A stretch of DNA of 64,000 nt from Octopus vulgaris. Its lineage: Eukaryota. The first letter of the stretch is position 1; every line of letters begins with the position of its first letter. Shown here one piece after another: positions 1-64,000 of the stretch. The translations under genes were made by a program, and so were the position numbers. The stretch covers positions 44,516,001 to 44,580,000 of the forward strand of contig OX597817.1 in NCBI GenBank assembly GCA_951406725.2. Direction: 5' to 3'. A model generated the notes under the pieces. That model saw nothing but the letters and a program-made list of their open reading frames with translations. It did no database searches and was not told the origin of the DNA.

Positions 1-560
1 GGTTGTGGGCTCGTTTGAAAGAGGGGAGGGGTCGGTTAGGGAAGAGGTGTGAAGTGGACGGGTCGGACTGGAGATGACGGAAAGCTCGAAGAATGGTGCG
101 TTGGAGACGTAGGGTCGTGGGGTGGTAAGTGAGGGGAAAAGGGAGGCGGTAGACTACAGGGCGGGTTCGGGGAGAGAGAGCAGATACACGGTCCACGGAC
201 CGTGCTCTGGCAAGGGCGGTGTGGATAGTGGTGAGGGGGTATCCACGTAGGGTGAAGTGGTGAGCCATACGTTGAGACTGAGTCTCAAAGTCATGGTCGT
301 CACTACAGAGCCTACGTAGACGGAGGAATTGGGAATAGGGGATGGAAAGCTTGGTGTGTTCTGGGTGGGAGGAAGAGAAGTTGAGGTATGAGTGTGAGTC
401 TGTGTGTTTGTAGTGAATGGAGGTGGTAAGAGTGGAGTGAAGAATGGTAACCGAAATGTCGAGGAAGGAGACAGAGGTGTTGGAGATAGTGGAAGTGAAG
501 TGGAGGGCTGGATGGAAAGATTGGACGAAAGAGAGGAAGGAATCTAGATGTTCGCGGGAG
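1..560 (-). mobile_element. Penelope-like element (Neptune-type) RT C-terminal/thumb fragment, 5'-truncated at (TA)n, runs off window edge
   Basis: Manual minus-strand translation (frame not in ORF track) gives FHPALHFTSTISNTSVSFLDISV...TSIHYKHTDSHSYLNFSSSHPEHTKLSIPYSQFLRLRRLCS...RGYP. After a frameshift it reads RLPFPLTYHP...LQSDP...LFPNRPLPSFKRAHN. These are typical PLE RT-thumb and linker motifs. Confidence 0.9.
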
Positions 561-668
<108 letters not shown>

Positions 669-1050
669 GGCGCAGGTAAGTATTTTGCTTACCAACCACA
701 TTGTTCCGGGTTCAGTCCCATTGCATGGCACCTTTGGCAAATGTCTTATAATATAGCCCCGGTCCGACCAAAGCCTTGTGAGTGGATTTCGTAGACGGAA
801 ACTGAAAGAAGCTCGTTGTATATATGTGTATACATATATATGTGTATGTGTTTGTGTGTCTGTGTTTGTCCCCCCAAGTTCGCTTGACAACCGATGCTGG
901 TGTGTTTATGTCCCCGTAACTTAGCAGTTCGGCAAAAGAATACGTACTAGGCTTACAAAGAATAAGTACTGGGTTCGATTTCCTCGACTAAAGTCGGTGC
1001 TTCAGCATGGCCGAAGTCAAATGACTAAAACAAGTAAAAGACTAAAAGAA
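669..1050 (+). mobile_element. tRNA-derived SINE family A (internal TA/TG microsatellite, AAAAGAG-type tail)
   Basis: GGCGCAGG head, B-box-like GGTTCAGTCCC, internal microsatellite and tail CAAGTAAAAGA; more than 10 homologous copies in the window. Confidence 0.85.
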
Positions 1051-1351
1051 TATAAGTATTTACTATCGGTATCAATAAGTATTTACTATCGGTATCAATT
1101 ACCTGTGCTATCCCTGGGCATGGGAATACAGGTACAATATGCTCATAGGGTACAGGTAACAACAGAATAAACAAAAGTTTATCAGGAATCAAATTTAAGC
1201 AATCAGAAAATGGAGAAATTTTTTTTTTTTATCAGCTAACAAACAAATTGAACTACATTGTTTATATTAAATAATAATCAACTGATGCAGTTCAGTTTGT
1301 TTGTTGATCAAAAGTTGTCTCCATTTTCTGATAATTTATATATAATATTAT

Positions 1352-1650
1352 ACTAGCAGTATCGCCCGGCGTTGCTCGGATTTGTTTCGACCCTTTAGAA
1401 TTGGAATTTTTGAAAAGTAAACATTTTACATTATGTAGCTTGTTATTCACTTTGAGTGAACATTTCCTCTGGTTGAAATACACCGAAAAATAGCGACACA
1501 GCAGTCAACAAATCGTAAAAAATAGGGATTTTCATAGAAAAAAAGCATCTTTTTTATGTAAATAATTTTTGGTGTTAATATAGTCCGATTTGAATTGTTT
1601 TCTTCTACGGAAGGAAGAGCCAGCCTTATTCTATCATACTCTCGATTTTA
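1352..1650 (-). mobile_element. Non-autonomous Helitron-like 3' end
   Basis: Minus strand ends TCCGAGCAACGCCGGGCGATACTGCTAG|T, i.e. a short GC hairpin followed by CTAG. The inner boundary is uncertain. Confidence 0.6.
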
Positions 1651-1657
1651 GTCAATA

Positions 1658-1885
1658 GGCGCAGGCAAGTGTCTTGCTTACGAACCACATGGTTCCGGGT
1701 TCAGTCCCATTGCATGGCACCTTGGGCAAGTGTCTTGTAATATAGCCTCGGTCCGACCAAAGCCTTGTGACTGGTTTTCGTAGACGGAAACTGAAAGAAG
1801 CTCGTCGTATATATGTGTATGTGTTTGTGTGTCTGTGTTTGTCCCCCCAACATCGCTTGACATCCGATGCTGGTGTGTTTATGCA
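1658..1885 (+). mobile_element. SINE family A, 3'-truncated
   Basis: Homologous to 669-910. Confidence 0.8.
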
Positions 1886-2020
1886 GGGTCTCGGAGGAAA
1901 TAGTGTTAGTTGAAGGCTACTAAATCTGCCATACACAGACAACTTCAGGTTTGTATATATAGAGATTATATATATATGCATGCGTGTATATATATACATA
2001 ATATATATACACATGCATAT

Positions 2021-2457
2021 ATGGGTTACAGGACTTAACAAGTTGTAAACAACATGAAATACGAATACAAATGAGTTCAATACGTAAACAACAACGAGAG
2101 GAACAAATGGAAAACAGGACGAGTAACATAAGGAAGGACCCGTCATCAGTCGTGGGCTGAGCATGTACTCCTTATTTCGAGCACTGAGCGACAATATGTG
2201 TCTTTGAAGACAGTTGCTCCCATGAGTACCAAAATGACATTTTGGATTTATGGACGGTCAAAGTTGGGAACAAAAACAGGACAGTGGAGACATACAAGGA
2301 AGTCGAACGAAAACAAATATGGAGGGTCGTTAGATCAGAAGGAGAGTAAAAGAGCGAACGCTGGAGAAATAATTTCTTTGACAAGGGAAAATATACAAGA
2401 GAGAGATATAAGATACGTCCAGTCTTTAGAGCATCCCTGAAAGAAAAGAATGGTGAT

Positions 2458-2460
<3 letters not shown>
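2021..2460 (-). mobile_element. Non-coding microsatellite-flanked element (family 2, PLE pLTR-like) with degenerate scrambled hammerhead motif at 2143-2219
   Basis: Homologous to 42885-43157. Minus strand has GCTC-GAAA and CTGATGA. Confidence 0.6.
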
Positions 2461-2513
<53 letters not shown>

Positions 2514-2561
2514 TACACACACGCACACACGCACACACGCACACACACACACATATGTGGA

Positions 2562-2803
2562 GGCGCGTGGCTTAGTGGTTAGTGTGTCAGCACCATGATC
2601 GTAAGATTGTGGTTTCAATTCCTGGAGCGGCCGACGTGTTGTGTTCTTGAGCAAAACACTTCATTTCACGTTGCTCCAGTCCACTCAGCTGGCAAAAATG
2701 AGTAACGCTGCGATAGACTGGCGTCCCCTCCAGCTTAGGAACACATACGCCATAGAAACCGGGAAACCGGGCCCACGAGCCTGGCTAGGCTTTAAAAGGG
2801 CGC

Positions 2804-2806
<3 letters not shown>
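2562..2806 (+). mobile_element. tRNA-derived SINE family C (Meta-domain-like)
   Basis: A box TGGCTTAGTGG, B box GTTTCAATTCC, then GTTGTGTTCTTGAGCAAAACACTTCATTTCACGTTGCTCCAGTCCACTCAGCTG. Confidence 0.75.
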
Positions 2807-2864
<58 letters not shown>

Positions 2865-3927
2865 AATAAATAAGTAAATAGATAGATAGATAGATTGAGA
2901 ACTTGAGAGATATATACATGGATAGCGTGATAAATATGAATATATATGAGCAAAGATACAAACACACAGACACAGGCACACAGACACACGCACAGACACA
3001 TGCACACACACATACACATACATGTATAACATTAAACTTAGTTCTCAATGATATACATGTGGCATTTCTATTGTTCGTAGTCGGTCTCAGCTTGAAACTG
3101 CTAGATGATACTTAACTGGATTGGTACGTAATACTATGGAATGTGGTTGCTAGTAATAATGTTGAAGCCCGGAGGAAGATAGTGTTGTAGTTCAGAAATG
3201 AATGTCTTTGAAGATAAAAGACACGATTAAATTGAGTGCTATTAAGATTACCAAATTATAAGCACAATTATGTGCTGAGTTAAGTACCCTTGTTTAATAT
3301 TAAATGTATGTATGTCACTAAGCTTTAAAGAAAACTATGAAACAATTTCTAAACGCAGGGGATTATTTAAATTTCTAAATAATAATTATATGCTGAGATG
3401 TTGGGAGCCTAATTTAACATTAGGTTTATATATATTACTGTGTAAGGCGTATCTTCATTGTGATAAGTTCGAATTAATATATATGAGCTCCTGAAAGGGA
3501 ATGTATAAGTCTATAATAATTGTATTGGTAACTTCATTATTAATATGTGCTCTGAAGGTATAAATATATAACGAGTTTTCGATAGATTTCCTTAGTTGGA
3601 GATTATGAATGAAGTTCAAGGGGCGAAAGGATGTAGATAAAAACTGGGTGCGGAATCTGATAATATACTTAAGCTCTTCAAGGCCTAGTTGCTCTGTTGT
3701 GATGTAATTGTTACTTCGATGCTGGTTTTCGAAATTGAAGTCGAGTGTCTAAACAAAAGACGTTAGCACTAACAGGATATGAGGCAACTATTAGTCAATA
3801 TAGTATAGTAGTCCTGACAAGTTAATTTCATTGGTCGTATTCAAGAGCTGTTTTAGCACATATACACATATATATACACACACATAAATACACCGGCGCA
3901 CACAGATACATAGGCACAATGCACAAA

Positions 3928-3981
<54 letters not shown>

Positions 3982-3982
3982 C

Positions 3983-4014
<32 letters not shown>

Positions 4015-4122
4015 TCATTACTAATATAAGGGTAAATAATTATTAATTTTAAAATCAATAATTATTACCAAGTAGTTACCGGTATGAAAAGAGAACCATA
4101 ATCGGTAGGAACTTTTAGAAAA

Positions 4123-4162
<40 letters not shown>

Positions 4163-4188
4163 CATACATATATATACATACCGAAAAT

Positions 4189-4476
4189 TTAACCACATAC
4201 CGAAAATTTAGAAATAGCAGTCAAAGACCGCTTATTCCTATTTACTACATATATAGCTCCACATATAACATTCACTTGTAACTCACATAGGTAAAAGGAG
4301 GAAATGAGTTCTTTATAATTCTAACCAGAACTGACCGAAGACTGTTCGATTTCGTTAATTTTCCTTCTTTTACCGATGTGAATTACAAGTAAATGTTATA
4401 TGTGGAGCTATATCTGAAGTAAATAGGAATAAGCGGTCTTTGACTGCTATTTCTAAATTTTCGGTATGTTGGTTAA
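4189..4476. repeat. Long inverted repeat (about 117-bp arms, about 52-bp spacer)
   Basis: 4189-4305 is the near-perfect reverse complement of 4358-4476. Confidence 0.95.
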
Positions 4477-4559
4477 GCAACCTGTTGCTTAACCCTAATT
4501 ATATATTATATATATATCTACCTAGTTAGCTAGATTGATAGATACCTATCTATATTTTT

Positions 4560-4965
4560 TAGTGTTTACTTGTTTCACTCACTGAATTGTGGGCAAGCTG
4601 GGGCACCCTTTGAGTGGTTTAGACGAACAAATCCACCCAACTACATACTTCTAAGACTGGTAATCATTCTATTTGCTGAGCCGCTAAGTGTCGGAGAAGC
4701 CAACAACGCTTGACAAGCAGTTTTGGAGAACAAAATCTAGCCGGAAGACACATACAGTACACACACACACAGACACACACACACATACACACACACATAC
4801 ACACACACACACACATGTAGATGCATATACTATAGTCTTCTTTAAGTTTCCACATACCAAATCTACTCACGGGGATTTTGTCGGCACAGGGTTATACTAG
4901 AAGACACTTGCCTAAGCTTCTGCAACGTGGGACTGAACCTGAGACCATGTGTTTGGGAAGCAATC
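4560..4965 (-). mobile_element. Degenerate SINE family A
   Basis: Diverged match to the family A tail, internal CA repeat and head (GTGGGACTGAACC). Confidence 0.65.
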
Positions 4966-5096
4966 CTCTTTCAGCACAGTCAAATATATAAAGAGAGGGA
5001 TAGAGAGAAAGAGAAAGAGAGAGAGAGAGAGTGCGAGATACATAAATATGTGCGTGTGTTTGTTGAAATGTGTTGCGTGCGCATGTATATGTATGC

Positions 5097-5161
<65 letters not shown>

Positions 5162-5249
5162 GGTATGTAGAAAAATACAACATGGACAAGAACGTATAAC
5201 TCTTAGAAGACGACACAATAAACACGGACAGGACATTCGAAACCCTCAG

Positions 5250-5322
5250 TCTTCAGTCAAGAACCGGATCATCGTAGTAATTTCGGCTGATTAATCTTGA
5301 GATTACTAGATCACGGCCAGCC
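5250..5322 (-). ncRNA. Candidate scrambled-order hammerhead ribozyme, family 1 copy 1
   Basis: RNA GGCUGG CCGUGAUC UAGUAAU C UCAAGA UUAA UCAGCC GAA AUUACUA CGAU GAUCCGG U UCUUGA CUGAAGA. Helix I (6 bp), helix II (6 bp) and helix III (7 bp) all lie in register with the core. Confidence 0.6.
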
Positions 5323-6101
5323 CTCCAAGAAAAACCAAGCAACGAGCATTAGAAAAACTAAGCTGGAAGCGTAGATTTCCTGGAAGAAGGATCGAATGCA
5401 TACGAACACCAGGACAGCAAAAGGGACAGATATAAAAAAACAAAAAACAATAATGGAATACAGAAACATGAAATACAGAAGCATTAACGGTGAAAACAAC
5501 AGTGTCTTACGACTGATAACAAGCAAACAAATTTTTTCTCTGGCGCAATGGAAAAAGCCTTTATAGTGGCGGACGAAAACAGCGATGTTAACACGACGAG
5601 GGTCAGAAGCTGAAAGGCAGATTTCGGCCAACAGTCACGTGACAGAGAAGAGGGAAAAGAAAAGAAAGAGAAGCAAAGGAAGAGAGAGAGAGAGGAGAGA
5701 GAGAGAGGAGGGACAAACGCAACAAAGAGAGAGAAGAGAGAGAAAGAAGGAATCAGAGAGGAGAAGGGATGGGTGTCGAAGAATGACCTGTTAGTGCAGA
5801 GCGAGACAAAGAAATAGGAGGGTAGTGGAAGACTAGACCAAAGAATCAGAGGAAAGAGAAGAGAAAAAGAGGATGAGTAGAGAGAAAAGAGAGAGAGGGG
5901 GACAGATCAAGTAAAAATGAGAGAGAGAGACAAACAGAGAGTCGTACCAATTATTAAGAATATGTGCTCACATAAATGTTAAGGGGGTACGGGGCGCCTG
6001 GAATATATGTTAAGGTATGTAGAAAAATACAACATGGACAAGAACGTATAACTCTTAGAAGACGACACAATAAACACGGACAGGACATTCGAAACCCTCA
6101 G

Positions 6102-6174
6102 TCTTCAGTCAAGAACCGGATCATCGTAGTAATTTCGGCTGATTAATCTTGAGATTACTAGATCACGGCCAGCC
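6102..6174 (-). ncRNA. Candidate scrambled-order hammerhead ribozyme, family 1 copy 2
   Basis: Identical to 5250-5322. Confidence 0.6.
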
Positions 6175-6709
6175 CTCCAAGAAAAACTAAGCAACGAGCA
6201 TTAGAAAAACTAAGCTGGAAGCGTAGATTTCCTGGAAGAAGGATCGAATGCATACGAACACCAGGACAGCAAAAGGGACAGATATAAAAAAACAAAAAAC
6301 AATAATGGAATGTGTGTGTGTTTGTGTGTGTGTGTATGTATGCATATAGAAATACATATAATATAATCATACAAGCACATATACGCACACTCATACTCAC
6401 GCATAGACACACACATATTAGAGTAGATCTAATAGACCGAAACGTTTGCTACACACGAAGAAGAATATTGGAATACATTTTTATAATATACAAGAATAGA
6501 ATATACAATGTGTATAAAAACTAAAACGTTAGAAACAATTAAGAATGAAAGACAGAGTACAAAGCACAAAGCTAAAGCGTTAAAACAGAGGGAGATATAA
6601 CTATAATACTTAAAACGCAGAACATACTCGCAGTCACATAGACACACATATCGTAATATATATTATAACATGAAGGTATAGTCACAGAGATAATATATAT
6701 ATATATATG

Positions 6710-6773
<64 letters not shown>

Positions 6774-7019
6774 CTTTACGAATAAATGTACTGGTACATA
6801 GAAGAATACGGATGTAAGAGCAAAACATTATACGAGTAATAACAAAAATAATAGGCAAGTGATGTATTTAGAAATACAATAGTCATAGAAAACTGCACAC
6901 ACACACGCACACACACACATATTTATATGTATCTACATATAAATATATATACTTAAATATATAAGTATGTCTATATGTATATAAGTATATATGTTTAAAT
7001 GTATATTCATACATATATC

Positions 7020-7021
7020 TA

Positions 7022-7110
<89 letters not shown>
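7020..7110. repeat. (TATC)n microsatellite, 5' flank of truncated Tx1 copy
   Basis: Direct. Confidence 0.97.
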
Positions 7111-8020
7111 GGATAAGCTCTACAGACACGGCTCGAGAAAGACGGGGCCGACCTGCCCGAGATGCGGTCAGAGCGACTAGACCGTTCTGCACGCACTCGT
7201 GCAGTGTCCAACAATTTCCGACCTGTGGGCTTATGTCGAACAACTGCTGTCACGTGTGGGACGAGTCGGTTTATCAGCTGAGTCTATCGTCAATATTGTC
7301 ACGCCTCCTTCCTTCAAACGGGAAGGAAGAGCTATTTTCATCATCCTTGTGGCTATGGCGAAAGAATGTATCTGGTGGACGCGTCTGAAAGGATTGGAGA
7401 CAAACACTTTCCTCTCTGGTCAATCTCTCATCAACTTCTTCAAGTACCACTTGAAAAGGAAAGTGAGAGTAGAGAGGCAAGTTTTGTCTAGCGAATGTTT
7501 TAAAAAAAGATGGGTGAATGTAGCAAGGATGGCACGTATGAATGACGAAGCCACCTTGAGCATAATCCTATGAACCCAGAAATTGAAAACAGAGGGTTAC
7601 CCACTTGCAAACAAATGTGGTAACATATAACAATATTGACCAAGGTTACCGTGGTCTTTTTCGTAGGCTTTTCTTCCCACGGATAAACCTTACTTGCTTT
7701 CCCCTTTACACCATATATCATAACACTGTGATACACGATCCCTATTGATCGTTTTTTTCCTCTTTTTTTTTCTTTTTTCATTTCCCTTTTCTTTTGTTCC
7801 TTTTCCTTTTCTTTTTTTTTTATTTTTATTTTTTTATTTTTTATTTTATTTTTTTTGTTCTCTTCTTCCCTTTTACGATCCCTCTTGATCGAAAACCTAC
7901 GCCACCCCCTTTTTTTTGTTTCTTTTGTTTTTTTTTTGTTTTTTCATCCTCCAAAAGAAAAACTCTACCTTGTAACTTGTCCCATCGGTCTGCAGCCCTG
8001 TGTGGCCAATAAAGAAACTT
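7111..8020 (+). mobile_element. 5'-truncated Tx1/L1-clade LINE (ORF2 C-terminal zinc finger and 3'UTR)
   Basis: Homologous to 13423-14276. Ends AATAAAGAAACT, then (TATC)n. Confidence 0.93.
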
Positions 8021-8048
8021 ATCTATCTATCTATCTATATATCTATCT

Positions 8049-8087
<39 letters not shown>

Positions 8088-8300
8088 CTGGACAGACAGA
8101 CGCAAGTCAAATGGGCTCCAAGTAAGTTGGTCATTTTGTACGTTCAAAAGTGTTTATTGTCAAATATTTTGTGTTTAAAAGTTGTGCAACGTCCACTGCA
8201 AACTTTGACTAATATTTACACAAAATTTTGCCCTTTGTGGGCAAAATTTTTAAAATTTTCGTAGGCCTCGTGTTGTATTTTAGCCATTTTATTTTCAAAA

Positions 8301-10440
8301 ATGGCTACTGGTCACCACGAGGCTGAGGCGCAACTGAAGCGTGACGCCAAAACAAAAAAACAGGTTGCCCTGTCACCATGCGCTGAACTTGACTGTGTAG
8401 ACACTACTTACACCACCACCACCACCACCACCACCATCAGCATCAACAACAGCAACAAATACAAAACAAAGGTTGCAAGGCCAAGCACCGTCACCGCCAC
8501 CAATGATTCCACCATCAACACCGACACCACCACCATGGCAGCTTCTGCTACTACAACTGCTATCTCTGCTAACTACACCACTACCAACAACAATAACAAT
8601 ACCAACATCACCAACACCGCCACCAAAGACCGTGCCGTCAATGCCTCCCTTGCTACTAATACCACCGCCGTCACCAAGAACGACAATAACAACAACAACA
8701 ACAACAATTCCCTTCAGCCACTGTTCCCTCCATCACCAACACGTGAAGGAGAGAAAAATAACCGCGACCATCAAACGAGGTGCCGAAATTTGCGCTAATA
8801 CAGGAGCAAATTACGCAGACAATTTTCCACCCCTTGCTAGTTGCATAATCAGCAACCACAAACTTAATATACCCCCAACCCACACCCCTGCCATCAACAC
8901 CAACACCACCAGCAGTAACAACAATAACAAAACAACAACAAACTTCGCCGAGGCGATAAAAGAAAAAATAACAAGAGTATCGTTTACTGCACAGCAGGTA
9001 AAAGACTCCAGAGCCCTAATCACCAAAGAAAACGGCAAAATACAATTACACATACCACAACACATACTGAATGAGGAAAAAAAGAAAACGATTATTTATA
9101 AAATAACAAACAACACAACTAAAAGTCCAGAAAAAGCAAGCACGGACAAAATAGAAAAGTGCCTACGCCCCATCTGGGGATACAAGGAGTATGTGACTTG
9201 GTCGAACAAGTTTGCCCACGTACAGGTGGTTTTTCAGAATGAAGAGTTGGCAAAGCAATTCTCAACGTTAACTCTTCATTCAGAAGAGCTAACAATGACA
9301 CCCAGTTACCTTGGCCAGAAGGTGACAAAGGTCATTATCAATAATGTCCCGCAAATAACAACCACACTATGGATAACATCCGCCATATGCGTCGAAATGG
9401 AGGACATAAACATCCTGGATATAACTGTTTCAAAACACAAGGACTGGGTGGGAAAGAGAATGGAGATTCTCCTCCACATAAGCCAAGACGACATTAATAA
9501 AATTCCCACCCACGTACATCTTGCGGATGACCGCAAGTTGTATGTAGTAGTCGAGGGCAGAAGGCCACGCTGCTATACATGCGGCAGTGAAACACATCTC
9601 AAAAAGGAGTGCAAATCTGCCGAGAAACAACAACAATAACAACAGCCACAGGAAAAACCACAAAAGCCAGCATTATTGCCCACACCACAGTATGGACGGC
9701 TAATTAAGAAGATATATGCAGAAATGCATGAAAAGCAACAAAGAACGGACCAACCCAACCAAACAACACCATCACCTGCGCCAAGAACAGAACCATCACC
9801 ACCAACAACAACTAAACCAATTGCAACACCGAGAACAACAACGAAGAAGACAATCACCAAGGATGTAGGAGAGACAATCACCACACCAAACCCCCCAGCA
9901 ACACCCCCCGCGCACCACAACAATATCTACAACCGCACAAACAGACCCAGATGCTTTACCCTTGCTCCCTGCTGATTCGTCAGACTTTTCATCTAACGAT
10001 GAAAGTTCTACAGAATGACAAATAGCCAAATAGGGGGTAAAAGAAAAAGATAAAAAACAAACAAACAAGAAAACGCAACCAAAGCAGGGAGATACCGGAA
10101 CCCTGAAAGCTCCATACACAACCAAACAAGCACCAACACCACAAAAACACACACAATACTATCAGCGATAGACACCAAAGACTCCAAACTAATGGAGTAC
10201 ATCACAGCCCACACAAACATCTGTGAAGATGACTTCAAAACTAACAACCATTCACGCACTACACCACCCAAGCACATCAAAATACTACACATCACACAAA
10301 CACAACACCACACACTCAAAGCCCTCTTTCCAAATGCGGTTGGGGGGTTCCAAAAATGCCTTTCACAAAAACTCTATAAAAACCTCCTCCAAGACACATC
10401 AAAGAACGAGGAAGCCAAAACTTTCGACACAAGTAAGTAA
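8301..10440 (+). pseudogene. Tx1-type ORF1 (Thr/Asn-rich N-terminus, RRM-like region, zinc knuckle), disrupted
   Basis: ATG at 8301, frameshift into the 8473-9639 frame, VVEGRRPRCYTCGSETHLKKEC (CX2CX4HX4C), premature TAA within a CAA run at 9637, and further stops. Confidence 0.8.
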
Positions 10441-10490
10441 CTCTCAGTACCTTCCTTTTTGTGTTTTAAAGCACACACCCCAATAGAATC

Positions 10491-13400
10491 ATGGTCAAGA
10501 TTGGTTGTGTGAATGCGCGTGGCTTGGGGTCTCCTTGGAAACAAGGATACCTCCTAAGTGACATCAAGTCACATGATTTGGGAATCATAGCCATAAGTGA
10601 GACCAGACTCCACGAGACGCGGGCCCTAAAGTCCGTGTTTGGCGGACAGTTTAACATTTATTTTGCTCCCTGTCTGCCGAGGATGGGCGGTAGTGGCACC
10701 GCGGTACTTTTTCACAAGAGCCTGGATCTCGAAGTCAAGACGATATTCGTAGACGCGGAGGGTAGACTGGTCATTCTGGATGTCGACGGCAGCAATGGGT
10801 GCGCTTTTCAACACGTATCAGTCTATGCACCGCCTTTAACAGGTCGGCCGGATTTCTTTCGACGTCTAGAAGTATTCCTGGGAACGTCTCGTCCTTTACT
10901 TTTAGTGGGGGATTGGAATGCTACCTTGGACACGCATCTAGACTATGTGGGGAGAGACAAAAACAGAAGGGGATGCAAATGCCTCAGAGACCTGCTCAGA
11001 CGATTCCAACTGCCTGACAGGTACCGACTCGACCACCCAAATGCACCAACGTGGACATGGAGCAACCGCAGTGGGTCGTCGAGATCGTATCTAGATAGGA
11101 TACTGTGTAGGACAGTAGACAGGGATAACTTAGGATGTCCACAATTCCACACAGTCAGCTACACGGATCACAAATTCGTGACGTGTACGCTAGACTTAAA
11201 TAAGACACATAGACAGGGTCCTGGTTACTGGAAACTGAACACATCTTTCCCGTCCAGACAGGTTTTCAGAGACAGAATCAACACGTTAGTAAAAAGGGCT
11301 TTAACGGGAGCCATTGTCAACAACAAATGGTGGTTCGCCTTCAAGAGAGCAGTAAAAGCGGAAGCAATTAGATATAGCAAGGCACTAGCCGTAGATAGAA
11401 ATAGAGTAGAGGGTGAGTTAGTTAAGAAGTTAGAAGAGGCAATAAGAAGCGGCATCACATCCGACGTTTTAGCGGCGAGGTTGCCCCTTGGCCAACACTT
11501 CAACGCCAAACACGAAGGGTGTGCTGTCAGGGCTAGGATGCGTGCTCTAAGGATGCAAGGTGTTGGAGCCGCGAGGGAGGCCCGGGTGGCGGAGGCGCAG
11601 CAGAGCAACAAAGCCACCATTCGGTCTCTGGTAGATGAACAAGGGCACGAATTGCTCGAGCCCAGCAAGATGTGCCAGACATTTCAGCGGCACTTTGCCC
11701 GACTGTACGGGACGAGTAGCGAGCGTGAACGCAGGGTGGACTTCAGTGCCTACCTGCACAGCCTACCACGACTCTCGGCAAGAGAGGCAGAGTGCTGCGA
11801 AGGTGCCATCACGGCGGCGGATGTGCGGGACGCGATGGCAGAATGCTCGAGAGACAAAACGCCGGGCTTGGATGGTCTGCCCTACGAGTTTTACAATTGT
11901 ATGCCAGACTTGTTTGGAGACGTCTTGGCAGCGGTATACTGCAACTGGCAGCAAAACAGGAGCATACCCGGTTTTGTGAGTTGAGGAGCCGTAACGCTGC
12001 TGAAGAAAGATCCAAAAAAGGGGAACATTATAGATAACTTTAGATCAATCACTCTGCTCAATGCAGACCTGAAAATTTTGACAAAGGTGTTAGCCAAGAG
12101 GTTGGCGCTTGTCATCGAGAAACTGGTCGACAACGCACAAACGTGCGCCGTGCCGGGCCAGAGCATCCATGACAACCTCCATCTGATGCGCTACATCATA
12201 GACAGAGTAGTTAAGGAACCTGGCATGGCTGGGGCCCTGATCAACTTGGATCAATCGAAAGCCTTCGGTAGGGTAGACCATCGATACTTGGAGGCAGTCC
12301 TCAGAGCAGCTGGTTTCGGTCCCGTCTTCCGCGGCTGGATAGCTGCCTTGTACAGAGGCATCCGTACGGTAATTCGCTTAAATGGACATCTATCGAGACC
12401 TTTCAACATTGCACGTTTGGTCCGTCTCGGCGCTTCTATACGTATTGACTCTCGAGCCACTACTGCGGAATCTGGCATCCCACGAGAACTGGGATGCGGG
12501 ACGAGCGTGTCTGCATACGCGGACGACGTCACCGTCATAGTGTCAAGCCACGAGCACATCGAGCTGGTCGGCGAGACATTGAAAGACTACAAAGCGGTGA
12601 CAGGAGCAAAAATCAACCGGGAAAAGTCAGTGGGCTTGCGGCTCGGCACCTGGAGAAGCAAGCCCATGCCGTCCACCAGTACCTCCGTCGTGGGACGCTG
12701 GTTGAGTTGCTCGGGGTCTGGTTCGGACCGGACCTCCAAATGGAGAAGAACTGGAACGAGATAACGAGTAGGGTGGTCACTCTCGCCCAGCAATGGGCCG
12801 AGAGAAAACTGTCCCTAAAAGGTCGGGCGGAGGTGGCGAACACGTACATCACGTCCATCATCTACTACCGCCTGACCGTCGTACCTTGTCCCGACCCTAC
12901 CATCACCAAACTAGAACGCATTCTCTCCGCTTCTTGTGGAAAGGATGCGTCCCGATGGTCAGGCGATCCATTTGCTGTCAACACCCGTTAAAAGGAGGGC
13001 TGGGCATGCCGTGGTTGATGATGCGCAGACACGCGCTGAGACTGCGACATCTCCGGCTCTATGTAGACGACCGTGAACAGGTGTCGCCGTTTGTTAGGCA
13101 CGCGTTCCCGCAGCTCGTCTCCATGACCGAACTGCAGTCGTGGATCAAAAAGAGGCCGAGGAAGGGAGAATGGCACCGCGAGTGTCGCGTTGCTCTCAAG
13201 CAACTCTGCCGTCCCGGGTCGACCTAGAGTGACTTCAACACAACCAAAGCATTCTATAGGGGATTAGTGGAGGGGAGGTACGACGACGATCTTGGGGCAA
13301 ACCTGGGCGTCGACGAGGAATACCTGACCCGCCTGTTTGAAACTACTTTCGGGCCGGGACCTATGGACAACTTCCAGAGATCCCTGGCCTGGCGGTGCTA

Positions 13401-13883
13401 CCGAGAAGCGCTACCCGTTCGGGATAAGCTCTATAGGTCATGGTTCGAGAAACACGGGGCCGACCTGCCCGAGATGCGGGCAGAGCGACGAAACCGCTCT
13501 GCACGCGATCGTGCAGTGTCCAACAATCTCCGACCTGTGGGCTTATGGCGAACGACTGCTGTCACGTGTGGGACGTGTCGGTTTATCAGCCGAGTCTATC
13601 GTTAATATCGTCACGCCTCCTTCCTTCAAACGGGAAGGAAGAGCTATTTTTATCATACTTGTGGCTATAGAGAAAGAATGTATCTGGTGGACGCGCCTGA
13701 AAGGATTAGAGACAAACACTTTCCTCTCTGGTCAATCTCACATCAACTTCTTCAAGTATCACTTGAAGAGGAAAGTGAGAGTAGAGAGGCAAGTTTTGTC
13801 TAGTGAATGTTTTAAAAAGATGGGTGAATGTAGCAAGGATGGCACGTATGAATGACGAAGCCACCTTGACTACGATTCTATGA
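10491..13883 (+). pseudogene. ORF2: apurinic-type endonuclease, reverse transcriptase and C-terminal zinc finger, disrupted
   Basis: NARGL, ISET, GDWN, SYLDRI, TDH (APE); KTPGLDGLP, LDQSKAF, YADD at 12516 (RT); CPRCGQSDETALHAIVQC. Stop at 11982 and several frameshifts. Confidence 0.92.
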
Positions 13884-14311
13884 ACCATAAAGATTAATAC
13901 AGAGAGTTGCTTATTTGCAAAACAAAAAAAAAGAAATATAACATGTGACTTCATTGACCGAGGTTACCGTGGTCTTTTCCGTAGGCTTTTCTTTCCACGG
14001 GTAAACCTCACCTGTCCTCCCCTTTACACTTCATATTGATATTTCTGTGATAACGATCTCTATTGATCAATTTTTTTCCTTTCCCTTTCCCCCCCTCTTT
14101 TTTTTTTTTTATTTATTTATTTTTTTTATTTTACCCCCCCCTTTTGTCCTCTTTCTTTCCTTTTACGATCCCTTTTGATCGAAAAACAAACCCCCCTTTT
14201 TACCCCCAAAAGAAAAGCTCTACCTTGTAATTTGTCCTGTCTGTGTGCAGCCCTGTGTGGCTAATAAAGAAACATATTATCTATCTATCTATCTATCTAT
14301 CTATGTATCTA

Positions 14312-14355
<44 letters not shown>

Positions 14356-14470
14356 CACAGATGTGTGTGTATATGTATATTTACAAAAACAGACACGCAC
14401 ACATATACATATTTATATTTATATATACAGTTATGTATATGTATACTTACAGAAACAGACACACATACAC

Positions 14471-14541
<71 letters not shown>

Positions 14542-16379
14542 CATGTATGTGCGTGTACGTACACACACACATATATATATATAAAAGATAATAAAAAATT
14601 AGTTGAAAATGTGCAAAGTTTTTATAAATATATATTTATGTATATTTGAATAAAGAAAATTTATTTTTGAAGTTCTTGACGGAACATAAACATTTCTATT
14701 ATATATCTCTCTGCATGTATATGAAAGGAAAAATACGAAAATATGCTTTCGCATTACAAATGCTTTAATATAGTGTCAAAGTAAAATGTTCGTGTATACT
14801 TATACAAAGTCAGTTTGACATACAAAAATGAACTAGGGAATCACATGTTGCAAGCAGTTAACGTAAAGTTTTCAGCACCTTTAATAAGACACAATCAAAC
14901 TTGGTCCAAGCTTATATACAGACTAAATTCTGACAATCTCATATAGAGTGAATGTGCACACTTTGGATGAAGACTTAATAGGAGTCTTCAAGATGTCTTG
15001 TGTAATGATAATCATCATCTCTAATACATACATTAATATCCAATCACATTCAGCTTCCTGGACATTACTTTGGAAATTGAACCAAAGAAATGCTATCCCC
15101 ATTGTTAATCTAATGAGGAGAAATCTAACCCCCTTGGCCTTTAATCAATGCTTCATTAATCGGTATCAGTAGAATAAACTTAAAGCTCTCCACGGATCGA
15201 GACTCACACCTCGTGATTCATTACAGAGAAATTAATGTATATAGAGTAATCGGTAACTATATACCCAAAGAGAGTTAGCGCAAAAAGAAGCACCTGCTTA
15301 AATTCCTCCATTGAATCTAGATCTCTCCCTGGATATATCTAGGAAATTTCTATCTTTAATTAGGCCACAAATCCAATCGACGAGATTGTTAATGGGCCTA
15401 ATGTTAAGATGTGTTAATCTTGGCAAGACAAAATCACTTATTACAATACGATAACATCATACATCTACACAACTTACACTCCAAGCAGCCACCAAAATCA
15501 AACCACCTACGCAAGGACAGAACAGTCAACTCTCATTTTACCAAGCAGTATGCAGATGTTACATTTAAAGGTTTCAAAAGAAAACAAAAATACCTTATTT
15601 AAGACAAGGTTAAAAAAACACAAGAAACTCTACTTTCCTGCCTGTTCGGCCTTTTTCACTTAGTGGTGGATCATATGTTCCATGTCATTAAGCCTTGGTA
15701 ATTATCAATATAAAGGCTATACTATTCGCATGGAGAAGGCATTTATTGGAGCTATTTCTCAGTGAAAATTGAATATCCATTAGTAAGAAAACATCTGCTG
15801 TCATCATTCGAGCTCTCTCTCCTGGATACTTCTAGAAAATTCAAATCATTAACTGTTAATACTGTACCGTAAGTTTCACTCCACATATACTAACCGCCAA
15901 TTCTTTTTATATCCACGGGATCTGAATATTTTACTAACTGAAATCAACGGGACTAACTGATATTCGTTAGGTGCTAATACCTGGCATGGACCCTTATTGG
16001 TACCTGCATAAAATTCATAGAAACTATTAAAGCATGGATCTCGAATGAAAGTAAAGGCGACTAGTGTTGCCCACATACATTGCAACAGTCTTCAGCCACA
16101 GATTTCACCATAAACTTCCAGTCTGACTGAATACTATTCGAGAGTTTGTAGCCGTCTATTTTCAGCTCATAATAACGAAGTAAACACGTAATTTAATAAA
16201 AACCAGCATTACGTAGTAGTAATGAAAAGCTTGCAAATTGTGATGAAGCATTTTAACGAAGAGGGGTTCTTTTCTCACTTCTTTGAAACTTATTGTAATT
16301 TAAATCTGTCGGAAAGAGATAATACTATTAAATATAAATCTACGAAACGTACTGAATTTTCTTTACTTTCATTTTTACG

Positions 16380-16461
<82 letters not shown>

Positions 16462-16486
16462 GATGTCTACCTATCCGCTAATCCGT

Positions 16487-16720
16487 CTTATTTCTTTATT
16501 GCCCACAAGGAGCTAAACATAGAGGGGCAAACAAGGACAGACAAACGGATTAAGTCGATTATATCGACTCCAGTGCGTAACTGGTACTTATTTAATCGAC
16601 CCCGAAAGGATGAAAGGCAAAGTCGACCTCGGCGAAATTTGAACGCAGAACGTGAAGACAGACGAAATCCCGCTAAGCATTTCGCCCGGCTTGCTAACGT
16701 TTCTTCCAGCTCGCCGCCTT
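16487..16720 (-). mobile_element. tRNA-derived SINE family B (Nin-domain-like)
   Basis: Minus strand reads GGCGGCGAGCTGG...GTTCAAATT...GCCTTTCATCCTTTCGGGGTCGATTAAATAAGTACCAG. Confidence 0.85.
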
Positions 16721-17284
16721 AATCCGTTAATCCGTCATTGATATCTACATTCTCTCTCTCTCTCTCTCTCTCTCCCGGTACACACGCGCGTGCACACACG
16801 TACACAGATACACACACACATGTAATAGAGTGCACAACATTTAAAAGTGTAGCTAGAAAGGAAGCCCAACAAGTACAGGAAAACTGAGATCTAGAAATAT
16901 TAAAGGAAACTATAAATATGAAAACAATATTCTAGCTGTAAATGATGGGGAAATAAACCGATTTTACTGTTCAGTCTCGCGTTAAGTTTAGATTTGTTTG
17001 GCATGAATCCAGAACAGCTGTGCATATCCATTGCAGTTTTTGTCCTCGATATATTTCGAGGTAAAGATTACTATCAGTAAGTGCCACATAATTGTTATTG
17101 CTTTATACATATGTTCACCATTCAAACTCCCTTAGTTGTACTTCTTAAGACATTGTACTTCAAAGACATTGCTAAAACTATTTAGAAGATAACGAAAACA
17201 CTGACCTAAATTGCAGTGCTAACAATGAAGTTTTTCGTGGTTCTGTATACGTTACTAAATCTAACCTGAATCAAAATATTATGA

Positions 17285-17330
<46 letters not shown>

Positions 17331-19276
17331 GTATGTATGTGTGTGTGTGTTTTGAATTCGTTGGTACTGGATGTTGAAAATAGTTTGTCTGATGTTACTC
17401 GAATCAGATAGGTATGTTCAAATTTTTCAGTGCTCTCTAATTTGAAATTATTGAAATCTTTGTGCTGATGAAGAGAATGTTGGAATAGAGATGTAATTCT
17501 TGCATCTCCATATCTAACTAGCTCAAAAACGCATCCACAAGTAATCAAATGCCGGGTGAACTTTCATTATTTTTCCCTCTATGCCTACGTGAATTGTTTT
17601 TGAGTATACATTGACTGGGAGATTCTTATAGTGGAAGAAATAGCTAAGTTCTTTGGCTGCTATTTCTAAAAGTTCGGTATGTGGCAAAGCAAATATTTTG
17701 GTGAACCCTAATTATAATTATATTCATAATTATATAAAGTAATATGTATATATATATATATATATACATGAAGGACAAAACTGTATAATATTTAATATTG
17801 AACTCTGGATAAAGGATAGGATACAATTACGAGTGAAAGATTTATGCATGTAAACAACAAAAATGAGACACGAAAATTGATCCCTTCTGAAATACTAAAG
17901 GGGTTTCCGAAATTCTAGCATTATGAAATTTGCGAACTTTTAGCATCATGAAAACAAAGCTTTCTTGTACAGACACCGCGTAAGACGGGTTTTGTTGAGT
18001 ATTCATCAAAGAAATCTAGTTCTGAATGGCAGAACCCCGACGTTGCTTTGCACAACTGTCAAAAGATGTTGTCCCGGATATAATTCGTAACACACGTCTC
18101 AGAAATAACAAGATATACCAGATACTCTTATGCTTTTGTTATATCACAATACTACACAGTGGCTGTGTGAGCTACGAAATCCTCGTCGCCACTGTTATAT
18201 TGCACGTTCGGATGACCTCTTCTCAACTCCCGACATCTAGACTCCTCCCTCTATATCTATGTATAAGGCTAGCCTACTTCATCGTCTGGGGGCGTCCACA
18301 CAACAGCTTTATTGTAGATAGCCTTTGTTTTCGAACCTCTGGTTGATTATACTTCATGCTAATTATTTATTATTAAAGAAAATATTGAAAAATCTTTATG
18401 AATAATATTGATGACGTATAGTCAAAGTGCACAATCAGAAAAAAAATTTTCAAGATGCTGTACATAGATGATGAATTATATGTAAGAATTTTAGAGATAA
18501 AATACAATCGCACAATGTCCTAGTTATATATTTGTAACTCCTGTGTCATAGCAAAGTCTGAATTAATATGAAGTAATTGCTCTGACAATCTGAGATAAAC
18601 TGAAGTGGTACAAGTGTTTGCAATATACGAAGTTGCTGTAACTTAATTTTCAGTAAAAGAGAATAAATACATCAGCATGAATTTCTCTCTGCTTAATAAT
18701 GTTTTCTGTACATTCTTCTCATTCTACGAGCTCTTTATTTTTTTGTGTGCCGAGATATTTTTTTATTGGGTTGAAACAGCTAAATATGCATGTTGGTCAA
18801 GAAACTATATAATTTGGGGTCTATTGACATTATTTTCTTTCATAAGTCACTGTAGAAATTGCAATGTTAGACAATAGATTACAATGCTAATTCTATTGAA
18901 AATACATAGTAGTGAATCAAACACAAACATGATTTTGATATAAAATATCAGTTTTTCAGTGATACACCATGACATACTGAAACAAATAACTGAGACATTT
19001 ATTTTCATTCTATAATACTTAAATATTTCTATACTTTTAAATTTCATTTCCTATTCATTTATTGTGGTGACCCCTGAACATGCAGACTTCTCATTTATCT
19101 TCTGTTTTTTTTTTTAAATATAATTTTAAATATAATTCAGTTGAGAAAGGTTTAATCAAATCCAGTGACTTCTCATTAAATAAATAATAATACATTTTAC
19201 ACCTCCTTCAAACAGTGTCTTTTTCCACTCTTAGTCTTTTATTTTAAGTAAAGCAAACACATGACTTTTCATGTAG

Positions 19277-19490
19277 GTTTCAAATTTTGGCACAAGTTTA
19301 GCAATTTTGGGCGAGGAGTTAAGTCAGTTTAATCAAACCAGTGCTCAACTTGTACCTAATTTATCGACCTCAAAAGGATGAAAAATAAAGTCGACCTCGG
19401 TGGAATTTGAACTCAGAGTGTAAAGACGGATGGAAATGCCGCTAAGCATTTCACCCGGTTTGCTAAGGGTTCTGCCAGTTCGCCGCCTTC
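19277..19490 (-). mobile_element. SINE family B, alternative tail
   Basis: Homologous head and Nin-like domain; tail TTGTGCCAAAATTTGAAACC. Confidence 0.8.
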
Positions 19491-20589
19491 ATGTGACACC
19501 ATATAAAAAAGAAATTGTTGGACAAAGTGCCTACAACTACTGGCTATCTTTTGGAATAAAGCTATATCGATATTCAGCTTTATTTCTTAACATTTTCACA
19601 ATTACAGTAGGTAATCCCTCGAGATCTCCTATACTATTTCAAAATTAATATACTCTTTTATTTTTCAACAATTAGGAATTTCCGAAATATATTTTCTCAT
19701 ATAATCAGTGTTGGGTATAATTCATTGAAAGATAATTTTTAAGTAATATATGCAATTACTTTAGGAATTTATATTAACGACAAATACAAGTATATTAATT
19801 AATTTGAAACCTTTCTATTCATTAAAAAATACTATTATAATCGTTTAACAGACAACACATAATTGCTTAAAACCCTATTTCTCTTGACTATTAATTAGGT
19901 TTATATTCATCAGGTGACCTTCCTCTTAGAGGATACCTAAGCTCTACTTGACTATAATGAAGATGATCATGTGAGATGTCTGAGTGTTGTTAATGCTTAT
20001 CCTCATACAGGGAGTAGACGGAAACACTTATACAAACAACATTACTAAAAATTAATGATCCGAAATGGACATATGTTATTCCTAATGAGCAAAGATATAA
20101 ACGTAGCAATTAAGACAGCAACCTTAAATAGCATTATATTGGTAAACACAGCATGACCACGTAGCGTTCTATTTTGGACGAACATTTATTGACTTAGATG
20201 TAAAGTACGAGTTCTTATTAAAGAGCATTAAGAAAGCAATGTTTATTTCAAAACAATGATGTCATTTCAATATCGTTTTAGCATAATGCTACACACCTCT
20301 CCTTATTCAATTTCTTCTGCATATTTTAACTGCAGGTTGGTCAATGCAGCCCATTAACAATGTCTTTGAAGAGAAGAAAAATTAAAAACGTTTAAATTAT
20401 AAGGAACGTTGTTGTTATCAATATGATGAATTGGAGAAAGAAATTTTCGGGGAGGCCAAGGTAGTAGTAATAGTTGTAGTAATGGCAGTAGCAGCAGCAG
20501 TAGCAGCAGTAGTAGTAGTAGTAATAGTAGTAGGAGTAGTAGTAGTAGTAGTAGCAGCAGCAGCAGTAGTAGTTGTTGCTGTTATATAC

Positions 20590-20790
20590 TCTTTTACTTC
20601 TTTCTGTCACTTGACTGCGGCCACGCTGGAGCACCGCCTTTAGACGAGCAAATTGAAACCATGATTTATTCTTTGGAAGCCTAGTACTTATTCTATCGGT
20701 CTCTTTTGCCGAACCACTAAGTATCGGTGACATAAACACACCAGTATCGGTTGTCAATCGATGTTGGGGGAGGGGGATACAGACATACAA

Positions 20791-20829
<39 letters not shown>

Positions 20830-20952
20830 TGTATATATATACATATACGACGGGTTTCTTTCAGTTTCCGTCTACCAAATCCACTCACAAGGCTTTGGTC
20901 GGCCCGAGGCTATATTAGAAGACACTTGCCAAGGTGCCACGCTGTGGGACTA
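20590..20952 (-). mobile_element. SINE family A (head truncated)
   Basis: Homology to other family A copies. Confidence 0.8.
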
Positions 20953-21039
20953 TTAATAATGATGATGATGATGATAATAATAATACTGAAGATGAGGATG
21001 ACACTGACGACGACGGTGACAATACTGATATGTAGCATG

Positions 21040-22150
21040 TCAAGGCGGTTACAATTCCAGTGATTGTAGGAGAGCTTGGAATATTAAAAAAAAGGAACAA
21101 AACAATTATTTGAGAAAAATCTCTGGCTTACCATCCTCGCAAGAAATGCATTGAGAACAGAATTGTCGATCTGAGTACGATTAATACCCTTGGAAATACT
21201 TTTTAAAAAAATATTTTTCTCATAACTTCCTTTGATTTTGTAAATGAACAATCTGGTGTGTTTATTTTAAGAAGAAGAAATGAAACGAAGTGGTACTAAT
21301 TGCTGAACAATGTGAATGAACATCATGAAATTGATGTGCGAAATTCTGAAGGGGCAAGGAAGTTTTGATTAGAAACCTGGTGCAAAAAGCTCGATGTAAT
21401 ATAGAAGCAGACTGGTTATGGAAATTTGAAAATGAAATGGACAATGGCGCAAAACAGCATAAGAAAGTGAAAGAGAGGCTGAATAAGATACTAAATTGCT
21501 AAACTGGAAAGCCTCATCGGACCAGGTGGTGTTAAACGTTGCTGGGTAAAAAAGAACTGCACATTCAAACACAATATACAAACATTTCTTATTGACTGTG
21601 CAGAAAATGGAACGCCAAGATGATGAGAAAATGAAAGACAGTGCTGACACTGAAGGGTAAAAAAAGGAAAGAAGTGAGTTCGTTACTGTGGAAATTATTA
21701 ACTGGCCTCTTAGTAGATGAAGTGTATAGCTTTTTCGAGAAGAAGAATCTATTTTTACTTTAGCAAAAGGAAAAGAAGCCAAGAGGAAGTGATGTATATT
21801 TATAATATAATAATAAATGATGTATGAATAGGAAGAATTTAGCTGTTGGCTGGATAAACAAAAAGAGTTGCTTACGATGAAGTTGCAAATAGCTGGCTCT
21901 TGGACTCTTGATTGAAGGCGCTTGGATTCAATGAGAATATAGACACCTTTCTGTCAAAATGAATAGGTGCGTGGGAAGCAAAACGAATCTTTACGAAAAC
22001 GAATCTTTAGAAAATATGAATTTAGGCAGGGGAATATTTCAAGGAGACTCTGTATCCTAGTTACTTTTTTTGTCATTGTGTAAAACTCTCTGATAAGAAT
22101 GCTGAGAAAATCCAGGCCTGATTCAGAGTTTATTGAAACCAAATTGAAAA
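21040..22150 (+). pseudogene. Highly decayed R4/Dong-like LINE remnants
   Basis: Residual motifs IPVIVGELGIL (about 21052), NWKA.GPGG...WVKK (about 21502) and GIFQGDSVS (about 22030), matching the 51-53 kb element. Confidence 0.6.
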
Positions 22151-22344
22151 CAGGCACAAGTAAAGAAACAAAGAAGAATCTAAATAATTAAAAAGTATAC
22201 TTAGAATAAAAATAAAAAGTTGAAAGCAAAATGGAAGCTTAAGCAAATCAAATCCGTGAAAGTATGGAGTATAAGACGGATTGAATAACGTGGGTGCTTC
22301 TTCGAGGAGATTACATAATACATCTTTCTCACTCTCTCTGTCTT

Positions 22345-22391
<47 letters not shown>

Positions 22392-22654
22392 TACACTCAT
22401 ACGCACGCACAAGCATACACACAATATACAATCATTGCGAAGTATCACAACTCATATTGTACCACGTGCGTTACACAGCACAGGAAATAGTGAAATAACA
22501 TCAGAAACAACAAAGCGAATTCCACAACAATGCAAGACGGATGTAGCGTGCAAAATACATTTCAGTAAACTGCAAAATAATACTTGCACACAACTCATGA
22601 AGGCGGAAGTGCACTTGGTGGTGCAGTAGAAATTCGCATCAAACCTTAGAAAAT

Positions 22655-22766
22655 ATAATAATAACAATTATGATGATGATGGTGATGGCAATAATAATAA
22701 TAATAATAATGATGATGATGATGATGATGATGATAATAATAAAATAATAATAATGATGATGATGAC

Positions 22767-22806
<40 letters not shown>

Positions 22807-22824
22807 TTAATAATAATAATAATA

Positions 22825-22864
<40 letters not shown>

Positions 22865-23205
22865 AAATAATAATAATAATGATAATAATAATAATGATAA
22901 TGATGATAATAATAATAATGATGATAATGATAATAATAACAATAATAGTAATAATAATAATAATAATAATGATAATAATGATAATGATAATAATAATAGT
23001 AATAATATTTGTTTTTGATGATGATGATGCTTAAGTTGATAATGATGTTAATTATTAGGATGGTAATGAAGATGATGATAATGATGACGAGGATGATGTC
23101 ATCGATGTTTAGGATGTTGATGAAGATGATGATAATGATGGTGATGGTGATACTACTACTAATAATAATCATGATAATAATAACAATAATAATAACAACA
23201 ACTGC
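22655..23205. repeat. Compound (TAA)/(TGA)n trinucleotide tract
   Basis: Direct. Confidence 0.95.
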
Positions 23206-24638
23206 GACATCAAAACAACAGTATCAAAATAGTGTAACAGCAAATAACAACAGCAACCACAACGATAAGCAACAACATTGATCTCAATGCCAATAAAAAA
23301 ATAATAAACTTCTCTATTGAGAGCTATCAAAAGCAGTTTCTAGTAAACGCCATCTGAATCTTCGCTATATCTATAATTCTGTGTAAGTGGACAAATGAAT
23401 TTGTACATCTTGTTTGTTCCAGTTACCGTTTGTGTTATATTGGCTAGATATCTAAGAATACCAAGAATAAAATTCTTTATGAATAATTCGGATATTTAAT
23501 TTCATTTTCATTATATTTGTTTATTATTTTTTTTTCCTGATAGATGAATTGAAATTGGTAAAAGAAAAAAAAGAAAAAGTAATATAGCTGAATATTCAAT
23601 AAAGCTTTAGAATTAAAATGATTTTTCTGATTTTTACTACTATCAAAGCGCACTGTCGTATAAATGAAAATGAATAAATAAGTAAAAGCAGAAACAAAAA
23701 TCTCTATAAAAGAGAAGATTACTGAAGAATATATAGAATATTCTGGTGTAGGAAATTAAATACCATTGATAATAACTACATCAAAGCAGAAATAGATTCA
23801 AACACTACAAAAATACAAACACGGTGAAAGCATCTTATTGCCAAATAGAATAGAATAATATAGACCCTAACGATTTAGATTCATAACATACAAGGAAAAA
23901 GTACGAAAAAAAAAAAAGAAAAGGAAAAGCGTGTCAGAGCATTCCACTAAAGTAACACTATTTGATGAGAGAGAGAGAAGAAAAAATAAGAATAGAGAAA
24001 ACCTCTTCATGAATCTATAAATATTCTTCTATACGCGATAAAAAGCAATTTTCATGAATTTCTAATTCAAATAATACAGCGATGTGTTACTTACGACTGG
24101 ACGGTGCTGAGATGAGTTTTCACGAAATCTAAAACCTTGTTATACGAGGAAATCATCAAGTTTTCTCGACGAGATTATATAAATATTACTCTGTACAAAA
24201 AAAAAAAAAAAGAAAAAAACTCCAGAAAAAACGTAAAAAGAAGGAAAAAATAAGAAAAGAAAAAAAAACGGAAAAACAAAGGAAAAGCGTGGCAAATTTC
24301 GTTTTTGCTACATTTCCATATATGATTAACCCTAATAAGTTGAAGATAAAGGTATGGAAGTGTGAGATTTATCACAGACACACACACACGCACCTATATA
24401 TATGTGTGTATACATATATATGTATATATTTATATACATATATATATACATACCTATATATATGGGTGCATATATATATATATATATATATATGTACGTA
24501 TTATGTATATATATATATATATATATATACATATATATACATAATACGTACCTATATATATATATATTTAGACATATATGTACACACACACATTCATACA
24601 TACATATGTAGTTGTGTGAGTGTATGTGTATGTACGAA

Positions 24639-24900
24639 GGCGCATGGCTTAGTGCTTAGTTTGTTGCACTCGTCATCGCTGTATCGTGGATTCGATTCTT
24701 GGACTGGGCAACGCGTTGTGTTCTTGAGCAAAACGCTTCATTTCATGTCACTACAGTAGCACCCTGACAGTGGTGAATGTTTTTCCTGCACACCTAGGAA
24801 GTGTGGTGGGGTGGCATCATTTGAAGGCTAAAACAACACAAAACGTATTGTGACCAGCAATATGTACCAACATCTGTTAGTCTGGTCAGTCACGTGATGA
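24639..24900 (+). mobile_element. SINE family C (Meta-like), distinct tail
   Basis: GGCGCATGGCTTAGTG head and GTTGTGTTCTTGAGCAAAACGCTTCATTTCA. Confidence 0.65.
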
Positions 24901-24904
24901 TTTA

Positions 24905-24956
<52 letters not shown>

Positions 24957-25299
24957 CAAATATATATATATATATTTAATATATCTATATCGGTGCCCCA
25001 GCATGGCCACAGCTCATTAGCTGAAACTGGAAAAATCAAAATCAAAATCATATCTATCTATCTATCTATCTATCTATATATATATATATATTAAAAATGG
25101 GGAAGCCGGTATACCCTGGAATTCAAGTCCATAATTTGTTTAACTTTATGTGATATAAGTAATTTTGGGGTGTCTGACGATACGCCATGAAGCTAAACCC
25201 TTTATAGAGGGGAAAGCCATTGTAATCCCATAAACCGGCCTTCCCAATTTTAATGTACTCTGCTCTATATCTTAGAGTGTGTGTCTTCGGATTCATGTC

Positions 25300-25339
<40 letters not shown>

Positions 25340-25349
25340 AAAGGAGGAA

Positions 25350-25664
25350 AACTCTGTTGGTTACGACGACGAGGGGCTCAGCTGACATAATCAACAGAAC
25401 GGCTTGCACGTGAAATTAACGTGCAAGTGGCTGATCACTCCACAGATACGTGTACCCTGACATAGTTCTGAGCGAAATTCAGCGAGCGTGGCACAAAGTG
25501 TGAAAAGGACGGCCCTTTGAAATAGAAGTACTACTCATTTTTGCCTGCTGAGTAGACAGATGCAACGTGAAATAAATTGTCTTGCTCAAGGACAAAACGC
25601 GTTGCCTTGAATTGGATTTACGATCTTACAATCGTGAGTCGAATGCCCTAACCACGAAGTCACG

Positions 25665-25670
<6 letters not shown>
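25350..25670 (-). mobile_element. SINE family C (Meta-like), distinct tail
   Basis: Minus strand has a degenerate tRNA head and GTCCTTGAGCAAGACAATTTATTTCACGTTGC; tail ends CCCTCGTCGTCGTAACCAACAGAG. Confidence 0.65.
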
Positions 25671-25702
<32 letters not shown>

Positions 25703-25705
<3 letters not shown>

Positions 25706-26560
25706 TGGGTCATCAATATATGTTTTTTTCAATACCATGAACTGGAAGTCGGAGGGGGACGGTATAAACTACCAGCATCATTTTGCTATAAAACCAGGTA
25801 GTAAGTTTATCTTGTGCTTCTTCCTAGTGCAAGGTAAGAAGGGCGCAGTTCGAATTTAAACAGTTAATTTTTCAAAAGTATAATGGAAGGGACAAAGTAG
25901 CATATTCAACATATTTTGCATAATGAGTTCATAAAGCCAACAACGCAACGGAAAGTGCTACGAAAATTATTCCAGTATATGGGGATCGGACACTAAGCGT
26001 AAGCCAGTGTCAACGGTGGTTCCAGAAATTCCTAGCCGGAAATTGCCTTCTAAGAAGACAAGACTCGTCTTAGAAGATATGTAGAGCTCGTCGACGATAT
26101 ACTGCAAAACCTAGTGGAACAAAGTCCCATTGTAACTGTTGAGGAACTAGCAGAGAAGCTTTGATTTGGTCATTCAACCGTTCATCGACACCTGCGCTAT
26201 AAGAAAATCAACCATCTTTGGTTTTAAGACGGAAGGTGTTCTTCCATCAGGATAATGCTCAACCACATACTGCGAGGATGACATTGCAACGGCTGGAACA
26301 GTTTGAATGGGAAACGAAGGCCCACCTACCACATTCGCATGACATTGCCCCATCTGATTAACATTTTCTCAGCAGCCTACAAAATCATTTGGCTGGAAAA
26401 AATAGGAATTCTGTAGACGAGGTCACAACAATATTTTTCGTCACAGACAAGTGAATTTTGAAAGAGGGTCTTTGCGAGTCTACCAGATAGATGGAAGAGC
26501 GTTGTAGAAAACGAAGGAGAGTATATTTTAGATTAAAAAAGAACTTTGTCTTAATTTTGA
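25703..26560 (+). mobile_element. Decayed, internally deleted mariner transposon
   Basis: HTH region VYGDRTLSVSQCQRWFQKF and catalytic region FFHQDNAQPHTARMTLQRLEQFEWE...HSHDIAPSD, with stops and frameshifts. A putative left end follows TA at 25703. Confidence 0.85.
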
Positions 26561-26603
26561 AATATATCTATATATGTATATCTGTACATTTATATGTATG
26601 TAC

Positions 26604-26669
<66 letters not shown>

Positions 26670-26671
<2 letters not shown>

Positions 26672-26850
26672 TAAACGAAGACAGGGGTGTAAACAAGAAA
26701 CAGGTGTATTAGTTTAACGCTCGGGAAGGTGGGAAAGTCTTTTACGTTTCGAGTCTAGGCTCTTCAACAGAGAGGAACACGAGAAAATAAACAGAGAGAA
26801 TAGAAAAGCTTTAGTGGCTAGCGGTTGATCATGGCGATCGCTGGACAGGG
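26670..26850 (-). mobile_element. Short (TA)n-associated PLE pLTR-like remnant with minimal hammerhead (26739-26774)
   Basis: CTCT CTGTTGA A GAGC CTAG ACTC GAAA CG TA AAAG; homologous to 33110-33310. Confidence 0.6.
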
Positions 26851-26919
26851 GTGTGTATATATGTATCTGTACATGTATATTTATGTACATGTATATATAT
26901 ATATATATATATGTTTATA

Positions 26920-26979
<60 letters not shown>

Positions 26980-27029
26980 TAGATAGATAGATATGTAGAT
27001 ACATACAAGTACATACATACATTGATGAC

Positions 27030-27081
<52 letters not shown>

Positions 27082-27760
27082 CATAAACACACACTCAAAC
27101 AACATTTTTTTCAACAATTTTCTTTTACCAAGTTCCACCAAGACGGTATTTGCCAATGATACCTACAAGATAATCATAAATCTGAGAACTTCACTTGTCC
27201 TAGCAAACTAAGAGACACATGAGTTGCAACGAAATATCAGCATGATGATGATACCACTTAGCGGTAACCCACGCAGTCAAAACACCTCTCATTTCGTTGT
27301 AATTTCTCTGAAACTGAACGTCGTGTCTAAAGTGGTTTATACATAATATTGTAGGTAATTGCACGCTTGAAGAAGTTTACACTTGTGTTCCTATTAAAAA
27401 TATACACTACTAATGTTTGAATTATAGTATTAGTAATGCTGAAGCATTTACTTTTCCTTCTAACTGATCGATTTTGGTGCCAACGCATGATTATATATTA
27501 TTGTCTATGATGGAGAAAACTGCAAAACGCGACTAACAAAATTTTAATGTATCGTTCTCCCTGAGCACTTAGAAATTGAAATCATCTAAAGATTATATCG
27601 CCTCCGTTTAGTTTAAGCTTTTAAAACCATGTATTTGGTATACTAGATGTATAATTATTGTACATGGTTAAGAGTTGAGCAACTGACAAGTGTGTAGGTT
27701 TAAAAGTGAAAGATACTGAAGAGCAATGCTTTACTGAATGTAGGTCTGTCAGTATGTCTG

Positions 27761-27812
<52 letters not shown>

Positions 27813-27840
27813 TATATATCATATATATATGCTTATATAA

Positions 27841-27878
<38 letters not shown>

Positions 27879-27927
27879 TATATATATATATTATATATAT
27901 ATATATATATATACATACATATATATG

Positions 27928-28006
<79 letters not shown>

Positions 28007-28397
28007 GTATACATATGTGTGTATAAATGTGTAGGTTTCTGCTCCATAAAACGTGTAATCTTAGTGGGAAATATATGGTGTCTCGACAAACATGAATTTG
28101 TCCAGAATTAAATGTCTGAGAATGCTGCGTTAGCTTCCTAGTTTCTCATTTCTGTTACAATTAGTCAAACTTTGTATTTCATTACTTTTGAAGCAAAACA
28201 TGAATACCAGTCTTACACGATGACCGGTACCATTAAATCCACACCAAAAATACGCACGTTGTTCTTTGAGATGCTCCTATATTTTGCAATTAGATCGACT
28301 GTATATTATTCCTTGTATTTGGATTAATTAAAAAGCGAATAGAACAAAAGAAACAGAGCGGAGGGTAGAATGCATATTTTCTGAATACTGTCTTTAA

Positions 28398-28797
28398 CTC
28401 TTTTACTTGTTTCAGTCATTTGATGCGGCCATGCTGGAGCACCACCTTTACCTTTAGTCGAGCAAATCGACCCCAGGACTTATTCTTTGTAAGCCAAGTA
28501 CTTATTTTATCGGTGTCTTTTGCCGAACCGCTAGGTTACTGGGACGTAAACGCACCACCATCGGTTGTCAAGCGATGTGGGAAAAGCGCGGGGTGGGGTG
28601 GGGGCAAACACAGGCACACATACATACATATATACGACGGTCTTATTTCAGTTTCCGTCTACCAAATCCACTCAGAAGGCTATGGTCGGCCGGAGGCTAT
28701 ATTAGAAGACACTTGTCCAAGCTGCCACGCAGTGGGACTGAACCTGGAACCATGTGGTTGGTAAGAAAGCTACTTACCACGTAGCCACTCCTGCGCC
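28398..28797 (-). mobile_element. SINE family A, full length
   Basis: Complete head to tail. Confidence 0.88.
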
Positions 28798-29346
28798 TAT
28801 TTAAAAAGACGTATGAGAAACATATTTTGAAACTAATAGGTTTTAATTACCTTATGGCTTATAATGCCTTATGGCTTATAATTTCCTTATGGATTATATG
28901 GTTTATAATTCATGAGTGACGCCGGATAAAATGCAAAGCGGATTCTTGCAGCTTCACGTTTTGAATTCAAACTCCACAGGATCGCCTTTGGCTTTCATCC
29001 TGTCAGGTTCATTAAAACAATTCCTAGTGGAGCAATGGAGGGCTGATGTAATCAACTAACTCCCGACGCTAAAAGTGCTGGATTTGTGCCAAAATTTACA
29101 GCTTACAAATTTACAGAAGTTACAGCTTATACTGGTCCTTCATTTTGTTTGAGTTTCAGGTACACACACACACACACACGCGCACGCACACATACGAATA
29201 CATGCAAACCTACACACATACACACAGAGATACAAACAAACACATATATAAATACACATGTAAATATATATAATACATGTAAATATATATATGCATGCAT
29301 AAATACTAATATATATATATATATATATATATAAAATAATAATAAT

Positions 29347-30400
29347 AATAACTTAGAATAACTTAGAATAACTTAGAAAGGTTTTGGCCAGTATTGGCCC
29401 AGGCCATGTCTAACTTAATAGCACCACCTGGCGAAGTCTTTCAGTTCAGGATTTGGGCACCAAGGCCCATTCGAGCAGAGAGTTATTGTTTGCGGAGACA
29501 TATCCGGGTGTGGGTGGTTTGTCCGGTACTGTTTGAAGGAATTTGTCCAAAGACTTCTTGAATTTTGTGTGGTCAGTTTCTTTTTTGACGTGTCCTGGTG
29601 TAATGTTGAAGAGAGCGGGTCCAAATGATGTGAAATAGTTGTGCCGTATTGTCGTTATGTGATGCGATTTAGATTTTTGTTGTGGACGGATGGCACGTGG
29701 TCCAAGCCTTGGAAGCATTTTGAAGGTGATGCCAACATCATTCGGACAGTGCTGATGGAATATTTTCCACATTATACAGATAATGTAGCGTTCACGGCGT
29801 CGTTGGAGTGAATACAATTTCAGCTTCTCTAGTCTACCCCAGTAGTCAAGGTCTGACATGCCATCTATCTTTTTTGTGATTGACCTTTGGGGAGCTTCAA
29901 TTCTCATAATATTTTGTTTTGTGTAGGGAGACCACAGTGGACAGTAGTATTCAAGGTGGGGTCGGGCAAAAGTGGAGAAGAGAAGGATAATAGCGTGGGA
30001 ATCTCTCGACTGGAAGGTTCTGAGAATCCAGGAACACATTCTGCGGGCCATGTCAACTTTGCTGCTTATATGTGTAGCCCAGCTTATGTTGTTGTCCACT
30101 GTTACTCCCAGGTCTCTGATGTTGTTGGATGCCATGAGAATTTCTCCAGAAGGAAGAGAGTATGGGAGTTTCAGAGCGTCCTCCCTTCCAAAGTGGATCA
30201 GTTCGAATTTGTCTTCATTTAGCAACATGTTATTCTTTTCCGCCCATTGGACAACAGCCAGTAGGTCTGACTGAAGGTTTATTCGGTCACCCACGCCATT
30301 GATGACCTTCTGGAGCTTGGAATCATCAGCGACGGTTCTGATGTTACTGTGTTTGATGGTGTCAGTAATATCATTTATGTAGATGATGAAGAGAAGTGGG
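29347..30400 (-). mobile_element. 5'-truncated CR1-group LINE (RT C-terminal half and 3' tail)
   Basis: PLLFIIYIND...VADDSK, IRDLGVTVD, RPHLEY.CPLWSPY, LKLYSLQRRRER (ORF 29446-30294). 3' tail (CTAAGTTATT)3; (TAA)n on both sides. Confidence 0.88.
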
Positions 30401-30405
30401 TTTAG

Positions 30406-30512
<107 letters not shown>

Positions 30513-30596
30513 TTAATAATATTAGGGAGTAAATCCAAACTTACATTATGTTTTCCACTGTTTGATTTGCCTAATAGTGGTTTTATCTCTAATTCA

Positions 30597-30660
<64 letters not shown>

Positions 30661-30754
30661 ACATATATATATATATACATATCAAATGAAATAAAAAACA
30701 GAACACATAGGATCATATATAACCTCGACAACCTTTAGTACTTGATAAACACAA

Positions 30755-30875
<121 letters not shown>

Positions 30876-30910
30876 ATATCTATATCTATCTATCTATTAC
30901 ATATATGTAA

Positions 30911-30949
<39 letters not shown>

Positions 30950-31301
30950 TTTATTTAAAGCACCAGAAAATTCTACAAACCCTGTTACTCTGAGTTTCGC
31001 GTATATACAAATATATATATATATATGTGTATATGTATATATGTATGTATATATATACTGAAACAATTAATTAAATAGATAGGTTCAATGGAAAAGCCAA
31101 TGATTTATTTATGTTATAATATAGCATAATATATTATGCATATACTATAATATAACATAAAAATCATTAAAAAACTAAAGAGCCAATACATCCATATATA
31201 CTTATATACATAGACATTCATGTATATATACATATGTATGTATCTGTCTAGCTATCAACCAAATGTAATGTAGTGTATATATGTATATATATACTTGTAT
31301 A

Positions 31302-31477
<176 letters not shown>

Positions 31478-31835
31478 GGTATAGGAGTGGCTGTGTGGTA
31501 AGTAGTTTGCTAACCAATCACATGGTTCCGGGTTCAGTCCCACTGCATGGCATCTTGGGCAAGTGTCTTCTGCTATAGCCCCGGGCCGACCAATGCCTTG
31601 TGAGTAGATTTGGTAGACGGAAACTGAAAGAAGCCTGTCGTATATATGTATATATATATATATGTATGTGTGTGTTTGTGTGTCTGTGTTTGTCCCCCTA
31701 GCATTGCTTGACAACCGATGCTGGTGTATTTACCAGAGACCGATAGAATAAATCCCGGGGTCGACTTGCTCGACTAAAGGCGGTGCTCCAGCATGGCCGC
31801 AGTCAAAATGACTGAAACAAGTAAAAGAGAAAAGA
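31478..31835 (+). mobile_element. SINE family A with internal deletion
   Basis: Homology to other family A copies. Confidence 0.85.
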
Positions 31836-32067
31836 GATAGAGAAATATATATATATATATATATATATATCTAATACAAATAAGAAAATGGAGGAACAGA
31901 TTCATTTCAATCATCGACTTACAGATATTACCAATTCATATTATTTATTAACTACATAAATAGGAACGGGTGCTTCACCAGCAGTATATTGGATATCCCA
32001 GTGTGGGTTACACTCATAACCCCTATCTCACTTTGTATATATATATATATATAATATATGTACGTAT

Positions 32068-32105
<38 letters not shown>

Positions 32106-32135
32106 TATATATATATAAATATATGTACGTATTGA

Positions 32136-32166
<31 letters not shown>

Positions 32167-32836
32167 GTTGTATGTATGTATCTATGTATGAATAGATGTA
32201 TATATATATTTGCTGCTCAGCTGTTGAAGTGCTAAATGTTGATGCTGATTTATTGATTTACATCGTCTACATCGCTGACAATAATAAAACAAGATAGGTG
32301 TTACTTATTTTGTCGGATCCGAAAGGAATCAAAACAAATTTTGAATAAAGGCAACATTTTAAAAGCGAGTTTAGAAAAAAAGAAACAAAACAACCTAGAA
32401 ATCTAAATGTTGCGAGACATTTAGGCAACACAGCTAAGATATTCCCTAAGCTAAATTACTGCAAAATATAGATCTAAAAAAATACATATATCTATAGAAC
32501 AATTTTTGCCATTATGCTGCTCCTTCACAGGCTGACTTTATTTAAATAGTGCCGCATCGTCTTCAGCCAAACAACCAAGTTCTACATGTGACATTAGCAA
32601 ACCAAACAGCGTACCTCTCTATTCTGTATGACCCGTCGCCATATTTATACAGGTTCGTGTCAGGTTTTGTGCTTCCCGATTAAACTGAATAATCCATATG
32701 CACTATTTTATTTCCTAAACCTAAATGTAATGTACGCATGTTTGTATTTACGCACTCATGCAACATTTTCCACACGTATATATAAGACAAAACATACCAG
32801 CGCGCATTTACATACAGACTCAGAGGAATGCACGCG

Positions 32837-32883
<47 letters not shown>

Positions 32884-33008
32884 GCACACACACACATATA
32901 CACACACACACAGAGAGAAAAAGAAGGAAGTGAGAGAGAGATTGAGAAAGAGATTCATAAATAGAGAAATACTGACATTCGAATGTCCTTGGCCAAATGA
33001 ATTTAAAA

Positions 33009-33054
<46 letters not shown>

Positions 33055-33057
33055 GAG

Positions 33058-33091
<34 letters not shown>

Positions 33092-33109
33092 AGAGTTATA
33101 TATATATAT

Positions 33110-33310
33110 AGGGAGAGTTTACGAAAAAACAAAAGACGAAGACAGGTGGAGTACAAAACAAACAGATGTATTAGTATAACGCTCAGGAATAGAAAAAATC
33201 TTTTGTTTCGAGCCTACGCTCTTCTACAGAAAGGGACACAGAAAAAACAAGAAGAGAAACAAGGAGAGAAAACCTGTGTGTAGTGGCTAACGATCTATCA
33301 TGGTGACTGA
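33110..33310 (-). mobile_element. Short (TA)n-flanked PLE pLTR-like remnant with degenerate minimal hammerhead (33200-33233)
   Basis: CTTT CTGTAGA A GAGC GTAG GCTC GAAAC AAAAG; cleavage-site bases are missing. Confidence 0.55.
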
Positions 33311-33331
33311 TATATATATATATGTGTGTGT

Positions 33332-33378
<47 letters not shown>

Positions 33379-34364
33379 CACATACAAAGGCGAATATGCT
33401 GGCAAACACATCACTTGGCCTATTGTTACACCCTGTCCTAATATTACAAGCCGCCCCTCCTAACCCATATAACATATTCGTATCTAAAACAGCTCCCTAC
33501 ATCTTTCCACTTTACCACATAAATCATACACGTTTAACAATACAATTATTTAGAATTTAGATCTTATTATTCGATTGCCTTCGTACCCTCCTTCAACTCT
33601 CAACTTATATCCACAGAGTACCCCTAAATTCTGTGAATCTCTACCCTCTTCCCTTTGTTCTTTAGTCGTAGCAAACGAATCCTAAATCCCGACCCTATGC
33701 CTATGTGGTTCGTATGCATTTATTTTTCTTCACTTTTACTTTTTGTTTTCTTTATTCTTTCTTTATTCTTTATCCTTAATTTACCTTCGGCCCTCTCCCG
33801 GTTACGCACTTCTCTAAGCCTACTATAATATACCCTACACCCCCGCTCCAACCTAGCAACAAAACAAAAAACAGTCTAGCAGACTCCTCTCACCCGGGTC
33901 ACTGACCTTAAATATCATATTACACCGTTTCACAAATTATATTGTTAACCTAACCCGACCCACAAACGTCCTCAACAGCCAGCTTTGATGGTCATTTTTA
34001 TAGTTCATAGTTGGCCTCGACAGACTTCAGCTACATCCCTGCTGTATTCTTGGGATATTTTGTTTGTAAGATTACGTTCCATCTCATGATTACGGTTTTT
34101 GTAATGGAGTAATGTTCTCATTCTTCTATTAAAAGAATGCGTAAGAAACAGCCGTCACGTGCTGACAATTATCCATCGTCTGTTATTATTCATTTGATTA
34201 TTTTACACCAAGGGGATTTACGACTTGTCGGATACCCTAGAATATACCAACAACGTACAATTCAACGTAATGCGTGCTTTGGATCAGCCCCTAGGCGCTA
34301 AATACTCAACCTTACACGGTGCATATCTTTTCAAGTAACCGACTCTATTCGAATCCTTATTGTA

Positions 34365-34444
<80 letters not shown>

Positions 34445-34470
34445 TTATATATACATATAGATATAGATAT

Positions 34471-34712
34471 AAAATATGAGAAAAAAACACCTTTTATCAA
34501 TTCAAAATGAATAATTAAATTACATATATACCAGTGAAAAACGTGTCCGTTTTCTACCTATTTTATACGTTACATTATTCTTGTAATTTACTTAATCTTT
34601 ACTTTTCAATTGTTATTTTAAGTTTAACTTTTCTATTATATGTAATTTTCTAGATGGTGTAATTTAATTATTCATTTTGAATTGATAAAAGGTATTTTTT
34701 TTCTAATATTTT
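34471..34712. repeat. Inverted repeat (about 53-bp arms) between TA tracts
   Basis: CCTTTTATCAATTCAAAATGAATAATTAAATTACA vs TGTAATTTAATTATTCATTTTGAATTGATAAAAGG. Confidence 0.9.
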
Positions 34713-34857
34713 ATATATATTATATTGTGCGGAATTTGATTTAGTATTTCTAAATTGAATTCTTTTTCCTTGTAAGTTTGGATTTTATTCCCTCAAATAA
34801 TAACTATATATCTATATATATATCTATCTATCATCTATCTATCTATCTATCTATCTA

Positions 34858-34902
<45 letters not shown>

Positions 34903-34939
34903 ATACATGTATATGTATATATATTTCTCTCTCTCTCTG

Positions 34940-34991
<52 letters not shown>

Positions 34992-35015
34992 CATGTATAT
35001 ATATATATATTTATA

Positions 35016-35058
<43 letters not shown>

Positions 35059-35119
35059 CTGTATATATACATATAAGAAACCAAAGTGTACTTACGCCGC
35101 TATATTTTATACATAAAAA

Positions 35120-35282
35120 AAATACAAAAATTGGACAAGGACGTAAAACATCCAGTCAGATGAAACAAAAGAATTTGGTAAAAAATATCCATACAGACGT
35201 TAAAAGGAAACAAGGACGGATCATTCTGAGTTTTCTATCCTCAGTCGAGTTCCAGATTATCTTTGCAATTTCGGCAGGTTAT
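35120..35282 (-). mobile_element. Truncated diverged relative of family 1 element, half of scrambled hammerhead (35238-35278)
   Basis: CCUGCC GAA AUUGCAA AGAU AAUCUGG A ACUCGA CUGAGGA, with the same 25-nt spacing between GAA and CUGAnGA as family 1. Confidence 0.55.
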
Positions 35283-35660
35283 GATATGCGAGTGTCTGTG
35301 TGTATGTATAATGGATATACTGCGCTAATCCTTTGCTGCTGTCTCTCGTCTATTAATTCGCATGTAGCGTTTATGATTTTAAAATAAGAATGGTCAATTG
35401 AGTGGTACTGTCCAGATGTAGAAACTATAATGACGTGTTAGGCAGCTGATAATGGGTGCATACATTTGATGTTCTTGTTAACTGGGAATCTTTTGAATCC
35501 TGTGCTCTCGTCGTTTTAAATTGCCCTTCATTGAAACGCTAGTCCTCCTAGGGTTAAACGTGTTTCGCGATTTTTGGTTTCGTGATTTAGAATGGTTCTC
35601 TTGTTTGTAGTGTACAATATATTGATACTGCGTGAATGGCATTCATCGGTATGTTTGGTT

Positions 35661-35696
<36 letters not shown>

Positions 35697-35838
35697 GCAC
35701 ACAAGTACGCACATACATATGCATACACAAATACACGCACAGACACACACGCAAACACGTACACATTTATGATGTCATAGCGATAATTCTTACAGAATTT
35801 CGTGTCTGGTTTATATACATACATACAGAGACACACAC

Positions 35839-35943
<105 letters not shown>

Positions 35944-35970
35944 CAAATACATACATATATATATACATAC

Positions 35971-36027
<57 letters not shown>

Positions 36028-36559
36028 CTTATACTATCCATAGAATTCTACTCCACAGAGACAGAATTGGAGGTGCCTCGTTTTCTAGAGATGAATAAGC
36101 TATGGAAACTTCAATTAAGTAACAAAATACTGTATACCATTACAACTACAAGCCATTACATTAACTATTTCCAACTTGCACGCATTGAGTTCTCTTTTAT
36201 TTTATTCGTAGTTTATATAATTTCCCTTTGCAAATATACAGCCTCATACTCACACACATGCACACACGCATATAAATATTTATATATATATATATACATA
36301 TACATACATACTTATATACATATATACTTACATGCATATCTACTTACTTACATACATATATACTTACATACACATACATACTTACATACACACACATATA
36401 TGTATATACTGATGCACGTATATATCTGTGTATCTATATATATTTATATATATATTTTTACATATATACATATATATATAATTATACATATATATTATTA
36501 TGCATATATATATATATATATACATATACACATACACATAATTGTATACTTAAACATAC

Positions 36560-36598
<39 letters not shown>

Positions 36599-37321
36599 CA
36601 TCTATATATGAGAATTTGTTATGTAATTAAAGCATAATTCAGTTACTAAATAACTAAATAGCCAAATAACTCTTTCTCTTTATCTTTCTCTTCTCGCTCG
36701 CTGTCTCTCCATACATACGTACACACACATATTCATATATATATACATTTATTTACATATACACACATATATATATATATACATATATATGTGTATACAT
36801 CTAAACATACACACACACGTAGACACGCACATATATATTGTTCTGTTTATCTATTCGTGCATGTGTGTGTGCTTGTGTGGTGCATGTGCGTGTGTTTGAT
36901 TTTCTATAGAGCGCCACCTATAGTATGAATGTTTCATTAAATATGCATATTACTATGCTCGTTTATTTTCACATATGGCTTTATTGATTTCTTACCGAAC
37001 ACATTTCGCTCTATACGTCTCTCTCTCTCTCTGCTCCTGTTTGCGTTACTGTGTCTGTGTGTAGCTATTTGAATACGTTTAGAACAGCATGTCTGCACAT
37101 CGAATGGCTGTTTGCCCTATATTTTGAAAATATAGATACATGTGTGTGTGTATTTATGTATGTGTTTATCTGCAATGGTACGTATGTGCGTGTATGTATG
37201 TGCGTATATATATGTGTGTGTGTGTAATCGTTATTGCACGTTTTTGCCAGCGTGTTTCAGTTTACGGCTTGGTCTTCTAGTATCTGTGTACATATTTGGT
37301 GTTCTAATATATATCTATATC

Positions 37322-37985
37322 AAGGCGGCGAGTGAGTAGAAGCGTTACTTCGCCGGACAAATTGCTTATTCTCGTTTCGTCCGTCTTTACGTCGTGAGTT
37401 CAAATTTCGCCGAGGTCGACTTTGCCTTTCATCATTTCGGGGTCAATATATTAAGTGGTCGATCTAATCTATTGGCCCCTTCACCCCAAATATTTCGGGC
37501 CATGTGCCGAGAGTAGAAAACAATATATATTTATATCAAGGCGGCGAGCTAGCAGAAGCGTTACTTCGCCGGACAAACTGCTTATCCTCGTTTCATCCGT
37601 CTTTACGTTGTGAGTTAAAATTTCGTCGAGTTCGACTTTGCCTTTCATCCTTTTGGAGTCGATATATTAAGTACCAGTTGCGTACTGGTGTCGATCTAAT
37701 CTACTGGCCCCTTCACCCCCAAAATTTCGGGCCTTGTGTAGTGAGTAGAAAAGATTATATATCTATATCAAGGTGGCGAGCTAGTAGAAGCGTTACTTCG
37801 CCGGACAAATTGTTTAGCGTCGTTTCGTCCGTCTTTACGTTGTGAGTTCAAATTTCGCCGAGTTCGACTTGGCATTTCATCCTTTCGAGCTCGATAAAAT
37901 AAGTACCAGTTGCGCAATGGGCTCGATGTAATCGTCTTACCCACCTCCTTCGAAACTGCTGGCTTTGTGCCAAATTTTGAAATCA
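37322..37985 (+). mobile_element. Tandem array of three SINE family B copies
   Basis: Units start ATATCAAGGCGGCGAG (GGTGGCGAG in the third) at about 37317, 37533 and 37765. Confidence 0.88.
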
Positions 37986-37989
37986 ATAC

Positions 37990-38490
<501 letters not shown>

Positions 38491-39488
38491 GGCAATGATG
38501 TAGTAGAATCATTACCGCGCCGGAAAAATGCTTAGTGGCGTTACGTTCGCATTTACGTTCTCTGTTCAAATTCCGCCGATGTCGACTTTGTCTTTTATCA
38601 TTTCGGGGTCAATAAAATGAATACCAGTTGTGTACTGGTCAAATTTGAAACCAATATATCTCTGTAACTTATTGACGGTTTGTTTACGGCCACTGTCGCT
38701 CTTATTTATTTCCAGGTTTGGCTAGTTTATTATGTCTACCATTGTACCTTTATCTTTTACATTTTACAACCACTGGAGCACAACATTAAAATGCTTTACT
38801 TTAGGTATGGGAAAACTTTTCCAAGGAACGGGCCGCATAAGAATGGTTCACCATCAGGCGGGCCGCACTATTAAAACAATTCAAAGCAGTTTTTCGTTCG
38901 GTGAGTCGTTCAGAAATACTCGTGAACCGCAATTTATCAATGACTGGTTTGGTTCAACTGCTCGACACTAGCAGTTAGTTATTTGATTTACATTCTGGTG
39001 CGTATTCTCTCCCAAAGTTTTGTCGAACCGCTACGTTACGGGGGCGTAAACAGAGCAACAGTGGTTCCAAAGTGATGACAGGTGTGGTGGGTTTAAACAT
39101 CGATATAATGACATACACACACGCCCACACATACATACAAATACGACAAGGTTCAACACAGTTTTCATCGACCAAAACCAGCTCAAACCGAATTGGTCGG
39201 CTCAAATCTAGGATAAAAGACACTCAAGCAGGGTGCTGCGCAATTGGAATGAACCCAGCACACCGTGATCACTAAAACAACCTCTTGAGCACAGTGCCAT
39301 GCCTACAGCTATGGGCTCTCAGTAACTTTTGTCAGTACATTTTCCTTCTAAACAAATCCAGTTGCTTGAGAAAGCACACCATAATTTTTATTATCAGTGG
39401 CCGGTTAACAGGTATTTCAGTCAACATAATATATGTCTATATCTTATTGACGGTTTTATATATCTTTATATATATATATATATATATC

Positions 39489-39560
<72 letters not shown>

Positions 39561-40546
39561 ATATATATATATATCTTATTTATATTTTATTGACGGTTTG
39601 TTTACGTCCACTGTCACTGTTGTGTATCTCCAGGTTCGGCTAGTTAATTATGAATATCATTGTACCTTTATATTTTATTTGTACCATACAACATATATCA
39701 CCCTACGTGGTAGACAAGACAAAATGGACAAATTTAACTCTTTGTCCGTAAGCTGAAAAAGTGACAAATACCCTTATACGATTTTCGAACAATATTGAAT
39801 TCTCATCAGAGGTGTCAACATCATTTGAAAAGACTTCCCGAGAAAGAAGTAACGAAAACTTTTATGTACTCAACAACTGTTCCTCATACTCTGAGTAACA
39901 TTGATTCTGACTAAAGATATTGAGCATTAAATGAACAACATATGACTTTGAAGCATACTCCCTCAATTATTCCTTATATTCAAGTGAAAATCATTTAGTT
40001 CCATTGTTGGAACAAATAGAAACCCTATTTGTAGAAACTACTTATACAATATGCCTTGATTATTGCGTGTAAGTGCATATGTATGTGTGTTTTTCTGTGT
40101 GAGTGTTTGACCTTGGAACATATCTGTGTGTATATGTATGTGTGTATGTTTGTGTATATATGCATGGTAAGTACAGCGTTTCTCTATGCCGTATGTATGT
40201 TCTCACATTCCTATATATACATATATGCATATATGTCTGCTTATTAGTAAATGCTTTGGTTTTATATATGTATTTTATTAAAAAATACATTTGAATAAAT
40301 ATTCACACTTCTACAAACGCATGGACATATTGTTTGCGTGTGTAGGTTTTTCTCTCTCCCATTCTCGCCGTTTTTTCTCTGCGTGTACACACATGCACAC
40401 ACATACACACGCACGAAAACACACAGAGAAAATCATTGATCGAGTCGTTTGTCAAGTTCCGGTTGTATGTGAATAAATGGTACTTCACCCAAGAGCCATC
40501 CTTCTAGACTCCAATGCACACGCACATACACATACAAGCATTCAGG

Positions 40547-40585
<39 letters not shown>

Positions 40586-41264
40586 TGTTTATTTATTTGT
40601 ATGCATGCACGCACGAATATTCACATACAGTCACAGACATATTTATATATGCCTATATACATACATACATACATGTATGTATGTATGTGTATATATATAT
40701 ATATATGTGTGTGTCTGTGTGTGTGTGCGTGCGTGTGTGTGCGTGTGTGTGTATGCATGTGCGTGGGATTGTAACAGATATATATGCGCTCGCGCACAGA
40801 TAGATATATATGTACACCAACACACGCACATACAGACATACATATATATATATATACACATAGATAGATAGATACATACACACACACACATATATATATA
40901 TATGTATATATGTGTGTGTGTGTCTGTGTATAATATTTGTGCGTGGGATTGTAACATAGATATATATGTGGTGCTCACTTACATACTTACATACATAATA
41001 CATACATACATACATACACACATACACACATATATATGTATATATATGTAAGTATATATATATACGCATATGTCTGTGTACGTCATTGTGGGCACATACG
41101 GTATAATACACTTCTATTTGCTTACGAAACTATTAATTTATGTATGTGATATTCGAACGCGTGCAAATTTGTGTTAATAATTACTGCATTGATTTATTTC
41201 TACACAAACACACACATACACACACATTTGGATGTATGTATATATGAATATATATATATATTAC

Positions 41265-41580
41265 TCTTTAACTTTTTCACTTGTTGAAGTCATTTGACTG
41301 CGGCCATGCTGGAGCACCGCCTTTAGTCGTACAAATTGTCCCCAGGACTTATTCTTTGTAAGCCAAGTACTTATAGTATCGGCCCCTTTTACTGAACCGC
41401 TAAGTTACGGGGACATAAGCACATCAACATCGGTTGTCAAGCGATGGTGGGAGACAAACACACACACATACGAAGGGGCTTCTTTCAGTTTCGGTCTACC
41501 AAATCCACTCACAAAGCTTTGGGCGGCCCGAGGCTATAATACGAGACACTTGCCCAAGGTGCCACGCAGTGGGACTGAAC
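41265..41580 (-). mobile_element. SINE family A
   Basis: Homology to other family A copies. Confidence 0.82.
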
Positions 41581-42197
41581 GAATATAGACGTATGAACAT
41601 ATATGTGTGTATGTGTGTTTATGTTATGTGTGTGTGTGTGTGAGAGAAAGCGAGTGTGTGGGATCAGATCTATCAGCACTGTATTGCAGAAACGAGAGTA
41701 AATAAAGGAAACAAGTAAATATAAAAAAAAACACTCAAAAAGCTGGAAAAAGAAAACCAACAACAAAATAAAACAGAAAGCCAAACACAAAAAAAATAAA
41801 ACACAACAACAACCTAAATGCTCTGAAAGTCAATACACCGGATGTGAACGGTCACGTGGGAAGGAGATTTCTCTGAAACGTATAGGACATTGATTTAACT
41901 TAACAATGAATATGAATGAATAGTAACCAGGTGAGAAGGAGTGATAGAAGAACAAGTGGGTAATAGGTAGAGAAGAAGAAAAGATGAGAGATAGAGGGAG
42001 AGGGAGAGAGAGAGAGAGAGAGAGAGTAGTGAGAGTAAGTGGGAGAGGGAGATTTGAGAGTGGTGGATGAGAGCGTGGAAATTAAATGAGACTGTAAGTA
42101 TATGGGAACAACGGAAAAAGAGAGAAAACTGAGGAAAAGGAAATGGCTTGAAAGAGAAATAGTGTGAGACTTATACTGGAAGAAAATATGGAAGAAT

Positions 42198-42265
<68 letters not shown>

Positions 42266-42742
42266 AAAGTGAAAGTGAAAGAAAGAGTGACGAATATGTA
42301 TTTGGTGGTGGGGTAAATGAAATTGAAGGCGGTGAAAGAAGATATGGATAGTGAGAGGAAGAGAGAACTTTATATGAAAATGTAGAGGAAAAAGAGAGGA
42401 AAAGTAACACGAATAAACGTAGCAGATATAGGTGCACAGAAAGGTAGATAGATGGATAGATAGATAAGTATAGAGTGTGAGAGATGGATAGGTATAGAGT
42501 GCGAGAGAGATGTGAGAGAAATTAGAGAAAGGATGAGAAAGCAGGAGTTTAAGAACAAGGGGAAGTAAGAACAGATAAAAAAGACAACGGAAAACCTAAT
42601 TGTATGGAAGAAAGAGAACAACTAAATTGTAAGTAAAGAGAAGAATAAAATTGGAAAGAAAGGGAAAGACACCAAGAAACAGAGTAAAGGAAGATCGAAA
42701 GCAGGGAACCGTGTAAACAAACTCAGCCAGCAAGATCTATCG

Positions 42743-42773
<31 letters not shown>

Positions 42774-42840
42774 CATAAATAGGTGCGAGTGTGTGCGTAA
42801 ATATATATACATACATACATACATACATATTCATATATGT

Positions 42841-42878
<38 letters not shown>

Positions 42879-42884
42879 GCATAT

Positions 42885-43157
42885 ATGGGTATAGGACGTC
42901 ACCAACAGTGAACAGCATGAAATACGAATACAAATGAGTTCAATACTCAAACAACGAGAAAAACGAATGGAAAAGAGGACAAGTAATATAAAGAATGATT
43001 CTTCATCAGTAGGCGAATATCTATCTCCTCCCCATTTCGAGCATTGAACGACAATATGAGTTTTTGAAGACAGTTGCTCCCAAAAGTACCAAAATAAAAT
43101 TTAGGATTTATGAAGGGTCAAAGTTGGGAAGAAAACAAGTCAGTGGAGACATGCAAT
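42885..43157 (-). mobile_element. Family 2 non-coding element with scrambled hammerhead motif (43003-43079)
   Basis: RNA GAGCA A CUGUCU UCAAAAA CUCAU A UUGUCG UUCAA UGCUC GAA AUGGG GAGG AGAUAG AUAUU CGCCUA CUGAUGA; homologous to 2021-2295. Confidence 0.6.
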
Positions 43158-43490
43158 ATTTTACAGTTCCAACGTTTGTCTGTATGTTTTCTCCTCAACT
43201 TTTAATTATTTGATATCTTCCTGAAAGTTAGGATCCGATTTCCAGCAACAACTCAAAACTACATTGTAGCTAACAAAAAGCAAATTCACTCGTTGAACTT
43301 GAGAAATTGCAAAATCTTATTTCATTATTCCGATAACATTGTATCTCTAAGACAACTGTAATGTTAGCTGGTTCATCTCTTTTTCTGAGAACCTCCGTTT
43401 TCCCAGACTGTCATTTAGGCGTTTATTCACAAAACCTATTGCACCAATTATACAAATACAACTGAAATTAATTTTCAACAGTTCAACATA

Positions 43491-43910
43491 GGCGCAGGAG
43501 TAGCTGTGTGGTAAGTAGCTTGTTTACCAACCACATGGTTCCGGGTTCAGTCCCACTGCATGGCTCCTTGGGCAAGTGTCTTCTAGTATAGCTACGGGCC
43601 GACCAAAGCCTGGTGAGTGGATTTGTTATTTGGTAGACGGAAACTGAAAGAAGCCCGTCGTATATATATGTATATATGTATGTGCGTGTGTATATGTTTG
43701 TGTGTCTGTGTTTGTCCCCACCAACATCGCTTGACAACCGATGCTGGTTCTTTTAGGTCCCCGTAACTTAGCGGTCCAGCAAAAGAGACCGATAGAATAT
43801 GTACTAGGCTTACAAAGAATAAGTCCTGGGGTCGATTTGCTCGACTAAAGATGGTGCTCCAGCATGGCCACAGTCAAATGATTAAAACAAGTAAAAGAGA
43901 GCAAAGAGTA
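43491..43910 (+). mobile_element. SINE family A, full length
   Basis: Complete head to tail. Confidence 0.88.
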
Positions 43911-44744
43911 GTTGAATTTACTTTTTGTTATCTCCAATAAAATGATGTAGCTTTGTCTGTTTGTTAGCAACGAAATCTTTCCTTTCAGGAATATATGAAA
44001 TACTTAAAAGCTGAAGAGAACATATAAAAATTATTACTGTATCGTATATGTATTTACGTTTGTCTGTATGTATAATTAATGACCTGTAGGGACACCGTAT
44101 TTCGTTATGCAACCATATCATACAACAAAGTATATTAAACGTTTTTATAAGTCATTTTATAAGTACCAACTGTGTTAGTACTTTTACTACATCACTTGTT
44201 AAGGTTATCTTTACAAATATTCGGATAGGAAACGTCGTAACAAAACCTGTGTTGGTTATAACTGGTTATATAAAATCTGTACAGATAATATTAGCAGAGG
44301 TATGTATAATGAATAAATAAAAAGATAAAACTAATAAGCAAGGCGTTGTAGTCTTCAAGGGAAAATAGTATTCAAGGAAGGAAGTAAGAGATGAGTCTAG
44401 GAGGAGATAGTGTTCAATAAAATAACAAAACAGCAAAGCAAAGCAGAAAAAAAAAACAAGCGATAAAGGAAAAGAAACACCGATGGAACATTTAGAGTAA
44501 GAAAAACTGTTCGGGGCTATGTACCAAATATCGATATTTATTTTTGAGTAAAATAATCGGTTAAAATAAAATTGCCAAATTTTCAGTCGTCACCAAAATT
44601 TGGCAACAATCAATATGAAGTATCAGTGCGGTTGTCTGAATCTGTAAAATATTTCCCCTCATCATGTAATCGAGGAATCTTCACCATGAATGTTGCCATG
44701 TCAGATAAATTCTTTCACCCTCAACCACTTGTCATTCCCTCGCC

Positions 44745-45170
44745 ATATGTTTGTCCTCTCTGTGTGTAGTCCCTTGTGAGTAGTAAAGAAATAGGTATTT
44801 CGTCTGTCTTTACGTTCTGAGTTCAAATTCTTCCGAGGTCGACTTCGCCTTTCAACCTTTCGGGGTCGATAAGCTAAGTACCAGTTGCTTATTGGAGTCG
44901 ATCTAATCGACTGGCCCTCTCCCCCAAAATTTCGGGCCTTGTGCCAAGAGTAGAAAAGATCATTGTTATTGTTATTTAAAGATGTGACTTGGCAGGATCT
45001 TTAGACTATGTGTCTTTATGCTTAGCAGCATTTCTTCTGGCGTTTTACGGTCTGAGTTCAAATTCCAACGACTACGGCTTTTGGGGTCGATGCAGTATCT
45101 ACCAGTTGAGTTGAGGGATTGATATAATCGACTAAGCAACTTCTCTAAATTTATGCCGAAATTTAAAACG
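44745..45170 (+). mobile_element. SINE family B tandem/partial copies
   Basis: Nin-like domain at about 44835 and a degenerate one at about 45075. Confidence 0.75.
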
Positions 45171-47444
45171 ATTATTGTAATTATATTTACTGCTATAAAC
45201 CTGCTGTCGCATCGTATATTTTACTGCTATGAACCTGCTGTCAGATCGTAAGATCCTAAAGGTTGGACACACATAGAAGACTCTATTGCCACTCCACTTA
45301 TTAAAAATTACAGGTAAAGCACCCACAATCATATGCTAGCATCTTAAAAACGGAAGGAAAGATAACGTCGCCCAAGTGATAATAAGTCTGAAAATTAGAC
45401 ATATGGGAATTCTTTGACCATGGCTCTGCTTGATCAGAACTGACTTTTAGATAAAAAATATTAATGATAACAAGAACATTAAAAGCAAGAGCATGAACAA
45501 GAGCTGCTACTACTTCTACTATTACCTTTACTTTAAATTTAGCCCCACCCACTACTATTGCCGCTGCTGCTGACATTACGAAATTAACTGTACAGCTGTT
45601 ACTCTTCCTTTGCTCTTGTGTTACCATCTTTTCAGTATTAGATGCATGTTATGTGAGTGTCAAAGATGGTCGCCATACAAATTGCATATCTCGTAGTGGT
45701 ATATAAAATTGATTATATTTGCACAATAGCATCAGGGAAGATTGGATTTTTGAATTTACTTCTGTCGGATTCCTGACAACAACAGCTGTTGGTTGCCCCC
45801 GCCTCCTTTCTCGGTGGTGGCGAGGTTATTCTTTAAATGTAGATTAAAGGAAGGATTTGAACTTCTATCACCGGATTATAAAGAAGACATTGCAAGTGAG
45901 GGTTTTTAATATCCATCGTCTCAACTGACCATCTAAATTAATTTTATAATATAAAATTTTAAAACGAATCTGCTTGATGAGTGCTGACCTAGGGCTAAAG
46001 AACATTAACAACAGCTGTTGTTTAAAATATTAAATTAGACGCACACACGCAAAACACAGCAAAGCTTTTTTAGCCTAATTTAACATCATTACCGATATAA
46101 AAAAATGCGCACGGATAAACTAAAAAGTAATCAGAATATAATATTGATCCTAAATAAATTAGCAAATGCATAAACAGAGAAGCAAACAAATAAATAAAAG
46201 GTGCATTTGACGAAGAAAATAAATTAATAATTGATTTTTCAGATTTGTTTCATTTTGATGCATGATCTAGAACTGAGGTAAATGAGTTTACACGATTTTT
46301 AAAAGCTGTGTTGTACAGATAAAAATGAACTGTGGAAGTGAAGCTCATTTTTCATTTATTCATGCACTTTATGTATCTCTATCGAAGCAACATACTTTTT
46401 TTGTAAAACAAAAGTAAAATGAATTACAAATAGAAAACGGAACTTTAACTATGAAACTTCTCCATCATCCGCATAATGTCTGATCTAATTTGTTCATATA
46501 TAAAATCGGTTTAAATCAATGTATTTAGATTTAGGAATATAATAGTTTATCTTTTATTCTTGATTTGTTGCAGTCATTGGAAAGCAGTCACGCTGTGACA
46601 CAGCGTTGAACGGTTTTAGTTGAACCCTAGGACTTGTTCTTTGAGGCAGGGACATATTCATTTTTTTCTCTTTGATAAAAACCACTAATTTATGGGTGAC
46701 GTAAAGAAACCAACATACATACATGTATACTTATATATACAAGTTCAGGTTCATACCTGTAAGTATTGGGGGCCTGGAATATGTAAAACAAAGCCTAAAT
46801 AAAGGCCTGGGATATGTAACACAAAGCCTACGTAACACAAAACCCAAATACTAGTCTTGAGAAATTAGGCTTCTCAAAACCAGAAAGGAGAAAGCTAATT
46901 CGAAGACTACTAATCCAATCCATCACTGGAACTGTAAAAATCTGTAAAACTTCCCAGAAGTCTATCATTTAAATATATATATATGTCTAGATATGCAACT
47001 GTATGCATGTGAATACATGCATAAAACAAAACATACATACATACATACATACATACATACATACATACATACATACATACATACATACATACAAATAAAA
47101 ATGCTCTGTTGTTGATGTTGAAATTCTTATGAAGGAGCCTTGGATCTAGGTTAGAAACCGGTTCTTTTTCTATTGGCAAGAAATCTAGAAATAAACTGAA
47201 TAATGACATACATACACGCATACATACATGCATTTATCCATCCATACATACATACAAATGTGTGTGAGTGTGTGCGTGTGTATGCAAATACTGCTCGAAA
47301 ATGTACAATCTTATCACACATTGGGCCATTGTGCCTGAGAATTACTTTAACACATCATTTCAAGAGCAGTTAATCCAGTTGATTGAACAAATGATTCCCT
47401 ATATGTAAACGTATATATTTTCTTCCATTCTGTTACTTGTAATT

Positions 47445-47831
47445 ATTGTATCGGTCTCACTTGCCGAACCGCTAAGTTGCGGGGATATAAACACACCAGC
47501 AACGGTTGTCAAGCGCTGTTGGGGGGACAAACACAGATACACAAATATTTGCATACGACGGGCTTCTTTCAGTTTCCGTCTACCAAATCCACTTACAAGG
47601 CTTTGGTCGGCCCGAAGCTATATTAGAAGAAACTTGCCCAAAGTGCTACAGAGTGGGACTGAACCCGGAATCATGTGGTTTTGAAGCAAGCTTCTTACCA
47701 ACCACATGGTCCTCGGTTCAATCCCACTGCGTGGCACCTTGGGTAGGTATCTTCTAATAAAGCTTCGGGCCGACCAAAACCTTGAGTGGATTTGGTAGAC
47801 GGAAACTGAAACAAGCCCGTCGTATATATGT

Positions 47832-47903
<72 letters not shown>

Positions 47904-48150
47904 GTGTGTGTGTGTGTGTGTGTGCGTGCATATGTTTGTGTGTCTGTGTTTGTCTCCCAACATCGCTTGACAACCGATGCTTGTTTGGTTACGTCCCCGT
48001 TACTTAATGGTTCGGCAAAAGATACAAACAGAATAAGTACTAGGCGTACAAAGAATAAGTCCTGGGGTCGATTTCTTCGACTAAAGGCGGTGCTTCAGCA
48101 TAGCTGCAGTCAAATGACTGAAACAAGTAAGAGAGAGTAAAGAGAGAGAG
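47445..48150. mobile_element. Head-to-head fused pair of SINE family A copies
   Basis: Minus copy 47445-47695 directly abuts plus copy 47695-48150. Confidence 0.85.
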
Positions 48151-48324
48151 AGTATATATATATATATATATACATACACACACACATATATATATATACA
48201 TACACACACACATATATATATATATATATATTATATCCAATGTTCCGTGATGGTAGGATCAACAAAAAAAAAGGACTCCGTCTAGTGAGAGATAAATATT
48301 ATGTAATAAACACAGAATATATTT

Positions 48325-48422
48325 TTATGAGCCACTAATAGTTTCATGCAATGAAAACAACTCAGACAGCATGTTATAACACGCCTGGTGCTTTCACGCA
48401 ATCCTCAGGTTCTGCCCACATA
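48325..48422 (-). ncRNA. Degenerate type I hammerhead with long stem II (PLE pLTR-like)
   Basis: CTGAGGA, long hairpin (TGCGTGAAAGC...GTTTTCATTGCA), GAAA and palindromic ACTATTAGT; cleavage site and stem I are imperfect. Confidence 0.45.
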
Positions 48423-48639
48423 AAATCATATACTATGTTTATTAAATAATATTGTGTGTGTGTATGTGCGTGTACTTGTGTATGTGTGTGTGTGTGTGAT
48501 ATGAATGTATCTGCATGAATAACTGTATGATGCGGAAGTATCGACTAGTTTCGACCTTGGTTTTTCCCACATGCATAACAAGGATGCCTCTCGTCTCCAA
48601 CCGCAGAATTATGCTCACGAACACACACACACACGCACA

Positions 48640-48677
<38 letters not shown>

Positions 48678-49691
48678 ACACACGTGTACATGTATGTTCA
48701 CACACACATACATACACATGTTTATGTATTTATAAATGTACGTCTTTACGTACATTCATATCTCTCTCTATATATCTGTAAATATAAATCCTTATGAATT
48801 CAGAGCAATTCGCCGTGTCAGCAACGACCTATCATCATTTGCCTTCTTAATAATTTTTCTCAACCTTCTTTATAATATAAACGTAACATAACAAAAAACC
48901 CAAACATATTTTGTTTCTCTTCTCTGTTCGCTTCCTCATTGACACATGTCACAGTCCGTCATATGACAGTGTATGTAAGTAGTATTTTCCGATTCTGTGT
49001 CTTTGTCCATCCATTCACCACTTGGTAACACCTTCTGTCTTTTTTTTTTTATATTTCTCTTCTGTTCTCTTCCCTTATCAAATAATCCATTTTATCTCCA
49101 GCTAGATTTCTATTCCATTCACTCAATCCCACGCTCTCTTACTTTCCTTTTCGCTTTCGATTTTACTTCACAAAGTTTATCGTTCGTAATTTGACTGCAG
49201 GTTTCACTTCCGGTCACTAAACAACATAATTTCGCCACTATTTAATGATATTAACTTTTACTAAATTGATGGTCGCGAGAGTCCCATATCATGATGTCGA
49301 GGATGTAACGATGTTTATAATACATATTCTAATTGATTGTGTATTACGAGGCGGAAATATTATAGAAGGAGTTTAAGTTGATTACATCAAAGGTGGTACG
49401 TAGGCATTAAACATGTTTTATAAGCCCTGCATGGACGGAAGGAAAAGACAGCCATGATAATGACGAGGGCGTATGAAAGGACAGTAAGGGTTATTTCTGA
49501 TTCAGTCATTAATTTACATTAAGTGAATGAAATTTTCTTAAGGGCAACAGGGATATTAGCGAAGGTAATTATTGGCGGCGGAAATTAAAACCGGATTGTA
49601 ATTCAGCTAAACCGCTGTTTACCTCATGGTTTAAGAACAACGATAATAATAAAAATAAAAATAATAATAATACTACTAATAATAATAATGC

Positions 49692-49748
<57 letters not shown>

Positions 49749-49844
49749 TAATTAAGGTCCTTCCTGTGACTTGACGGATGACTAAAGATTCCGGAGCATT
49801 TTTTACCTACACTGTGTTACGAAGGAATAATAATAATAATAATA

Positions 49845-50195
49845 GCAATAGGAACTGAAAACTATTCGACGATGGTCCCTCGCCTGCCATCCATGCAGGA
49901 AGTGCAAAAGATTGTCTTAACTGGTTCATCCCCCTTATTGAGGAGAGCGATGTCGCTGTGAATTTTCTTTCTATTTTTTCCCTTTATTTTCTTTGTTTTC
50001 GTTTTTCATTTTTTCCTTTTTTATTGTTTCCTTTTTCTCTCTATCGTTCTTCCTCTTTTGTCTATCACATGACTTTCTAAATGAACAATCTAATTCCTTT
50101 ATTTTAATGACCTACCAATGTATATAGTGTGTTTCTTTGCCCTAGGTGTCGGGAAGACACTAGACAAGAAATGGAAACAAAATTGAAAGGAGTGG
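49845..50195 (+). pseudogene. R4/Dong-like C-terminal remnant and 3'UTR between (TAA)n tracts
   Basis: LPSMQEVQKIVLTG, then after a frameshift LRRAMSL-stop, resembles the C-terminus of the 51-53 kb element (IQKIALLGTAHILRRTLS). Confidence 0.55.
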
Positions 50196-50213
50196 ATAAT
50201 AATAATAATAATG

Positions 50214-50278
<65 letters not shown>

Positions 50279-50316
50279 TATTATTATTATAATTATTATA
50301 ATAACAATAATAATAG

Positions 50317-50821
50317 TGGCTCTCATGGCTTCTGATCTTAACTGGTTGGAAGTGTTATGCACATTGTTTTATCTTGGTATAAAAGATGGGCTACACCAAA
50401 TATCTTGCTCAATACGACAGATTTACTTGCCAGTTGTTTGACATTAACCAGTTGAGCATGTCCCTTGGTGGCTGACGTTATGTGCATCTCTGATCACGAG
50501 CAGAAGTAGCATGTGCATCATAAGCAGGTATTAAGAGGAATTCACGTGTGGAATCATGGGTGTTTTGTTCATCATCCTTAAACAGCCCTTATTCACGGAC
50601 CTTTTGAGTGGGATGGGCTAAACCTGAAGAAAATTCTACCTGAAGCCCACCTGCAAGGTCATGCGTTGTTTATCTTGATATGAGATTACCATGTCGCGCG
50701 CATATTGTTGTGATGCATGTGCCTGGTGTACCCTTATCAGACGGGTAGTCATGATGGGTATTCTGGGCTTCATATATTTTACCCCAGTGTCACTTTGATG
50801 GAATGCACGGCTCTTCCACTC
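50317..50821. mobile_element. Unclassified about 500-bp interspersed-repeat-like segment embedded in (TAA)n
   Basis: Complex sequence sharply bounded by (TAA)n on both sides; no recognisable ORF. Confidence 0.4.
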
Positions 50822-50908
50822 AATAATAATAATAATAACAATAATAACAATAACAATAACAATAATAATAATAATAACAACAATAACAATAACAATAATA
50901 ATAATAAC

Positions 50909-50940
<32 letters not shown>

Positions 50941-50962
50941 CAATAATAATAATAATAGTAAC

Positions 50963-51019
<57 letters not shown>

Positions 51020-51050
51020 GATAATAATAATAATAACAATAATAATAATA

Positions 51051-53032
51051 GTAGCACCAACAATCATAAAATTCATAGAGCACTCTATGAATAAATGGCA
51101 AACAGTCCTACACCTCCAAACAAAAGAGGGACTCATGAAAACCAAAGACATCCCCATTAGAAGAGGAATATTCCAGGGAGACACGCTCTCTCCACTCCTT
51201 TTCTGCTTGGCACTGTCACCTCTATCTGATATACTAAATAGAACTGGATGCGGATATAAATGTTACGGCAAAACGATCAGCCACCTTTTATATATGGATG
51301 ACCTAAAACTATACGCTGCAAATGACAAACAGCTGGAAACACTATTAAAGACAGTTCATGGATTTACCAAAGAAATAGATATGAAATTTGGATTAGAAAA
51401 ATGCTCCAAAGTAACCATGAAAAGAGGAAAACTAGTTAAGAGTAACAACATCACACTAGATAAAACCAATGAAATAAAAGAATTAGACCAAAGCCTAACT
51501 TACAAATACTTAGGAATCCATGAACTAGATAAGACACAACACACACAAATGAAAGAGAAAATAAAAAAAGAATATTATAGACGAGTTAGATCTATACTAA
51601 AAACAGAGCTCAATGCTAAAAACAAGATAATAGGTATCAACACTTTAGCTGTCCCAGTTATAAGTTACAGCTACAATATCCTTAACTGGACACTAAATGA
51701 ACTGACCAAAATAGATAGGAAAACAAGAAAAATAATGACAGGATCTAGGATGCATCACCCAAAATCTGACATAGAAAGACTATATATACAACGTATAGAA
51801 GGTGGTAGAGGCCTTATACAGCTGGAAAACTACTATAAAATAACCACCATAGGACTGCAAAAATATCTACTTCAGAAGGAAGGAAAACTGATCCAGATAG
51901 CGGCAAAACACGAGCAAAACAAAAAACTGTTTTCAGTATTTAAGGAAGCTGACAAATACAAACAAGAAATCATACCACCTAATAAACATGAAGAAGAAGA
52001 AGAAGAAGAAGAAGAAGAAGAAGAAGAAGAAGAAGAAGAAGAAGAAGAAGAAGAAGAAGAAGAAGAAGAAGAAGAAGAAGAAGAAGACGAAGATGAAGAA
52101 ACAACAAAAGCTATAAAACAAATGAAATCCAAACTAAAAGTAGAACAGCAACGAACCATGATAAAACGATGGCAAGAAAAGCCCCTTCATGGTAAATACT
52201 GGACTAAACTAAACGCAAAAGAAATAGACAAAGAAAAATCCCAGCAATGGTTGAGAAGCTCAGGACTCAAAGCAGAAACAGAGGGATTTTTAATTGCAGC
52301 ACAAGACCAAAGCCTCCCCACCAGAAATTACCAAAAACATGTAATGAAAAGAAATATTACAAGTAACTGCAGAATATGTGGAGATGGACAAGAAACAATA
52401 AATCATATTATCTCTAGCTGCCCAGTCCTGGCTAAGAAGGAATATATTCACAGACATGACAGAGTTGGAACCTACATACATTGGAAGCTATGCCAACATT
52501 ATGGAATAACAACAGAAAAAAGATGGTATAGGCACACACCAGAAAAGGTCACAGAAAACGAGAAAGCAACCATACTCTGGGATATGCCGATACACACAGA
52601 TAAAGAAATTAAGGCCAACAGACCAGATATAGTTGTCAGAGATCATGAAGAAAAAAATGCTTTCTAATTGATGTATCAATACCGGCAGATGACAACGTGT
52701 CTCTAAAAGAAATGGAGAAACTTTCAAAATACAAAGACCTGGAAATAGAGGTAACTAGAATGTGGAATTTGAAAACAGAAACAATTCCTATCATAGTAGG
52801 TGCATTAGGCATGATAAAAAATATTCAAACAAATACATAACAAAAACACCAGGACTTACAAACACATATAACATACAGAAAATTGCACTACTAGGCACTG
52901 CACACATCCTACGCAGAACACTTTCCATACAATAACCATCAGAGCATCACAACAAATCACAGCACATACCCAAGGCACACAGAGCTGCGCTCGGTAGTGA
53001 AGTGAAAGCACGCTATAAAAATAAAACTACTG
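51051..53032 (+). mobile_element. 5'-truncated R4/Dong-clade non-LTR retrotransposon (RT, CCHC, restriction-like endonuclease) in (TAA)n
   Basis: ORF 51087-52667 has GIFQGDTLSPLLF, YMDD, GGRGL, CRIC...HIISSC...RHD and NRPDIVV. After a frameshift in the A-run at about 52651 it reads LIDVSIP...KE.EK..KY.DL. (TAA)n on both flanks. Confidence 0.93.
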
Positions 53033-53086
53033 AATAATAATAATAATAACAATAATAATAACAATAATAATAATAATAGTAACAAC

Positions 53087-53118
<32 letters not shown>

Positions 53119-53158
53119 TAATAATAATAACAACAACAATAATAATAATAACAATAAC

Positions 53159-53221
<63 letters not shown>

Positions 53222-53429
53222 TGTAATTGTTTATCTGAGGACAATACGTTCAATATATTACGGAAATAGGGATAATCCGGTGGAGAGGATGAAACTTGGT
53301 GACGGATGTTTGTTGTCGATCATGTTACTCTGCAAAGTAGCACATACCTTCACACACTCATGTCCCCCTGCCTCGAATAATGCCAGCTCAGTAGTAATAA
53401 TAATGATAATGATGATGATGATACTGACT

Positions 53430-53980
53430 TGGGAGAACACGGAAACTGTGCGAACATAAACCAGAAGGCGTCACTGAGAATAATGAATAAAAGATCTTAT
53501 CGGATTTTACGGTCAAATGTGACTCACTAATTGACGTTCGGAGACCGGACCTTGTTGTAGTTGATGAAGGGTTAAAAAAACAAAGATTCTGGATATTGCC
53601 ATATCTAGGTGAAAAAAAGCTGGAAAAGGTAAAAAAAATACAAGATACTAAAAGACGAAGCTGCAAGAATGAGGGCAAAGAAGAGAATGCCATCCCAACG
53701 GTTGTAGGGGCATTCGGGTCCTTATCAACAATGCTTGAGAAATATGCCGGAGAAGTTGGAATTGAAATGATAGTAGAATATGCTCGAAAATGTGTTGTAT
53801 TGAGGGCAGTGAGGAGTTTGCGATTGTTACTCGGGTGTTATGTATCCTCCACACTACTAAATATCAAAGTACAAAATCTTATAATTCGTGATAAGAGACC
53901 CTGTGAGACCTTTGACAACAACAGGTTGTTGTCCGCCCTCCCAGAATTAACCGGGGGAAGATCAAGGGCTCATGGAAGTA
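53430..53980 (+). pseudogene. Older R4/Dong-like RLE-domain remnant
   Basis: HKPEGVTEN...KILSDF...RRPDLVVVD...ILDIAI...IPTVVGAFG, with stops and frameshifts. Confidence 0.75.
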
Positions 53981-53991
53981 AAATATAATAG

Positions 53992-54802
53992 TGGTTTCAA
54001 ATTTTGGCACAAAGCCAGCAATTTCTGTGATGGGTGAGGGTCAGTCGATTGCATCGACTCAAGGCCCCGCTGGTATCTTATTTTAGCGACCCCGAAAGGA
54101 TAAAAATCAAAGTCGACTCCTCGGCAGAATTTGAACTTAGAACCTAAAAATGGACGCAACACCGCTTAGCATTTTGCCCGGCGTGCTAACGATTTTTTCT
54201 ACTCTAGGCAGAAAACCAGAAATTTGGGGGAGGGACCCAGTCGATTAGATCGACCCCAGTACACAACTGGTATTTAATTTATCAACCCCGAGAGGAGGAA
54301 AGGCAAAGTCGACCTAGGCAGAATTTGAACTCAGAACATAAAAACAGACGAAATACCGCTAAGTATTTAGCCCGGCGTGCTAACGTTTCTTATTTTTTTT
54401 ATTGCCCACAAGGGGCTACACAGAGGGGACAAACTACGACAGATAAACAGATTAAGTCGATTATATCGACACCAGAGCGTAATTGGTACTTATTTAATCG
54501 TCCCCGAAAAGATGAAAGGCAAAGTCGACCTCGGTGGAATTTGAACTCAGAACGTAGCGGCAGACGAAATACCTATTTCTTTACTACCGACAAGGGGCTA
54601 AACACAGAGAGGACAAACAAGGACAGTCAAACGGATTAAGTCGATTACATTGATCCCAGTGAGTAACTGATACTTAATTTATCGACCCCGAAACGATGAA
54701 AGGCAAAGTCGACCTCGGCGGAATTTGAACTCAGAACGTAACGCAGACGAAATACAGCTACGCATTTCGCCCGACCTTCTAACGTTTCTGCCAGCTCGCT
54801 GC
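53992..54802 (-). mobile_element. Tandem cluster of four SINE family B units
   Basis: Four Nin-like domains (AAAGTCGAC at about 54108, 54306, 54521 and 54705). Confidence 0.88.
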
Positions 54803-54848
54803 TTTGACAATAATAACAACCATTATAACAATAATAATTATAGTAGTC

Positions 54849-54911
<63 letters not shown>

Positions 54912-55914
54912 ATAGTAGTAATTGTAGTAGCAACAATTATGATTACAATCAACGTAGTGACAGGAAAGTTTCTTCGATGTAGCAACGTCAGTATTATGTT
55001 AGATACATTAAATCAATGAAGAATCAATTTGAATTATTTCTGTTTTTTCTCTCTCTCATATAGATGTGAGTGAGTGTGTTATGTATTCTCTAATTTATTT
55101 TTCTTGCCTTTCTCTTTATAGGTATATGTGTATATGTTTATTATACTATATCGATGTTCACTCTGTTGCGGATAGGTCGACGCAGTCGTTGATTGGTTAC
55201 GTTGCTTTAGTTAAAGTTTCTAATCTCTTCTGCCGTTGGTTGCTGAAGCAGTTTCTATGTAGATCGTGATTTATTTCACGTAATTGTATTATTCATTAGT
55301 ATGTTTTATTTATATTATTTATCATTTTTATTTTTCTTTTTTAGGAGATGATTAGATTTATTTGCCCATCAGGCTGTATAATTGTATACTTGTGTATGCG
55401 TGAGTAAAAGAAAGAAAGTCGAGGAAAAAGACAGACTGAATAAAGAAAAAAATTGCTAAAGAGAAGCCACAACAAAAAACTAAACAAAAACACGATGTTT
55501 ACATATTGATAAATTTTCTACATTGGTAAAATTATGTAAATGGTATTGGGTGAAAATGTCTGTAAGGAAAGTAAACGAAAGGAATATTTGAAAGACAATT
55601 GAATCTTCATATCTCTATTTCTCTATATCAATCACATTATCGGTTAGTACGGACATTTTTACAATTATTTAGTCCGGGCAAGAGGAGGCGACGTAGTCTT
55701 CATTGATTTGGCTGTCTCAATGAGACTGATATGATCAATCGGTGTGTCCTTTTCTGTCTGAAGCGTAAGAACATGTCTTGGGATAGATGTGTCTAACTAA
55801 CACACTGCTTCTCAAATGGGGTCCACATGAGGTTTTTGTTGTTAAAATTTATGTGCAAAAGACTACTTATATTTCTAGAATACACGAAATATTTTCATAA
55901 TTTTTTTTTTATTC

Positions 55915-56142
55915 ATGCGTGGGTGTATGGTAAGAAGCTTGTTTCCGGGTTGAGCATTTGACCAATCAGATTCGCAAGCACCCATGAAATCTAAGGAAAT
56001 AAAGAAGCTTGTTTCCGAACTTCATGTTTCCGGGTTCAGTCCCATTGCATCGCACCTCGGGTAAGTGTCTTCTACTATAACGTTGGGCTGACCGAAGCCT
56101 CGTGAGTGAATTTGGTAGACGAAAACTGTAAGAAACCCGTCG

Positions 56143-56186
<44 letters not shown>

Positions 56187-56188
56187 AG

Positions 56189-56236
<48 letters not shown>

Positions 56237-56440
56237 TATGTTTGTTTGTGTCTGTGTTTATTCTCCACCACTGCTTGACAACCGGTGTTGGAGTGTTTTA
56301 CGCCCTCGTAACTTAGCGGTTCGGCGAAAGAGACCGATAGAATGACTACCAGGTTAAAAAAAAAATAAATCCTGGTTTTCATTTCTTCGACTAAAACCTT
56401 TCAAGCTGGTACCCCAGTATGGCCGCAATCAAATGACTGC
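55915..56440 (+). mobile_element. SINE family A, diverged, with partial head duplication
   Basis: AAGAAGCTTGTTTCCG occurs at 55931 and 56002; the remainder is homologous to family A. Confidence 0.75.
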
Positions 56441-56719
56441 TTGACAATTTTTAGTCATAAAAATTTAATAGGATTTCCTTAAACATATAATGATTATAGG
56501 GTACCAATAAACTAAAATAAAAATCAACGGTGACCATTGACAAAAATTGGTTGGGAACTCCTGGCCTAATATATCACGTATTGATTGTATGACACTACTG
56601 GATAGAGACGAGGTAAGAGGGTGAAAGATTGATAACTCGTTTTGGTTGGCCAGCGATTGCATCATACTGCTAGAATCTGTAGAATTCTTTGCCAGATGGA
56701 ATTTGTTAAAAAGTATATA

Positions 56720-57590
56720 TTTCTTTATTACCCACAAGGGGCTAAACACAGAGGGGACTAACAGGACAGACAAACGGATTAAGTCGATTATATCGACCCC
56801 AGTGTGAAACTGGTACTTTATTCATCGACCCCAAAGGATGAAAGGCAAAGTCGACCTCGGCGGAATTTGAACTCGGAACGTAGCGACAGACGAAATACCG
56901 CTAAGCATTTCGCCCGGCGCGCTAACGTTTCTGCCAGCTCGCCGCCATTTTTTGTTAAAAAGTATAGTCGGCAGTGTATGTACCATGCAGTAACATGTTT
57001 CCGTGTATGGGAGCAACTGTTGGTGTTCCCTAGCCCAGGACAAATATGGTTGAGGGTAATGATTTTAGAAGGTATTTAAGCTGTAAATAATTAACTGATC
57101 TTTTTTGGAGGATGAGGTTTGAGTGAGATTTGTTTGTTATTTTCTGTAAGGTGAGCAACGTCTTAGAGGCTGGCGAGCTGGTAGAATCGTTAGCACGTCG
57201 GGCGAAATGCTTAGCGGTATTTCGGCTGCCGCTTCGTTCTGAGTTCAAATTCCGCTGAGTTCGACTTTGCCTTGCATCCTTTCGGGGTCGATTAAATAAG
57301 TGCCAGTTACGCACTAGGGTCGATATAATAGACTTAATCCGTTTGTCTGTTCTTGATTGTTCCCTCTATGTTTAGCCCCTTGTGGACAGTAAAGAAATAG
57401 GTATTTCGTCTGTCGTTACGTTCTGGGTTCAAATTCCGCCAAGGTCGACTTTGCCTTTCATCCTTTCGGGGTCGATAAAATAAGTGCCAGTTATTCACTG
57501 AGGTCTATGTAATCGACTTAATCCGTCTGTCTGTCCTTGTTTGTCCCCTCTGCGTTTAGCCCCTTGTGGGTAGTAAAGAAATAGGTATTA
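56720..57590. mobile_element. Divergently oriented SINE family B copies (56720-56946 minus; 57168-57590 plus, dimer)
   Basis: Homology to family B; heads about 220 bp apart. Confidence 0.88.
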
Positions 57591-57891
57591 ACTGGCCCAC
57601 ATACCCCTGAATACTTGCTGATCGTCAGCAGTTGATCAAAATTGAAATATTTTATGGTGCTGGGAGAGAGAGAGAGAGAGGGAGAGAGAGAAGGAGAGAG
57701 AGAAGTGGAGAGAGAACGAGAGAAACAATGTGAGGAAGGGATGATGTATGTGTGTGCGTGAGTGTGTGGCGGTGTGCGCATGTGTGTGTGTGTGTGTGTG
57801 TGTGTGTATTTATATGAAAGCAATTATATGACCAAATCACTTCTCTACAATTTTGCGTCAATCCCAGGCATTGTTATTATCCGTATACATA

Positions 57892-58394
<503 letters not shown>

Positions 58395-60223
58395 ATACAA
58401 CCTACTTTTGTATATGTAAGCTGCAGTTTACTCTTAATAAGGATTTGCGGTTGATTTCTTACTAGTCATTTATTGTACAAGATCTGTACAGTTTTACCGG
58501 CTTCAATATTGTAATCACTTTTGTTTGGTAAATAAATCTCTTGTCATTTATGATAAACAACATTTACTTATCTTTGACTGATAGCTATCCTATGGTTTAT
58601 ACGTAAATCTATACCACAAATTTCAGCTGTATTGTTGCAACAATCGATATATATTTCAATCGCCTTAAATTAGTAATATAAATAATTTGTCACATGAACA
58701 TTTAGTGAATCCTGTTCTTATTTCGTAAATGCAATCCTTTCACGAAAAATTTCGGAGAAAGTGATATTTTCTTTAATGCCTAATTGGTATGGCACAATTC
58801 TAAAAAAAAAAAAATAATAAGTAAAAATAATTCTCTGTGCATCGAACAAGTTTCTTTTCCTTCTCCAGTTGACAGGATTAAGACTAAAACTTCGTTTGTT
58901 CAGTTTTCGTGGATGTAGTTGATTCTGGAAGAGGTGTGTTGGGTTTTGGATAACTGTCATTTCCTTTCACCGAAATAATAATGGCTTTAGTGTTAAAAGC
59001 TGTTGGAACTGTGAAAGTCAGTTATCTCTGTAGGATGGTTAAAAAAATCCCACTACAAAGCTGTCACAGCTATTTGTGTCTGTTATTATAAAAACAAGCT
59101 GATTGAAGTAATGTGGAATATATATAAGGGAAATACAAAGAGATATGTGTAGTTTTATAAAGAAAGAATGACACAAGCAAATAAATTGATGAAATAGCAG
59201 AGGAAGACTAAGTATAAAGAAAAGAATAAATGTTACTAAAACCCATGATAAATCCATAGATGCCACGAAATTGCGAATTGTTACTGTACTTACGGTAACA
59301 GTCAATGAAAAGAGGCTGCCAAGTCAATGAAATCTTACGTCAGAAGCTATTTGCTGCGTAACCTCTTTGTAGTATTTCTGACAAGTACGCACATAAAACA
59401 AAATACATTTAGAGAACATAGAAGAGAGAGAGAGGGGGGGTGAGAGGGTGGAGAAGGTATGGCGGACAGATACATTGATGTTGGATATTTCCTATGAAGT
59501 GAAAGACAAGTGTTGAAATATTAAGTTTGTTTTATCAGCTTAATATTTACACGGTACTAAAATATAAAACAGAGTACAAACAAATGATAAAGATTGCTTA
59601 CGTTTTTTTTTAATTGATTTCTTACATAAGGAAAATGGCAATAGTTTGTCAAGAAATCTACCGGAATGCTTTTAAAGAAAATCAACTTGGATGATTGCGT
59701 ATACTAAGTGCCAAGTGTATTAATTTATTTCAAATAACAAGCTTCTAATAGAAATTTATCGTAATGTTGATTTTATAAGGATACTGAAATATTTATGCTT
59801 GAAGTAATAATAGAAGAAGAGAATGAAGAATTTCATTTTTCGTGTCTTGTTTAATTTTATGTTTCATCTCAACAATCAAATCAACGAGCAAGTGTATTCC
59901 AGCCGTGCATCTCAGTTGTTTTTGGTGTATGTTTATACATACGACTTCATTAGAAATGGTAGTGTACCATTTCTCGTAGCTCACTCAAATATACTGGAGC
60001 TTAGATAATGTTTTGCTTCTTGTCTATACTATCGCTTTGCAACGACGTGGTTTGAGGTTCAGTCCCACTGCTCGGTGCCTTCCTAATGCGTCCAATACTT
60101 TGAAATGAATTTGGTAGAAGGAAATAGTGTGGAAGCTCTGAAGCTCCTCATATGTATGTACGTATGTACGTATGTGTGTATGTATGTATGTATGTATGTA
60201 TGTATGTATGTATGTATGTATAT

Positions 60224-60259
<36 letters not shown>

Positions 60260-60358
60260 TTCTTTTTTTTTTTTTTAATGTAGGATAAAATTTTTTCTAA
60301 AAAAAGTTTTATCAATGGCCAGCATATTAAAAAATACCTTTAACGGTTAAAATTATGA

Positions 60359-60799
60359 ACAACTCATAAATAAGGGCAAACGAAAAAAATTCTATTGCCA
60401 AATATGCCGAAAACTTGGACATATTGTCCATAACCATATAATTTTTCACAATACGCACGCTACTCGAAAAAAAAGCCGACAGAAATTTCTAAAAAATTCC
60501 ATTATTACCATATCGGACCGATTTCAGGGTTAGTTCATAAGAACCCTCACTTGTTCCATGGGTATGAGTAAGTATTTCATTTATTTCTTTACCACATTTA
60601 TCACTGACGAAGGGAGGGTTCTTACGAACTAACCCTGAAATCGGTCCGATATGGTAATAATGGAATGTTTTAGAAATTTCTGTCAGCTTTTTCTCGAGTA
60701 GCGCGCGTATTGTGAAAAATTATATGGTTATGGGCAATATGTCCAAATTTTCGGCATATTTGGCATTAGAAAATTTTTCGTTTGCCCTTATTTATAAGT

Positions 60800-60802
<3 letters not shown>
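60359..60802. repeat. Long inverted repeat (about 197-bp arms, about 49-bp spacer), inverted PLE pLTR-like
   Basis: 60359-60556 is the reverse complement of 60606-60802 with scattered mismatches; TA tracts on both sides. Confidence 0.95.
60598..60657 (+). ncRNA. Type I hammerhead ribozyme with palindromic stem III
   Basis: UUAUCA CUGACGA AGGG-AGG-GUUC-UUAC-GAAC-UAA-CCCU GAA AUCGG-U-CCGAU A UGGUAA. Core intact; stem I UUAUCA/UGGUAA. Confidence 0.8.
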
Positions 60803-60843
<41 letters not shown>

Positions 60844-61249
60844 GAAAACTAACACTTGATAGATAATTGCCAGCTCATTACAGCTATTTCTTACGCATCT
60901 TTTTAATAGAAGAATGAGAACATTACTCCATCACTAAAACCATAATTATCAGATGGAACGTCTGCCTGTTTATCTATGTCTGTCTGCTTGTCTGCATCTC
61001 TGCTTGTTTCTGTCTGTTATCTGTCTCTCTCTCTTTCCCTCTCTCTATCTCCCCATCTAGATATCTATCTATCTATATATAAAACGAGCAAAACGCCCCC
61101 CGTTCAATGGACGGTGCCGAGTTGTCAAACATTTAAACCAGATTTTCTCAAAACAACTTCTCCAACCGTCCTATGGGCCTCCCCTTTGAGAAACACTGAT
61201 TTAACCTAAATTTGAGATACCAGCAAAAGAAGAAATAAAGATAGACTTT

Positions 61250-61852
61250 TTTCTATTCCGCCCCCCCAAAAAAAAATACGATTTCATTCACACAAATATG
61301 CAACCGAAGAGTTTAAAGTACCAGTAATGATAAGGCTGTTGACTGGGAGAACACAAACATGGTTTAAACAGTTCTTTTCATTAAAAAATAATTAAGCATG
61401 CCTTTATTTCAATAAAACTTTTGGTTTTGTTAAACGAACTTAAGGCAAAAAAAAAACTTCTTGAGAAACCAAATAGTCTTTCCTTCCTTCATGCCAAGTT
61501 TGAAGAAAATACCTCTTTTGCATGTTGCTTTTTTGGTCTCTTAAATATACTCCATTTTGTGGCATTATTTCAAGCCAGCCGGCTTTTTTGGCGCAAACTG
61601 CACGTGCATTTTTCTCGCGTACGCGTAGTAACGATCGCAACAGCTGATGTATCTTCGCGTACAAATGCACTTTCCCACGGCTTTATCGATTGCATTCTCA
61701 CCTGGAATCGATTTTTGTAATTTCTTCAAGACTTATACACGGTCTGTTACCGTCGGTAACTACATATCAAATTTGAGCGCAATCGGATGGAGGATTCCCG
61801 AGATCCTAGAAGACACACATACAGAGAGACAGAACGGATTTTATATAATAGA
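61250..61852 (-). mobile_element. Non-autonomous Helitron-like 5' portion
   Basis: Minus strand starts A|TCTATTATATAAAA followed by a CTGT-like short repeat and CCGATTGCGCTCAAATTTG, an architecture common in invertebrate non-autonomous Helitrons. The inner boundary is uncertain. Confidence 0.5.
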
Positions 61853-62009
61853 TATAGGAGAGAGGAAATGAGAGAGGGAGACAAAGAAGAAGGAAGAGGG
61901 AGGGAGGCAGAGAGACAAAGAGCGGGTAAGAAAGATTATTATGTTTTCATCAGGTATGTCACGATAATATATTCAAAATGAATAGATATGGAAATGTATG
62001 CCTCCGTAT

Positions 62010-62078
<69 letters not shown>

Positions 62079-62095
62079 GACCGCGTGTGTACCGT

Positions 62096-62282
62096 TGGCA
62101 AATTTTTTTCCTCTGTCTTCCCTTCTCTGGATCTTTCCTTCTCCTATGTTTACGACGAAGAGCTCCGCTCGAAACGTTAAACCCTCCTTCTTTGCTTCTT
62201 TCCTGAGCGTCCAATAATACTATATTTGTTCCACGTCCTCGCGTTGTTGTGTTTTTTGTGCTTTCATGTTTGGATTAACTTT
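62096..62282 (+). mobile_element. Short (TA)n-flanked PLE pLTR-like remnant with minimal hammerhead (62148-62182)
   Basis: GTTT ACGACGA A GAGC TCC GCTC GAAA CG TT AAAC; C3 and U4 positions are altered. Confidence 0.6.
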
Positions 62283-62296
62283 ATATATATATATAT

Positions 62297-62631
62297 GGCG
62301 CATGGCTCAGTGGTTAGAGCGTCGGGCTTACGATCGTGAGGTTGTGAGCTCGAATCCCGGACCGGGCTGCGTGTTGTGTTCTTGAGCAAGGCACTTTATT
62401 TCACGTTGCTCCAGTTCACTCAGCTGTAGAAATGAGTTGCGACGTCACTGGTGCCAAGCTGTATCGACCTTTGTCTTTCCCTTGGATAACACTGGTGGCG
62501 TGGAGAGGGGAGGCTGGTATGCATGGGCGACTGCTGGTCTTCCATAAACAACCTTGCCCGGACTTGTGTCTAGGAGGGTAACTTTCTAGGTGCAATCCCA
62601 TGGTCATTCATGACCGAAGGGGGTCTTTACC

Positions 62632-62635
<4 letters not shown>
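62297..62635 (+). mobile_element. SINE family C (Meta-like), full length, distinct tail
   Basis: TGGCTCAGTGGTTAGAGCG...TCGAATCCC head, Meta-like domain, tail TTTACCCTTTA. Confidence 0.82.
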
Positions 62636-62716
<81 letters not shown>

Positions 62717-62720
<4 letters not shown>

Positions 62721-63265
62721 TGAGTGTACAATATGTATAGACGAATACGTCTATATATCTACTATTCTAGAGGTGGGCGACAAACAAATGAACAAAGGAA
62801 GAAAGTATGGAAGAGGAACGTTGTTTATTATTTACTTTATTAATACTGGATTCAAATTTTGGCACACGCACAGCAGTTTCAGGACTGGGTGGGTTATAAA
62901 ATTGATGCCAATATTAATAAACTTGTATAAGCCAACGAGCTGTCAGTCTCGTTAGCACGCAAGGCAAAATGCTCAGTGCCATTTCGTCCGTCTTTTACGT
63001 TCTGAGATCAAATTCCACCAAGGTCGGCTTTGCCATTCATCCTCTCGAGAGTTGATAATTTGCGCTAGGCGGTCGATGTAATAGGCTTGGAACATCCCCC
63101 ACCACTCCCGAAACTGTGTTCGTGTGCTAAAGTTTGAATCCAGTATTATTAATAAAGTAAATAATAAATAACGTTCCTCTTCCATACTTTCTTCCTTTGT
63201 TTCTCGCCCACCTCTAGAATAGTTATATACATGTATTCATGTATACATGATGTACACTCACGTCT
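62717..63265. repeat. Inverted repeat (about 170-bp arms) enclosing a family B SINE
   Basis: 62717-62892 vs 63097-63265; degenerate SINE B at about 62935-63145. Confidence 0.9.
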
Positions 63266-63664
63266 ATATATATACAAACATACGCAGGAATACATTTACA
63301 TATATGTGCAGAAAATGGCACCGCATAAGCATACATAGATACATTCACAGTAACGCATACTATTTCCTGTCTAGCTTTCCCGTATATTTATGATTTCAGA
63401 ATGGCTTACAAGTACACACACAATATATAATTTTCATTTGTCTTTAATATACACGCATTACACTCTGCAGCACAAACATACAGTAATTTCTACAGTGCGT
63501 CTACACAACACTTAAACCTTGTACATTACACATAACCCTACATACAGCTGTCACTTTTATCCGAAATGCTCTTCACTCACGTCGGAAACATAAGAACAAA
63601 ACAGACCAAATGTAATACCAACTTATATTTCCACCCGTCGCCTTCAGACCAGCACGTGTTAGCA

Positions 63665-63985
<321 letters not shown>

Positions 63986-64000
63986 TACATATCTCCCTAT

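What the first reader, a model, noticed from the sequence alone, without database searches (positions are those of the whole stretch)
43003..43079. A second, sequence-dissimilar family has the same scrambled hammerhead architecture
Seen: minus strand GAGCA-A-CUGUCU-UCAAAAA-CUCAU-A-UUGUCG-UUCAA-UGCUC-GAA-AUGGG-GAGG-AGAUAG-AUAUU-CGCCUA-CUGAUGA. The order and near-same spacing match family 1, but helix sequences differ completely: stem II GAGCA/UGCUC, stem III CUCAU/AUGGG, extra helix CUGUCU/AGAUAG, triplet AUA. Stem I pairs at 4 of 6 positions here, and at 5 of 6 in the sister copy at 2143-2219 (UUGUCG/CCACGA), where stem III is decayed instead. Inference: conserved structure without conserved sequence argues that the fold is real and selected rather than chance.
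Basis: partly seen in the sequence, partly recalled or inferred. Interest (0 to 1): 0.85.

Follow-up and report, generated by a model that had tools for sequence, protein, structure and literature searches.

The report
Knotted hammerhead ribozyme in animal retrotransposons
The tail of an abundant jumping-DNA repeat keeps every catalytic base and helix of a hammerhead self-cutting RNA in a rearranged order that published schemes excluded, and it likely cuts the element's RNA and may be the ribozyme thought missing from Naiad retrotransposons, though cutting is untested.

Summary
Thousands of genomic sites fit the layout (2758 vs 114 control).

All four helices covary across families (75 double changes vs 29 shuffled, 0/500). 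Stem II comes from the 5' strand, not from the bases after CUGAUGA.

The core order is S-G-C, as in the non-circular type-SGC hammerheads (Eckert 2023), but the CUGAUGA-to-stem-II link that paper assumed unbreakable is open. Two extra helices (X, Y) are predicted to close it as a four-way junction.

The layout also follows RLE-type retrotransposon ORFs. By eye, it sits at the 3' ends of published Naiad consensus sequences from several phyla, a clade reported to lack canonical hammerheads.

This copy is probably inactive, and no cleavage evidence was obtainable. An earlier, unchecked scan note reports a phage hammerhead opened at the same link.

The parts
42875..43156 (-). 5'-truncated copy of the non-coding family-2 repeat (unit about 750 nt), about 11% diverged from the family majority, ending at a (TA)n tract
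43114..43120 (-). Helix X, 5' arm (pairs with the 7 bases after CUGAUGA; 5/7 here, 7/7 in family majority)
43080..43113 (-). Hairpin Y, abutting stem II (5/6 closing pairs here)
43075..43079 (-). Stem II 5' arm (G10.1 side), detached from CUGAUGA
43068..43073 (-). Helix P (stem I-stem II tie), 5' arm
43049..43060 (-). Block S: stem III arm, AUA triplet (predicted cut 43055/43054), stem I arm
43031..43043 (-). Block G: stem II 3' arm, GAAA, stem III arm
43017..43022 (-). Helix P, 3' arm in the family register
43003..43015 (-). Stem I arm (4/6 pairs, decayed) and CUGAUGA
42996..43002 (-). Helix X, 3' arm
2013..2400 (-). Sister family-2 copy (motif 2136-2260), decayed in stem III, P and X
5142..6311 (-). 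Family 1: one full 850-nt unit plus a truncated unit in tandem. Intact motifs with stem II to CUGAAGA at 5250-5322 and 6102-6174; predicted cuts 5301/5300 and 6153/6152
35180..35283 (-). 5'-truncated fragment of a third subfamily (1c), holding block G and CUGAGGA only

Best explanation
The motif is a rearranged hammerhead fold at the 3' end of a non-coding retroelement repeat, with all catalytic bases kept and four covarying helices; intact copies likely self-cleave after the UH triplet, and this copy is probably inactive. SHOWN: strand order is stem II arm, P arm, block S, block G, P arm, stem I arm, CUGANGA, with pairings supported by covariation. PREDICTED: the gap between A9 and G10.1 is closed by helices X and Y, giving a four-way junction in which stem II still stacks on the core. 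INFERRED: in head-to-tail transcripts, cleavage at successive motifs releases unit-length RNAs. Their two ends would stay clamped by X, II, P and III (about 23 bp, against stem I alone in a type I hammerhead), which would favour circularisation. A Penelope-like reverse transcriptase would then copy them into (TA)n tracts, giving fixed 3' ends, variable 5' ends and tandem arrays.
For: Core CUGANGA, GAAA, U16.1-A15.1 and H17 are the hammerhead set (imposed by my searches, but the searches are enriched 2758 vs 114 and 1585 vs 306 over reversed controls). In a gapless alignment of 15 copies from different subfamilies, 86.3% of cells pair vs 68.3% shuffled, double changes are 75 vs 29.4 (0/500), and slid registers give 23-47%. 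Stems II and P were not filtered on pairing: best-offset II+P Watson-Crick pairs are 225/320 vs 174.9 +/- 6.2 in a search-matched null over all 32 groups. X/Y junction is recovered in 9 of 24 raw copies vs a mean of 2.85 (max 6 of 60) with swapped flanks, and in 4 of 7 top metagenome hits. 27 of the first 30 unselected genomic pattern hits reach >=16 of 21 pairs; 0 of 95 viral-contig hits do. (TA)4 lies within 250 nt downstream in 91 of 125 copies vs 27 upstream. Tandem units of 752 and about 850 nt occur. The helical layout matches type-SGC ribozymes shown to cleave (PMC10085705, sections 13-14).
Against: No cleavage data exist. Eckert et al. state that known alignments allow only 1-2 nt between CUGAnGA and its stems, so an open A9-G10.1 link is outside tested space. 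X/Y is not recovered in 15 of 24 raw copies. The nested fold of the family-2 majority prefers a 9-bp hairpin (p 0.82) that sequesters the stem II arm (that program cannot form pseudoknots). In one search two of five measures are not above shuffles (54/500, 187/500), and related sequences inflate the others. Stems I and III were pre-filtered at >=4 pairs. No Penelope ORF was found upstream of a motif in 118 loci. For the Naiad-type variant, 0 of 7 ORF-end sites on C1-C4 have a listed exact motif match about 1 kb downstream, and the one fetched copy was truncated.
Confidence: 0.78

Rival explanations
1. Ordinary type-SGC hammerhead: stem II is made by the bases right after CUGANGA, and the 5' arm is incidental.
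For: In family 2 those bases can form 4 of 5 pairs with G-U wobbles.
Against: Across 24 groups this pairing is at chance (Watson-Crick 41/120 vs 43.3 shuffled), while the 5' arm gives 92/120 vs 58. Family 1 and its subfamilies manage about 1 of 5.
Confidence: 0.03
2. The core is real and cleaves, but it is simply open at A9/G10.1; X and Y are optional flanking hairpins, not a four-way junction.
For: The junction is recovered in only 9 of 24 decayed copies. The family-2 X and Y are short (7 and 6 bp). Junction linkers vary from 0 to 4 nt.
Against: X arms change in step between families. L290 and L353 show X, Y and II abutting with no unpaired base. The same is seen by eye in coral, jellyfish and arthropod Naiad consensus ends.
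Confidence: 0.12
3. A hammerhead-derived but non-catalytic 3' structure that the retrotransposon protein binds to start reverse transcription.
For: It lies at a fixed distance from the 3' end ((TA)n at a median 121 nt downstream). Minimal Penelope hammerheads cleave poorly in vitro (PMC4209133, passages).
Against: Every catalytic position and a cleavable UH are kept across families, across two protein classes of element and, by eye, across phyla. A binding site shared by unrelated proteins would not need them.
Confidence: 0.06
4. Chance folding in an AT-rich repeat.
For: Short helices; searches imposed the core.
Against: Covariation and controls.
Confidence: 0.01

Closest known systems
Type-SGC and type-CSG non-circularly permuted hammerheads (Eckert et al. 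2023, PMC10085705)
   Same: Cyclic order of blocks S, G, C; short linker from stem I to stem II; a fourth helix tying the far ends of stems I and II; complete core.
   Different: Block C is split: the stem II arm and one P arm lie 5' of block S, and the chain ends leave through an inserted X/Y domain at A9/G10.1. The paper assumed the blocks cannot be interrupted. Here the motif is in animal genomic retroelements, at thousands of copies.
Minimal type I hammerheads in pseudo-LTRs of Penelope-like elements (Cervera and de la Pena 2014, PMC4209133)
   Same: Position near the element's 3' end; proposed processing of tandem precursors.
   Different: Those are circular-permutation type I motifs with a weak stem III that work as dimers. 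This one has full stems and a pseudoknotted order.
Non-LTR retrozymes (Cervera and de la Pena 2020, PMC7229834; bioRxiv 10.64898/2026.07.22.740005)
   Same: Non-coding tandem units with one hammerhead each; proposed Penelope-like mobilisation.
   Different: Defined by type I hammerheads and units of 150-450 nt; here 750-850 nt and not type I.
Naiad Penelope-like elements marked 'HHR_half_core' or 'HHR_core' (Craig et al. 2021, PMC8557442)
   Same: (TA)n targets, partial tandems, inverted 5' copies. By eye, 11 consensus 3' ends show the same split layout.
   Different: The paper reports no canonical hammerhead and did not resolve the fold. Family 2 itself has no ORF, so its link to Naiads is by resemblance.

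Membership tests
Hammerhead ribozyme class | Core CUGANGA, GAAA and UH with A15.1-U16.1 | tested here: met
Hammerhead ribozyme class | Stems I, II, III flanking the core, with covariation | tested here: met
   this copy's stem I is 4/6
Hammerhead ribozyme class | Stem I-stem II tertiary tie | tested here: met
   helix P, 80% paired, 3 of 5 pairs with double changes
Hammerhead ribozyme class | Self-cleavage after H17 | not testable with these tools
   only assembled contigs were available
Types I/II/III hammerheads (Rfam) | Nested three-way junction in order CGS, GSC or SCG | tested here: not met
   order is S-G-C; no Rfam match at E<=10
Type-SGC hammerhead | Order S, G, C of the conserved core | tested here: met
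Type-SGC hammerhead | Uninterrupted block C (stem II arm within 0-2 nt after CUGANGA) | tested here: not met
   pairing at chance level, 41/120 vs 43.3
Non-LTR retrozyme | Non-coding tandem units, one ribozyme each | tested here: met
   longest ATG frames 57-83 aa, low complexity; tandems
Non-LTR retrozyme | Type I hammerhead | tested here: not met
Non-LTR retrozyme | Circular monomer RNA in cells | not testable with these tools
Naiad / Penelope-like element (family 2) | GIY-YIG and RT ORF in the element | tested here: not met
   none upstream of a motif in 118 loci; family 2 is non-autonomous as far as sampled
Naiad / Penelope-like element (family 2) | (TA)n target, 5' truncation, partial tandems, inverted 5' copy | tested here: met
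   91 of 125 vs 27; family sequence on both strands in 6 of 30 loci, abutting in 3

The most novel reading that the evidence does not exclude
A seventh hammerhead topology: a non-circular permutation whose conserved CUGANGA-stem II block is split by a four-way junction. It is the standard, overlooked 3' ribozyme of many Naiad Penelope-like elements and of some RLE-type non-LTR retrotransposons, from cnidarians to cephalopods and arthropods, with nematode Naiads keeping the unsplit type-CSG form. Its four-helix clamp on the cut ends drives circularisation of unit RNAs.
Probability: 0.6. Interest if true: 0.92.

Novelty: new variant of a known kind. Interest (0 to 1): 0.85.

Why it matters
Non-circular RNA permutations were reported from a few hundred database sequences, under an assumption that limits hammerheads to six orders. 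A split-block form at thousands of copies in an animal genome would break that limit and show that ordinary descriptors and Rfam miss a large ribozyme population. It would turn the reported absence of canonical hammerheads in Naiads into a directly testable explanation, and place a hammerhead at the 3' end of RLE-type retrotransposons. Young, identical family-1 copies give a ready natural construct for assay and structure work.

Tried and rejected
Rfam scans found only microsatellite-driven miRNA hits and no hammerhead.

Search for an autonomous partner of families 1 and 2: the Neptune-type RT at window 2-560, the GIY-YIG fragment beside L021, and the element in L207 belong to other families. 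None of the fetched Neptune loci showed the motif downstream of the ORF. The 3' end of the L207 element was not seen.

RNA: no RNA holder listed. Contigs laid on family 1 cannot show ends or strand, so this counts neither for nor against.

Linkage of the Naiad ORF to the motif in this genome is left open: one fetched copy was truncated and the coordinate overlap was 0 of 7.

Viral contigs: 0 of 95 pattern hits reach 16 of 21 pairs.

A MAFFT alignment across all families misplaced the stem II arm, so only the equal-length subset of 15 was counted. From the 20 listed I dropped 4 with a longer spacing and 2 truncated copies, and added one full subfamily-1c copy (L140). In some searches, 8 of 32 groups (truncated or offset unassigned) were dropped; the search-matched null used all 32.

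Joining CUGAUGA to stem II through tandem repetition or splicing was rejected: they lie about 700 nt apart in the unit.

Full report
Observation. Pair counts are II 5/5, III 5/5, I 4/6 here and II 5/5, III 3/5, I 5/6 in the sister. The window comes from a 2.8-Gb animal genome. That it is octopus-like is my inference from its repeats (recalled) and from 349 exact matches to a short motif of the published Octopus Naiad consensus. The stretch is a dispersed repeat with 3048 first-look candidates. This copy and its sister are 89% and 88% identical to the majority, so both are decayed.

Anatomy. From 5' to 3': X arm, hairpin Y, stem II arm, 1 nt, P arm, block S (stem III arm, UH, stem I arm), a 5-nt linker, block G (stem II arm, GAAA, stem III arm), P arm, 1 nt, stem I arm, CUGANGA, X arm. 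Family 1 (5250-5322, 6102-6174) has the same layout with all stems intact; all 40 scored copies are 100% identical over 201 nt, many in arrays of 2-4 units spaced about 850 nt. Two genome-wide patterns gave 2758 vs 114 and 1585 vs 306 matches against reversed controls. The first excludes young family 1 and the two overlap. 127 distinct copies from fetched loci fell into 32 groups at 80% identity.

Is the fold selected? In a gapless alignment of 15 equal-length copies from different subfamilies, the four-helix pseudoknotted structure pairs in 86.3% of cells (shuffles 68.3), with 75 double changes (29.4) and covariation score 0.624 (0.284), each 0/500. Slid registers give 23-47%. Two other measures did not exceed shuffles. 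All five stem II pairs show double changes. Stems I and III were pre-filtered at >=4 pairs, but II and P were not. A search-matched null over all 32 groups gives 225 vs 174.9 +/- 6.2 Watson-Crick pairs. The rival stem II, from the bases after CUGANGA, is at chance (41/120 vs 43.3). 27 of the first 30 unselected hits of pattern 1 and 13 of 29 of pattern 2 reach 16 of 21 pairs; 0 of 95 viral-contig hits do. Families 1 and 2 are joined by intermediates, so this is divergence under structural constraint, not convergence.

The open link. Eckert et al. 2023 (PMC10085705; I read the abstract, sections 7, 13-16, part 1 of the discussion, and keyword hits in the supplement) define blocks C, G and S, assume they cannot be interrupted, and show cleavage for types SGC and CSG at 0.004-0.19 per min. 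Our core order is SGC and helix P matches their stem I-stem II helix, but block C is split between A9 and G10.1. The gap is predicted to be closed by X and Y as a four-way junction. Constrained folding recovers it in 9 of 24 raw, decayed copies (swapped flanks mean 2.85, max 6 of 60). X and Y both appear in unconstrained folds of family 1 and family 3, and X arms change in step between subfamilies. Against: 15 of 24 copies fail, and the family-2 majority's nested fold prefers a hairpin that hides the stem II arm. That one extra base at this position is tolerated in a viroid hammerhead is recalled; I saw only that paper's title in a reference list.

Carrier. Families 1 and 2 are non-coding units of about 850 and 752 nt. 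Copies are 5'-truncated, end at (TA)n (91 of 125 vs 27 upstream), and sometimes have an inverted 5' neighbour. These are Penelope-like hallmarks in Craig et al. 2021 (PMC8557442; section 6, passages, supplement parts 1 and 24 and keyword hits). No Penelope ORF precedes a motif in 118 loci, so the mobiliser is inferred. One own-genome family is different: in L227 the motif starts about 45 nt after the stop of a broken ORF ending in a CCHC plus restriction-like endonuclease region. A metagenome scan gave 11 of 118 hits at >=16 of 21 pairs. Among the top seven, L336, L347, L353 and L313 follow the same kind of ORF end, and L290 reaches 21 of 21 with X, Y and II abutting. Relatives of that protein are from bivalves, fish and lancelet. 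Pfam names nothing; the HERO clade label is my recollection and untested.

Naiads. Craig et al. report that Naiads lack canonical hammerheads and flag eight 'HHR_half_core' cases, two in cephalopods. Reading their File S5 by eye, and only around core matches (not all 54 entries), I see the split layout at the 3' ends of 11 entries: Naiad_Obim, Ovul, Esco, Amil, Aacu, Anas, Naiad-2_Movir, one Clytia entry, one entry after the Naiad_Plae header, one arthropod entry, and Bfor with a weak stem I. X and Y are clear in most and weak in Esco and Bfor. Coral, jellyfish and squid entries share this genome's TTAAT/TTAAA linker. Six nematode entries show an unsplit type-CSG hammerhead. Other entries seen did not fit. 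These readings were not computed. The Octopus-Naiad variant occurs 349 times in this genome (control 0), but its linkage to the ORF here is not shown.

Mechanism. Shown: sequence, layout, covariation, element context. Inferred: cleavage after H17 by hammerhead chemistry; release of unit-length RNA from tandem transcripts, as proposed for Penelope elements and shown for retrozymes (PMC4209133, PMC7229834, bioRxiv 10.64898/2026.07.22.740005; passages only). After cleavage, stem I lies wholly in the 3' product while X, II, P and III (7+5+6+5 bp in family 2) join the products, which would favour ligation into circles. This copy, with two mismatches each in stem I and X, is probably inactive. RNA data were uninformative.

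Novelty. Ten full-text searches found no description of a split-block hammerhead, of non-circular hammerheads in animals, or of hammerheads in Naiad or HERO tails. Passages of PMC13725137, PMC10162972 and PMC3088659 did not describe it either. Subscription papers and preprint supplements were not searchable. An unchecked earlier scan note (e1-5861566) reports a phage hammerhead opened at the same link, and another (e1-6818684) a twister-like fold in a Naiad tail. Verdict: new variant of a known class; it is predicted to work like a type-SGC hammerhead but fails that type's block-C test. Interest 0.85.

Noticed in passing
window 2-560 (-), continuing in L061: Young Neptune-type Penelope element (copies 99% identical at protein level); by eye its 3' UTR holds a minimal type I hammerhead with a variant CUGUUGA core plus an extra A.
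   Followed up: partly
L122:1-2100: Second Neptune-type family (RT and GIY-YIG); by eye a minimal hammerhead-like motif with an altered first core segment follows the ORF.
   Followed up: no
L207:1900-3053: Very young 2.6-kb Penelope-like family (frames up to about 717 aa, 150 identical hits), probably Hydra clade (label inferred), inserted in the (TA)n tail of a family-1-type copy.
   Followed up: partly
L290:1-4307: A perfect copy of the motif lies about 2.2 kb after a SEFIR-domain (IL-17 receptor-like) ORF, on the same strand, and is followed by an (AT)n-centred palindrome.
   Followed up: partly
PMC8557442 File S5, 3' end of Naiad-1_Movir: By eye a twister-like motif rather than a hammerhead, so Naiads may swap ribozyme classes.
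   Followed up: no
window 8265-13850 (+): Broken LINE with an endonuclease and RT region; its C-terminal part is repeated at 7181-7570.
   Followed up: no
window 50799-53985 (+): Broken non-LTR retrotransposon with RT and restriction-like endonuclease pieces among (AAT)n tracts; no motif found beside it.
   Followed up: no
window 60509-60653: Near-perfect long inverted repeat (about 43-bp arms), MITE-like, with a CUGACGA in the loop.
   Followed up: no
window 43061-43071 (-) in family-2 majority: The P arm and the following bases form a 12-nt palindrome in most family-2 copies; not kept in other families.
   Followed up: no
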